Below, piece after piece: positions 1 to 64,000 of a stretch of 64,000 nucleotides of DNA (the first letter of the stretch is position 1; every line of letters starts with the position of its first letter). A model generated the notes under the pieces. The model was not told where the DNA came from and ran no database searches. It saw nothing but the letters and a program-made list of their open reading frames with translations. Made by a program: the position numbers and the translations under genes. The stretch is from the NCBI GenBank assembly GCA_965649825.1, contig OZ287698.1, forward strand, positions 62,001 through 126,000. Reading direction: 5' to 3'. Source of the stretch: Penicillus capitatus (Eukaryota; Plantae; Chlorophyta).

Positions 1-780
1 TGTGCAAACCCGCAACGATAAACACCGTTGTTAATCGTTGGATACACCCACGCATTCACTGCATCTATCTTTTCAGCCAGGTGCTCGGGGTAGAGATTCA
101 ATTCTGGATGTTTCGCCAAGTCATTGAAGGCAGAGTTGAACATACGTACAATCTCGGCGCTTTCATTGTTCACAATGCACTTCTTCTTTTTGTCCCACAA
201 CACAGGAACTGAGTACTTTCCTGCAGAAATCACTTAATCCATGAATAGATCTGTCATGACAGATATCCGACCTCCTGTGTCGTTACTCAACTCGTACAGA
301 TCTCTGATAAACTTGGCATCGTTGTTCGGATCGGGAATGCACCCTTCATTGTCGAACGATCCAAAGCCTTTTTGGTTCGGACCGGGTGGATCTGAAGGAT
401 CTTTGAAAGCCCAACCTGCATGCTCATCTTTATCTGGGCGCGTCTTCTGCCACACTGGATGTGTCACCGAGAGGCCGATGTGGTCCTCTAGCCCCTATGC
501 GTGCATACGACTGGCGTTCGCTCTCGGCATCGCATTGGAAACCTTGAGTGCACGAAAGGCGGCACAGCGACTCGCCCACGGACAGGCATAGGATATATAA
601 AGATGATAGCGTCCACCTGCAACGAGATCTCGCTCGATTTTCAAAAAAGAGGCGACGAGGCAGACTTTCGGGTTCGAATTCGCCTCCCTTCTCGATGACG
701 TTGCGATAAGCAGCGTCAACTCTTTTGAATTCTCCAGTCACGCTTGTCTCATCGAGTGCTGTGCGAACGGTCGCTGACAT
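1..780 (-). CDS. Glutathionyl-hydroquinone reductase / omega-like GST (YqjG/ECM4 family); multi-exon, 3' end outside the window
   Basis: Spliced motifs RYHLYISYACPWASR, SVPVLWDKK...IVNNESAEIVRMFN and NNGVYRCGF; GT-AG introns join the ORF fragments. Start at MSATVR (780); an upstream extension is possible. Confidence 0.92.
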
Positions 781-979
781 GACAACTTCTCGCCGTTTGG
801 ATAGCAAAGCGGTTTGAACGACGAAAACGGGACGACTGAGATGCAAAGCCGTCGTCTGAAATAGGCACCGCATAGAAGATCCCAGAAGCTGTTTGCTCTT
901 TAGCGAAGAGTGACGAGAACTTAACGTAAGAGTCACCTCATCGGTGTTTGTACGTTCGTGCCTTGTGTTGATGCATGGC

Positions 980-3062
<2,083 letters not shown>

Positions 3063-3120
3063 TGTAATGTGACGTGTCATTTCTCGTCAGCGCTGCGAGG
3101 GCGTCATTGACGTTGTCACC

Positions 3121-4518
3121 ATGAACACGGTATGTTCTTTCGGTTTCGCTCCCCGATCACATGCGCTGTCGCTCGGCGCAAGGACAGCGAAACGTTTCTC
3201 CTTGAACGGCAGTAGTGGACGCAGCAGGTCGTCGTCCTTGGTCGTTTCGGCGAAGAAGAAGAAGAAAGAGAGCATGGAAGCTGTAGAGAATGTGCTAAGA
3301 CGGACAGAAGAGATCCAGAAGCAGATGACCATGCTCAAATCGGAACTGATCGAGACTCAGGAGGCTGAACAGAAAAGGATGAAGGAGAACAGCGAGGTGA
3401 TGAATGCCGTGGCCGTTTTGCATTCGCTTGACGGGGCATTGACGATGTTGCTGGATCGACAAGAACGGTTCTTCAAAGAAGAGAGAGACTACTGGTTGGC
3501 TGAGAGAGGAGAATGGCAAAAACGCGAGTCTGAACTCAGAAGAGAGATTGCCCAGCTGAACGCGAAACTCTCGAGTCAAGCCCAGTCGCATTCTACAAAG
3601 CCGACGTCTTCATCCGAAGAGAAGATGAACTCGGTGAATACAGCCAAGGAAGCGGTGGAGGCGGTAGGCGATGTAGCCGAGAAGGTGAAGGCTTCTATTG
3701 GGTTGGCATTCGCAGCTGTCAATGCTGGAGATGTGTTGTCTGAAGACTATGAGAAACTGCTCCGTCCACCCTCCAACGGAAAAACTCTCCATGCGAATAG
3801 TCCTTCGACCGACAAGGAGGCAGATATTCCCGTAGAGACGGTCAAGAGTCCTCCCACGGGACCCCCACCGACCTTGGCGGTCGGAGATGATGATATCTAC
3901 TGGGTCAGCCAGTTGCAAGCAGCTCTCGGGAAGAAGGGATATTACTGTGGAGATGATGATGCGGAGGATTTCTATTTCGGCGAAGGGACCGTTTCTGCAT
4001 TGCTCACGTTTCAAGCATGCACGGGGCTCAAAGAAACAGGCACGACAGATGCAGTGACGTGGAAGGCATTGTTAGGTGAAGATATGAAACCCGTCGTCGG
4101 AGATGTCCATCCAGACAACACAGCATCGACAACGACCGATCAGAAGAATACCACTCCAACGGGAAATGATGAGGAACCGAAGGAATTTCCAGTTTTATCT
4201 GAGTTTGACGGTGGTAAAGAAGTGCACTGCTTTCAAGTCATGCTCGAGGTTGCTGGTTTTTCATGCGGAAAGGACGACATGATGTGGTGGCATTACGGCG
4301 ATGATACCATTGCTGCTATCAAGACATTTCAGGCATGTAACGGATTGCCACAGAGCGGTGTGGCAGACGCGCTTACATGGGAGAAGCTTGCTGGTGAAGG
4401 AAAGACGATGGACGATGTCTGCCGAGTCGTCGAGAAGGAACAGATCTACGAAGAAGACCTGACTAAATCTGATCGCGTGTGGTTGATGGGAGAACAAAGA
4501 TGGGAACGCAAACTGTGA
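3121..4518 (+). CDS. pTAC5-like plastid protein: transit peptide, coiled coil and two peptidoglycan-binding-like (PG_binding_1) domains; intronless
   Basis: Two repeats of (YW)VxxLQxxL..GF.CG.DD.....YG..T..A...FQACxGLxxTG..D..TW; C-terminal RVWLMGEQRWE resembles the pTAC5 RVFLLGENRWE motif. Confidence 0.8.
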   Translation: MNTVCSFGFAPRSHALSLGARTAKRFSLNGSSGRSRSSSLVVSAKKKKKESMEAVENVLRRTEEIQKQMTMLKSELIETQEAEQKRMKENSEVMNAVAVLHSLDGALTMLLDRQERFFKEERDYWLAERGEWQKRESELRREIAQLNAKLSSQAQSHSTKPTSSSEEKMNSVNTAKEAVEAVGDVAEKVKASIGLAFAAVNAGDVLSEDYEKLLRPPSNGKTLHANSPSTDKEADIPVETVKSPPTGPPPTLAVGDDDIYWVSQLQAALGKKGYYCGDDDAEDFYFGEGTVSALLTFQACTGLKETGTTDAVTWKALLGEDMKPVVGDVHPDNTASTTTDQKNTTPTGNDEEPKEFPVLSEFDGGKEVHCFQVMLEVAGFSCGKDDMMWWHYGDDTIAAIKTFQACNGLPQSGVADALTWEKLAGEGKTMDDVCRVVEKEQIYEEDLTKSDRVWLMGEQRWERKL

Positions 4519-4904
4519 GGCTTCACTCTAGAGCTCCCAATGGGAAGAGAATCCGCATACTTAACGTGGCAATGCGAGAAAACTTATGGGGAGTATATGT
4601 ACGCACTCGTGTGTGTCTGTGTAATGATCAATTATATCGCGTCGAGGCCATGGTACAGAGAGCACGTTCGTTCACTGCGTTGGCCAAGAAGGCGACGCCA
4701 AAAGACGGCGATTTTCTGCAGGAGTGATCCTCGGCAGTTGTACGGTGGTGCATACACGGCAGAGGACTCTCGTTGCAAACTCACGGTTGTTGTCTGCGAG
4801 AAGTCGTCGCTTTCAAGTCTGTTTTCGCGATTTTGCGTCGCCCTGAAGCAGCTTGCAACAGGTTTTGCAGAGATCTCGCAGAAAACGACCGTCATCACTG
4901 ATCA

Positions 4905-6333
4905 ATGGCGTCCCACTTTTGCAGCATGTCCATCTCCGAGTTTCATCTCGTGGTGCACAAAGAGATGGTCTGATACCAGGCATTGCGGCGGATACCTGAG
5001 GATCGAGGGAATCGGCCAGGGATTGCTGCAAAGGGAAAGACTGTTGTGGTATGGTTCACGAATGATCTGCGACTGCACGACAACGAGATGCTCAAAACAG
5101 CACAGAACGCAGCAACGCATATTCTTCCATTGTTTGTCTTCGATCCGCGCTGTTTTCAAAAGGTCACTCAGAAGCGAACAGAAAACATCCTGCCAATGAA
5201 AGATCGATAGGGCCGATCGGGTTTTACGAGAATGGGACCCGTAAAGGCGAAGTTCCTGATAGAATGCGTGCAGAATCTGAAGCGAAATCTGGAAGAGATC
5301 GGATCCAAACTGTTCGTCAGATTGGGTCGGCCAGAAGAGATTCTACCATCCGTTGTCAGACAGATCGGCGCTTCGGATGTTTTCTGCCAAGATCAAACGG
5401 ATCATCAAGACATTCAGGTCAGGATCGTATATCTCCCTTCGATCTGTCACGAGCGTTCCTTTGCTCCTTGTGTGTTTTTAGACGCAGAAATCAGTGGCAG
5501 AGGTTCTAGAAGGCGTAGGTGCCCGTCTCCGCAGTGTTTGGGGATCGACGTTGCATCATGCAGATGATCTGCCATTCACTGTCAACGATCCGCCACTGCA
5601 CTTCGGTTCGATGCTTCGTTTCTAGATTACACAATGTCCTTGCAAATCGATATAGACTCTTTTCAAAAACAATTGGAATCTATCAAAGTAAGACGTCCTT
5701 CTGAGAGAATTGAGAAACTGGGAAAGCTGCCAACAACAACAAGGTGAACATGCTGTACGACTCTTTCTACCTGTGTTCAGTCTCCTGACTCCAGTCTGGA
5801 AGAACAACAGATCCCAGATTTGAAGCGTCTGGGCTTCTCGGACGTCCCACTGTCCAAAGCGTTCTCTGCCGATATGCTCGGTGGCGAATCTGAAGCACTG
5901 AAGCGACTGGGAAAGCTGTCATCGTCATCGGCGCATCAAGTTTCACTCTTGTCGATCTGGCTGGTAGATTCAAATTCGAAGATTACGGTGAAATGGCTAC
6001 ATTGTGTATCAATAGAAAGCGGGTTGTCTCTCACCTCGTCTGTTATATCACACATTTAATGGACAACATGACGAAGAATCCCCACCATTCCCACACATTA
6101 AAAAGAAAGGTGTTTATTGGATGTTTCTTTACGAACGAACGAACGAACGAACGAGATGAAAGGGTGTTGCTGTTGTTGTTTGTCCAGGTAAAAGGTGTGC
6201 ATTGTTATTGGAGCTACTGTGGCACGATTTTTATCGCTTTTCTATTCGAAAACAGGCATGGAGGAGGAAGAAGGCAATGGTGGTGGAGGCGTCCACTTCT
6301 TCTTTCAAGGGCTGTTGTCATGTCGTCTGTTAG
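4905..6333 (+). CDS. PHR2-like photolyase/cryptochrome-family protein (N-terminal photolyase domain, FAD-binding domain truncated)
   Basis: VVWFTNDLRLHDNE, LPLFVFDPR, AKFLIECVQNLKRNL, GGESEALKRL; splicing restores SIWL|KAGCLSPR and LELLWHDFYRF, then a stop at 6333. Start uncertain. Confidence 0.8.
6131..6154 (+). repeat. (ACGA)6 microsatellite inside the last intron of the PHR2-like gene
   Basis: Directly visible: acgaacgaacgaacgaacgaacga. Confidence 0.9.
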
Positions 6334-6700
6334 CTTCCATTGCATCTCAGAGAACACAGATCTACACAAAAGCAACATCACTTTTAAGTTTATTGTCCCT
6401 CTCATTATTCAATGTTAAGAGACTTTGGACAGAACCCGTTTCGGGGGACATACTTGGCACATTACGTAAGTTTGACGATGATGACAACGACGACAAGGAC
6501 GAGAAATCAAATACAGGCCCAAAGAAGAACACTAATGAAAGCAGAACATTGACGCATAAGCAACAAAGCAGCAGTGATTCACTGAGTAGGCATAACAACG
6601 GCGACGGCAACAACAGTAACAACAGATATATAGCTAACAGCAGCCATGCGTAAGTAATATTACAGGTGGCGATGACATGATCAATCGATCGATCGATCTT

Positions 6701-9700
6701 CTACGTTGCTCGTAATAACACACCCACATCATAGTCTCTGGCAATCTGCCTCCATCCTGATTGTACTGCCTCGGCACGAAGAATGAGTCTTCGGTACAGT
6801 TTTGCTGAGTGTAGACGTTTTCCGATGCCTTTCTGTGAAACAGTGATCGTCACTTTTTCTGTGGCGCCCACAGCCAAGAGGAATGTGCGAGGCATGACAT
6901 CCAGCCATCCAGGCACATGTCGATTGGCGTTTTCTGCCTCTTCCGTAAACAATGCCACCTTTACCACTTTGTCGCTTCGATTCTGGACGTCCACGGACTG
7001 CTGTCCATCTCCAATGAACTCAAGGAATTTCGGATGCAGCTGGAGAGCAACTTTGGGCAGTGTGTCACTCATATCCTTGCGCAGAATATTGAACGACAGG
7101 TCTCGCATTTTCTCTTGAATGAATGCAGGAAAGTGGACATTCAGCAAACACCATACGGGTTTGTGATCTGAATCCGCCACCTCCATACAGGCGTTATAGA
7201 CTTCACAAGAGACAATGATATCATCTGGATCGTGGGCAGATGTATTGGGCGCCGCCGCACGGTCAAGAAAATTGACATGCTGAGGACTGTCTAATGGCAT
7301 GAGTGGTGTCTGTTCATCGCAGCTGGGAAAGTGTTCGTCCTCATCTTCAAGATCGAGAAATGGCTTTGAACCGCGGAAGAAAATGCGATCGGTCCAGGCA
7401 GGAACACGTTTCTTTTCACTGGAATCGTACCCTCCTCCAGGTCCTTTGTCAAACTTGTATGTCGGATTGAATTGAATGCGACCTTCCCTCAAGCCAACAA
7501 ATACCTTTTTCTCTTTCATTTGTGCTCGACACTGATCCAGACGAAGCAGCAGGGCAGCTTTGTCCTCTTTGATACGACCAATGGCATCTTCATAGTTCGT
7601 CTGAAGACGGTAATTGAAATCTCCCATCCAGACCAAGAGCTCTGCTTGCTGCAATCCACTGCTCACTTCCGTTTCGCCTGTCTCTTGCTCGAGGGATTTG
7701 AAGGAATCGAATCGGTCGTCATCTGTAAAGCTGTACTTTGGAGTGGGAGCCGCCATCCTTTGAGGCTGCACCATTAATGTACTGAACATATCTTTCTCTT
7801 TGGCAAAAGACAGCCCTTGGTTAATGCTGCGATAGTCATTGTTTCTCTTGGCAATGTTTTCTTTGTGTGCGGCAAAGTGTGCGGCAACGACAGTGACACG
7901 CCGCCGATAGAGTGAGAATGTAATGGCCACTCCGCCTTTGTTGCTTCCCACGCCCATGACTCCTGTTCCCACATGGGCAGTGCCCACATTGCCAACATAT
8001 TTCATCAGTTTTTGTCGGGCAAACACGTAAATAATGATCCCTGACATCTGCCGAAGGGCCACCCGCTTCCATCTTCGCTCAAAGATGCTGTTGGTTTCAC
8101 GGAGAGCGTGCTCGAATTCATCTGCCCACCAATTTGCCGTCGCTGAGCCCTTATCTGAATTAGACTTTGCATATTTGCCGATGGCCATTGTCCTTGCCAC
8201 ACTGCCCGTGCCTTCAACCTCCTGTAGACCCAGGACCACAATATCACATTCCTTTAGCTGACCATGACTGCACAGCCACGTGCGCAAAGACGATTCTGGT
8301 GGACGAGCTTGATTGACATTCCACGTGCCACACAGGATTTTGAATTTGTGAGGTACAGTCACATCTTTGATGCATGACATGAATTTCTGCCACGAGAGTG
8401 AATCCAGAGCTGGATGTGGAATGCCACGAGACCAACCTTCAAGCACAAACAAACACAGGGAGAGATGGATATCTTTGTTGTAACAGCAGTACCCTTGATC
8501 GATCCATCGGCAGCCAGAGAATAGACCAATGGTCCGAGTATGGTCATATCTATCACTGTTGTTTCGTGCGCTGACCAGTACTTCAGCTTGTTGAAGACCT
8601 GGTCGAAGACGACAATGCACCCATCATTAAGACCAACCCACATGCGATCATCAACGACACAGAGACACGACAAGCCACAAGAAAACACACATCGATCCTT
8701 TAATTGGCCATTCCATGAAAAACGTTCCAGATGTCCTTGCTTGTAGCCAACCCAAATCGTCCGATCCAACATTGGCGCCAATGCTTGTATTGGACTGAGT
8801 GTGATTTCTTCATCCGGAGCATGAGGCATCACAAACGTTGTCTGCAGCAGCGGCAGCACAGCCAAAGAATTAGCAAGAGGGCGATGGGGATGATGATGAT
8901 GATGTCCATACCTTTCCAGTGAACTGTTTTCCTATCCTCTTTCGGCCTTTGCCCAGAATTCGAGCCATCCTTCCAACCGCCACTTTTAACCCAGCTGTAC
9001 CAGCATCCATTTCAGAGTCCTCGTGCTCCATCGGTGTACGAATGCCAAATCGCTGAGCGCTGGCAATACGTCCATCTGCGTCCAGATCAAGTCCCCGAGT
9101 CGGATTGATGCGTTGCTGACGATCGGGAAAGGGTGGTGTGCCAAGAAACTCAATGGAGGCTCTATCCGTCTCAATACGGCCTAAGAACGATCCACTGTAT
9201 GCCTCCCAGATAGAAATATTGTTCTGTCCAGCAGTCCACACGACACTGCCACATGATGCGACAACAATGGCCTTGACGCCGCCGTGTGGTTTATCACCCC
9301 CAGGGCGTTTCAGTGGCATGCTTGTCGGCAGCTTGCCAACAGACACCTCGTGCCAGATGCGGACGGATCCACGTGAGCTGCCTGTCCACAGATCGCCCCA
9401 CATCGTCATGGCGATGGCATCAATAGAGCCATGCTTATGTGCTTTCCACTGATAAGCGCATTTAGTCAAGGGAATGGGTTCCTTTCCAACATAATGCATT
9501 TCGACAAACGAATCGTCAAAACCTAAAAGCAGAAGAGATGTGACGGATGCTGTCCATCCACTGCGAAGGCCGTGCCAAGAAAGAGATATCCTGATTGTTC
9601 ATGGACCAACATTGATGTGACTTTTCCATTAGCTTGATAGTGACTTGGAGGAATCTCAGAACAGATGGCACTGTCCACGTCTTCACTGTCAAGTCTACCT

Positions 9701-11192
9701 TCATCGAACAAAACCTCAAATCCACGACAACCTGTGATCGTAAGTTCACTTTTTGACACGTCCGTCAAATGCCCCTTGCGGATCATCTTGAATTCTGAGG
9801 TACTGTAGAACGCCGTTCTTTAGTGAAGGGGCCGCAATCAGCGATCCATTAACGCCAATCAGTTTCCGAGGATTAGCTGCTTCTTTCGATTTCAGTGGTG
9901 CCAGACGGGTCTGCACCGATACGAGACATGCCTTGGCAGGGACATCATCGAGCAGCCCACTATCTGACAGTTCCGTGGAGTAAGCAACATCGAGACTGAT
10001 GTCTTGCGTCAGCAAAGTGGGCCGTACAGAGATCGAACCGCCCCCTCCGTTCTCGGCGCCCCACTCCAAAGACATTCCCGCCGGCGCAACAGGAAGACTG
10101 TATGCACGTGTCTGTTGGTCCGAAAAGGATGAGCTGGATGAGGAACCGTCGTCTTCTGCATTGAACGGCGGATCTTCGTTCTGAGATACAGGCGCTTCGA
10201 GCGGAGTGATCCGTGGAGCAGGATACGGAAACGGCTGACTGATGGCACGGTTCACGATTTCGGATGTCACCTGACACTGATTCTACACAGCACACATGGA
10301 CGACATCATATCCTCCTCCAACGCCTGCCTGCCACTCAGCACCGACCTGAAGCACGGCGACGATCTTCAAAGCGTTGGAGAACTGCGTTTTGTTCATGAA
10401 ATGCTCTCCACAGGGAACACTGTACATCCACATCTGCAAACACCGACCGGCCGCCATTGCTCATTTCTGTTACCCAATGGACACAGCCGTGGCACACCTT
10501 TGACAGTTCTTCTGTGGGAAGACCTGTGCGCGTGAAGAACGACACGGCTTCAGTACCGTCGAGATATCCATCCCGATTGGCATCGGCTTCCCGGAACCAC
10601 ACATCCACCTGTTCCTTCCAAATGGCCTCCTGTACGTTTCCAAAGGGATTCAAATCTGGTTGTCGTATGCCGATGGGCGTTGTCTACAGATCATCGGTCA
10701 ATCGGCAGAAGCAGAGAGGGACAGTGCATGGACGGACCCCCATCGATGAGGATTTGTTCCACACCGGCAATTGCTGTTCAGAACTGCCGCTCTGCGATGC
10801 CATCTTCATCCCTCTGTTCTGTGGATAGGCCATCATCCTCTCATCTCTTCCTTCGGAGGAGAATCTCTTTGTTAACTCCACTGGCAACAAGTCCTGTAAC
10901 CCACAGCTTCGCAGCAGCTTCGGCATGCAGATATCCACACTTTAAACGTGTCTGCACCCAACCCTGTCTGTGCTCTCTCCGACTTTAGAGGAGTCCGCAC
11001 AGTCGTGCTTTGCATGACACGAGCTGGAGATTTTGCCCATGACGCTCGTCGTGTCTCGTTTTGGAAGTCGACGGTCGTCAAGTCCCCACGTTGACTGTCT
11101 GGACCCCGGACGGCGTTGCGTTTTAAGTCGACATACTGAAAACCGCTCTTAGTGCCTTCCGCCGACTCTGCAGACACGTTTCGATCTCCCAT
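6701..11192 (-). CDS. EH domain + WD40 + type II inositol polyphosphate 5-phosphatase + C-terminal Ig/MSP-like domain (one spliced gene inferred)
   Basis: 5-phosphatase motifs GTWNVNQ, VVLGLQE, WMGDFNYRL, PAWTDRIFF, SDHKPV; WD40 WKAH..GSIDAI..WGDLWTGSS; EH domain WFREADANRDGYLDGTEAVSFFTRTGLPTEELSK. Phase-compatible introns join the exons from ATG 11192. Confidence 0.85.
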
Positions 11193-11447
11193 AGGGTGCG
11201 ACGCCCCGAAAGAACACCACAAAACCGTAAAACGCTGAAGCTATTCTCAGTAGACGTTTCACAAAGCGATGAACACTTCCAATGAAAACAATGAGCTCCA
11301 ACGACTGAAACGAGAGCGGGGTACGAAAGTGAAAGATGAGGTGAAAGCTTTAGCGTGTCATTTCAACAAGAGGAATGGCACATCTTGCAGTTCGGTTCCG
11401 TTCACAATGACAAGACGGACGGGCAAACAACACATGCGATGGATAGA

Positions 11448-13374
11448 CTACACATCATCGATCCGCCGCCGAGCAGCTCTGTCCACGTTCCTCGTCACAC
11501 GAGCAGTTTCGACGACCGAAGCTGGCAGCAGACGAACGAGCTGTGGCCAGCAATACAGTAGTCTCTTCGTCACAAGCGTCACGCATTGTGCATCCGCGCC
11601 ATCAGAGATCATGGTATTGAAGATCTTCACTGCTTTCTCCCACTCTCCCGTCTTCTCAATGGCGTTGATGAGTCCCAGATAGATGTAGTGGTTTGCTCGA
11701 ATGCCTTCGCTCTGCATCTGTTCGTACAGCGCCAAGGCCTCCTTCAGTTGTCCGTTACGCCCACAGGCAGAGATAATGGAGGAGTAGGTCACGACGTCGG
11801 GCTGCAGCTGGTGATGTGACAGAGACTTGAATATATGTAGAGCGGCTTCCCAATCGCCTCCTCTTCCGAGGCAGGTAATCAGAGCATTGTAGCAGATGAG
11901 ATTGGGCTTCACTCCAGCCAACTGCAGTTCTCTGAATATCTCTAATCCCAGTTTGTGTTTCTGCCCCTTTTGACAGGCGACGATAAGAGATGACAGCGTC
12001 ACGGAATCGAGTCTCATGTTTTTCTTTTGCATAGCTCTGAGCAGATCTACTGCTTCATCTACTCTGCCTTGCTTGGCACAGACGGCGATCATTGTGTTGA
12101 ATGTGTAATGGTTTGGCTGAATGGTGGAGTCCTCTCTTTGACTGATCTTCAGCATCATATCAAAGATCTCCACAGCACGATCGTATTGTCTGCATCGGTT
12201 GCAGGCACTGATTATCGTGTTGTACGTAACGCTGCACGGTTGGATGCCATTTTTCAGCATGCTCTGGAAGACGGACCATGCCTGAATCCATGCATGCCCA
12301 TTTGCACAGGCAGCAATTAATGTATTGTATGCTTGACGATCTGCCTGGATGCCATCCGACTCCATTTTTTCAAAGATATGGAAGGCCTCTCTCCATTTAC
12401 CCTGCTTCTGCAGTGCACCCATCACAGTTGTATAGGACACACAGTTTGGCTTCACGCCAGACTGCTCCATCATCTTAAACGTATCCATGACTGCTTTCAA
12501 GTCTCCCACGGCAGCACCGACATTGATCAGTGCTGTGTATGTCACCACATCAGGCAACAGCGAATTCGAACAGAGCTCATCAAATAGCTTGATAGCGCGT
12601 GGGAGATCTTTGGCTTTGACACACGCACTGATGGCAGAGTTGTAGGCAATGTTGTCCAGTCCACCAGTGTTGTGTTTCATTTCTTCAAAGAGTTGCATGA
12701 CATGTCTTGTATCAGATCCGTTGCGGGAAAACACATTGATCAGACTGGTGTACAGGCGTTTGTCCCTTGTCAACGATGGTTTTTTCTTCTGTAAGTAACG
12801 AAATGTTTCCAGGGCTCGGTATCTCTTTCCACGTCGATCCAGGATATCGATCAATTCGAGTAGATCCAGAAAGGAGAGCTGCATTCGGCATAGGGTCCTG
12901 TCCAATGATGCTGTGGAAGGAAGGTCCACGATTTCATCTGCCCATATACTGAGCGGCGATCGTGTTTGATCAGCGATGTCTTCCTGGTCATGTGGTTGAT
13001 AGAATTGCTCCGTGGAGACTTGCAGGGACGTCGAAATGGCTGAAGAGAAAGCGGGCTGCAAAAAACAGATCCCTTGAGCAGAAGACAGCCAGTATGTGGC
13101 AATGATGTGTACCTGCGTGACAGTTTCGCGGCAGGGCGTCTTCGGTGAAGGCACATCTTTGAGTGCTTTGTTCTGGACCTGAACGAGAAGGGACTCATGG
13201 AGAAGACAAGACGAACGAGAAGCGTGTTTCGTTGCGCACTTTGTCTGGTTTGCGGTTCTTCGCTGTTCTTGAGACGACGGATCGAGACGACGCTATCGTC
13301 GAAAGCGCCGTCTTTATCCACCATCTCAATGCGGACCCCGTCGAACCCGAGATGACAGGACGTGAGATCTGCAT
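11448..13374 (-). CDS. Pentatricopeptide repeat (P-class PPR) protein, probably organelle-targeted
   Basis: About 10 tandem 35-aa repeats (YNSAISAC, YTALINVG, YTTVMGAL, YNTLIAAC, YNALITCL, YSSIISAC); short 5' exons inferred. Confidence 0.93.
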
Positions 13375-13855
13375 CGAGAATTCTCGCACGCGCTATGTCC
13401 CTATGGACTAGATCAAATGCATAGTTTTAAGAAGGCGTGTCGACGACTATTGAATAGAAAATCTCTTAAGGGAAGGTAGCCAGTCACTCCATCTGTTTCA
13501 GACCACGAATTGACTCGCTTCATCATCAAGGGAGCAAGGGGAAATGTTTTCAGTATCTCTGGGTCTGTCATCTTATACGCTCCTGTGCGTTTCGTCGCCT
13601 CGCTTTCTTTTCAGTGTATTGATCTTTCGCGTTTCTTTACTCCGAAACCTATAGAGAGATAGGCGTGCTGCTCAGTGTCGACTTCCGCACACATAGAGAA
13701 AGTCCAACCGTCCACCATCTCGATTTCGTGCAAGGAAATGGCACTTCAGAATCGACGTTTCATAATGCATCGCATCACGAACCGTCTTTTCAACGGCGAA
13801 CAGACAACTGCCGTCGCCTTCGAAGATGAAGAGAGAATGCGAATGGCGCATATGA

Positions 13856-15404
13856 CTAAACATCGAGCATCGAACAAGGCAAACTCCACTTTAGTGGGCT
13901 GGGCAGACCATTTGGATCTCCTTTCATAACGGCTTCTGCTGCCAGGGAACCCAGCAACGCATGATACAGCACTCCACGAGATCCAAGTCCACTAATCACC
14001 CAGATATTTGGCTCCATGTATCCCAAGATCGGCAAGGCGCCGCGTTGGGTCATGGGTGGCAAAGCTCTGACCCCTGTTCTTAACTGAATGGCGTGCCAGC
14101 CAGAAAGGTGCTTCCAGATTTGAATGGCCTGATCGCGAAGATGCGATCGAGTCTCAGAAACATACGAGTCCCTCCACGACTGTTCTGCATTGTTCTGCAA
14201 CTCGCACAGAGCTTGATCTGGAGTGACGCCATATTTCTTTGTCGCTCCGACGATCAGATGATCTTCTCGGTCAGATGCCAAATAGATGCTCCCTAGCAAA
14301 CTGGGACCTAAGAAGCTTGATCCTCCAATTGATCCAGCGCTGAATTCAAGTGCCGCGCCCTGATAGCGATACCAGAGCCATCGAAAGGAAAGGGAAACGG
14401 GAATACGTGACACAGTCTGAGAGGAAGTTTCCCTCTCAACTCCGTGAGACAGTCAACAGCAGCGCCGGCGGCAACGATGATAGCATCTAATGGTCCATGC
14501 TGCCTATTCAGATCAGTGCATGAGAGAACGCGATCCTTGTGCAAGGAGAGACCCAGTCTTCCGTCCGAGTCCTCGACAATGTACTGCAGTTCATCACAAT
14601 CGCCATTGCAACAACAGCGAGATCGTGTTACTTGACAGGCACGCCAGATTGCCTTCATATAGTTCCTTGAGTTGAGGACACATCCTGTTGGAAGGAAGAG
14701 TCCATAGAAGTCGTCGCGGGATCCATCGGGATGGAATGAGATTTCCGGCAACCGTTCGTGTGCTTGGACTCTTGTCACCTTTAATAGATGTTCTGTTTCG
14801 ATTGCTTCTGCAAAACTCCGTCTTTGCTTTTCTGTTCGAGCTTCGAATAAAAGTCCTCGTCTGCAGCAAATGACCCCATCGCCTGTGCAACGGAGATCTC
14901 GGTCGACAGAACCTTCATCGATCCCGAGACCTTCTTTAAACTCTTCTGCTGTTCTTATCATCTTTTCAACCTCCTGCATCGCCTCCTCTCCCATCCACAG
15001 CAGCTATAGGTGGACATCCATTGCGGCAATGCAACAGAGAGACTGAAAACCCGTCCACGTGGACTGTAGGGATGCAGCATGCCTGCAGAGACACCCGATG
15101 CTCCACCTCCGACACCATGCATGTCGAAGACGTCGATTTGGGCAGCCTGTCTGCTGCGATGGCACTGTCGCTAGGGAAGAAGCAATCACGCGTCGAACGA
15201 TGGGGCAAGCACGGCGATAAGAACAACCAGGAGATGATAGGTGGCTGCCAAACCAGCAAATCCAGCACCGACGATCCCATAACGCTGCGTCGTCTTCTTA
15301 ACAGTCTGTTGTTGTTCTAAAGAGGCTGTCGGAGAGAGACATCAGCTATTGGAGATAAGCGGCCTTTCCTTGCTTGAAAAGCGACGTGCAAGCGAAGAGC
15401 GCAT
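13856..15404 (-). CDS. FAD-dependent oxidoreductase (DAO / glycine oxidase family)
   Basis: N-terminal RYGIVGAGFAGLAATYHLL (a frame not in the ORF list), IIVAAGA, IVGATKK, RTGVRA, ISGLGSRGVLYHALLG. Start uncertain. Confidence 0.88.
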
Positions 15405-15439
15405 CGAATTCGTCGGCGCGGCACTGGACGCGATCGCAC

Positions 15440-17379
15440 ATGCATGCGCAGAAGAACAGTATATCGTGGTCGTCACTGCGCAACGATCCATCGACAGCTA
15501 GTCGATCGGATTCGGATGCTTCTTATTCGGGTACTTGGACAAGCAGCTCCTGGGAAAGGCAACTGAACTGCGTTTGTCTGTTCGGAGATTCCTCGACGAG
15601 CGATTCGCTCCCAGACGAATTGGCATCACAATGCGGGGACTCCGTTTCTTCTCCAGATCTGCAGCCGAATGCAGCAGACATGCTGAATCAACAGATCCTT
15701 TGTGTGAATGGATCTGTGAGATATGGACCCGTGACGCTCGGCACACTCCGTCTGATGACGGATATGTACTCGTCTAATGTGGACAAACGATATCGGCAGT
15801 ACAAAGCATCCTTCCAGAAACTGTTCAACGAAGCCATCCGAGTGCATCAGCAAATCCAAATGATCCTCATCCGATAACGTGTGACCCGTGTTCTGTTTGT
15901 GCTTCTAGAGACTTGGAGATGGGATAGATATGAATGTCCACGAATGTCTGGCCTTTTTCAAAGATTACACGGACCGTGTCCATCACATGTCTGCAAAGTG
16001 GATGAAAGAGACAAAGAAGAGCGAAGTTCAGTTTGGGCTGCGTATGCATCGATTCGCCTCACACGCCTTTGCTCAGGCTATACAACAGGAACTCACAGCA
16101 CGACACCTTCTCTATACCAATAAAGTCGCCATTGCTGCAGCATCCCTCCCTCTATCTATATCATTCTCCAGATCGATGCTCTTGAACAGAAACACAGAGA
16201 GGAGATGAAGGCTGTCAGAGTGGGATCGGCTATTGAATTGAAGGTGGTTTGTGTTTTACCTGACTTTGTTGGTCGGCTGTGCTCAACGCTGTAGCGCAGA
16301 AAATGTTGATGAAGCAAGAAGCGGCATTCAACGTCTCAACAGAGAACAGTCTCAGGCTTCTTGATCAACGGAAGAATGAAGAAGACAGACTCCAAGAGGT
16401 CCATGCAAAGAAAACGGCGCGTGAGCTGAGGTTCTGCAGAGCTGAGGTGCGCGTTCGCAAGAGTTGACGCGTCGTTGGGGGAGTTCACTGTGGTTTTGCA
16501 GTGCGATGCTCTGAAGGAGAGGCAGAAACATCTCGTGGCTGAACTGATGGCAAACCAAATGTGGAAAGAGAAATTCGAACACGTCTTTCCAGTCCACTCT
16601 GTATGTCCATGTCCATACATTGCCTTTAGGAAAGAGACGTCCGTCTGGAGAACGAAGATGCCTATGAAACAGTGATCCATCGACAGAATGCGCAGATTGG
16701 AGAATGGCAGAGAAAGCAGGAGAGGGATTGTGCCAAGAAGAAAAAGGCAGTCTCCAGACGAAAGAGCAAGATCTCTCAGTTGAAAGAAGAGCTGCAAGGT
16801 AGATGCCTGACATTCGAGTGCCGTGTGTAACGGGGTGGAAGTGCAGCTGAACGCGAACGCATTCAACGAATGTCGATAGATTTGTGCAGACTTCGACAGT
16901 ACACGCATCAGCCTCCGAAGCCGCCAGGGAGAGCTGTCACATCATCTGGAGGGAAGAAATCGGAGAGCAGTGGCGGCACAAGAACACAGTCAGGATTGGA
17001 TAGGAGGTCTCTGACGTCGGACACAGGACGGAGCACAGCGGAATCGTCCAACAGTCATGCACCGACATCTGAGGATGCAGATCAGCAAGGGGCTTGGATG
17101 CTCAATGACAGTATCCAGAAGAGATACTCAGTGACATTTGGATCGATTGTACACACAAACGAACCCCGATTAGGAAAGAAGACCAGTTTCGTGTTCGGAA
17201 TGGGAGATGATGCATCACCATTGCCTCCGTATCGCAGAAAGCAATCGATGAAGCTCCCTCAGGGAAGATTGAGTGCTTTTGGTCAGACATTGAGTTCCAT
17301 ACCCCAAAGCCATGCTTCGCCTCCCGAACTGACAGCACTACAAACGAAGGGCTTGATTCGACAGGCAGAATACACTTAA
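15440..17379 (+). CDS. Multi-exon coiled-coil protein of unknown function
   Basis: Consecutive + strand ORF fragments (15374, 15930, 16279, 16475, 16870) rich in E/K/Q/R helical sequence, separated by GT-AG segments; no family recognised. Confidence 0.6.
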
Positions 17380-20300
17380 GACATTCCTAAATCCCGCAAT
17401 GTTTCTGATAAGGACACGGCATCGCCAGAAAGGACAGCTGCTGTCAGACCTGTAACCACAGAACAATGCTTTTCGATTCGGAATCGAAAAACGAGACTTC
17501 TCAGTTGTCCGTCGCAAGATTTTTTTGATCTGGCAGTGAGATTGATGAGCTCCTTGAGTCGTGGAGTCTTCTCTCTGGCGGACAACCGGGTTTCCAACTG
17601 AATGATCAGATCGCCGTCGTCCGTCTCATCACAGTGCTCGATGATCAGAGAAGCGGCAGTATCTGCGATATCGTACATGCGTTCCTCATTAGCTGCATCG
17701 TGAAGTGCAAGACCCAACTGTAATACCTCTCGAGAGACCTCCACCTTCAACCTTCCAACCAACAAGTCATCTCGAAGACGAAAACCGACAGATAAAGGAC
17801 GCTACGTACTTGGTGGGTGGTTTAGATGTGTATACTTTCAATGGGACACTCCAATCGATCGAATCGCCAGACAAGGCATCGTGCAAACTGGGAGGCGTCT
17901 CAGAAGGGAAGGCCTCCCTCGAAAAGGGACTCTTTGTTGGGGTGCTGGTATCAGGGGACTAAAAAGTGTATGAGACGATGGGCAGGTGGATGGTATGCTT
18001 ACTCTAGGCGGCGTCGACGGTTTGTCTCTCAATGTTTCTCTGAATTCAGGAAGGCGGACGACCGCTTCGGGCCGTCGGCAGCCACTCGCAATGGCTTGGA
18101 AGCAAAGCAGTGCATGCTTTAGATACCGTGCTTCGATGGCTGTCTTGAGTCTGAGAGGAAGAGACAGACCAGGAAGCTTCAGTACTTCGATCGTCGATTT
18201 CTTGCCCATCGTCAGAAACAGCTGACCCAGACAATCGGCTGACATCTTGCCCATACCAGCATCGCGGGCAGCTACATATTGATCGTCCATTCCATGTACC
18301 AGAGCAAGAAATCCTGCCACAGATGATGATTGCATGGATACACGTTTGGCGCACCTGGATAGTTGACGTCGATAATGAAAGGACGTTCGTGGGTATCGAT
18401 GACCCAGACTTTCCCTTTAGAGGCATTCAGAATCTTCAGATGCCCAATCGGTCTCGGTTTTCTCGCGCAACTGTACTGTTCGACAACGCCTGTCAGCCAG
18501 TTTGGTCCGCTATTGAACGAGGCCAGTACAATGACCTGGATGCCATTCTTCTTCAGATGAAACAGAGGGCTGACATACTTGGATGGCATGTACGGCATCG
18601 ACAGCTTGATCTTCCTTTGGCCTCTGAACAACAATACACTCGATGCTCTTGTGCGTTGAGACATAGAGGAAGTCATCTTTCCAGATGCCGTGAACGCTTT
18701 CCTCTACTGGCAGTGCAGAAACCGGTTGAAACCTGTTGTTGCCTACCCTGCCGGACACGCTGTCTTAAAAACAGAAGGAGTGGATATGGAAGACAGCCAT
18801 ACTGGCACAGGAGAATGTGAGAGGAAAAGGCCAGAACGCAGAGATCAAAGTTGGCAGACCATGCAAGCCATTCAGGAGCGTCCAGTTCATCGCTGCAGAT
18901 GGACAGCGTTTCCCACGAATAGAAAGCAAAAGGCTTGCTGCCTCCAGGTCTGTTCGTATACAACACGCCAAGTATGGGTCCGCCGAACAGCAGATCCGGA
19001 ATATTGCCTTCCGTGAGCAGCTCTTGTGGATGCGTCGATTTCAGATGGTAGATCTGCGACACAAACAGCAACATCGAGCATGACGGATGGACACTCTACA
19101 GTCATGATGCGCACTTTTGCAGATGGAGGGACTGGCGTTTCTGCGCCCTGGCTTTGCGAAGACTCTGCTCTGGAACGAAGGCGATTCAGTGTCTTCTGTG
19201 ATGTGCTCGTCGGTGCAGGCTGAGGAGAATCGAGAGCAGCCACTCTGTCTGAAGAAGCACTCCATACAAGGGACTTGCCCTGACCCTCAAACCCTCTGTC
19301 ACAGAAAACATTATCAACAACTGTACAGTCACCCTTCGTCATACTCTGTCCACGTTGCGCCGGTGTTCATCAAGATGATGAATCGATTGACGTCTGTGCG
19401 GATCACTGCTAACTTTGAATGGTCAGGAGACAGCTCTAACTGGAAGTGCCCACTGGAGCCAAAGATGTCAGAAAGTTCCAACACTTCACGATCCATGATG
19501 GTTTCGATCGAAGTGTGTGGCATGTTATCTTCTGAAGATTCCTAAAAAGTGGTTGTCGGTGTTGGAGTACTTGTATACTGTGAAGATATCATGACTACCT
19601 GCCGCACGACCATGAACTCGGATTGCAGAAGACTTCTTCCCCTCAGTCTCAAACATGTCAGTTCCAAGGATTGCTTGGGTGTTCTGGGAATAGGCATCGA
19701 TACCGTTGTGCCCATAAATGGGAAGGCCAGTTTCACCACCATGACGCCTATGAGGCAACAGTGCCCAAGAGGAAAGCATGGCGCGTTCTATACCCGCATT
19801 CATTGCTAAGAAGGCCCACTGTTTCTGCAGAGGATGCAGAGCTAGATGATAGATCTTTGGCGCTTTCTTGAAAGCAGGCGGCATCGATGGTGCCGGATCA
19901 AATATCTTGAGACAACTGCCTCCAGCAATGGTCGTCCCAAAGATCATGTTCTGGGCACCGAGCAGAATAGGACATCGATCAGGCGTGCACTCTAACGGAT
20001 GGCATATCTCGATCGAATGAAACGGTATCTTCTGATTGGGAATGCGAAACTTTGACGACAGTCGCATCCCATGAACCTCATAGATACCAACTGAACGATC
20101 TCCACCTGTGCTCTTGTGCTGAGTAAGATGGAGTTTGAGATGGGAGAGACCTACCGAGAGTGAAGATGCCCGAGACATTGGAATGGGGCGATGAGAATCC
20201 GATCGAAATGGATACCACTTCTCCATCGTGTGCTTTGGAGACTGTTGTTATGGGAGGCAATGATGCTCCTGACGCAGAGACTGTTGGAAAGGGATCCCAC

Positions 20301-21443
20301 AGACAGAGTGTCCCTTCTTGCGAACCAGAAACGAGCAGGGTTGTTGTCTGCGAAGTGTGCAGAGATTTGAGGCACGTCACTGGCGGCGATTTATAACCAA
20401 GTCTCACAACAGTCTGCACGAACACCGCCGTGAAGACGGGTTGGCGAAATGCCTGCGGATGGACCTTGAACGTGGTGAAGGATATAAGACGAATGGTGCC
20501 GTCGCTGCAGCCAATCGCAAGGAAGGTGTCATCCGTTGAGCCGCTGGATGGTGTCGGGGTCGTGCCAGAGAGAATTGCAATACACGTTGGATTCTTGGAG
20601 TCGAGTGCGATCTTTGTCAATTCATGGCTCCGGTGAGAGATCAATTCGTGAAAGAGAATCTTATTCTCGCACACGAAAACCAGCCACCTACCCCCATGAC
20701 AGCATACCAATATGAGAGCTGTGCTGGCTAGTGTACGGCAGACCGATCCTGCACAATGGCTGTGCTTCCTGGCACGTCTCCATGGATCTGTTCTGCAGGG
20801 ATGCCTTTAATAATAGAGATGTCGGACACGCGCTGCCAATACAGTGTCTCGACGTCCATGAATTCAATCATCTTCAGCTTTCCAGATGGCGTCTTGCTGA
20901 CAGACTGTTCCTGAGATGTCTTCGTTCCCCAATACGCCGGATCCACTTCTGCCATTTTCTGCAGAGAATGGTAATGCATGGCAGATTCATCGATCCCTCC
21001 AAACTGAGCCGTGTATAGAATCTAACAGAAAGGCAGAGGGAGTCACGATGCCTCTAATGCGAAACCAGAGTACCTCTCCCGTGTGCCAATTGAATATCTG
21101 GGCTCCACTGTTCCTGTCGACAATGCCGAGCCAGTGCTGAACAGGATGCGCCGAGACATAGGATATCTACACAGGACGCCATCGATGCATCGAGACGTCG
21201 AGCTCATCACTAGGAACTTTGTTGCCCGCAGGCAGAAACGCCTTTAACGTCGCTTCTCTGGTCGTCATCGCACTCACGTAATTTCGTTAAATAACAATAG
21301 ACGATCAAAGAGCAAGCCGGTCGCTGTCGACGGATATCGTGACGTAATAAGGTAAGCTTCTTTTCGATTGGCATCACATACATCCTGTGCAGATTCTCAC
21401 AGTGTTTGGATTGAAAGAGTGAAAGAGTGACCACTGAGACCAT
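17376..21443 (-). CDS. TWD40: TWD40/TTRAY WD40 subunit of the TPLATE/TSET complex
   Basis: HPVQHWLGIVD...FNW, LAIGCSDGTIRLIS, LLVSGSQEGTLCLWD, KAHDGEVV, KIYHLALHPLQ and YSWET match my recollection of TWD40-2-like proteins; many short introns. Confidence 0.8.
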
Positions 21444-21764
21444 TCATGTGATGCCCATCTCGAAAGATCTTTGAAAAATCCTTATCAATGCTGACCAATC
21501 AAACAATGAAGACTTTGCGCAAGAGAGAATTTAAAACATGAGTGCGGTTCGAGAGGCGCCCCATCCTCTTTGCTGGCTATTCAATGACTGCTTCTACCGC
21601 TGTTGTTTCTTCCATTCCTGCTATTCTCAGGCACTCCTTCAGCATCGTGCGCATGCAGATACTCGAGGAGTGCGGCCATGCCACTAAGGAAGCTATTGTT
21701 GACACTGGAATCGGAATTTCCATAAGACTAAACACAATGCGATGGTGAAAGTCTCGTGTGCGTT

Positions 21765-23402
21765 TCAAAGATTTACTGTTTCTGCTCTCTCCGTCAGTAA
21801 AAGCGTCGGCCTCACAGTACTCAATGCCTCCTTGAAATCCTCAAACGAACAGGCTCTGCATTCGATGTTGGATGTCTCATCCAAATCTGTCACTCGACCA
21901 TTTCCATCGCGCCTGTCATATACAGGCATGCATGCTCAGTATGATAACAGCAGCGATGCAGCAGGTGAGCCTACTCTGACTTAACGATGGCTTCGATGAT
22001 GGGCCTCTTGGCTGCTTGAGCGCAGACTTCTAGGAGATGACTTCCACTGAAGTCCTTTGTGTGTCGCGCAATCCATTGCAACGGTGTCAGTCCATCTTCG
22101 ACGGGACGTGGATCCAAAAGAATGGAGGATTCGAAGACAGCATCGCCCATGCCTGTCTCGGCAACATGCTTCCGCAGATATCCTGTGAGAATGGCCTCCC
22201 GTTGTCTCTCTGTTGGCAACGGAATCTGACAGGCATGAAGCTGATCAATGCATGCATGTCTTTGCGCAAGAGTGATGGACCTCATACTGAACAGTAAAAC
22301 GACGGAGAACGGCAGGATCAAGTGCTGAACGACGGTTTGTGGTGCCCATGACAAGAATACGTGAATTCTTTCGGGTGGACATCCCCTCCCAGTACTGCAT
22401 AAACTCAGTTTTCACACTGAGCGACGCCTCATGTTCCGAAAAGCCGCCACGGGTTGTCAAGAAGGAATCCACTTCATCTGCACAAACCATGGAACATTGG
22501 TGTCGATCGACATGGTAACAGGGGATCCAACCGATGAAGACAATGCACGGTTGCAGTTTTTCAGCAAGAGTAAAGATAGCACGCACGAGTTTCTGTGCAT
22601 CGCCATACCACTTGCTCTGAATGGATGCCACAGACACACTCATGAAAAAACATCCACAGGACTTCGCCAATGCCTGAGCAGACAGACACACCCATCACCT
22701 GAGATCTCGACTATCAGAATCTGACAACACCTTTGCAAGCATCGTCTTTCCAGTTCCTGGACGACCGAAAAGCAAAACACCACGTGTCTGGCGCCAAAGT
22801 GTCGTGCAAAAGACGCCACTCAATTGAAGCGGACGGACGGCCTTGCCCAACTGTGTTGCACCACAGGTGCTGCAGATCCGATTGCAGAGCAGCGAGATCT
22901 TACCAAATCTTCGTAAACATCGTCGATGCCAAAAATAGATTCTGGCGCGACATCGATATCATCGGGATTGACAACGGAATCGGCAATCAACTGAGACAAG
23001 CACGAGCAGAAGGGCCATGGATGGCCAAGATTGCAGAGAGAGAGACACCTGTTCCATAGGGTTCAATACCAACTTGCGTTTCAGACGCTTGTTCAGCTTA
23101 TCGGCATATTTCTTGTTTCTCTATAAGGGCGTAGGCTTTATTGGCGCAAGTGCAAATAACGTTGCGACCTTTCTCTCTTCGCGGTTGGGGTCGAGCAACG
23201 AACCGCAGACATAAGCCATCAATAAACCGCCCACGACACTGAGTCCCAAAGAGACAATCTGCAGCAACACATGCGTTCAGCTCTTTGCGTAAGCGCGAGT
23301 GCAAAGACGAGATGCTTTTGCCGGAAGCTTTTTTCCGGAGATGTACGTTTTTCTTACCTCTTTGAGCCAGTACACCTGCTTCTGCTCGCCTGGACTGCTC
23401 AT
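21765..23402 (-). CDS. MSP1/ATAD1-like membrane-anchored AAA+ ATPase
   Basis: N-terminal TM then LDPNREE; GVLLFGRPGTGKTMLAK, SKWYGDAQKLVRAIFTLAEKLQP, DEVDSFL, TTNRRSALDPAVLRR. The 3' end could extend to about 21577. Confidence 0.9.
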
Positions 23403-23607
23403 TTTGAGATTCGAATGTCCGAATGAGACCAAACGAGACGGGAACGAGCCTCTGTCTTCAGAAACGAAGGTAGCGATAAGACGTACTCCGATAAAGATTC
23501 GACAGGGAATCGAACCGCCTCAGGAATGGACTTCAAACGTGATGATGGATGATCGATCATCAACATCTCCATGATCATCATTTCCTGATTATTCTCTCCC
23601 AATAGTC

Positions 23608-25964
23608 ATGCCGTCAGAATCGGAAGAGAAAGAGAAGAAAAGAAGCAAGGAGAAGAAAGAGAAGAAGAAAAAAGAGAAACATGGCGACGGGGAAGAGAAA
23701 TCGAAGACGCATACTAAAGAGCGGTCTCTAGACAAGCGAGACAAGAAGAAAGATGAAGAAAAGAAGCACAAGAAGAAAAAGGAATCGGTGCCAGAAGCGA
23801 AGGCCCCACCTCCAAAGCCCAAACGCGCTTTGAGAAAGCCTGCCCCACAGGTCACCACAGACTATTTGGATGGGATGGATTTGCCGCCGTCTGAGGACGA
23901 AGAAGAGGAAGCCGCTGAGCAGCTGCAAGAAAAGAAGGAGCTGGATGTCAAGGTATCGGACAGAGAGACCAAGAAATTGGAGCAGAAGGCGAGATTGGCT
24001 CAGGAGAAGGCATTGAGAGCAAAGGAGGAGGCATTGAGAGACGATGAGCATGCATTTGATGTATCCTTCGAGGGACAGGGATCCGAATCTACACTCAGCG
24101 CCACAGATGTGGTCGTGCATAAGCTGACCGTGAGAGTAAAGGGGAAAGTGTTGCTGGAGGACACATCTCTGACTATCAGTGCAGGAAGGAGGTATGGATT
24201 GGTGGGGCCAAACGGCATGGGGAAATCAACATTGATGCGACTGATGGCTCAACGTCAGATCCCCATTCCTGAGTACATCGACGTGCTTCTGGTGGAGCAA
24301 GAAGTGGTGGGAGATGAGCGCACTGCCCTGCAAGCTGTGCTCGAAGCGGATGTCGAAGTGACAGAGCTGCAGAAGGAAGAGAAAGAGATCAATGAGAAAC
24401 TCCAGTCTCTGGAAGGAGATGAACAGGACGAAGCATCGGGTCGATTGAATGAGATTTACGATCGACTTAACGAATTGAATTCGTCATCGGCTGAGGCTCG
24501 TGCTTCTAAGATCCTGCACGGATTGGGATTTACCAAAGTCATGCAGAAGAGGTCCACGCACTCGTTCAGTGGAGGATGGAGAATGCGCATTTCTCTGGCA
24601 CGGGCTTTGTTTATTCAACCCACACTGTTGCTGTTGGACGAACCGACCAATCATCTGGATCTGCGAGCCGTCCTCTGGTTGGAAGAGTATCTGCAACGGT
24701 GGAAGAAAACATTGATTGTGGTAAGTCACGATCGGGATTTCCTTAACACCGTGACGACAGATGTCATCCACCTCTTCGAACAAGGACTGCATTTCTACAA
24801 GTCTAAAAATACAGATCAATGGTTTAGTACTGGAATGACGAGCGTTTGTGGCTTCCAGAGGAAACTTTGCGATGTTCGAAGAAATGTACCAGGTGAAGAG
24901 ACGAGAAGTGAACAAGGCGTTTGAGAAGTACGAGAAAGAGATGAAGAAAGCAAAGGCGAGTGGTAGTCGGGCGAAACAGGACAAGGTGGACAAGAATGCC
25001 AAAGTGGCTGCCGCTAAGAGACAGCAAAAAAACAAGAACAAGGGATTCGATATGGATGGAGATGCCACATCCACAACGACGGCGCCGAAGAAATGGCGAG
25101 ATTACGCTGTTCAGTTTGAATTCCCATCTTCGTCAGAACTGGCGCCGCCACTGCTGCAGATGATCGATGTGGATTTCGCCTATCCTGGCAGGGACGACTT
25201 CGGCCTGTCCAATGTCAATCTGGGAATTGATATGGGCTCGAGAGTGGCCATCGTTGGACCAAACGGAGCCGGAAAATCGACACTGATGAACCTTGTGGCA
25301 GGAGATCTGGAACCTGTTCAAGGCGAGTCCAGAAGAAACAGAAAGCTCAAGGTGGGCAGATATGCGCAGCACTTTGTGGATACCCTCCAGATGGACGAAT
25401 CTCCCGTTGAGTATTTGCTGCACAAGTACGTATGACATCTGTCATTGTCGTGCATCCCACACTGTTTTGTATGACGGATATAGGTTCCCCGATTCGGGCA
25501 TGAAGCCAGAGCAGATGCGTGCTAAGCTTGGGAGATTTGGTCTGTCTGGACAGCACCATTTGACACCGATCTGCAAACTCTCTGGTGGTCAGAAGGCTCG
25601 CGTCGTCTTCACCACGATTTCGCTCATGGAGCCACACATCCTCCTATTGGACGAACCGACCAACCATCTGGACATGCAAAGCATCGATGCCCTCTGCGAT
25701 GCCATCCAAGTGCGAACAGACGCCATCCATCCACGACGCATATCATTTCTGAGGAAATCCTGCTTTGCGTCTGTATAGGAATTCGAGGGAGGTGTTGTCA
25801 TCATTAGCCACGATGCGCAATTACTGATGAGTATGTGCGAGGACGAAGAACGTTCAGAAGTGTGGATTGTGGACGACGGCACGATCACGAACTATCCTGG
25901 CGATTTCGATGACTACCGAAATGAACTTGTGATGGAAATCGCAGCAGATCTAGATGCAGAGTAA
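23608..25964 (+). CDS. ABC-F family ATPase (ABCF1/ABCF4-like, translation-associated)
   Basis: Two NBDs: GPNGMGKS / FSGGWRMR / [11 protein letters not shown] and GPNGAGKS / LSGGQKAR / [11 protein letters not shown]; Lys/Glu-rich N-terminus; no TM domain. Confidence 0.95.
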
Positions 25965-26031
25965 CGTCGCTGTTAAGCAAAACCCCTCGATTGCGTAAAC
26001 GTCGTCTCAACGATCTCCGTCATATCGAACG

Positions 26032-27640
26032 ATGTCGGGTCGTCATCCTTTGGGCGTCCAGCCCTGGGGCAATTTCTACGTCGACCCTCAGCCGCCAACG
26101 CGCGATGCTGGACTGGGCCGTCTCGCCGTTCTCTCAGATGTCCTTCTGCTTAAAGTACTGGACACTGTGGATCCTCGATCTCTCGCTCGTCTTGCCGCGA
26201 CCAGCAGAGTCTTGAGATGCTTTGGTTACTGCGAAGAGTTCTGGAAGAGATTTGTCCTTGAAGTAAGTGCGGATCTTTAGTGGCTATGGACAAGGGTGAG
26301 TCATTCTTTGCGGTGAGGAATACGAGGGAGATTTTGAATTTCGTGGCAATTGGCGAGATACTTATATTGTGACACTGGTCGGGGAGCTACAACGGCAACA
26401 GATGCCACACATGCGTCCTGTGGAAGGCTTTTACTCAGATCTCCTCTTTCAGCCATGGTTCTGTGCACATGTGTCTATTCCTGACGAATGGCTGGCGATA
26501 GATAACATCTGCCGTTGCCAAAATCTATCTATGGAAACATTTCGACGCCGATTCGAAGAACCAAACATTCCTGTTGTCTTAACAGACGTCACCGATACAT
26601 GGAAAGCACGGACATCGTGGAACAGGGCATACTTTCGAGAGATTTTCAAGGATCACGAAGTTGTTGTCGGCAACTACCATATGAAATTTGAGAACTATCT
26701 GCGGTACTGTGATGCGCAGCAGGACGAGATGCCACTCTATCTCTTTGACAAAGCCATCTTCGACAAGTGTCCATGTCTTAAGAACGACTTCGCCGTCCCC
26801 GACGTCTTTTCAGAAGATCACTTCTCCTGTCTCGAAAACCGTCCAGACTACAGGTTGCTTTCATCGGGTGTCCGTCTGACAACGAGCGCGTTTGGTGTTG
26901 GTCTCAGGTGGCTGATCATGGGTCCCGAGAGATCCGGATCCTCTTTTCATAAGGATCCCAATTCCACATCGGCGTGGAATGCTGTGATCCGTGGATCGAA
27001 GAAATGGATTCTGTATCCACCCCATACACTGCCACCAGGTGTGCACGAGAGCACAGACCACTCAGAGGTGGCTACATCGATTTCATTAGTGGAATGGTTC
27101 CTCAATTTTTATCCCGAAACGCAAACGCGCAAAGTAACCTATAGACTGCAGATGTCAATGCATGAGGGCGTGTCTTTGGCTCGTTGCAGGTGAAGCCAAT
27201 CGAATGCGTCGTGCAAGAAGGAGAGGTCTTGTTCATTCCCCAAGGATGGTGGCACATGGCTCTGAATTTGGAGGAATCCATTGCTATCACACAGAACTTC
27301 GCGAGCTCTGTCACATTGCCGAATGTCCTCAGCTTCTTGAAGACCAGAAAAGAGGAACTCGTATCAGGACTGCCACTCGAACAGAGGTTTCACATGGATC
27401 ATACCTTCAGACTCTTTGATGGTTGCAATGTCCAGAGCTCGACTCTACGACGAGTTTACAGCTGCTTTGCACAAGACATGCCCAGAGGTACTAACAGGCG
27501 CCATAGAGCGGGAACGTGGACAGAAGCAGTCACGTCTCTCTCAACTATTGTCTGATGGACAATCACTGACAGCAGAAGGAAAGAATTCTAAAAAGGAACG
27601 AATAGATTCATCATCATCCTTCAAATTTGGCTTCTTCTGA
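26032..27640 (+). CDS. F-box + JmjC domain protein (JMJ22/JMJD6-like)
   Basis: HPLGVQPWGN, F-box LAVLSDVLLLKVL, PLYLFDK, RWLIMGPERSGSSFHKDPNSTSAWN, IPQGWWHMALN, ITQNF; Fe-binding HxD..H intact. Confidence 0.93.
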
Positions 27641-27864
27641 ATAGAAGGCGGCCATCGGCTGGTCATTTGGGTAAATGAAAACTCTGGCAGTTTCTGAAAT
27701 CGATGCATCGTGGCTGACAGACATCGACAATCGATGATAACATGACCGTCACTTTCAGATGCCATTGCTGCTTGTCGTTTCAAACTGGCGCATCGCAGAG
27801 ATCGGCTACGGTCCTAAGCGTTCGTCCTTCCGTCCATCACGACGCCCTGGCGGCGGCATATCTC

Positions 27865-28483
27865 ATGCAAGAAAGAGCCGTTACCACCTCTCTCTTTCTC
27901 AGACGCTCGAGGTTCCAGGTGTCCTGCAAGGCGAATACGGATAAGAGAGAGAAGAGAAATAGCACGGGTCGGTCTCTGTGTGGAAGATCTCATCTCCTGA
28001 GAGAGTGGTTGGCACTGCATAGGCGAAAAGACACGTCGAGCCATACTCCTAGGCGCTCTGCCGATCGGAGTGGGTGCCTGCGTCGAAGTCTTGTCACGCC
28101 CACCGATCGTCAAACCTTTCAAAACACGAAAAGAAATCCAAATTCGAAAGGAAAAAGCAGCCGTAGTGCCTCCTATGAGGTTTAGTCTCGACCAGCATCT
28201 GCTGTAGATTCTCCTTGAAAAAGCAAACGAGGCAATGGGAGTCAAAAACTACGCACGAGCTGTTGATCTCTATACCGCCGTCATTGAATTGGCTCCTCGA
28301 AGCTATGTTCTCTGCATGAAAGCGCTTTTGGGACGAAGAGATGCCTATCTGGAACTTGGACTTAATAGGAGATCATCGAGTGATGCCCGACGAGAATTTG
28401 GATGGGGAAGAGGAATACGTTGGCCAGGATGGTATATCATCACTGCCATTGTTATCCGAAACGAATTCATGTGTGATGAATGA
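27865..28483 (+). CDS. Small TPR-like protein with putative plastid/thylakoid targeting
   Basis: Spliced: transit-like N-terminus, RRAILLGAL (twin-Arg plus hydrophobic), TPR-like ANEAMGVKNYARAVDLYTAVIELAP..ALLGRRDAYLELG, C-terminal WGRGIRWPGWY. Confidence 0.6.
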
Positions 28484-28786
28484 CGAGTTCGGCCCTTTGT
28501 TTTGTTAGTGTTCTGTATAGCTTGTCGATATTCTCACCTCCTCTAAGAACAGAGAGACGGACTTGATGTTATCTATCTTCAGACCGGGCCGCTGTTATCG
28601 TCTGTCAGATCGTTCCTTACTCTTTCCCATACAACGGCGAGGATGTGGGATTTGTTCTCGCCTCGCTGTCGCCACGCGTTGCCAACGATCTAAGTTTTTG
28701 TTCGGCACAGATCGCACCGTTGCCCCGGCGGTTACACGATAGATAATCATGCCTGCCTAAAATGCGTCGTTTTATACGATACCTTC

Positions 28787-29849
28787 ATGACTCCTCACGC
28801 TTCTCTCCTGTCCCTGCGTGCGCGCGGTCTCGTGCGGAGATCCGAGCGACGTCGCTTAATATGCCGAAACTCCATGGGTGTGCACTTGGACCCGCCGGAA
28901 TACGACGCGTCGAAGTCTAAGATTCGTCTGGATCCACCAAAGCACGCCTATGGCCTCTCCGTTGGTCAGATGGCGGCACTAGGTCTGACAGGAGACCAAG
29001 TGCAGAAACGATTTCAAGTCGAAGCAGTAAACACAACCTCGCTCGCATAACAGAATTCCTGACAGAGGTTTCTCATAGGATGCTCTGACAGCAAAAGCAC
29101 ATCTGGGAGGAGAAAGTCTGAGCGAGCACACCCGAATCGCCACGCGCATGGCCGTAGGTCGTCCCTCCAAGAAATCTCCGCCAGATCTCCCCTCACTCAT
29201 TTTGGATGGACGCATCGTCTACATCGGTCTGCCACTGGTTCCCAACGTCACAGAACTTGTGGTCTCTGAGCTCCTCTGGCTGAACTATGATCAGGCAGAT
29301 CAGCCCGTCTATATCTACATCAATTCAACTGGATCTCAGACGCCCGATGGACAAGTTGTCGGGTTTGAAACAGAGACGTTTGCCATTCTGGACACTATGG
29401 CTTACATTCGCCCCACAAAATACACCATTGCTTTGGCACAGGCCCATGGAAATGCAGCTCTGATTTTGGCCTCGGGCAAGAGGGGTCAGCGTTTTTGTAT
29501 GCCCCATACGCATATCAAGCTCCAGGCACCGATCATGAATCAGTCGTACGATGTCTCGACCAATGCAACGATCAAAGCAAACGAGCTGCAGTCGTGCACC
29601 GACACATACATCGAAATGTTAAGTGAGTTCACTGGACGGGATCCGGAGACAGTGAGAAAGGAGAGTGCCAGAGATAAGTATTACACGCCCGAAGCTGCCA
29701 TTGAATACGGTCTGATCGACAAGGTCATCAAAACCCAAGACACCGTGATGTTGGAGAGGGACTACGATCAGATGTTGGCCGAAAACCAGATAGCGCAAAG
29801 CCGTGCAGCAGGACGTGGTGGTGACGAGCCCTCCACAGGTTCTGAGTAA
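28787..29849 (+). CDS. clpR: Plastid Clp protease non-catalytic subunit (ClpR1-like)
   Basis: PPDLPSLILDGRIVYIGLPLVPNVTELVVSELLWLNYD, YIYINSTGSQ, VGFETE; catalytic Ser position replaced (AHGNAAL). Confidence 0.9.
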
Positions 29850-29853
29850 ACCG

Positions 29854-30763
29854 TCAGTCCTCGTCGAACGTGGCAGTCGTTTCAACGAGATCTCTCATAA
29901 GAGTGAGATTGTCTTTTTCTATATCAGCCACTGTAACTCTCTTGCAATTCTCCCATTCAAAATCTTCCTCGCAGTACGCAGACCGCACTTCCATAACGCG
30001 AACAGCTAGACCAACCAATGCAGCTTGATGGATCAGCTTGCAGATAACGAAGGCGACCATACCGATGAGCTTATCTTTTTGGGCCAACTGCCTCAGCCAT
30101 GCATTGCAGTCCATTTTGGACAGATCGCCAATGCAATCCTGCAGAGCTGCAAATCCTTTCGTATTGTAGCTTGCAAGGCTGCCACGTCCTGAACCCTCCA
30201 GCTGAGCCATGATGGCCCTTGAAAAGTGAACCGATAGCACAGTGTTGCGAAGAATCGTCGTCTGGCATTGGATCGGTCTTACCTGGCCGCACAGAATGTG
30301 AATAGCTTTTTCAAAGCCTGTCCTGCTTTCTTCTCGGGGCTGATGCCTCCAAAACTGTTAAAAAGATAAACATTGCGTGATGAGTCTGTGTAGGTACGTG
30401 CCTTTCGGAAGGGACATAGAGATCGCTCGTTGTTACACGTCTTGTCCGACCGAGGGGACGTTTTGACAGGCACCTGAGATGCAGCGAATCCGATCGCACA
30501 CCGCTGCTAAACATCGCGACAGTCCTTGGCAACAAACCGTTCCAGTGACAAGACGTCTCTATCTGTTGTGACGCTATCGCACTATTGCGTAAGCAAAGCA
30601 CTCGATCGTGAAGCATGGAGAACGCTCCAATGTGTGATGGCGATGTTTTGAAGAAGGCGAAGAAATGTGACGAATTAAACACGTCCTCTTTGATTTCTAA
30701 GTCTTTGGCAGCATTCGAAGAATTAAGATGTCTTTCGTTTACAGATCGCATTCCACTGAACAT
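29854..30763 (-). CDS. rbcX: RbcX Rubisco assembly chaperone (class II)
   Basis: YVPSE|SFGGISPEKKAGQALKKLFTFCAAR, AQLEG, RVMEVRSAYCEEDFEWEN, NLTLMR. Start uncertain. Confidence 0.88.
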
Positions 30764-30799
30764 GGGGGCACACTAGCTGCTTCAGAAAGTGATGGCTGC

Positions 30800-31324
30800 A
30801 TTGGACGCCCGTCTCACATGTGTCAGGAAGACGACGGGTCACCTTGACGCGCATCTGAATCTGATCAACAGACCATGATTTGCGAGTGATGTCTCTAGCG
30901 CTATGGGAATCTCACAGTACGTTGTGAGTGGACGATACCGACAAGACAAGGAACGTGCCGTGGTCTTCGATTCACAATTGCCGCAGCCTGTACCGATCTG
31001 TGAAATCTGCAGTTCAAGAAAAGGCTCTGTTTACGCGTCGCGCCTCCGAATCTGTCAGCGGCACACATGTCTGGGCCTCCTTTTCCGTAAGTTCGCTCCG
31101 ACGGTGATGACAACTGCAGACACAAAGCGTCACGTGCCTTTGTCAAAGATATCTTGACGGCAGCACTTATGAGAGGACATCTCCGGATTTTCGCACGCCT
31201 GTGCATTTACCCATGGCAGACTATACGTCAATCCCCAATACGGATTCATTCTTAGACCGATCGCCAAGGTAGTCAAATCGTCCGCCGTCGTTTCGCGTCG
31301 ATAAAGAGACAAGGTGGAGGACAA
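30800..31324 (-). CDS. Possible small multi-exon gene, unassigned
   Basis: ATG at 31324 and several GT/GC..AG-bounded segments; no recognisable motif. Confidence 0.25.
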
Positions 31325-31367
31325 ACGTTAAAGTGCTGGCTGACAGCTGACCGCGCCTGCCAGATAG

Positions 31368-32340
31368 ATGACGTTTCGTTTGCATCCACCTCGTTTGCAA
31401 CACCACCCCTGCATCTGTCGATTGTCTTATCGTCGCAGGAGAGTCGTTATGGAAGCGCAGACTCCGCGGAAGCAACGTGAAAGGAGAGTCGAGTTCTGTA
31501 ATGGCCGAGGGGAAAAACTCGTCGGGACGCTAGTTGAGGCACCGACGGCGAAAACCGTTGTTCTGTGCCATGGATACAGTGATAACAGAGACACAGCGAT
31601 ACTCCAAGCACTTGCCGAACGGATCGATGAGATCCCGCTGTCTTCTTTTCGCTTTGATTTTTCTGGAAATGGAGAGAGTGAAGGGACATTTGAATATGGG
31701 AACTACTGGGAAGAAGTGGAAGACATTCGCAGCGCTGTCAAATACTTAAGAACTGAGAACCGGGAGATTTATGCACTGATCGGTCAGTCGCCACAGTTTT
31801 TTGACACTCGAGATGGTGATGACGTGGCATCTTACAGGACACAGCAAGGCAGGAGGTGATGTGTTGCTCTATGCGTCTCGGTACGACGATGTTCCTGTAA
31901 TTATCAACATCAGCGGAAGATTTCATATGAAGAAAGGGATTGAGGAGAGATTCGGATCAGATATTTTTGATCGACTGGAACGTGAAGGTCAGGTGGAGGT
32001 GCCCCGAAAACTTCCTAATCGTGAAATGAGTTCCTTCATGCTTACTAAGAAAGTGAGATTACGAAGAGTTCGTTAAAATGTGCGAGTAACGAGAATGTGT
32101 CAGTCAATGGATAGTCGTTTGAATTTGGACATGGGAAGTGCCGTGAAGAAGATAACGAAGAGCCGTGTCCTGACGGTTCATGGAAAAGCGGACGTCACCA
32201 TTTCCGTGGAAGATGCTAAAGATTTTGCATCATGTATTGCGCAACATGAGTTGGCGGTAATCGACGAAGCGGATCATAACTTTACGCAACAGAAGCATCT
32301 CCAGGCTCTTGTGGAAAAGAGCATTGCATTCCTTCTCTGA
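31368..32340 (+). CDS. Alpha/beta hydrolase (esterase/thioesterase-like, Hydrolase_4)
   Basis: VVLCHGY, FRFDFSGNGESEG, spliced nucleophile elbow IG|HSKAGG, VLTVHGKAD, EADHNF. Confidence 0.92.
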
Positions 32341-32699
32341 TCGCATCACAGGCACATATCAATCAATGTACGACGGTTAACATGACTGTCGACAGATCAT
32401 GCAGATCAATCAGTAAAGTGAATACACGATTTCAATGAATGTGTATCATTGTCACCGCGGAAGTGCCGCGCCAAACGATAACAGCGGAAGACTTGTTACA
32501 GTGTTCGGAGAAGGTGAGATAAGGTTCAAACTGTTCGTTATATACTCGCATGGTGACGTAACCCTTCTAGAATGGTGAGTCAGCTCGTGTTCAGGGCCAG
32601 AGAAAGACATCCCAAGACGCAGTTGACAAAACAGGCAGCGCCCCTGCGCACGGCTGACCCCCACAGAACAAGGCAGTGTCACATCGCTCGGCGACAATC

Positions 32700-34146
32700 A
32701 TACTTGGTGATGGACTGAAGCGACGGCATTAGGAGACGAGTCTGTGGAATCGAAAAAAACAACTAATTTAATCCGCGTTCGTTTTTTGCTGCCTCGAGAC
32801 GCGCATGAGCTCCGATGGCGACCGAACCACTGCGCTCCGCGCATGACAGTCTGGTTTCGGAGTTAGGCTAGGTTTTCTGGTCTTGGTGCTCGTGCAAGGG
32901 CAGTTGCGGTTCAAATGCGCTCTGGGGCCGAATCGCGGCCACACAAACCAACATCCATGGAAGCGTCTGCAGAAGATGCGTTGTCCGAATCGGAGCCGTA
33001 AGCACAGTCATGGTGGGTGGGCTTGGCTCTGGACGCTCATCTTTCGAGCCAAACTGCCGCCAGTGTTGGTACCCGAGCCGAATGAACATCGCGAAGCCTG
33101 TGACGGCGCGTTCGTCTGCGCGACAGCCGTCCTTGAGGAAGCCGGAGAGTTGGCCGTCTTTGTCGTAAGTCAATTTGGCCGACTACTCTGGTCACCGCTC
33201 GTCTTCACGGAGGGTTTCGTCGCCGCAGCTGTTGACCTCGTCCAAAGCCTCCGCGAAGTGGAAACGGTGGCCCTAGTAGCGTGCTGTGGTTCGCGGGGGA
33301 CGAACGTCGTCCCATGGGGTTTGCTGCGCCTAGTGACAGTGCAGTATATGCAGTAGTCACGTCGCCAGACGCAGCCATCGGAACGGTTGAGTCGACGCGT
33401 AACCACCGTGGCGCGCTGGCCATTGGTCGCGACGAATGTTCGCCTCCGACCTGCCTTTCCAATAATGGTCGGACGATGGTTGCCGAGCATGGGCCGAAGA
33501 TCCCAGCCGTTAGACATAAGGTTAAGGAACTGTTAGCATTGCCTATAATTTCGCGTAGGCACGTTTCAAAACAGATAAACGAGGCGAGGACAAACCCTTA
33601 CAATGGTCTGGAAACTTCGAGGTTCAACAACGACGATCGAATGGTATGTTCCAACGCATCAACTTTAAGCTAATCCTGAATTCGAAGGTTCGGGACGCTT
33701 CCGGCCCCATCGATCTTATCTGTCTTATCTTACGCCGCTCACAAGAACCCACAAACCATTTTGAGTATTTATCGAGAACAGTTGCTGCAAGATAGTTCTC
33801 GAGTTCTTGTTGGTACAACTGAGTGCGTCGTAATCGTCGCCGGCGTGTGCCGTATCGACTCTAAGTTTCTGAAAAAGTTTACACGATCCCAAAAGTCCCC
33901 GTATTCTGTGGGCTGAGCGATTGCGATAAAACTCTCACGCCTGCCAGTCGTTCAGCTATTTTGATACCTTTGGTCGCGGATCCTGTCTTTTTCCGTACCG
34001 TCGACAACTGAAACGCAGCGATTGGTGCAGCAGGAACGCCGAATAGAATCGCGGATCGCCGAGCCAGAGTGTCGACGAAGGCGGCATTAGGAAGCGCTGC
34101 TCGTAGAGACGACGCCGACTACATCGGCTGCGTATACCTCTCCCAT
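32700..34146 (-). CDS. Hypothetical multi-exon gene, unassigned
   Basis: ATG GGA GAG followed by a strong GT donor at 34146, phase-compatible small exons (KLRVDTAHAGDDYDAL...DALEHTIRSSLL), then a Ser/Thr/Ala-rich open region; 3' structure unresolved. Confidence 0.3.
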
Positions 34147-34249
34147 GGGCAAAAACGGATGACGTGTTGGTAATGCGATACGCCAAATCACTTGCAAACT
34201 GGTTGTCCGCCAAGACCGAAGAAGCCAAATTTCTCGAATCTTCAACAAT

Positions 34250-36739
34250 CTACGTGTCACATTTTTTGTTGAGAATTTCGAAAATCTCTTGTTGCCATTC
34301 GAGTTTCAAACGATTGCTGTCATCAATGCGCTGCAAAACATCCGGATGATCTTTTTGAAACGTGAAAAGAACATCAGATAGATAGGAGCTAATCTCATTT
34401 TTCGACATCTTCTTTGCCTGTTCCGTTCGCAACGCCAACAGGGTTACCGCCTTAAGCAAAATCCACGTGTTTAAGAAAGAAAGACAAGAAAGGAGTCACC
34501 TGATGAGACAAAGGAAAGAGAATCGTGCTCTTTTGGACGAGCGCTTGTTTCATGACTTCGATTCTCAAGTTCCAACTTTCAGAAACCGCATTCTCCGCCG
34601 ACGATCCAAACTGAAAAGCTGCCATCCGTCATCGTTTACCAAATCACTGCTACATAAATAGAATCATGGTTACCGTCGGCTGCTTGTGCCAATTCCAAAC
34701 GAATGGTGGGCGCCAAGTCTTCCAAAGCCGGAGGATATGCACGGGCTCCAATCCGAGAAACACTCTGCAATGGGTCCACAGACACACCGTCCTCTTCAAT
34801 CTCCTTAATCACGATCTAATGCAGGAGACGAATTCATTCAAAATAGTGTTTCCTGGAGAAAAAGAATATCAACCTGACCATCCGAAATCGACATGAATTC
34901 CTCGACAATAAAAGTCGGCAAAGAACTTGTATCTGAACTGCTGACTTCATCAGATGAGTCTCTTGGACGCAGTTTCTCTTTGAGCTTCGTTTTGAGTGTT
35001 TCCGACAACTTTGGATCTTTTTCGATAGCGTCGAGTTTGGTCTGGACTTCCTGGTAATGCTGTTGCTGTCCAGAAGCTGCCGAACCATTGACGACGGGGA
35101 CAAGCGTCATGGAACCGGCCCCCATAGATAGGGAAGCCTTGGAAGCCCGTTGAAGAACAGAGGAAAAGAACCTGCAAAAAGGACAGCGACAAAACACATT
35201 CCATTCTCAGTGCAATCAGTGTCAATGCCACACACCTTCGTCGCTCTGCTGTTTCAGAGGCCATGAGTGTCCCATCGATATCCACTAGATTCTCTTTCCC
35301 CTCTCCTTTCTCATTCCTGTCACATTATCCACGAATCTGACCAGCTCACAAATGCACGGAGCGAATGGTGTGTACGATGTCCGTCGAACATCGGCAACGA
35401 GTTCTTGCATCAGGTTCCAGACATCGATCAGTGGTTGGAGGCTGTCGACGATGACCAAGGCGTCTCCTCCTCCTTCATTCCGAATGCTTTCTGCAAGACA
35501 CTGATGATGTTCTCGAATGAAATTCCTGAGAGATACATGCCGCCAAATGCAAGTGCTGCACACAGGGAAGCGAATTGTTCTCCGAGCGATTCCTCGTCCG
35601 ATGCCGCCACAAAGACTGTCTCTTTTACACCTTCCAACTCTCGAAACCGTGACAGAATGGCATTCTGTTCCTCATTCGACTTTCCAACGCAGGCATAGAC
35701 GCGAGACACAGAGGTCGATGTCTGAGCAGCGAGCATGTGTTCGGCCAATCTGGACAGCTCCTGACGGTTCTCTGAGATCAACAAAATGCATTGTCCTCGA
35801 CCAATGGGCGTCAAGATGTCGATTCCCTAAACAAAAAGAACAAACACACCTTCGTTGAGACGCAGAACGCAACATTGTTCTCAGACCCTCCAACCTTGTG
35901 CTGCATCGAGAGAGGCTGAAAAATGCGTTGCCGATCTGAAATATCTAACTGCTTGTTGAGCAGTGGTATCGATTTCTCTCGTGGCTCGATGTGAACAAGC
36001 GTAGATAGAACATTTCCCAGAACCTCTCCCTTCATCCTGTGCTGCTCCGTGGCAATTTTTAAGAATTCGTAGCTCCGCCATCCATCTCTCTCTTCTGTCT
36101 GATACAAGCAGACGGGTGTGAGCGATCACAGACTGCAGTGGCAGTGACCTCGAAGATCTCGCCGCATAGACAACGGACGGTATCATCTGGAGCAGGAAAG
36201 TTGACATCTGCCACCAATGCGAAGCAAACATCTGTTGTGTGTCGCCACAAAAGAATGCTAGAAGACGTTTCTCTGGATATACTGCCGACACATTAGAGTC
36301 CTACCCGCGTTGTCCGTTCTGGAATGCAAGTTCTGTTCCCATTGGGGCCTCGGTCGAAATACCCTCAATCATGGCAATACCTTCTCGGACACCCAACACC
36401 TGTTCCACTGAAAAAGAATAGATGATTCCGAAGCTGCAAAGACGAACAGACTTTCCCAGAATCGAGAAAGGCCTCTTCCGCCGCTTCGCCCTTCTCTGTC
36501 ACAGCAGACCCATCCATGTCGTTCTCAACCTCCAGTCCATCTCGAGAGGCATTGTCGGAGCCAAAGATAGAGATTGGCAATTTCTCATGAAATGCATCGG
36601 AAGAAGAGGACGCTGCAGTACACAAAGATCCCAAACGCGTCTTTCTGGCGGGTGTCTTCGAGAGGAGAACATTTTGCGATCTCCGAGACGATCGTTCTGA
36701 GAACGGTGGAAAGAGGAAGCGTCGAGTAAGGAGGGCCAT
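34250..36739 (-). CDS. Nuclear-encoded, degenerate F1-ATP synthase alpha-subunit-like protein with organellar transit peptide
   Basis: DILTPIGRGQCILLI, VYACVGK, LVIVDSL, SSVLQRASK..GAGSMTLVPVV, FMSISDGQV, DPLQSVSRIG and RLELAQ are colinear with AtpA; the Walker A is lost. Confidence 0.85.
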
Positions 36740-36760
36740 GATGACGACGATACAGGGGGC

Positions 36761-36771
36761 ACGTCACATCA
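36761..36771 (-). promoter_or_regulatory. TGATGTGACGT candidate cis-element 22 bp upstream of the F1-alpha-like ATG (identical copies at 49884 and 58938 upstream of AUG7 and ECO1)
   Basis: Exact 11-mer repeated in the same orientation shortly upstream of three start codons; ACGT core typical of bZIP sites. Confidence 0.35.
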
Positions 36772-37300
36772 CCCTTACCTCAAGGCATCTTCACGGCGCG
36801 TGTCCATTTGGCCGAAGAGCACAAATTGTGTTTGCGTTACGAGTGTGCGTACGTGCAACGTCGTTTCTTCCTTCGACGCTCGTTTCACCAACCTCGCGGC
36901 GACCTATTCGTTTTATGGACGTATGGCTCAGAGCGTCCACCGCCACAACAGCATAGAGCGCAGCGACAGCAGCCATTTCATCACCGAAGTACGTACACCA
37001 TCGCAACTTCCAGGCAGCTTCCATCCCATTCATTCCGCAGCTCATCTTCGAAGATCCGGAAGCGACTAGTGTCCAAAACGTCAAGCATTCGCTCTCCGAA
37101 AAAGAAGGCCAGTTGCCAGTTCTGCCATGTTCTGTACTGAAGTCTCTTCTAGGCATTCCGAGTCGACAGAGGCGTCTGACATTTCCCTTTTCTCCGTCCA
37201 AGTCTGCCGAAGCAGCTCGCTATAACTCCTTCTCCGATCAGATACGGAACGAACTGCACCTCTGGCAGGTACGATGGCGACGGACCGTATTTCGCGGATG
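36766..37300 (-). CDS. Hypothetical small multi-exon gene
   Basis: Open exon YRTWQNWQLAFFFGERMLDVLDTSRFRIFEDELRNEWDGSCLEVAM joined in phase to VAARLVKRASKEETTLH; no family recognised. Confidence 0.35.
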
Positions 37301-37786
37301 ACGCGACAACGTTGTTCGTGGTATTTGTTCGCGGCGACGGTTTCCGTCTTTAAAGTCGTTCAATTTGAACTCGCTTCGTTTTCGCGTTTTAAAGACTTCG
37401 AAGCGTTTTGCGTCTTTTCAAGCCAACACACACATAACGTAATGCTCACCCTCCCTTTCCGTCCCATCTGTTCCGCGTCGTTCTTTGCATTTGTTCTCTC
37501 TCGTGGACGCACTCGTGTTGATACGGATCGCCTGTTTTGCGTTTAGGCTATTGTTTACACCAACGGCAAAGCACTCGGTCGCCTAGTTCAGCCCAGCTTC
37601 ACGTTCAGTACGCCGCAGGAATCCATTCAAAGCTACGAATTTACGTTCGACACATTCTATTACGCAAAGAAGGTGCCCGGACAAAGCAGTGATTCGACAG
37701 CTCTGTGCTTTCCTATCGACACGACATTCGTCACTTCTGACTACACGTGAGCGTTAGCCTTTCGAGGCTGTTCGGGACCGCGTCTC

Positions 37787-40753
37787 ATGGTTGGTTTGTG
37801 TGTGCGTTGTGGAAACAGGATCCAGCTGTTTGGTCGTTGTGGTTCTGCGTCATTCGCTCTGCCATTTCGTTATCGCGTTTCGGGACGAGAGGCGGCGACG
37901 AAAGTGTCATTGCAGCAACAGAAGCGAGAATACATTGAGAAACACGAAAAAGTGCGAAGAAAGAAAGAAAACAAAGACGCGCCGGTGATTCCGGTTCAGG
38001 ACATCGCTATTTCTTGTGGTATGTTGTGCCTTGCCGAGGGAGTGTGAGTCATAGAAGTGTAACTTGTGTGACCACCAGGTTCTGGCTTTGAGTCGTGCCT
38101 TGCTGTCTTTAGTATCAGGGAATCTCCTGCAACGTTGATATCACTCGTGCTATCATTCATTGTCCTCACACCGCCAGCGCCACCGAAAGGCGATCTTCAC
38201 GAGAAGCCCAGTTCGGAAAACAAAGAGGACATGGAGGCTGTTCTGCATAGCAGTGCTGCAAACGCAACAGATCCAAAAACAAAAGACTTCAATCACACTT
38301 GCAAGGAAAACTCAATGGGTCGATCTGCTGCCTCTGTGTCTGCATGGTGATGCGACGTGCGAGTGCTCACTGTAGGGAAAGTGAATGTCAATAGGGGAAA
38401 GAAGCCGAAGAAGAAGACCAAGAAAGTGATCAAGAACGGTCCAGGGGGTGGCGGCGGCAGTTACGACCGGATAGGTTCCATTCCACACAGTCACGACTAT
38501 ACAGCTGTCCCGTCGAATCGAATGCCATCGAATCGTGCGGTTTCCGAGAGTCTACCCGAGCAGAGTCATCAAATGAATGTTGTCGACAAGATCTTGCAGA
38601 GCATTACTATGAGAGGCGTGTCAGGCTCTGCGACCACTGCTGTAGATGTCTTCGAGAAGCAATCCGTGGATTCCCCACGTCTGCCAGATGGAGAGACATC
38701 TCGCGACTTGTCGAGCCCAGAGCATGGCGGACATCTGTCTCCCACGAGGACGGAGTCTGAAAGTGGGGGCCCACCGGATCGAGACACTCGGAGAACGGGA
38801 GATGATATGAAGAAGCAGAAGGATCTGACTTTTGCTTTCAATGACTTTGAAGTGGAAGACGTCTACATTCGACGCAATAGATCTGTGGGCTCTTTAGTGC
38901 GATCGGGCTCTGGCGTACTGCCTGCCTCATCTGGTGCGGATGCAATGGCGGCAACACCTTCTGCTGCTCCGCCATCGATGCAGACAACAGAGCACTTGAC
39001 GCCAAACAAGCCAGCTGAAAAGCAGGGATGGAGGTGTGCACCCCGTATACCGTCTTCCCCAGCCACATCCCCGCATCGACTCAATTTTCGATCAGCTAGT
39101 GGACTCTTGCAATCGAATGGAGATGGCAGGAACGCGGTCGAAGACACAAGTGCTGTCATGCCACCAACCAATGGACAGACACGTTTCGCAAGCGCCATCT
39201 ATCCAAGTGCAACTGCAGGTGATCTGGTGGAGCATCACCCGCCAGGCAGTGATATTGAGCAAGGGCATCAACAACGTGCTGCATTCCAAGCTTTGTTGCA
39301 AATGGGACCAACGCATCAGCCAATGACAAATCTGACGCATCAAATGGCTGCACATGCTGTCCATCAGACAAACATGGGCAGTCTACAGATGCCTGTGGTG
39401 GGCCATCCACCACCAGCTATGCCCCATCTCTTTGCTATGACACCACCTCAACAGGTGCTACAAGGGCACCATCTCGCTCTTGGCAGTGTTCCAAGTCTGG
39501 CGTCGCTATATGGGTTACATTTGGGAGCTCTGTTGTCGCAAGATGCTCAATTGAGAGGCGTCGCACCAGATCCGATGCGCAGAGAGGAATTCAGAAAGCA
39601 TAAAGATGATATCCATGAGAATACCGCATGCTTCTATATGAAACCGACAAATGACTTGGATAGATTTCTAACAGAGGTCACCCCTATGCTGCAACTGGAT
39701 CCGACCCTCGAACCACAGAAGGCTCTCGATCAACTCGCACTGGTGCGTCCGTTCCATGCATCCGTCCCTAAGAGTGACGGACGATATCACACTTTTGTGC
39801 TGCAGGAAGATGTGTGGAAGTTCTACTATGATTGTAGTATGCTAGGAAAAGAGATTCCATTGCATGGCAGCGCCGCTGGAAAAGAGAATCACTGTGGACC
39901 CTGTACAGCACACTATCTCCCTTATCTGTCTGGGATCCAGATCTTCACTCCCGAAGATATTCCACACGTCAGGGACAATATCTTCTTGTGTGACGTGGAT
40001 GGTTGGCCATCCTTCATGCGCATGCAATACGAACAAGTCATCCACAGCATCTCTGTTTGTGTCCCCTGGCTGACAATGTGGTTTCCAGTTTGAAGTGAAT
40101 CCGCCTTGGTTCCGTCTGCCACTCTATGACATGATGGATGAACTGTCGACACACGTTCCGGAACTGAAAGAGCTCAAGCTCAAAGATCTGCATCCAGCAT
40201 CGTGGTTCTGTGTTGCCTGGTAAGAGACAACTGTTGACAGGATGCCTGCATATGGATGCCTCTTCTGTTTTGTTAGGTACCCTCTATACAGAATACCTGA
40301 TGCGCCGCTGGGAACGCGTTTTCTCACATTTCACAATTTTCATCCGATGCTGCATTCGGCCACTGCAGTCGGGCAGGGTGGAAAGGTTCCTTTGGCAGTC
40401 TATGGACTGGAATGGTATAACATGCTGGATGAGCTGTGGTTAGACAACATTAAAGTAGCCAAGACGATTCGATCACCCTCACCCTCTAAACCTAATGACA
40501 ATGGACGATATGAAGGTGGTCACTCTTTTCCTCTCACACATCGTGCATCCATGAGCTGTCGAGTGTCATAGGTGTGAGTGGGGCCGAAGTATATTCCCCA
40601 GAACAGCAGCACTGGATGTTGCGTATTAAGGAGCTGCGTCAAACAGCCAAGACCTTTGCACGTGGGCTGACTTTCAGGCGATCGACGCCACATGGAATTG
40701 CAGATGCAAATACACATCATCATGATTTCGAATATTTCTATGAAAGAAACTGA
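37787..40753 (+). CDS. DUF789 family protein with long low-complexity N-terminus
   Basis: NDLDRFLTEVTP, DVWKFY, YLPYLSGIQIF, DLHPASWFCVAW|YPLYRIP, FLTFH, C-terminal HHDFEYF. Start uncertain. Confidence 0.88.
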
Positions 40754-41455
40754 CGACCTTCATTCAAGTAGTTTGCTGCTTAGGAGGACGACGACCACCA
40801 CTTCCACCACCACCATTGCTCTGCCACCACCGCTACCACCATAGATTCTCCTTCTATCTCTCTCTGCTGTCGATCCTGTTCGTGCGAAACTGAAAAAATC
40901 AATAAAAACACGCCTATCACTTTGGACAGATATATAAAAAATAGATGCTGCATTCTCGTTTTATTCGATTTTTATAGCGAAGGTGAGAAAGCTTGTGCAG
41001 TCAGTCCCTTGTCTAGCTAATGCACGATGATCGTTTGTTTGTTCGTTTGTTTGTCCACCGAAGGATGTGTATGGGGAATGTACAACTACCACAAGAGACA
41101 CAGATCTGATGTGATGGATGTGCATCTTTGCTTGTTTGATGGTTTCGTGTAGACACTCCTACTGCTTTTGATTCATTCAGACTAAAGTGGCGTTCTCTGA
41201 TTATCGAATGAAAAGAGAAAATCTGTACTTGGATACTATTTAAACAAGAAAAACAAACAAAATGAAAAAACGGCGATGAGCAACGACGGAGACAATAAAA
41301 TGCTTTACAAGCATGCTTGTATGCACGCACAAACATACAAGATCAATGATGTCCTCTTGCTTATTGCTGAGTGTTTGGCTCATCAGTCATCGACGTGGCG
41401 AATCGCCGCCAGGCAGCCGATGCTGGTGTATTGCAAATGAGCGGGTGGATAGGTG

Positions 41456-41934
41456 TTATTGACTGAGCATTGGAGTCGCTGCGGCGGCGCTCAGTTCTAA
41501 CGGAAGCGGCGCAAGTGGCCTCTGACAAGGGAGCGTCTTCATAATATCTTCGAGGGCCACGATATCAAAACTCGGACTTGGCTGGTGAAACGACGTTGAC
41601 TCTGTGTTTTGTGCCGTCGTCTCCATGGTCTCTCAACAAATTCCTTGATAATAGGGGCCGTTGACGCTGCTTCTTTGTGCAGAATTGACAAACGTTCTTT
41701 TGAACTCTTTGACAAAAAATCCGCGTCGGTGGTGTTCACGAAGCACCTTTGTTGCGATAAAATAGCTTTTTTTTGATAGAACCACGTGGTCAAGCCGGTT
41801 AAATACACGTCGCATAGTTTCGGTGCGCGTACCGGCAGTGAAGCTAGTTTTTCCTTGTCGTCGAAGTACGGTGAATCGAGAAGCGCCGACGGAGGACGTC
41901 GCGGAAATCGGCTTGCCTCAACCTTAGCTTCCAT
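41456..41934 (-). CDS. Small hypothetical protein
   Basis: ORF MEAKVEASRFPRRPPSALLDSPYFDDKEK...KEFVERPW with plausible GT-AG introns; no family recognised. Confidence 0.45.
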
Positions 41935-41948
41935 AACGAAGGCATCCA

Positions 41949-43527
41949 ATGGCGCGTGAAGTTATTGAAGTGACCCCTCTGGTGACCAAACAGACACCAT
42001 CCGCGCATCCACACCACAATCTCCTATACCAAACTCTCAAAGTTCTCGGACTCGTACTTCTCTGGTCTTCTGCATCTCCTGTCTTTGCTACGGTATGTCT
42101 GATGTCGATGATGTGACACATTAGGTATTTTTTCAGCACCCTCCTCAGTCTACTGAATCGACATTTGATCGGTCGCGAGGGCATCGAAGGGAGAGGAAAA
42201 TTCCCTGCCCCTCTGCTCATGACTGGAATCCAGTTCTTTATTCAGTTCATCATGTCGCACCTCTTTCTCGATCTGGGCCTCGTCGAGAGGCTCGAGAAGC
42301 ACGAGGACATACTCACATGGCCACAGTACTTTAAGACAGGTATATGAAATGGGCGGAGTTCGATCGGACCGAGTCGCTAACGTCTGTGGAGGTGCGAATG
42401 TGTAGTGGTTCCAAATGCCGTCTCGACGGGACTGGATATCGGATTCTCCAATCTATCGCTCCGCACCATCAGTCTCAGCTTCTACACCATGTGCAAATCG
42501 ACGACGCCCATGTTTCTTCTGTTGTTTGCCTTCGTCTGGAAACTCGAAAAGCAAGCAATGGACAGAGGGGGCACACTCTTGGTACGAGAGAGATGTGGTG
42601 CTCAGGCCAAGTTGTAGTCTGTTTGGCATTATGTTTGTCATTTCATGTGGTATTCTTTTGCTTGTGTACGGAGAGACGAAATTTAGCTTCACTGGGTTCA
42701 CCCTCGTGATGACGGCTTCCTGTTTGGCCGGTCTCAGATGGACACTCACCCAACTCTTGCTGCAAGGACACCGAACATCGAAGCAAGGTTTGGTTCATCC
42801 GTCTTGACGAGACGGATGATGTGACAGCTCGTGCTCAGGTGCAGGCGGCCCATCAAATAGTGGACCCTTAGAACTGCTTGAAAAACTGACGCCAAGTATG
42901 TCACCACACGAGTGGCCTTCGCAATGGTGATGACATCACTGTTGCCTCCAGTCATGTCCGTTGTGGTGTTGCTGGTCTCCCTCTGTGTTGAGAGATGGCA
43001 TCAGCTTCCCCAATCCCTCTACTTCAATGACGTCGAGCGATCACTCCTGACCCTAGGGATGATCTCCGCCCTCGGAGTGATCGCCTTTCTCATGGTAACC
43101 ACCCCATCCATAGAGAAGCACGCGGCAGAGCGATCTGTGCGTTGCAGGTGTGGACAGAATTTAAAGTGATTAAAGAGACTTCTGCTCTGACATTCATGGT
43201 AGCCGGAACGTGCAAGGAAATCGTCACAGGTATACCCACGTCCCAACCCATCGCCATTTTCCATGCATACATCTCCGCTGCCCTTCAGTTTTGGCGGCTA
43301 TTGTCTTCTTCCACGAAGCTTTTGGGCCAATAAATGCGCTCGGATTAATCGTGTTGATTTTGGGAGTGAGCCTATTCAATGTGCACAAGTACAACAAGAT
43401 GCAGAAACACCAGAAACCACACCGCCATGAAGATACTCAGCTGGAAATGGATTCTTCACAGACCATGAGGGATCAAGAATTGACACAGCTCCCAACCGAG
43501 TCGTCCATTGTAGCCAGACGTGTGTAA
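41949..43527 (+). CDS. Triose-phosphate/nucleotide-sugar transporter family (SLC35C2-like)
   Basis: LVLLW|YFFS, KFPAPLLMT, VPNAVSTGLDIGFSNLSL..FYTMCKSTTP, GLRWTLTQLLLQ, EFKVIKETSALT..VAGTCKE; multiple TM segments. Confidence 0.93.
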
Positions 43528-44180
43528 TAAATACATCACCAGCTGTCATCGCATTGATTGACGTGACATGACGTGACGCGAGCTTCTTATTTGTTTTGGC
43601 GGATGCCGCGTTACTGAACTTGCTACGCACGTCAACTAACTGCCATGCAGAACGCGCTCGCGGATTTTGCCGTCGGCGCCTTGGCCCCTGGAGTGAATGT
43701 ACAGCCGCGCCTTTTGCAACAGTCATGTGCGGAAAGGCGCCATCTGTGTCCCCATAGAAACCTACCCTAGCCATTCTCAACGTAACATGCTTCGCTTGCG
43801 TGGCATGTCTTGTCGCATGGCTGGTCGTCAGCTGGCATACCGCACCCTTCCTCGTACCACACGTTGGATTCCTGCTCCTCCTCGCGCTTGGCCTGTGGTT
43901 CCTGATCAATTGGTAGAGACGGCGTCTTATACAGACCGTCTATGGATAGTGGTATCCGTAGGTTCGTCGCCAACGTGGGACTGGTGGACGTTGAGCGACA
44001 GAAGCGCGATCTGGGTCTTGCCTTGGAGAAGACCACCAAATGTGGTTAGCAGTCCATCCTGCGTAAAAGAGCTCATCTAGTGAGGATTTCTGTACCGGAT
44101 CATCTATATCGAGGTCGGAACTTTGAAGGATTGGCGACGCTGGGAGGCACACGTCGGATGACATGGTGGATTTAAGCATG
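43376..44180 (-). CDS. Possible hypothetical gene, unassigned
   Basis: Overlapping minus-strand ORFs (43940-44179, 43767-44039, 43376-43909) with no recognisable motif. Confidence 0.2.
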
Positions 44181-45372
44181 ACCTCTTGTTAGACGCGCCA
44201 TGATCGTCCGCCGTGTATTGTGCAGTCGTTGATAGTCTTTTCGTTCTCTTTCTCCGTCTGAAACGCGTCGACCACTAGATTCTCACCATGTCCACGATTA
44301 TGACTTCCTCCTCTGCTTCAGTGAACGCAACGGTGGGGTCGATGCTGACCGAGCGTCGCACAAGAGTCAATTCGTTGTGCCTCGTAGACGCGAATTCGGA
44401 GATTCTTCTGGCCCCGTGCGAGTCCGTCACCACAGGATGTCAGCGAAGACGTTGATGACACGGCATCCACGACAACGACAGAGAGCAATGTCGTCAAATC
44501 GACAACTTACGACCGTTTGTTAAGTATGCTTGACCGTCTCGCAGCGGCACGGGTATGCATCGACGCATGACAGGCGGCGAGATGGGATGGTCTGCCGAGA
44601 CGTCTTACGTCGAAACGGTTCTCAGTGTTCAGTGTGAGACAGACATGGATCTTATTGCCTTGTTCAATGAAAGCTGAAGAATTCAGAGTCCCTCAATTTT
44701 ATTCCGAGTGGGTATTGTTTCTCGAGTAGATAGACTCTGGTGGGATAAAGGAGATACGATTGGTTTATTTTTCCTCTGCGGTCGGTCTATTTCAGATGTA
44801 CTTTGCGCTCAACATCATAAGTCTCGTTCCTGGATATGGAACCCGTCCGTCCTCCAGTTGTGTCTGTCGAAATTCAGAAGCTGTGTTTGACCAGGACTCT
44901 TCTTGGATATCTATCTGTCTGACCGTGGTGAATGTATGTATGTCCGTACGTATGTGGATTTTTTATTCCAGGCAACTTTCACAAATGCGTGTCTCCAATT
45001 GTCTGTACAAATGATGGTACAGTCATTCACGATAAACGTCATGGAGCCAATCTGACGCATAGAACTCGCCATATGTCCTTGCCATGAATTATTCCCATTT
45101 CGTGATCATAGACTTATCTATTGACTGCTGGCAGGCTGGTTTAGTCCATCTATGAGGCGGTAGTTCTATGCAACTAAATCAACAACAGGTCTGCAAGTTA
45201 CTTCGTTGCTCGATGGTCCAAGAACGAGATTAATTAGTGGCTGACAATGTGTCATTTTTCCCTTTCCCTTTAGTAAAGACGAAATTGCTGGCTGTAGATG
45301 TGACAGGTAGTGGTGATGCGTCGCATCATTTTATCTCCCAACTTCGAACGAACCGACGGACGAGCACATTTC

Positions 45373-46915
45373 ATGAAGCTGAAAGGAAGAAGCTTCAGAC
45401 GCGGCCAAGAGGGCCACGCCACCCTCATCCCCGAACACGGTATGCGCAAAGGGCCGTAGCAGTTAGAGGTATAGGCGCATCACAGGCGAAGATTTGTGGC
45501 ACGTGTACAATCTCGTCCGCGAAGGCGATGAAATCGCAAGCATGACACAAAGAAAGGTGACACGGGCAGGCGCCAAGAGTGGCGAATCTGAAACCATTCG
45601 GCTCAAACTAAACATCAAAGTGGAAGGTATCGATTTCGATGTGGAAGGAGAGGAGATTCGACTCAAGGGTCGCAATCTCACCGAAACCGAACACGTTCGG
45701 CTCGGTGCCTATCACACACTCGTCCTTCAGCCAAACAAGTAGAGACGGCGTATGTCTATGCCTGGAGACACGTGTCGTGGCACTGCAGGGCATTCACGCT
45801 GAACAAAACGATGTGGGATTCGATCGATGCGGATCGTGTCCATCAGTCGTGCGACGTTGCAGCAACGGCAGATTTGGCCGTCCTGTTGATCACGGTGCGT
45901 CTCCTGAGGACCAGTGCCGGGGTGAGCTGTCGCGACAGGATGGCCTTGGCCAGTTGTTTCTGATCGGAAGCCACGCGACGCTTTCCAAAGGCACAATCGA
46001 ACAGAGTCTCCCACGAAAGCGCGGAGCTGCAGCAATGGGATATGAGAAAGCATGGGAGTCCTTCATGAACAAGGTATCCGTTTCCATCCCTACTGAAGAT
46101 GCCACCGCGTGTACGCAGATGTACATGTGTGTCGAAAAGAATGTGGATTTCGGCGTCATTCGGTGTTTGGTCATCGCCGGGCCTGGATTTGCCAAAGATG
46201 CCTTTAAGCAGTACCTGAACGAGGAAGCCGTTCGACGCAGCCATAAGCATCTCGCAGATCACAGAGATAAAGTACTGACGGCGGCTGCCTCGACAGCCTA
46301 CAAGCATGGACTCAAAGTGAGGTACGAGAAGCGCTGCTCTTCGCAGAGGACCAACTCATAGGAAGTTCTCTCCGATGCCTCGATCGCCAGTCAGATTCAG
46401 AATACCAAAGCTATGAAAGAAGTCAAGGCCCTGAACGATTTTCACAAGATGCTTGCCCACGATAGCGGCCGAGCCTTCTACGGACCTGGCAAGCACCACC
46501 CACCCTTTGCGATGTGTTCGATCGATGGGCTATCTTCAGGTCATGTACTGGAGGCGGCAAAGGTCGGAGCCATCGATTCGCTTCTCATTTCGGACACTCT
46601 TTTCCGCAGCAGTCACCTCAAGAAACGCACCAGGTCGGTCGCATATGTCTAACCGCGGCAGTCTCAATGGCCACGTAGGTTTGTGCAACTCGTGGATGAG
46701 GTACAAGCGTCAGGGGGGAATGCTTTCATCTTTTCCACCGCACATGTCTCAGGCACAGACCCTTGCTTTACTGCCCCACAATGTGAGGACATACCTCTGT
46801 ATCGCATTTAGGCGAGCAGCTCAATCAGCTCAGTGGAATCGCCGCCATTCTGCGTTATCCTCTACCCGAGATCGAAGAGATGGAATTCGACGATGAAGAG
46901 GCACTGTTTGGATAA
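45373..46915 (+). CDS. PELO: Pelota/Dom34 ribosome rescue factor
   Basis: LIPEH|GEDLWHVYNLV, RLKGRN..EHVRLGAYHTL, VIAGPGFAKD, RAFYGP|GHV, LISDTLFRS, HVS|GEQLNQLSGIAAILRYP. Confidence 0.96.
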
Positions 46916-46965
46916 GTCTGTCTGTCCGTCTCCTGTCATCTCGTCTGTTCGTACATTGTCAGATC

Positions 46966-48362
46966 ATGCGCGTTCGCGTTCTGCGTTTGACGCCCAGCCT
47001 AAAACGATACGTGCATTCGCAGATCGGTCCCGCGAGCGAGAGAAGGACGATTTCGGACGCCTCCCTCGTCAAGAGTGCGATTTCTATGACGACCACCTGT
47101 CGGAGCGGCGGCTGTGTGATACAGGCACCGTCGTGCGACTGCCAAAAACGGCACGACTGAACTCCTGTCGACGGGGTCACATCACGTGGAACGAAGGAAA
47201 GCCAAAGAATGCCCTGCTGGTTAAAAAACGACAGAACCTTGAGGCCAGCAGTGCCCTGAGACGCATCGGCGAATGGCTGCAGCATCGCGACATTCATGTT
47301 CTGGTCGAGAAGACGGTGAAAGAACACGAGTTCCCCGACTTTCAGGCAACTTCTTCGCAGCTTCCCCTCTCAACGCATCGTCCTTCAGGCATTTGACCCA
47401 GATACGTCGGATGTCGATCTCTGTGTGACACTCGGCGGTGATGGGACTGTTTTGCATCTGGCGTCCCTGTTTGAAGAGGATTTGCCTCTGCCGCCTGTCA
47501 TGAGCTTTGCTATGGGGACACTGGGATTCCTGACCCCCTTTGATGTGACGCATTTTGAGCACCACTTCAATCGCGTCCTACAAGATTTTGACACCGATGT
47601 CGAGTGCACACTCAGATCGCGAAAGAGATGCGAAGTCATCACCGCAAGCGGCAAGACGGGAACGGTAGGCACATCCAAACTCCTTCTCCAGCCGCCATTT
47701 CTGCGCTTATGTACTAGACGCATCATGTGCTTAACGAATGTATCATCGATCGAGGTGCTTCGCAGAGGTAAGGTTGGATGGATGCCTTTCGCAGAGACTG
47801 AGATGGAGTGGTGTCGTGTGTGATGGCAGTACCATCACCGTCGAGATTTTTGTGGACGATGCATACGTCGCGAGCGTATGTGCCGATGGCTTGATCGTTG
47901 CGACACCCTCTGGATCAACGGCCTATTCCATGACGGCTGGTGGTCCAATGGTGGCACCATCTGTACCGTGCGCCATCATCACTCCCGTCGCCCCTCTTTC
48001 ACTATCTTTCCGGCCGTTGGTCATTCCCGAAACGTCGGAAGTGGTGCTGCACGTTTCGTCCGAATCCAAATCCATCGCCCGAGCCAGCTTTGATGGCAGA
48101 AGACAAGCACGGTCAGCATTTTCTGACGCTCTGTTCACCACGCCAACCATTTCTGTGCGCCGCCAGTCTTCCGAGACAGAGTTCCATTCGTTTGACATCT
48201 TCGACGTATCCGCTTCCTCTGATTAACATCGGGAAGTATGATGCCGACTGGTATGAGGGTATCACGCAGAAGCTCAAGTGGAATCAGTCGATCGGGGAGC
48301 CGCCAAAACTCTCACAGAATCATTATATCGTGAACTCTGCATTAAGAAAGAAATCTCGCTGA
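46966..48362 (+). CDS. NADK: NAD(H) kinase
   Basis: VTLGGDGTVL, FAMGTLGFLTPF, LNECIIDRG, ADGLIVATPSGSTAYSMTAGGPMV, SFRPLVIP, FDG. Confidence 0.94.
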
Positions 48363-48380
48363 TCCAAGGGAACGGGTGCT

Positions 48381-49853
48381 TTATTCATTGGGTCCCTCCT
48401 CGTGCTTCGAGAAGGGCTCCGTCTGTTGCTGGAGATGGTTAAGAGTGTGCTTCACAGCCGCCAGAGCATCCGCCTACAACGTAGCGTTTGTATTTGCCGT
48501 GTACAGAATTTCCAGTCTGGGAAGACTTGAGTGTGTAATGCGATGGCTTCTTTCATTTCACGCATACGTTTGATCGAATCCATCACCTAGAAAACACACA
48601 TCTGCAAACATCACGTATCCCCTGTAGCCAACGGACCTGCATCAGCTGTCGGTACATATGCATAATGCCCTTGGCAAGGGGACCAATACCCTCCAACGGC
48701 TTTGGCTCCTTCTTAACACACTACAGAAGAGCAGACGTGTTTATGCTACCACACATACCATGCTTACCGCTGGAAATTTTAATACAAATTTCTGCACTTC
48801 GTCGTTGAACTGCTGAAACGTCTGGCGCAGTAGTTGCAAAGCATCCTCGTGGACCTTCTCGTTCAAAGACTGCATCCACACAAGCCTGTCTGTCGTCTTT
48901 GCAGATTTCATTCTCGATGGAGACGCACCGAGGGACGCAGATGTGTCAGGACATCTTTGGCATTGGACGGAGACAATTCCAGCGCTTTGAATTCTGCCTT
49001 GAAGTGATCTCTGAGTGACAGCACCTCTTGGAATGCCAAATGCAAGTGCTCCTCCACATTCTCTCTGTCAACCGACGCCGTTGTCACATCGATGGGATAC
49101 GTTCCACAGACGCACTTAAACGACGCCGCTTCCTGTTTGATATTGGCTGGAAACAGATCCATATCGATCTTCAGAAGGTCCTTCAGTCTGGAACACCCTG
49201 CATCGAAGAGGGCCATGTTCGACATGAATCCATCCAAACCCGTCAGCGACACATCAACCATCTGCTCTGCTTTGTCCACACCCCCTGCAGCAAAGGGATG
49301 TCTGTTGTGCTGCTCTGCACGAGGGAGATCATGACATCACTGGCGCACCGGCATTGCTCTCTTCCATAATGTCGATGATTTCGAGGGTCGACTCAATGAA
49401 GACGTTGCACCGAGAACAAGTGCCCTGCAAGACGCGCCATGACATGAGAGGCGTGTACTTCTGTGCGACTCGGGAGAGAACCAGTATGTTCGCCATTGTC
49501 ACATTTGCCAGCCCCAGTTGCGAAAAGAGATGACAGAAACCTGCTGACAGGCGTACGTGAGCGAAGCAGATCTGTCTGCCTGCCAAGCATCTGCTGTACC
49601 CTTTGCCGTCGACGTCACTTCGTCATCGATGGACTGCTGAACCGAAGCGATCTCTGCCAGCGCCGTCTGTATCTGTCGCTCGTTTCCTTGACAGAGTCTG
49701 AGAAACTGTTGCCTTCTCTGAGCGATCTCGCTGCCCTCACTTGCGCACGAAGAAATGCAAAACGCGTTTTCTGTCCGACCACAATCGCAGATCCGAAGAC
49801 TGCAGCGACGCGATATCGAAACCAATGACCTCAAGCTGCCGCAAGAGCTGCAT
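48381..49853 (-). CDS. Augmin subunit 7 (AUG7/HAUS7)-like
   Basis: Spliced segments TLEIIDIMEES, DMDLFPANI and LEGIGPLAKGIMHMYRQLMQVMDSIKRMRE resemble plant AUG7 as I recall it (LRNIVDLVEAS, KLFPADV, LHGFGPAA..LLEAY..LL). Confidence 0.6.
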
Positions 49854-49962
49854 CGTAAACACGCGCGAGCGAACGGGCGACGGACGTCACATCACGTCAA
49901 TCGATCATCTAAACGGCATCTCTTCTTTAACTAGTATCTATCGATCGATTGGATATTTGGGA

Positions 49963-52877
49963 CTAGTCTGTATCGATATTGGGAAGAATGCACGATACTT
50001 CTGTCTTGGTGACTACTTCGTATCCTGGACCTTGTGATGGGTACGGCAGTTTCGCACTCGATTCCTTGTTCATGAGATGCGTTCGATTGAGGAGTCGCTC
50101 CAACATCTCATCCGAAACGACCTCTCTTTGAATCGCATCCTCCAAAGAGACATCCGATTTCAGCAAAGGCAGGATCTCTTCCACACTCATGGACACATCG
50201 GTATCGTCGTTCTGCCAAACACCCTTAAGAACGGCAGGCGAGATCGTGCATGTTGTCTCACTTTGAGATGGTCTCCTTGAAAAGCACCTTTCTTCATCAC
50301 AATACGCTCGAGCACCACTTTGTTGGCTGCACGTCTGGGATCCGCACATACTGAGAGACTGCCAAAGGGGAGGTCCGGCGTTTACCGGATCATGCTTCCT
50401 TCTACGGACTGTGCTGTCACGAGGCGGAGGACAAGGACAGGTCGACTCTGGCCAATACGATGGCAGCGATCCATTGCCTAAAAACGAATTGCTTTACAAG
50501 GGCGTCCTCTACCAAGAAAAGCGCTTGCTTGAAAATCCTGTTGGGGGTTCCAGTCACTGTCGTAGATGATCACCGTGTCTGCCGCCGTCAGGTTGATACC
50601 GAGGCCGCCCGCTCGAGTCGTCAGAAGAAAAAGCCAGAGATTGGAGTCGGCATTGAAGCGGCGCATATTCTCTTGGCGCTCGTGCAGCTTGACAGAACCG
50701 TCGAGTCTGCATGGATCCTCCCCTTTCTCTGCCAAGTAATAGTCCAAGATGTCCAGCATCCTCTTCATCTGCGAAAAGATCAGGACTTTATGTCCATTCG
50801 CCTTCAGACGCCTCAAGATTCTGTCAAGCAGCCGAAGCTTTCCGCACTGTTCTAACAACTGTGCGGCTGGTGGATACTCAATGTCGCCATCGTATCCCCC
50901 TTCAAACCCAAACAGCTTCACTCAAAGAGCCGTTCATAGCCGAAACGGCAATCCATCGACCTGTAATGAGATCAGGGTGGTTGCAGTTCTTTCGCATTTG
51001 CATGCAGATGTGTCTCAACTTTCCTTTTGTGAGGCCAACGACATTGTTGAGTCGTAGACCTTCTTCCAGACGAACCTGTCAGGCAGAAGAAGTTCGCAGG
51101 CATGGTGGTGATGTTCGTTCAAGAGGGGTCAGGGGTACATACAATGAGAGACTTGTCGAGGAGGCCATCGTTGATTTTGACTTGGTAGGGCGTCATGTGT
51201 GCATACAGCACAATCTCTTGCTTGGCTGGAAGTTCCAAATCCACATCTGCTTTGAGGCGTCGGAGAAAGAAAGGACGCAGAATGCTGTGAAGCTTAGAGA
51301 CGATGCGATCTCGCTGTTCAGCCGCCACAATGGCCTGCAGAAACACAACACGTGTGCGAACATGCAATGTGCCAGCAGCAGATGACCTGTCTTCCTTGGA
51401 GGCGATCGACGCCCGAGAAATCGAACCACTCTTCGAATGTCTCCAGCCGAGTGAAAATATCTGGCAAGATGAAATTCAAGATGCTCCACAATTCGCTCAG
51501 AGAATTCTGTAGCGGAGTGCCTAAGACAGGACTCAGAATTTCTTGCCTCTATGCACAAGAGGTACCTGTCAAGAGCACTTTGCTCTCTGCCTTGACTTCT
51601 CGGAGACAGCGCAGTAGTTTGCATTTGAAATTCTTCAGTCGGTGTCCTTCGTCGATGATCAGACTCTTGAAATCGAACTTTTTGAGAAAGTTCAGGTCAT
51701 TCATTGTGATTTCATAAGTCGTCACTATCGTCGGAAAATCGGCCGTGATGGGACCTGCCACACCCAACGGTCCATTTCCTGTTCGGTAGAGAGACACACC
51801 TGAGAGTCTGGCTTTCAGGATATTGCGCTCTTCCCTTGTCCCGTGGTACATAATGGCAGGAAGAGACGGCGACCATTTGCGGAACTCCATCACCCAGTTG
51901 CCAATGGTGGACAAGGGTGCCACCACCAGAAAGGGTCCCAGTATGCCGTTGTGGCGTAGGTGTGAAAGAAATCCAATCGTCTGTATCTGCACCACCATTC
52001 CAACCGTCCTCCTCTACCGACCCAAGACCGATAGCTCACTGTCTTGCCAAGGCCCATCTCGTCAGCAAGGATGCCGTTGATTCCGTTCTGGTACAGAGAG
52101 ATCAACCAGAAGACACCCTTCAGTTGATATGACCTCAACTCGCCTTCGATCAGCGGCAGCAATTCCTGCAATCATATGCCCCACACTTATGGCACGCTTG
52201 AGCACGAGTTGGGTGCCAGACCTGTGTGGGGGTCTTTGCTTTTCTCTGCTTTTTTGGTTGGAGTCTCGTGCCAGATCGACTTCTCTTGGCGCCGTTTTTT
52301 CTTTGACCCTCCTCCACTGCTGCCAATCCTAACTGCTCCTCCTCCATTTGCTCGATCTGTTCCCTGTCCGTCCAATATCCTTGCATTCTCCGCATCCGAG
52401 CATCCAAGCCTACCTCAAGATCTTGGTAAACAGTCCCGTCCTGTCCAGCATCGTATTCAGTTTGGCGAAGCTGGATTCGCTCAGCACACTCGATGCGGCT
52501 TCCTGCACATCCACACGCACAAACTCGCGTTGACCCGAGTCATCTCGACGGAGAGGGATCAAACATGTGCTGACTCTTCTGTCGCCTCTTGATTCTCGCG
52601 TTCGCGTCTGAGTCGTGCCTCCTCTTCTCTGAACTCGACAGTAACGCAGTCTTCGCTGTCACTTGACTGCACAAGAACATTCTCCGCGCCATCGTGACCG
52701 CATATGTGGGTACCTCCGAGGCGTCCTCCTCCTCCGCTTTGCTGTTTTCTAACCCGACGTCCTTCAGCGACCCGCTCGGCGCACGACCGTCTATCGACTG
52801 CACCACGGCGCCGTGAACGACAAGGCTGAGAGAAGAACGTATCCACTGACCTTCTTTTTGCTCGTCGGAGGCGGCAT
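49963..52877 (-). CDS. DDM1: DDM1/HELLS (LSH) SNF2 chromatin remodeller
   Basis: [34 protein letters not shown]|[64 protein letters not shown]; tail [10 protein letters not shown]. Confidence 0.93.
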
Positions 52878-53178
52878 TTGCAGGATCTACTCGTAACGTC
52901 CCGTGCCCGGCAGAGATACGATAGAAGCGCAAAACCTAAGGTTCTGTCGCTTAACCGTCTTTTCAAAACTGTGAATGCAGCTGCGAGCGTTGTTCACAAC
53001 AGCGGTTGTCAAGAAACGTACGTGACTGTCATCATTCCATCTCCTGACCGACGACTGGTGTAACAACGACTGTGGGACTGCAGAGTGTACTCTCGTGGCG
53101 AACACTCTCCTCCAAAGCATCACCGTCTACCGAACTCAGTCGAGCACGACAAAGACGGTTCACCTGAAGGTCGCCGAC

Positions 53179-54633
53179 ATGATTCCTGGGGCACAGGCCG
53201 AGACATTCTACAAACGAAAATTGCCATGTCCCCCGGCAACCGAATTCTCTTCACAACACGGTGGGCCCGGTGATGTCGGTCAGAGATACTCGATAGGTAG
53301 TGGTTCATCCATGATGCAGGGATTGCCTTGTTTCAAGAGGCTTTTAGTGACGGGACAATGTTGGGTTTCTTTAAACTGGTGGAGCAGTATCGAACACAAA
53401 CAGAACCTGCGTTTTGTGGTCTGACAAGCGTGGCGATGGTTCTGAATGCACTGTCTATTGATCCTCGACGCACATGGAAGGCGCCATGGAGATGGTTTGA
53501 TGAGACGCTCCTCGACTGCTGCAAACCGCTCTCCCTCGTCCAGAAAAATGGACTCGATCTTGTTCAGGTGTACGCCTCTCTGATGGATATGGCCTGAGAG
53601 TGTGGTCGTGGAGGCGGCGTGTTTGGCACGATGCAATGGAGCGGAAGTGAGGATGCAGTATTCTGGCTCTTTCGAAATGAATGAATTTCGTGAGCTCGTT
53701 AGAGAATGCTGTACAACGGGGGAGCAGCATCTGATCGCCCATTACTCCCGCAAGACGTTGAGTCAAACAGGCGATGGTCATTTCAGTCCTGTCGGAGGTT
53801 ATCACGCCGGACAAGACATGGTCCTCATTCTCGACACCGTACGTCACATCACACCGATCGATAGAGATAAGACACGGCGGTGGTGGATTGCAGGCGCGGT
53901 TCAAGTATCCCCCTCACTGGGTGCCACTAGAGCTGTTGTTCAAGGCCATGGATGAGGTCGATGTCGTTTCTGGGCGAAAACGGGGCTATATACTGATGAA
54001 GGCTCCGGAGAGACCCATCTCGCTGTGCTATACGCTGAGTCGTAGTCAGGAGAGTTGGACAAAGGCAGAGCAGTACATTCGTTCGGATGCTCCCAAGCTG
54101 TTCAATGAAATGGCATCGAGGGGGGCGTCTCTCGAAGCCATCGTACGAGAACTGGTCATGCAATGTCCCATACAAAGTGTTCAGAAATTTGTGGCCGTCC
54201 GCGTCAGTAGCTGTGACTGTGCGACAGATGATACCCCTCAGACAGCCCATCTGAATTCCGCTCGCGTCGTTGAGGAACTGCAGAGCCTACCTCTCTATCA
54301 AGTCCCATCCACGTCACATCACTGCCCACCTCTGTTGTCATGCGAGATTTTTAGGAAGTTGAGAAGAACCTGGAAAGCACAGCGACGGCATCGTCGGATG
54401 AAGGTCAGGCAGGTCAAGTGACAGCCCTGTTGTTGCTGAGGACACCAGATCAGTGGGTGGAGGCGAATGTATACCCAGAGATCCGACAACAGCTCGATGC
54501 GTGGATGGATCTTTCGAGGAATCCCCTTATCAAAACAGAGATTGCCTTTCTAAAGCATCAGATGGACATCCTCGTGGCGGCTGGAGAACTCCAAGCACCC
54601 GATCACAACACATATCGATCCATAGGCATGTGA
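53179..54633 (+). CDS. PCS: Phytochelatin synthase
   Basis: FYKRKLP, RTQTEPAFCGL (catalytic Cys), WKAPWRWFDE, CLARCNG, QTGDGHFSPVGGYH (His), LILDT|ARFKYPPHWVP (Asp). Confidence 0.96.
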
Positions 54634-54849
54634 TCTCCTCGACTTGACAAGTGTCTCAAGATCCTACTGGATTTTCCCTTACATTCTTTCGTCCTCTTCT
54701 ATATCTTAATTAAGCGTATGGGTGCGTCTGGTGAGGTGTCAGCTTTTAGGAAAAGGTCTTCCTTTCTGCGTCTGTCAAATTCATGTGTCCACCACAATCA
54801 CATCATCGCAGTTCCTAGAGTCACTAACCTATTACGGCATCTGTTTAAA

Positions 54850-55553
54850 CAGACGATCAGTTCTTGGACAAGGGATCGGAATTCTGTAGAGACCTTGACC
54901 ATCATCCACTGACCACAGGCGGCATTGTCGTACAGATATGCCAATCCACCATCGCGCACATGCGTCGTTTAATGTCGCCATCGCATGGCGGATGTCGTAC
55001 AACACAGGATGCCAATTCGACAGGCAGGTGCCAGCGAACCGAGACGCGAGCACAGGTCAAAGCACTCATTTTGGCACGACGCTTAACGAGGCGCCGCCGT
55101 CGTAGAATTCTCTTTGCCTCGAGAGGGACGCAGCGCAGCAGTCCAATTCCTATTCTCTTCCGAGCGTCCAGCGACGAAGGGTTGGATTCGGATACCATGG
55201 AGTGGTCAGACCTGGCCTTCTCTGAGGAAGACAGAACGGTGAACACCCTCACCAGCGCCGAACGACCACAGCCGTCCGTCCTCGCCGACCGCGAACGCAG
55301 ACGCAACTGTATCTATTGTCCGAGGGCGTGTGCTGTCTCATGCACGTGACGATGTAGATCCGCGCAGTATCCGTGCGAACCGAGACGACTCATCTGCTCT
55401 ACACGAACGCATTCGTAACAGTAACGCATCGAATTTGCAGAGCTCTGAGAATGATGGCTCGGCTGTTGGCTGGTCTGACAGATGTGGAACATCGAGTTGC
55501 TGATCGAGACGAGCCACTGCCCCTCCATGGCCACATCTTTGACTGTGAGGCAT
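54850..55553 (-). CDS. Possible hypothetical gene, unassigned
   Basis: Minus-strand exon-like pieces including SAFAVGEDGRLWSFG, which resembles a beta-propeller strand; no consistent splice model found. Confidence 0.25.
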
Positions 55554-55798
55554 CGAGATTTATCGAGCGATGGATATGCCAACGCCAAACGTGTGCAGAT
55601 ATTCGTACGAGCCAACGGACACATGGACTGGATACAAATCCTTCACATGTGCTTTCGAGGGAAAGTGAGAATCGATCGATCGAGAGTGAGAACAAGAGAA
55701 AAGTGTGACATTGCATCTAGGATCGATCGATGCCGAGCCGGATCTCTTCCCGTGTCCAGACATGTGGGAGATCGAGACGTTTCTGTCGAGGGGATCGA

Positions 55799-56821
55799 AT
55801 GCCGTTCGAGCAGAAAGAAGAGACGCCTCTGCGCAACAACAGCGATCCGCAGGGGGCGATGTTCGACCCAGAGGTAAGCACAGGCTGCTGTTCAATTTCT
55901 ATAAAGCAGTTGTGCAACCGAGGGCTGATAGGACGTCAGAGAAGAAGGAGCTTTGATGAGGATATGAGCCTCAACGCTATGCGTCATCATCTGCGACGAT
56001 GCTTTGAGAGATCGGCCAGTTCTCGAGAAACGAACGGAGGACAGTCGTCGACAGATGGACATTCGGATCCGGTACGACTGCCCACGCTGCTTGCTCTCAG
56101 TAAAGAATAATGGGCAATGACTGAAGGGTGGTGGCAATCCTGTACCAGCTTACACAAGTCTCTTATCTCCTGGAATGGAGTTCAAAGGATTTCAGCGATC
56201 TCCAAAACCGACGGGACATGACAGCAATGCCGGTTCTGTGGACGATTGGGTTGTGCGTGCTCAGATTCGGGTATCTGTTGCCATGGGATCGTGCGACCAC
56301 GTATGCCTGCTGTCTAGAGGTATGATATTGAGAGTGGTTATATCTGTGGAACCATGGCTGCCTACGTTAAGAACGACGACCCCGTTGAGACGTTCTGGGA
56401 AGGAGAGATTATCGATAACAGAAATCATCATTTCATCACCGACAAATGGGATGCAGACATGCGTACAGACATCCGCTATTGGTCCAAGTTCCCTGCGTTT
56501 GAAGATCTCAAATGTTCTGTTCGATCGAGACCTCCATTGAAAGAGTACCCATTCATTTTTATGAGATGGAAGGAAACATACTTCATGACAAAGACAGAAC
56601 AGAGTACCCTGACCATTCAAGGATTCTATTACATTTGCATGTGCCGCCAAACGGGTGCGACAGAGATCGGTGAATTCTGGCTACTGTTGAGGATGGATGG
56701 TGTAGGTGAAGTCCTCGGCTTCTACTTTGACCCTGAGTGTCAACCTTTCCAAGAATTGGAATTGTTGCCAGACAAACGTGGTCGATCTGGCTTCTCCTTC
56801 TCCCATGCACAATTCGTATAG
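55799..56821 (+). CDS. GID4: GID4/VID24 substrate receptor of the GID/CTLH E3 ligase
   Basis: GMEFKGFQ, VETFWEGEIID..HHFITDKWDA, WSKFP, YPFIFMRWKE, LTIQGFYYIC, GFYFDPECQPFQELEL. Confidence 0.94.
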
Positions 56822-56930
56822 CACGAGACGACGACAGATGGCGAATCGTGCACTCGAAGACGGAATAACAGACTTCTCTGAATGTTGTAGTGTTGGACTA
56901 CTCTCCTGCCATTTCATTTCCGTCCACGGT

Positions 56931-57638
56931 TTACATTTCCCCGCATTCAGTGATAAGACAAGGCAGTTTGGGTTTGTTGTTTGGACCGCATGGAACATTC
57001 TCAATTTTACGTACCACTAATAAACCGTCTCCCAAGACCCGACCAAAGACCGTGTGCTTGTTGTCTAACCATGGACACTTGGCACATGTGATGAAAAACT
57101 AGAGATGACATTCTGCAGGATGGGAGAGAATAGACGGGATACGTACTTGACATCCATTGCTGTTGGGTCCACTGTTCGCCATCGAAAGCAGACCAGATCC
57201 AGTGTGCTTACAGCGAAAGGTCTCATCAGAAAATTTGGTGCCGTAAATGCTCAGGCATCCCGTTCCATCTCCCTAGAGGCATTATTTCGGACACATACAT
57301 CATAGGGGATGGATTTTGTTCACGTGGACAAAGTCGCCCGATTGGATCATGAAATCTTTGATCACTCTGTGAAAGGAGCATCCCTTGTAACCCAATGGAA
57401 TGTTGTTCTTTCTGAATTCTCCTGTGCAGAACTGCCGAAAATTCTCGACGGTTTTGGGACAGATATCGGCCCAGAGCTCCATACGCATGCGGCCAGCAGG
57501 GATATCGCCAATGCTGACGTCTACGCCATCGTGTCCATACCGATGCGCATGGCACCTTGTGTGACTCCTACCGAAGAAGACGACGGGATTGTCGGGATTC
57601 GGTGCGCGCACGTGCCACTGCACTTCTTCGTGCGTCAT
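56931..57638 (-). CDS. PPIH: Cyclophilin H (U4/U6 snRNP PPIase)
   Basis: NPDNPVVFF|[43 protein letters not shown]|..[18 protein letters not shown]-terminal ECGEM. Confidence 0.93.
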
Positions 57639-57684
57639 ATTACACGACAGACTGGACCAACAACGAAATGACGAATAAGACAGG

Positions 57685-58869
57685 TCACGTTCGACTCGCC
57701 GTACGGTAGACAAGGGGCTCCCCTTGACAGTAATGACGGGCAAATGTCTGCCCTAACGATGTCGGTTGGTAGAAGGCTAACTGATCCTTCGTAATGCAGT
57801 AGCCAAAAATGAAACACCGCCTGTATGCAGGTCGAGGACAGTGAAATCGAGCATCTCTTATTGAGTGAATGTACCGGGCCACATCGAGCAACGTCGAGGC
57901 AATACCTTGACGACGACATCTCTGTGCAACCCAGAGAAGAACCACGCCGCCATGAGCAACGCTCTCCTCAATCGCCTCCTCTCCCACTGACTGATCCATC
58001 TATCTATGTGTCCACCAAAGCATCTGGCAGAGTGGTATTTGGGAGCGTACCAAGGGAGCGGCGGTGTCGATCTTTTCTATGAGGAGACATCCAACGATAG
58101 TACTCTTCTTTACGAACACGTAGATCTGCAGTCCCCGTCGTGTCATTGTATGTTAACAGCAGTGTGGGTCTGGGTACTTTCTGATGCTCTTTGAACAGAT
58201 CCGTCAGTGAACATCCAAAATCGCGTTCCATCACAGCACAGAGATCTGCAACCTATCAACCATTCGTTCTTCTGTTCGAGATCCAGGATCGTTATCGGCC
58301 ATACCGTTCGATTCCGTGATGGATGTATAACAGCTGAGCCCAGTTGCATCACTCTTTCTCCTTGCTCTCTCTTCAGAAGCTGAATGTCGCGTTTACCCGC
58401 CTGACAACGAACGGGCACAGTTCAAAGGCATTCCGCCAGTTTATATGGGGACAAGACTTTGAATGGGACGGATTGAGTGATATAGGTATGATGAAATTTG
58501 CGATGCAGCTGTTCATCTTTCTCGCAACCAGGAGTAAATCGCATTCCGCATTCATGGCAGATTCGGGAACAGAATTCCCTCTGCAAGCCACATCGATCAG
58601 AAGGACACAGGACAGCGTTGTGCTGTTTACTTGGCCAAAGTCCAGGTAGAGCTGAACAAAACCACGTTTCTTCTTGTTGTTCTTCTTCGATGGATCATTC
58701 TCGATCGCATCGTCCTTGTCGCAGCAGACCCGATCGCGTTTCGATTCTGGAAGGCTGTAAGAACAAAACGTCGCGTCAGAGGGGGAAAGAGGAGAGATGT
58801 CTTTTTTGGATCAGAATAGAGTCAGGTGTACCGTTTCCGTGTTGCTCTGTATTTTCTTTCCTGCGACAT
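57685..58869 (-). CDS. ECO1: ECO1/CTF7 (ESCO) cohesin acetyltransferase
   Basis: PIP-like QLYLDFGQ|, C2H2 finger [55 protein letters not shown]. Confidence 0.9.
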
Positions 58870-59554
58870 CTCGGGATCGTTGTTGGATTGCTTGGTGAAT
58901 AGCTTTGCCGCGACGTGAAGGTGCTGCGTCGCGGGGGACGTCACATCAATGAGGCATACCGTAGTAAAGCTTCGCAACAAATCCGCACGCGTCGATTAGA
59001 AACTGAGGATACGACACCAACGAAATGAAATCCCGATCAACGACTTAGACATGCGCTATGTCATGGAGGAGCCTTAAGATTGCCGACGGTTCTCATAATC
59101 CTGGCGCTTAGCTCTCATCTATTCGTCTAAAGAATACATCTCTAGCAATACTGTCCGTCGTCTGTCCTTCAAAAATACTCTCAGCTGCAAAGACGGATGC
59201 AGAGGGAACAAGTCAGGGGATGATTGGTAGGCGACAACCGTCGAAGACTAACGGCGACAAACAGATGATACAATGCTTTCGCTTTGTGGGTGTCCTCGGA
59301 GCATTGAAAGTGAATCGTCACGATTGTATGCTTAAGTACATTGACCTCGTGACGAACACCTATTCTTGTCATTTCGTTCACGCGCGAATTATCTCTTCAG
59401 GAAGACACTGACAACGACTCGACTCTCGAGGTACGTCGCACCGACGACGACTCGATACGCAGTCGGAAAACGCACATGTAGGTGGTGACGTTGACGTTGT
59501 AGGTGTAGACAGTTTTTCGTTTTGGACCTGTTGACACAAGTTGAAAGTCACAAG

Positions 59555-60613
59555 ATGTCAAGAAAGGACACAGTACTGCTCTTCTTGTTTGTGTTGACCT
59601 CTTCAAGCACAGTTTTCGGAGACCGACTGCTTGATATTTCATTGCTGACTTGGGGTGAATTGCAAACTCAAGCTGGGTACTTTACCAAAAGTGGTCGATG
59701 GAAAGGGGGTCTGCCTAAGAAAGTGCGTAAGGAGGCGGAACTGTTTGGTTCTTGCGAAGAAAGACAAGTCAATGGCACGTTCTGCCAATCGTGGACGTCT
59801 GAGGAAGAGCGCAAGGACAGCTATGGTAAAGGAAACTGCAAGTGTAGCAAGAACACGGGCGCATACTGCCAAGAATGGACGTGCCTTAGAGAACACACCA
59901 AGAGAACGTGCGAAAAGCGATACAAGAAGCGCTGCATTGCCACGCCGAAGGAAATGCATGTCCAGAGCTGTATCTGTCTCGAAGCCGCTGACAGTGGAGC
60001 ATACTGCGTGAAGTGGAAGTGCAGTGAAGAGAGAAGACGTCGCCGGTATAAGGACGGCGTGTTCACCTGCCGTGCGTCTGATGCATCTATGGAGTTCTGT
60101 CATCTCTGGAACGGCGATTTTGAATCGGATAAGGAAGTTGAGTCTATCGCCTGTGAATGCACTGATAGTGGCGATGGGTACTGTGACTACTGGCAGTGTC
60201 AGGCGAGGACACTACTTCGCTGCTCCAAGCACAAAGGAGGCTGGTGTCGTTTGGGAGTCTCTTTGGGTGTGTTCGGTTCACTCGGATTGCTTTTCCTGTC
60301 TGGGGGTATGGCGATTATTTTCGATGACGTTTTAAAGGGGAAGACAGCAGCGTGGAATCGCGGAAAGATACTGGCCATCTACGTCTGCTTTCTGGTGCTT
60401 CCGTGGGGAATTGGAGTAGCAATAGCGGGCGGCATTGACGGAATCGCATGGGTGACGCTTATGTGGAGCATCCCATTTCTGATACTGGCATTTGTATTGT
60501 TTCAATCAAAGCGGGGTAAGGCTGCGGAACCATCATCGATGTTGGCCCCTTTGCAAGAGCCGCCTCAGATTCCTGCTTATCTGTTTGATGGGAAGACATA
60601 TGCAGCATCTTGA
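59555..60613 (+). CDS. Intronless membrane protein A: signal peptide, Cys/Trp-repeat ectodomain, 3 TM helices; family unknown
   Basis: Single open frame; hydrophobic N-terminus, 20 Cys in a repeated CxC..Cx2WxC pattern, three hydrophobic segments; clear paralog at 62566. Confidence 0.85.
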   Translation: MSRKDTVLLFLFVLTSSSTVFGDRLLDISLLTWGELQTQAGYFTKSGRWKGGLPKKVRKEAELFGSCEERQVNGTFCQSWTSEEERKDSYGKGNCKCSKNTGAYCQEWTCLREHTKRTCEKRYKKRCIATPKEMHVQSCICLEAADSGAYCVKWKCSEERRRRRYKDGVFTCRASDASMEFCHLWNGDFESDKEVESIACECTDSGDGYCDYWQCQARTLLRCSKHKGGWCRLGVSLGVFGSLGLLFLSGGMAIIFDDVLKGKTAAWNRGKILAIYVCFLVLPWGIGVAIAGGIDGIAWVTLMWSIPFLILAFVLFQSKRGKAAEPSSMLAPLQEPPQIPAYLFDGKTYAAS

Positions 60614-60735
60614 GGACTTGATTTTTCGCGTCTTAGCCTAGTCGACCTATCTATTCTTTACAACTTTTAACGCGGACTCGGTCACCACTTTTTGCGTTGT
60701 TGAATTTCGAGAAGCCTTCAAGTACAACGATCAGT

Positions 60736-61900
60736 CTACTCGAGACTTTCCCTATGCAAAATTCGGATAAAGAAGGGGCCGGCGAATGCACCCTGTATTG
60801 TCACATTCAACTGCGTCGCTGACTGACAGAGTGCTGTGACTAACCGACTCTTAGATTCATAAAGAACAACAAGAGTCGAGTGCTTGATAAATCCGATATC
60901 CGCGTGAAATAACATTTTATTGTATCCGCGATGTAGATTGGAGAACAGTTTCTTACACACGTAGTATCGAAGTTTGTAAGTAAAAAGGAAGTCAGCAATA
61001 GATTTATTTCTTAGCTTTCAAGCGCGTTCTTTGGCTATTCAATCTGGACTGGATGTGTGGGAACAATGACCGCCTTTGATACGAAGGAAGATACATAAAG
61101 AATCCTCTGAGCAAGAAGATAAAATATGTTCTTTCGGAGCATTCATTATCTCTCCTTTGGCAAAGAGATGTTCGGATCACCTTTCTGCTTGAGGAATTTA
61201 GCGGACCAAGCTCTCATTAATAACTCTATAAACCAGACCATAAACGATTCTTGATAATCCAAATGAAACACATGTGCCAGTGCGGTAATCACATTCTATG
61301 TCGGAGATCCTCACGTCGCGTTCGAACCGAAAAGGTAACAGACCTTCGTCTTTGAACGGTGTCAGAAGTTGTCCAAAAATTACAACAAACCATCCATCCA
61401 TTAACCAAGAACGCGTCATACATGTATCAAAGACAGATCAACCTTTTCCACGCATCATTGAAGTAACAAAGATTGACACGGGAAATTATGATTTGAACAA
61501 AATAGAGAACCTGAGTGAATCGTTTGCCGACAAAGAAGAGAGGGTCGCCCGTCAGAAGCACTCACACAACATATACGAAGATGGAAACAAACATCCGTGC
61601 CTCTGCCAGGAAAGAGGGAGTGTTGTGGCTGCTGTGGGCGATACAGAAAACAACACCAATCGCCGTTGCTTTACTTGGACTCTCCAGAGTCAGGCTATGG
61701 TAACGCCTCCGAAGAAATTAAACATAGCTGTGCAGTCGATGCTGCTCAGCACTCTCGCATCGTGGCCATTATGAGAAGTGGAAAACTCACCTGGGAGACA
61801 AGCACTGAATGGAGGAGGTTACTTGGTTCGGATTGATGGATTCATTTCTGGTTGTCATCCACATTGCTTCCGGATAACACTGGCCATAGCCTTTTCAGCT
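60736..61900 (-). CDS. Possible multi-exon membrane-protein gene or pseudogene between the two paralogs
   Basis: Hydrophobic exons ATAIGVVFCIAHSSHNTPSFLAEARMFVSIFVYV and VLYFVQIIISRVNLCYFNDAWKR are joined by an in-frame 57-nt GT-AG intron; the ends are unresolved. Confidence 0.35.
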
Positions 61901-62565
61901 GAAGCTCGATAAGCGTGCTACAGACATGCGTGGCTTTCAATATGTTAATGGCTACAGAAGACCAGCATCACTCGTGAGTGGCATCCGAACACTAAGAACT
62001 CGTCCTAGTGTGGAAAACAGACATTAGTAGACGTGTCGATCCAGTACACAGATAACGAGCGCCTAGCCCACGTCATATGCGTCCATGACAAAACAGCTCA
62101 AGACGAATGAACTCGGACGTCGGCAATCTTTTCAAATCGAGTTCATGAGATGAAATTGAAAATCTCCGTGCTGACGTGCGCGATTCAAGATAAGTTCGTA
62201 TGCCGTGGAGTGAAGCGCACCAGACATAACACTTACATGATATTACGAGTCTCGGATAATCACACTTTTTTATGTGTGAAGTGTGAAGTTCTCACTCGAG
62301 TCTGACAAAGCATAACAAAAGACACAATATGCATGCATATATATGTGCACATTCCGAACGTATTGTTGTGTCGACAACGATAAAGAGCCTCTTACGCCAA
62401 CGTTTGAATAACATAGCGGTTCTTGAGTTGACGGTGCTCTTCTGGTGAAGAATGTTCCTTTTCCTGATGCATGATTCTCTCGGTGTTCTTACGGAACCTT
62501 CACTAAACGAAGCTCGACTGCGCGGTAAAGAGCCGCCAACGCACGTCAGCTTCGTGACAACTGTC

Positions 62566-63603
62566 ATGGCCTCTATACTCTTCGCAATGATACACGTCCA
62601 AGCGAGAGAAGTCACTGGAAGCAGCTGGAGTGAGCTGGAAAAGAGAGGAGGGTATTACACGGAAGAAGGCACATGGCGCGGGGGATTTCCATGGATGGCT
62701 CACAGAGCCGAGAAAACTTTGGAAGTCTGTTCCGATAGGCGTCGTTCAGCCAATGGCACTTTTTGCCAATCATGGGAGATTGAGAGAGGTCGCGAATGGG
62801 CATCCAAAATTGGGTTCTGTCACTGCTCACGTCACATCGACGCATACTGTGACAGCTGGCGCTGTTCCTTTTCTTCTGAAAACAGCAATGGGTTCTGTCA
62901 GTCATTGCGAACACATCACTGCCTTCAGTTGTTGAACGAAGAAAAGGTCAAAAGCTGTGACTGTATGGAAGCTGCAGAGAATGGGATGCACTGTCAGCGT
63001 TGGAGATGTCTCACGAATGACGCTTCTGGTGGCAACCCAGAGGAAGGACAATATCACTGCCTCAGTTCAAACTCTTTAAATACGTCCTGTCAGAAATGGG
63101 TGGGAGAATGGAACTCAGAGAAGGAAGTGCAATCGGATGTCTGTGAATGCGAGCAGGAAGGAGATGGTCATTGCCACGCATACTGGTGCAAGACAAAATC
63201 GATGATCCGATGCTCTGAGCAATGGGGAGGATGGTGCCACTTGGAGATTTCTATCGGCCTTTACGGGACACTCGGATGTTTCTTTTTGCTCATAGGGATG
63301 ATGATGCATTGGACACATTGTGCTAATCGTCACGCCAATGTCACACGCGCAATTGTGGTGTGTTCATTGATCGTCATTCTTGTTATACTTTTGTTCGCTG
63401 TGGCCCTTACTGGGGGTGAGTATGGTCTGAGCTGGGTAGCTTTGATGTGGTTTGTATGTTTTCTTGTCTTGGTGTCGGTCAGAATGCTTTTGAAAGCGCA
63501 GCGGGTCAGGAGTTCATCTCTTATGCAGGATCCGAATGCACTACTGCCGCCTGACGAATACGGAATCCATCCCTACCTCTTCAACGGCAGGTTTTACCCT
63601 TAA
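62566..63603 (+). CDS. Intronless membrane protein B, paralog of 59555-60613
   Basis: Same architecture; all 20 ectodomain Cys align with protein A; shared NGTFCQSW, EKEV.S..CEC, RCS..GGWC, WV.LMW and YLFxG.xY. Confidence 0.85.
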   Translation: MASILFAMIHVQAREVTGSSWSELEKRGGYYTEEGTWRGGFPWMAHRAEKTLEVCSDRRRSANGTFCQSWEIERGREWASKIGFCHCSRHIDAYCDSWRCSFSSENSNGFCQSLRTHHCLQLLNEEKVKSCDCMEAAENGMHCQRWRCLTNDASGGNPEEGQYHCLSSNSLNTSCQKWVGEWNSEKEVQSDVCECEQEGDGHCHAYWCKTKSMIRCSEQWGGWCHLEISIGLYGTLGCFFLLIGMMMHWTHCANRHANVTRAIVVCSLIVILVILLFAVALTGGEYGLSWVALMWFVCFLVLVSVRMLLKAQRVRSSSLMQDPNALLPPDEYGIHPYLFNGRFYP

Positions 63604-64000
63604 TTCGAGGCAACCCATCAGATTTCTGTTTTGCTGTTTTTGTCGCCCTATATAAGTATGTCGAGTAGCGCAGGAGCACGTGAGCGTATGGCCCTGATTT
63701 TTGCGGATGAAAACGGAGGGGACCGTAACATTCAATAAGCGTATCATCTCTGTTTTGCTGTTGTCAGCTGTTTCTTTTTTGCGCGGAAAGACAGTACAGT
63801 GAGAATCAATGAAAAAAATCGTACGAACGGGAAGTGGAGCGGAAAGTCTGACGTGTGAATTGGCATTGCTTAGATGTCTTGTTATATTTAAATTGAAAAG
63901 TCAGACGTACGTATTCTCCTCTAAACAAAACGATCACGCCCGTTGCGCACACCGTTATCTGCAGATTCGCCCTGACTGTACCGTGATTTCTTCCCCGTTC

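Follow-up and report, generated by a model that had tools for sequence, protein, structure and literature searches.

What becomes of an ATP synthase alpha subunit whose phosphate-binding loop has been destroyed, and why should a nuclear genome keep such a gene? The question is raised by a locus in the window analysed here (the whole stretch of 64,000 nucleotides taken from contig OZ287698.1 of the green alga Penicillus capitatus), which carries an alpha-like gene on its minus strand. The gene begins with an ATG at 36739, preceded by upstream in-frame stops, and ends with a TAG stop whose last nucleotide is 34250, so that the span 36739-34250 given by the first-pass annotation was exact. From a three-frame translation of 36800-34200 we built a model of 11 exons and ten GT-AG introns, each of 35-68 nt (Table 1), joining the exons where the alpha-like segments hop from one frame to another and where GT...AG was present at each hop. 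The open frame amounts to 1947 nt (648 codons plus the stop) and the predicted protein to ca. 648 aa, which bears out the earlier description of a nuclear, intron-rich and intact gene. The start of exon 1 (MALLARR...) was also found in the orthologue described below (locus L001). Two splice sites are ambiguous. The window offers two candidate donors for intron 3, whereas the orthologue has only GAG|GTCA, 15 nt upstream of the modelled one, and at the acceptor of intron 6 the orthologue reads TGG where the window has TAG, which implies slightly different splicing of the variable loop in the two species. Together these ambiguities concern a handful of residues at most and affect none of the landmarks.

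Table 1. Exons and other features of the alpha-like gene; coordinates are positions in the window.
Feature	Coordinates	Strand	Content
Exon 1	36452..36739	-	Initiating ATG; presequence (36739-36599, residues 1-47), then an acidic linker that leads into the N-terminal beta-barrel
Exon 2	36305..36399	-	VLGVREGIAMIEGI...FQNGQRG, N-terminal barrel; 88% nt identity to L001, gapless
Exon 3	36134..36257	-	3' end ambiguous: 36134 (GCA|GTCTGT) or 36149 (GAG|GTCACT)
Exon 4	35895..36098	-	TEERDGW...PLSMQHK
Exon 5	35537..35826	-	GIDILTPIGRGQ; degenerate Walker A SENRQELS (35775-35752); VYACVGK
Exon 6	35350..35486	-	Walker-B-like ALVIVDSL (35461-35438) and variable loop; intron 6 boundaries uncertain
Exon 7	35236..35284	-	(L)DIDGTLMASETAERR; beginning of the family motif ERRRF that stands for REAYPGD
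Exon 8	34874..35171	-	FFSSVLQRASK; GAGSMTLVPV; EEFMSISDGQ (34903-34874)
Exon 8, bump insertion	34910..35092	-	Residues 423-483; green-type motif LSETLKTKLKEKL at 35008-34970
Exon 9	34674..34815	-	SVSRIG with arginine-finger R516 (34764-34747); RLELAQAAD
Exon 10	34500..34618	-	AFQFGSS...PLSHQ; C-terminal helical domain begins
Exon 11	34250..34450	-	Remaining C-terminal alpha/beta-type helical domain (PF00306) and stop codon

The similarity to F1 alpha goes far beyond chance, as judged by the Pfam matches (PF00006, ATP-synt_ab, E=1.9e-18; PF00306, ATP-synt_ab_C, E=3e-7) and by the matches among solved structures, all of which were F1 alpha chains (best E=1e-20, in two aligned blocks with a gap between them). 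All the landmarks quoted in the first-pass annotation were found and in the same order, i.e., TPIGRGQ (35808-35791), VYACVGK, LQRASK..GSMTLVPV (35122-35093), SISDGQ, SVSRIG and RLELAQ (34701-34675). With canonical F1 and CF1 alpha subunits, to which it is 22-25% identical, the window protein thus has in common the three-domain architecture and the motif order GRGQ, VYxxxG, GSxT, SIxDGQ, SVSRxG and LxLAQ. Another RecA-fold family (V-type B or FliI) was also considered and rejected; the best matches were all F-type alpha and the FliI-type proteins appeared far down the list.

Set against this common plan are three departures. While every canonical alpha in our alignment carries GDRxxGKT, the Walker A motif (GDRQTGKT) is replaced in the window protein by SENRQELS, located by the earlier reading at about 35755-35785, and in its orthologue by SENSQELS; in neither protein does a G, GK or S/T residue of the Walker A consensus stand at its proper position. 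The segment of canonical alpha around REAYPGD is aligned with ETAERRRFFSSVLQR, in which ETAERRR, correctly picked out before as the substitute for this loop, corresponds to the (A/F)YPGDVF part. Finally, GSxT and DGQ lie 83 aa apart, versus 33 aa in canonical alpha. These 50 extra residues form a bump that precedes the xISxTDGQ motif and adjoins the protein's own nucleotide site; the motif description of the first-pass annotation, sound in its landmarks, had overlooked this insertion. The protein does retain the Walker-B-like aspartate, GRGQ, the MSISDGQ serine and the SVSRIG arginine, the last of which is invariant across the family alignment. At the other end of the protein, ca. 95 residues precede the barrel and the first 47 of them contain 9 R+K, 1 D+E and 14 S+T, a transit-peptide-like composition, as had been claimed, that would fit plastid or mitochondrion alike.

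A nuclear alpha-like gene with destroyed motifs might be nothing else than a decaying pseudogene or a functionless nuclear copy of organelle atpA (NUPT/NUMT). The loss of Walker A and REAYPGD would suit such an origin, as would a dN/dS above what is expected for a canonical alpha. The comparison with a related genome (ENA assembly ERZ26696514, a 1.06-Mb contig) tells otherwise. It holds an orthologue with 81% amino-acid identity, which is represented among the database ORFs by an unspliced read-through (P0001). When the two genomic loci were aligned, 11 out of 11 exons were present at 79-92% identity, and the exon indels were confined to two 3-nt events and a single nucleotide at the stop codon, whereas length differences were seen in eight of the ten introns, in six of them by a number that is not a multiple of 3. 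The dN/dS ratio was 0.26 (NG86) or 0.42 (YN00) instead of about 1; by region it reached 0.63 in the presequence and stayed between 0.17 and 0.26 in the barrel, nucleotide-binding-type and C-terminal domains. Gene order is conserved as well (DUF789, alpha-like gene, alpha/beta-hydrolase, ClpP-like). The alpha-like gene is intact and under purifying selection. Its ten spliceosomal introns and 648-codon open frame, the intact syntenic orthologue and the dN/dS values speak against a pseudogene and also against a recent organelle insertion, as had been argued before, and the motif changes recur in a family with members in many algal lineages. We give the pseudogene explanation hardly any credence.

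To what family, then, does the protein belong? A first protein search returned five GC-rich eukaryotic proteins with 26-32% identity to the window protein and with motifs that are absent from canonical alpha (ERRRF..LQR, EEFMSIxDGQ and a long insertion). One of these five comes from a compact genome in which the gene adjoins MCM8 and a plant-type SufE-BolA gene. A profile made from the five database homologues was searched exhaustively against 1.8 billion representatives, and many insertion-bearing proteins matched it full-length and singly, whereas canonical alphas gave three partial matches, interrupted at the insertion. A second, word-index search with the family alignment gave no further named members; in it the profile scores were 692-874 bits for the insertion-bearing proteins and at most 217 bits for canonical alphas. 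The best matches of the window protein itself were all insertion-bearing, the best canonical alpha reaching 80 bits. At the top stood, with 247 bits, a Bryopsis sp. protein (P0075, GMH44862.1), against which the full window protein scored 243 bits (E=8e-76), and cluster look-up identified others as Pedinophyceae sp. CAG9462441.1 (P0072), Cymbomonas KAK3240525.1 (P0092), a cluster that includes Pyramimonas CCMP2087 (P0087) and the diatom Stephanopyxis (P0193).

These names lead to a family that already has a description. Under the name xATPA, Penot-Raquin et al. (bioRxiv 10.64898/2026.07.08.737214, 9 July 2026) have described 222 homologues, marked by an N-terminal targeting sequence, a bump of ca. 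60 aa at a fixed position, a P-loop that is inconsistently present and a conserved arginine finger. The statement of the first-pass annotation that no functional description existed is therefore superseded, the Chlamydomonas member being ATP1B (Cre10.g419050), which carries the annotation of a mitochondrial alpha isoform. The family occurs in Chlorophyta, euglenophytes, dinoflagellates, haptophytes, chlorarachniophytes, cryptophytes, several ochrophyte groups and some labyrinthulomycetes, which are non-photosynthetic, and was not found in cyanobacteria, red algae, glaucophytes or land plants (Penot-Raquin et al., 2026). The Bryopsis, Pedinophyceae and Cymbomonas proteins listed above are all validated xATPA in Table S1 of that work, and the bump of the window protein sits at the same position as theirs. 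Its motif LSETLKTKLKEKL contains LSETLKTKL, of the green type LSExxKxKL, and can be compared with LSEEMKAKLLQKL in Bryopsis and LSEEQKAKIKAVL in another representative (P0074). Peptides of the window protein were not found in the sequence tables of the preprint, so the gene is outside its 222 sequences, and what the window adds to an already described family is a previously unlisted and divergent member.

The phylogeny agrees with this assignment. We built a neighbor-joining tree of 67 sequences (43 insertion-bearing proteins, 20 canonical alphas and 4 odd sequences) from Kimura distances over 468 columns, with 100 bootstraps, in which the window protein falls apart from the canonical alphas, in a separate insertion-bearing clade (bootstrap 92) that also holds the three published xATPA. 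Together with its orthologue it forms a long branch (bootstrap 100) within the green part of the clade, alongside the published anchors; the deeper nodes of the clade as a whole are weakly supported. This lineage is 26-33% identical to the other green xATPAs, versus 40-49% among those themselves, and is the most divergent green member, with the longest green branch. The preprint assigns members operationally by reciprocal best hit to the Phaeodactylum tricornutum xATPA; for residues 90-380 of the window protein, the match to the first ca. 400 aa of that sequence (44 bits) is similar to those obtained with canonical alphas (45-51 bits). With such a divergence, conservation of function with the rest of the family is not guaranteed. 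It differs from the core-chlorophyte xATPA in lacking their N-terminal motif PDWDxEMxxFKxR, from the diatom gene, which is monoexonic, in its ten introns, and from other members in that SENRQELS is among the most degenerate Walker A remnants. On the other hand, the window protein resembles P. tricornutum xATPA and ATP1B in nuclear coding, a mass of ca. 70 kDa, the putative presequence, the position of the bump, the unconserved P-loop and the conserved arginine finger. Taking all this together, we consider it probable that the gene encodes a green-algal xATPA, i.e., a nucleus-encoded and organelle-targeted paralogue of F1 alpha, most likely plastidial, that would act as a one-sided alpha in the sense developed below.

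The choice of the organelle deserves some discussion, since the protein could also be a divergent mitochondrial alpha isoform that works on, or with, mitochondrial rather than plastid F1. An arginine- and serine-rich, acid-poor presequence suits either organelle, and for the family as a whole the targeting predictors give mitochondria or chloroplasts (Penot-Raquin et al., 2026). The presence of xATPA in the non-photosynthetic labyrinthulomycetes and the mitochondrial annotation of ATP1B would also fit. However, the experimental localisations point to the plastid, both for the GFP fusion of the P. tricornutum protein (Phatr3_J31465/B7FRE6) and for the Euglena xATPA, which is part of the plastid proteome, the diel expression of ATP1B tracks the plastid ATP synthase genes, and the family is largely algal (Penot-Raquin et al., 2026). 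We therefore regard a mitochondrial role as rather unlikely and take the plastid as the probable site of action.

Each F1 alpha touches two beta subunits, one through the catalytic interface, to which it contributes the arginine finger, and the other through the non-catalytic interface around its own nucleotide. In the window protein the residues that alpha contributes to catalysis on the adjacent beta are kept (serine in xxSIxDGQ, arginine in SVSRxG), and its own site is presumably nucleotide-free. By homology to the P. tricornutum xATPA and from textbook F1 geometry, on which the whole mechanism proposed here rests, the window protein would be a one-sided alpha, docking on plastid beta (and gamma) via the preserved catalytic-interface face, with a dead, bump-occluded face that would be unable to accept the next beta. 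By capping or sequestering beta that is still unassembled, or alpha2-beta2-gamma intermediates that are incomplete, such a protein might regulate the biogenesis or turnover of F1 subunits, and it would take no part in rotary catalysis.

The data available for the diatom protein are compatible with docking of this kind. The P. tricornutum xATPA pulls down ATPB and ATPC in vitro, its Kd for ATPB is 12 nM versus 2.3 nM for ATPA (ca. 5-fold weaker), and an AlphaFold 3 model places two alpha, two beta and one xATPA on gamma, with the bump blocking the third beta (Penot-Raquin et al., 2026). Growth of the knock-outs suffered only when 6 °C was combined with half salinity and constant light, and they had no photosynthetic or ATP-synthase phenotype, so that the link of xATPA to F1 biogenesis is a hypothesis; a labyrinthulomycete xATPA failed to complement the diatom knock-out (Penot-Raquin et al., 2026). 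Of the functions proposed in the first-pass annotation, the beta-subunit decoy or regulator coincides with the proposal of the preprint itself, whereas the CF1 assembly chaperone fares worse, as both the knock-outs and the physiological data speak against a function in the ATP synthase proper.

Over the whole clade, the Walker A motif (GxxxxGK[ST]) is intact in 26 of the 43 representatives and lost in the other 17, with losses scattered over the tree; Micromonas, too, has a P-loop-less member. The ancestral xATPA was thus probably nucleotide-binding, and the repeated losses argue that nucleotide binding is dispensable for the core role of the family. A bump-less alpha-like sister group found in heterotrophic protists (Mataza) could represent the ancestral state. 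It might still be thought that the window protein has a non-canonical pocket for a nucleotide, or for some other phosphorylated ligand, and that it is a sensor or an enzyme rather than a passive decoy. The retention of the Walker-B-like aspartate (ALVIVDSL) and of GRGQ, and the majority of relatives with an intact motif, could be read in this way, but with all the Walker A consensus positions gone both from the window protein and from the orthologue, and with P-loop loss recurring in scattered parts of the tree, we find a ligand-binding sensor very improbable. We rather propose, tentatively and as one possible reading among several, that xATPA in general is a one-sided alpha in which the beta-facing interface is selected while the nucleotide pocket is dispensable, having been lost several times independently and most completely in this fast-evolving green lineage, and is sterically capped by the bump, making it a dedicated cap or sequestration factor for unassembled plastid beta or for alpha2-beta2-gamma intermediates. 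If this were true, xATPA could be the missing trans-factor in the control by epistasy (CES) of CF1 subunit synthesis.

Catalytically dead paralogues with the F1 alpha/beta fold that stand outside the canonical ATP synthase are also known from the F1-like ATPases of mycoplasmas (PMC3369863). These are encoded in bacterial multi-subunit operons, whereas the window gene is a lone gene of a eukaryotic nucleus and its product groups with F-type alpha. It also differs from the atpA of green algal plastids, which is plastid-encoded, in being nuclear and in having introns. Within a family that is found widely among microalgae and not in land plants, and whose diatom representative, a binder of CF1 beta and gamma, is required for growth in polar-summer conditions (Penot-Raquin et al., 2026), a deeply divergent green member with the P-loop erased and the arginine-finger face kept sharpens the case that nucleotide binding is dispensable in the core role. 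The window protein lends itself to comparison with the P-loop-bearing proteins of Bryopsis and Chlorella and with Chlamydomonas ATP1B. As far as annotation is concerned, genes like this one should be labelled neither "ATP synthase subunit alpha, mitochondrial" nor pseudogene.

The window also encodes a multi-repeat PPR protein and genes with DUF789, PG_binding_1, JmjC and inositol 5-phosphatase domains. The nearest named relatives of the 5-phosphatase are from the core chlorophytes Trebouxia, Dunaliella, Astrephomene and Elliptochloris (33-36% identity), followed by land plants, which points to a green-lineage host, as the first-pass annotation had assumed; matches of 54-97% come only from ENA/Logan assemblies.

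The gene for xATPA, the nucleus-encoded family of F1 alpha-like proteins carrying a bump (an insertion absent in canonical alpha), lies within a gene order that is common to positions 29148-40093 of the window and positions 2136-12773 of L001, the orthologous locus on a 1.06-Mb ENA contig. The members of this conserved block are listed below with the other ORFs of the window.

Features of the window around and beyond the xATPA gene
Feature	Position in window	Strand	Remark
DUF789 gene	38357-40093	+	conserved block
xATPA gene	between DUF789 gene and Hydrolase_4-like ORF	-	conserved block
Hydrolase_4-like ORF	31368-31859	+	conserved block
ClpP-like ORF	29148-29849	+	conserved block
Inositol polyphosphate 5-phosphatase ORF	6701-8620	-	
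Protein with two PG_binding_1 (peptidoglycan-binding-like) domains	3121-4518	+	single large ORF
Long P-type PPR protein	11448-13154	-	single large ORF
Alternative-frame ORF, 136 aa	35881-36291	-	spans xATPA exons 3-4 and the intron between

Comparison of the two loci also bears on the gene model itself. The modelled acceptor of intron 6 is TAG in the window and TGG in L001 (35284-35350 and about 6856-6925, respectively), and the stretch directly upstream of it, NLVDIDG in the window and NLAEIDG in L001, displays a coding-like pattern of change and is similar to the xATPA family motif LVEYEG. Taken together, these sequence features suggest that exon 7 may actually begin farther upstream than modelled, behind a very short intron.

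Neither the 136-aa alternative-frame ORF nor P0001, the database ORF from the orthologous locus, is a gene; both run through introns and are annotation artefacts. P0001 is a chimeric "protein" of 409 aa, generated by prokaryote-style gene calling that read through the introns of the orthologue in public metagenome data.

Regarding the host, the 5-phosphatase ORF had a 97% identical match on a 1.16-Mb ENA contig, and Logan assemblies gave matches at 54-71%. Among named relatives the best were from core chlorophytes, at only 33-36%, and therefore the host lineage seems to be one without an annotated reference genome.

Outside the window, a small group of alpha-like proteins came from a heterotrophic cercozoan (P0165, Mataza sp. 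D1, EukProt EP00462_P025988) and from assemblies (P0118 and P0213). All three share xATPA-like traits (no REAYPGD, the motif xxRxxYSxxIQRSA, and EMMSVSDGQ), have an intact P-loop and lack the bump, with 28-30 aa in that stretch versus 33 in canonical alpha. In the NJ tree they are located beside the xATPA clade, and could be either bump-less relatives of xATPA or a long-branch artefact.

Follow-up and report, generated by a model that had tools for sequence, protein, structure and literature searches.

Close to its end, the window (the whole stretch of DNA analysed here, 64,000 nucleotides from Penicillus capitatus) carries two neighbouring open reading frames (ORFs) predicted to encode related cysteine-rich membrane proteins. 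The locus raises the question of whether these are genuine genes, which protein family they represent, what their products could do and where they came from.

Paralogous genes in a conserved tandem array

Copy 1 is a complete single-exon coding sequence (59555–60613, + strand; 352 aa plus stop, P0001), as judged from the ORF list and from full-length alignment to relatives. Copy 2, also complete, single-exon and on the + strand (62452–63603; ORF list and BLASTP to copy 1), has an uncertain start. Initiation at 62452, 62467 or 62566 would give 383, 378 (P0003) or 345 aa, respectively, and the last of these is the one that lines up with the paralogs' signal peptides. BLASTP aligns the two proteins with 116/353 identities (33%) at E = 3e-69, so their similarity is not due to chance. 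The two intronless paralogs described in an earlier note on this DNA are thus confirmed. The same note placed them in an intron-rich genome; several neighbours are indeed split into exons, but this was overstated, as the window also holds other long single ORFs (639, 578, 568, 465 and 438 aa).

Reading the same contig past the window end revealed that the pair forms copies 1 and 2 of a four-gene, head-to-tail tandem array. The ATG of copy 3 lies at window-equivalent position 64011, 11 nt beyond the window, and copies 3 and 4 are outside it; positions 63604–64000 (+ strand) are the window part of the spacer between copies 2 and 3. Besides this array of four, a scan of the genome with a family HMM, as had been proposed, found a family fragment between copies 3 and 4 and brought the total to at least 11 loci, each of those found being a single ORF.

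All four copies have 1:1 orthologs in a sister species, where the array is collinear and at the same site. Synteny of the array is seen in at least three related species; the Vac_ImportDeg and Acetyltransf_13 neighbours are shared as far as the third, more distant one, which also has a tandem pair. Since each copy is matched by its own ortholog in the sister species, the duplication is old, as had been supposed. The dN/dS values of the four ortholog pairs range from 0.18 to 0.40 (0.18–0.21 for copy 1 and 0.39 for copy 2), and the array is under purifying selection. By region, dN/dS between orthologs is 0.24–0.32 for the ectodomain, 0.37–0.49 for the membrane part and 0.54–0.67 for the tails; the ectodomain is the most constrained of the three. 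The variable surface that had been proposed is therefore seen between paralogs but not between orthologs.

Architecture and predicted structure

By hydropathy, each copy has a signal-like segment at its N-terminus and, after it, three hydrophobic segments. All features given below are on the + strand. In copy 1 the predicted signal peptide (aa 1–22, MSRKD / TVLLFLFVLT / SSSTVFG; 59555–59620), as read from the sequence, combines a positively charged n-region with a hydrophobic core and has small residues at positions -3 and -1. It is followed by an N-terminal cap motif, W.EL....GY.T..G.W.GG.P (aa 30–57; 59642–59725), which is invariant between the copies. The family consensus of this cap is LK..AGYYT..G.Y.GG.P; it is modelled with a pLDDT of about 98, and among 45 relatives G51 and G52 are conserved in 80% and G41 in 76%. 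The two copies also agree in all 20 ectodomain cysteines, which in copy 1 run from C67 to C231, in the WV.LMW of the final helix and in a C-terminal YLF.G..Y. The signal peptide, the motifs, the aligned cysteines and the three transmembrane (TM) helices noted before are thus present in both proteins.

An AlphaFold2 model computed with 45 homologs reached a pLDDT of 89.1 and a pTM of 0.79. In this model the copy 1 ectodomain is all-beta at residues 58–221, followed by helices at 233–261 and 266–322. Together with the three segments seen by hydropathy, this supports the earlier view that a beta-rich ectodomain with many disulfides is combined with three membrane segments. The ectodomain had been divided into five units. 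Comparison with hhalign describes it better as three tandem repeats of about 50 residues with six cysteines each: R1 (aa 58–112; 59726–59890; Cys 67, 77, 95, 97, 105 and 110; hhalign and model), R2 (aa 113–160; 59891–60034; Cys 119, 127, 139, 141, 151 and 156; hhalign) and R3 (aa 161–221; 60035–60217; Cys 172, 182, 200, 202, 210 and 215; hhalign, model and conservation). R1 matches R3 with a probability of 98.3% (E 1.2e-14 over 52 columns), and R2 matches both with 95–96% across the CxC...YC..W.C half, its first half being diverged. According to the model and the alignment, each repeat consists of two long beta hairpins, with cysteines arranged as C...C..W and then CxC...YC..W.C. As modelled, then, the ectodomain is a set of three six-cysteine beta-hairpin repeats standing on a glycine-rich helical membrane anchor. 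The repeats of copy 2 (62701–63207), transferred from copy 1 by alignment, are R1 at 62701–62877, R2 at 62878–63024 and R3 at 63025–63207.

C119 and C127 are lost jointly in 7 relatives, and so probably form one disulfide; C223 and C231 are lost jointly in 4. Lys/Arg clusters follow hydrophobic segments 1 and 3, consistent with an N-out, C-in topology. The correlated loss of cysteine pairs and this charge distribution are indirect signs of a disulfide-bonded ectodomain outside the cell, and the signal-like N-terminus and the 20 conserved cysteines also fit a surface orientation.

The repeats lead into a juxtamembrane C223–C231 loop and a glycine-rich helix, TM1 (aa 222–261; 60218–60337; hydropathy and model), in which G241 and G244 are conserved in 87% and 82% of the 45 relatives. 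TM2 and TM3 (hydrophobic segments 272–290 and 297–315), the latter containing WV.LMW, are joined by a conserved WGG turn (aa 266–322; 60350–60520; hydropathy), with G292 kept in 91% and G293 in 89%. Such strong conservation of glycine and tryptophan positions suggests that the membrane part does more than anchor the protein. In copy 2 the corresponding cysteine loop and three hydrophobic helices span 63208–63510 (hydropathy and alignment to copy 1). In the deep-alignment model TM2 and TM3 form a single continuous helix of 57 residues (266–322), which the shallow-alignment model breaks at 292–293; the three-pass topology and the cytosolic tail are hence deduced from hydropathy, the charge distribution and the conserved GG turn.

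The C-terminal tails, putatively cytosolic, carry YLFDGKTY in copy 1 (aa 323–352; 60521–60610; motif, low pLDDT of 57–68) and YLFNGRFY in copy 2 (63511–63600; alignment to copy 1). They had been taken for a conserved sorting or signalling tail, but this conservation is limited to copies 1 and 2 and their orthologs: copies 3 and 4 have a different tail, and in the family alignment many relatives stop right behind the final helix.

As a working definition, we describe the family by a signal-type N-terminus, an AGYYT..G.Y.GG.P cap, three CxC-x(4-12)-C-x2-[WYFG]-x-C units (present in nearly all full-length relatives), a cysteine loop running into a glycine-rich helix and a WGG turn between helices 2 and 3. 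Both window copies have every one of these sequence features.

Comparison with known families and folds

The note had called the family unrecognised, and the searches agree. No Pfam-A model matched the family region at E <= 1e-3 in any of the 99 sequences scanned. EGF, TNFR, LDLa, GCC2_GCC3, TSP_1, granulin and furin-like domains were absent at this threshold from the 99 sequences, and from an hmmscan of both copies even at E <= 10. A PDB sequence search gave no credible match. Foldseek comparison of the pLDDT 89 model with 350,542 PDB chains returned nothing at E <= 1e-3, with TM scores of at most 0.35, and no known Cys-rich extracellular repeat fold among the top 50. The searches thus looked for a confident match to any characterised family and found none. 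We are highly confident that the family is undescribed and that the copies belong to a real, selected family with the architecture described above.

The likenesses to known systems are partial. Tandem extracellular modules of about 50–60 residues with six cysteines each also occur as TSR, EGF, TNFR CRD, GCC2/GCC3 and granulin repeats. They share, in addition, long beta hairpins, tryptophans beside disulfides and use as rigid binding scaffolds. However, the new family has its own spacing (C-x9-C-x2-W ... CxC-x7-C-x2-W-x-C) and places its repeats on a three-helix anchor, whereas those repeats belong to secreted or single-pass proteins. The top Foldseek matches were up-and-down barrels and meanders (lipocalins, streptavidin, PloI4 and bacterial outer-membrane barrels), and they point to a nearest-neighbour meander of long antiparallel strands. 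These matches have TM scores of 0.1–0.35, rmsd of 13–27 A and no sequence similarity, and none of these barrels is disulfide-laddered or joined to helical membrane segments.

The only PDB sequence match below E 0.01 in the profile search was a GABA-B subunit (E 0.0057). Profile positions 216–326, comprising the cysteine loop and three helices, align to a Cys-containing loop and helices 5–7, but with a domain score of 14 bits, an i-Evalue of 0.14, an accuracy of 0.49 and no common motif; human orthologs are at E about 1. We rejected a class C GPCR relationship, there being three helices against the seven of 7tm_3 and no Pfam match, and read the alignment as hydrophobic-segment similarity.

Family distribution and the viral clade

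An exhaustive HMMER search recovered 96 cluster representatives at E <= 1e-3, 23 of them at E <= 1e-30. The alignments span the whole length, membrane part included, and the best homologs in other organisms reach E 1e-77. Named members come from the brown algae Discosporangium, Ectocarpus fasciculatus and Undaria and from the choanoflagellate Salpingoeca kvevrii. The family is thus patchily distributed among eukaryotes (brown algae, a choanoflagellate and many environmental protists) and is also present in one giant-virus lineage.

On two independent metagenome contigs that share their gene order here, a member of one family clade adjoins the major capsid gene of an NCLDV. ORF coverage on these viral contigs is 0.81–0.82 versus 0.5–0.6 at the host loci. 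The viral link suspected earlier thus holds for the family but not for the window genes: in the tree the viral-contig clade sits with the brown-algal members and apart from the clade of the window. No relatives were found by a search of IMG/VR, and no fold relatives by Foldseek in BFVD. On both viral contigs an EsV_1_7_cys gene is located two genes away from the family member. EsV-1-7 cysteine-rich repeats are common to brown algae and phaeoviruses. The likeness to the new family is in the cysteine-rich repeats and in their occurrence in brown algae and their giant viruses; however, EsV-1-7 proteins have a separate Pfam model (PF19114) that does not match the new family, are not known to have membrane segments and differ in their Cys/His pattern.

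If the model and this distribution hold, the result is a well-defined "dark" family with a confidently predicted structure and no solved structural neighbour, whose members span brown algae, another algal lineage, choanoflagellates and a giant virus. Algal and protist cell biology would gain a tractable candidate surface protein with homologs in Ectocarpus and Undaria, and virology a candidate membrane protein, host-derived or host-mimicking. In practice the yield would be a target for structural genomics and a family definition in the style of Pfam. At the present stage the finding is a good lead, not a discovery.

Possible function

The explanation that best accounts for the data as a whole, and to which we give about an even chance, is that these are functional genes of an undescribed family encoding extracellular binding or recognition proteins. 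For the binding or recognition role by itself our confidence falls somewhat short of even. This functional statement is drawn from the architecture alone. The protein would enter the secretory pathway, where the ectodomain of about 200 residues would be oxidised into a rigid, disulfide-stapled beta meander exposed at the cell surface or towards a lumen. The three-helix anchor would hold this ectodomain, and the small residues conserved in the anchor point to close packing, either with itself or with a partner. The ectodomain could then act as an extracellular binding or recognition module, and paralogs with the same Cys/Trp scaffold and different exposed residues could have different specificities. 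Lineage-specific tandem expansions may be a mark of such a function in recognition or adhesion. No cytosolic domain is shared by the whole family, and any output must therefore go through the membrane part or through a partner; the tails, specific to each subfamily, would probably serve for sorting only.

Alternatively, the protein could be a subunit or regulator of an oligomeric membrane channel or transporter, with the ectodomain gating or binding ligands in the manner of pentameric channels, P2X or ASIC. We regard this as unlikely. The ectodomain enters TM1 without a linker, the tails are dispensable, and G241, G244, V288, G292, G293 and W304 are among the best conserved non-Cys positions of the family. 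Moreover, pentameric ligand-gated channels, whose N-terminal ectodomain is likewise beta-rich (about 200 residues, some ten strands) and directly precedes a helical membrane bundle, provide the only full-length likeness in the Foldseek output, many of their chains being aligned over about 340 columns. These matches are nevertheless weak (E >= 1e-2, TM about 0.2, rmsd about 20 A), and the likeness is thus architectural only. Three helices instead of four, the lack of a Cys-loop signature and ten predicted disulfides in place of a hydrophobic beta-sandwich core distinguish the new family, which also matches neither Neur_chan nor other Pfam channel domains; we rejected membership of the pentameric channels on these search results. 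The helices carry no conserved polar or charged residue, and it is the ectodomain, not the membrane part, that is under the tighter constraint between orthologs.

A structural tie between the plasma membrane and wall, scales or extracellular matrix, in which the ectodomain would be a rigid spacer and not a specific receptor, is likewise a minor prospect. The rigid, repeat-built and disulfide-stapled ectodomain, the lack of a conserved cytosolic signalling part, the multigene tandem arrays and the occurrence in walled or matrix-bearing lineages (brown algae and the alga of the window) would suit it. On the other hand, the ectodomain has just about 200 residues and Pfam detects no obvious carbohydrate-binding domain. 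Sequence alone does not separate this role from binding or recognition.

A composite proposal, to which we give little probability, combines a new fold (a triple-repeat, disulfide-laddered beta meander on a three-helix glycine-zipper anchor) with an ancient surface family of flagellate protists that was exchanged with phycodnavirus-like giant viruses and acts where cells meet each other or a virus, for instance in attachment or fusion or as the host counterpart of such a factor. More doubtful still is a factor in the recognition or fusion of gametes or zoospores, or a host surface molecule that a giant virus copies or exploits for entry. The member beside the capsid gene and its grouping with brown-algal proteins fit the viral part. 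Phaeoviruses infect wall-less spores and gametes, and all named lineages with the family have flagellate cells. However, the absence of relatives from the IMG/VR and BFVD results and the presence of so many paralogs in one genome weigh against it. Gamete recognition, proposed in the earlier note, finds no support: the low ectodomain dN/dS gives no sign of rapid evolution, the opposite of what fast-evolving gamete-recognition proteins display.

Origin of the locus

A recent foreign origin of the window genes, whether by retroposition, by horizontal transfer or through the integration of a giant virus that carried them, is very improbable. Both genes are single-exon, the family has a viral clade, and nucleotide identity between the two species is 70–73% in the array region versus 84% in an upstream block. 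Against this, the array is collinear in the sister species and its flanks are common to a third one; GC3 (0.52–0.54) is inside the range of the neighbours (0.49–0.58); and the tested window ORFs have cellular Pfam domains (PPR, ClpR, helicase, 5-phosphatase, phytochelatin synthase) or none. In the tree the array is monophyletic and deep within an algal clade, viral sequence not being its sister. The Ectocarpus homolog has one intron only, so few introns are a family trait. The retroposition or horizontal/viral origin once read from the lack of introns is thus without support, and recent foreign origin is largely refuted. We specifically rejected an NCLDV provirus at the locus (cellular neighbours, ORF coverage of 0.5–0.6, same site in the sister species) and a retrocopy (all paralogs in the genome are single ORFs, and the copies are tandem head-to-tail, not dispersed). 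An ancient transfer from virus to host or from host to virus may have occurred at the base of a clade.

Finally, chance ORFs or decaying pseudogenes, of which the fragment between copies 3 and 4 and a 1-nt deletion causing a frameshift in the sister-species ortholog of copy 1 could be signs, have a negligible probability and are refuted by the conservation data: two species retain intact ORFs of 345–457 aa whose dN/dS is clearly below 1, in addition to the full set of cysteines and the strong homologs. Both halves of the frameshifted ortholog still have a dN/dS of about 0.2, which makes the shift either a recent event or an assembly error.

Results and discussion

The two long open reading frames announced by the earlier note are present on the + strand. 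Copy 1 (59555-60613) encodes 352 aa counted from its ATG in the ORF listing. Copy 2 ends at 63603 and has candidate starts at 62452, 62467 and 62566; from the last of these, its signal peptide lines up with those of its paralogs. The two proteins are 33% identical over 353 columns (BLASTP, E = 3e-69). Their pairwise alignment contains all the motifs that had been read from the sequence by eye: W.EL....GY.T..G.W.GG.P, WV.LMW in the last helix and YLF.G..Y at the C-terminus. The 20 ectodomain cysteines are likewise invariant between the copies. In hydropathy, a signal-type N-terminus followed by three hydrophobic segments matches the expected signal peptide and three TM helices. Lys/Arg clusters behind hydrophobic segments 1 and 3 are compatible with an N-out, C-in orientation. 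The source annotation includes as a gene a 158-aa ORF that lies between the copies (61298-61774, +). As protein, its syntenic counterpart is 37-43% identical, which does not exceed the conservation of the non-coding DNA around it (69% at the nucleotide level), and from this comparison the ORF is probably not a gene.

The array downstream was traced past the window end on the window's own contig, which is 1.02 Mb long and belongs to an ENA metagenome assembly. Two further paralogs lie 3' of copy 2 on the same strand: copy 3, of 426 aa, at 11545-12825 of contig L002 (window-equivalent 64011-65291, its ATG 11 nt beyond the window end), and copy 4, of about 416-457 aa, at 14637-16010 (window-equivalent about 67103-68476). 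A family-like fragment in the interval between them, scoring 38 bits in this genome (L002 13875-14054) and weak in a sister species (contig L001, 16528-16815), is probably the leftover of a decayed fifth copy. Other contigs of the window's sample, matched by coverage (31-42x), were scanned with the family HMM. This revealed a second cluster on contig L005 (4257-15326) of four to five members, three intact, one partial and one a fragment, with one member on the opposite strand, as well as one additional dispersed member. P0097 and P0109, the counterparts in this genome of the family proteins P0007 and P0023, bring its total to at least 11 members, every one a single ORF. The paralogs first noticed are thus real, but they do not form an isolated pair, since they belong to an array of four inside a multigene family. 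Adjoining the array on its 3' side, a gene of more than 1156 aa (L002 18919-21137) carries NACHT and HEAT/Adaptin/PDS5-type repeats, a predicted architecture that is NLR-like.

In the sister species, a syntenic contig belonging to a second assembly has all four family genes in identical order. Between the two species the upstream flanking block (window 54000-59082) is 84% identical at the nucleotide level and the array with its spacers (59078-63985) 70-73%. A third, more distant relative, represented by a short-read contig, keeps the upstream Vac_ImportDeg and Acetyltransf_13 genes and, behind them, two family genes in tandem, so the locus is old. In sister-species copy 1, a 1-nt deletion at about L001 10409 (window 59922-59930) splits the ORF. 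Both halves have a dN/dS of about 0.2, so the gene either became a pseudogene very recently or is misassembled at this point. For the whole family genes, dN/dS between the copies and their sister-species orthologs (Nei-Gojobori) is 0.18-0.40, with dS of 0.56-0.82 and up to 0.89 in single regions. Four neighbouring genes in the same species pair have dS of 0.32-0.51 and dN/dS of 0.09-0.41. The family genes are clearly constrained, though somewhat faster-evolving than their neighbours. Given the lower nucleotide identity and higher dS of the array, mutation or gene conversion may run at a locally higher rate in its region. By domain, dN/dS rises from 0.24-0.32 in the ectodomain to 0.37-0.49 in the membrane part and 0.54-0.67 in the tail, and the ectodomain is the most constrained of the three regions between orthologs. 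This is a real gene family, under selection and tandemly expanded.

AlphaFold2 run from the two copies alone gave a pLDDT of 38; with 45 homologs it gave a pLDDT of 89.1 and a pTM of 0.79, with values of 94-98 nearly throughout the ectodomain and of 86-88 in two ten-residue blocks. The predicted architecture is a repeat-built, Cys/Trp-laddered beta ectodomain followed by a conserved Gly-rich membrane part of three segments. In copy 1 numbering, the N-terminal cap is modelled as a pair of short helices with a small bridge, residues 58-221 as eleven strands arranged in hairpins (ten of them 9-15 residues long), and 233-261 and 266-322 as helices. In profile-profile comparison of alignment slices, R1 (58-112) matches R3 (161-221) over 52 columns with 98.3% probability (E 1e-14), and R2 (113-160) has the CxC...YC..W.C half in common with the other repeats (95-96% probability). 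The ectodomain is therefore built of cysteine repeats, as the earlier note had it, but its "five units" are better described as three six-cysteine repeats plus a juxtamembrane cysteine pair. Among the relatives, losses of C119 with C127 and of C223 with C231 are correlated, which supports these two pairs as putative disulfides. For disulfide pairing within the CxC...C....C units, two single-sequence co-losses, 95/105 and 200/215, contradict one another if the repeats are homologous. In the model, TM2 and TM3 run together as a single unbroken helix. Despite this, a conserved WGG turn (G292 91%, G293 89%), the presence of two distinct hydrophobic maxima and the distribution of charges speak for a TM2-TM3 hairpin.

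A conserved cytosolic tail for sorting or signalling had also been proposed, and this did not hold. YLF.G..Y is private to copies 1 and 2, copies 3 and 4 have a different tail in common (..I[HR].R[DN]..TG[EK][LR]L..), and many members stop a few residues past helix 3. No cytosolic domain is conserved across the family, so the tail is a subfamily feature. An acidic dileucine motif, DTGELL, considered as a sorting signal in copies 3 and 4, was rejected: it is present in the sister species and not kept in copies 3 and 4 of the window's genome.

Relatives of the family become visible only by exhaustive HMMER search. Word-indexed protein searches, whether with a single protein, a 6-sequence profile or a 45-sequence profile, are near-blind to it and retrieved hardly anything but the proteins of the window itself. 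Among 1.84 billion representatives, 96 proteins matched in HMMER at E <= 1e-3, of which 46 reached E <= 1e-10 and 23 reached E <= 1e-30, the majority of the matches spanning the N-terminal cap to the third helix. Of the 30 representatives looked up, the few named ones are from brown algae (Discosporangium mesarthrocarpum, Ectocarpus fasciculatus and Undaria pinnatifida) and, at a greater distance, from the choanoflagellate Salpingoeca kvevrii, the last being a transcript. The distant clade has the common plan of a GFPYYNGG.P cap, EFE...C.C...YC..W.C units and hydrophobic C-terminal segments, with an additional Cys-rich piece at the N-terminus. An approximate NJ tree resolves three main groups, namely the members of the window's genome with environmental sequences, a brown-algal clade and a choanoflagellate-type clade, and a small fourth one (P0043/P0044). 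In this tree the four array copies form a single clade, and every copy pairs with its own sister-species ortholog. A distant member of 496 aa, with a second fragment beside it (4454-4915), was seen at 2036-3526 of L007, from the AT-rich and highly fragmented assembly GCA_013573075.1 (GC 0.38); with it, the family may reach into further lineages. Literature searches on the family found no publication.

One branch of the family is viral. P0019 and its cluster mate P0099 come from two contigs of two different ENA assemblies (ERZ6863740 and ERZ6864290; loci L008 1-7059 and L010 4804-10978). Both have one gene order, NCLDV major capsid protein, EsV_1_7_cys protein, ankyrin protein and family gene, so that the family member lies three genes from the capsid gene; Bro-N and HNH genes are close by. 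Long ORFs cover 81-82% of these stretches versus 0.46-0.61 in the algal loci, and their GC is 0.51-0.52. Against the PDB, their capsid protein matches chlorovirus capsid proteins (E 1e-45 to 1e-52). From gene order, coding density and capsid match, we infer that a full-length member is encoded by one or more phycodnavirus-like giant viruses, or else by a provirus. This member groups with the brown-algal clade in the NJ tree. Scans of IMG/VR with three query sets gave no further viral relative.

The earlier failure to match the ectodomain to known Cys repeats was borne out. In Pfam-A, nothing came near threshold for copies 1 and 2, and across the 99 sequences scanned the family region had no match at E <= 1e-3; the SHOCT match of one member is unrelated. 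The single PDB profile match below E 0.01, to the last three helices of the GABA-B receptor (E 0.0057, domain i-Evalue 0.14), was rejected as hydrophobic-segment similarity. Foldseek with the confident model gave no PDB match at E <= 1e-3 and three matches only in BFVD (TM <= 0.26). Up-and-down barrels and pentameric channels dominate the lists, and these matches, like those to viral proteins, are non-specific (TM <= 0.35). The channels were matched on architecture only, and we hold it unlikely that the membrane part carries a channel or channel-regulator role. The sequence family and its predicted fold are new relative to Pfam, PDB and BFVD. The kind of molecule is familiar, with an ectodomain of disulfide-rich repeats carried by a membrane anchor.

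After entry into the secretory pathway, the proteins would present a rigid, disulfide-stapled module at the cell exterior. Most likely, the module would bind something, and its exposed residues would differ among paralogs. We tentatively prefer a putative role in binding or recognition at the cell surface. The same module might form a structural link from the membrane to the cell covering, which appears doubtful to us, and a role at the gamete, spore or virus interface is improbable. The value of the family lies in a confident structure prediction with no neighbours, a patchy distribution across supergroups and the presence of the giant-virus copy.

The lack of introns had been taken as a hint of retroposition or of horizontal or viral origin. 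The Ectocarpus homolog has only one intron and few introns are thus a family trait; the array carries no viral signature, with cellular neighbours, native GC3 and synteny across species, and a foreign origin of the window locus is very improbable.

Several other genes were noted. A 465-aa single ORF (window 3121-4518, +) carries two PG_binding_1 (peptidoglycan-binding-like) domains without a recognisable catalytic domain. Other genes indicate a photosynthetic eukaryote as the source. The window contains a plastid-type ClpR gene, whose best PDB match is entry 7eko. Candidate presequences without a hydrophobic signal peptide hint at a primary plastid, though upstream exons are possible. Rfam and tRNA scans yielded no taxonomic clue. 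PPR, DUF789, phytochelatin synthase and plant-type inositol 5-phosphatase propeller genes are also present. Tab2-like and chlorophyllase genes occur, at similar coverage, on a contig of the sample that holds the sister-species locus.
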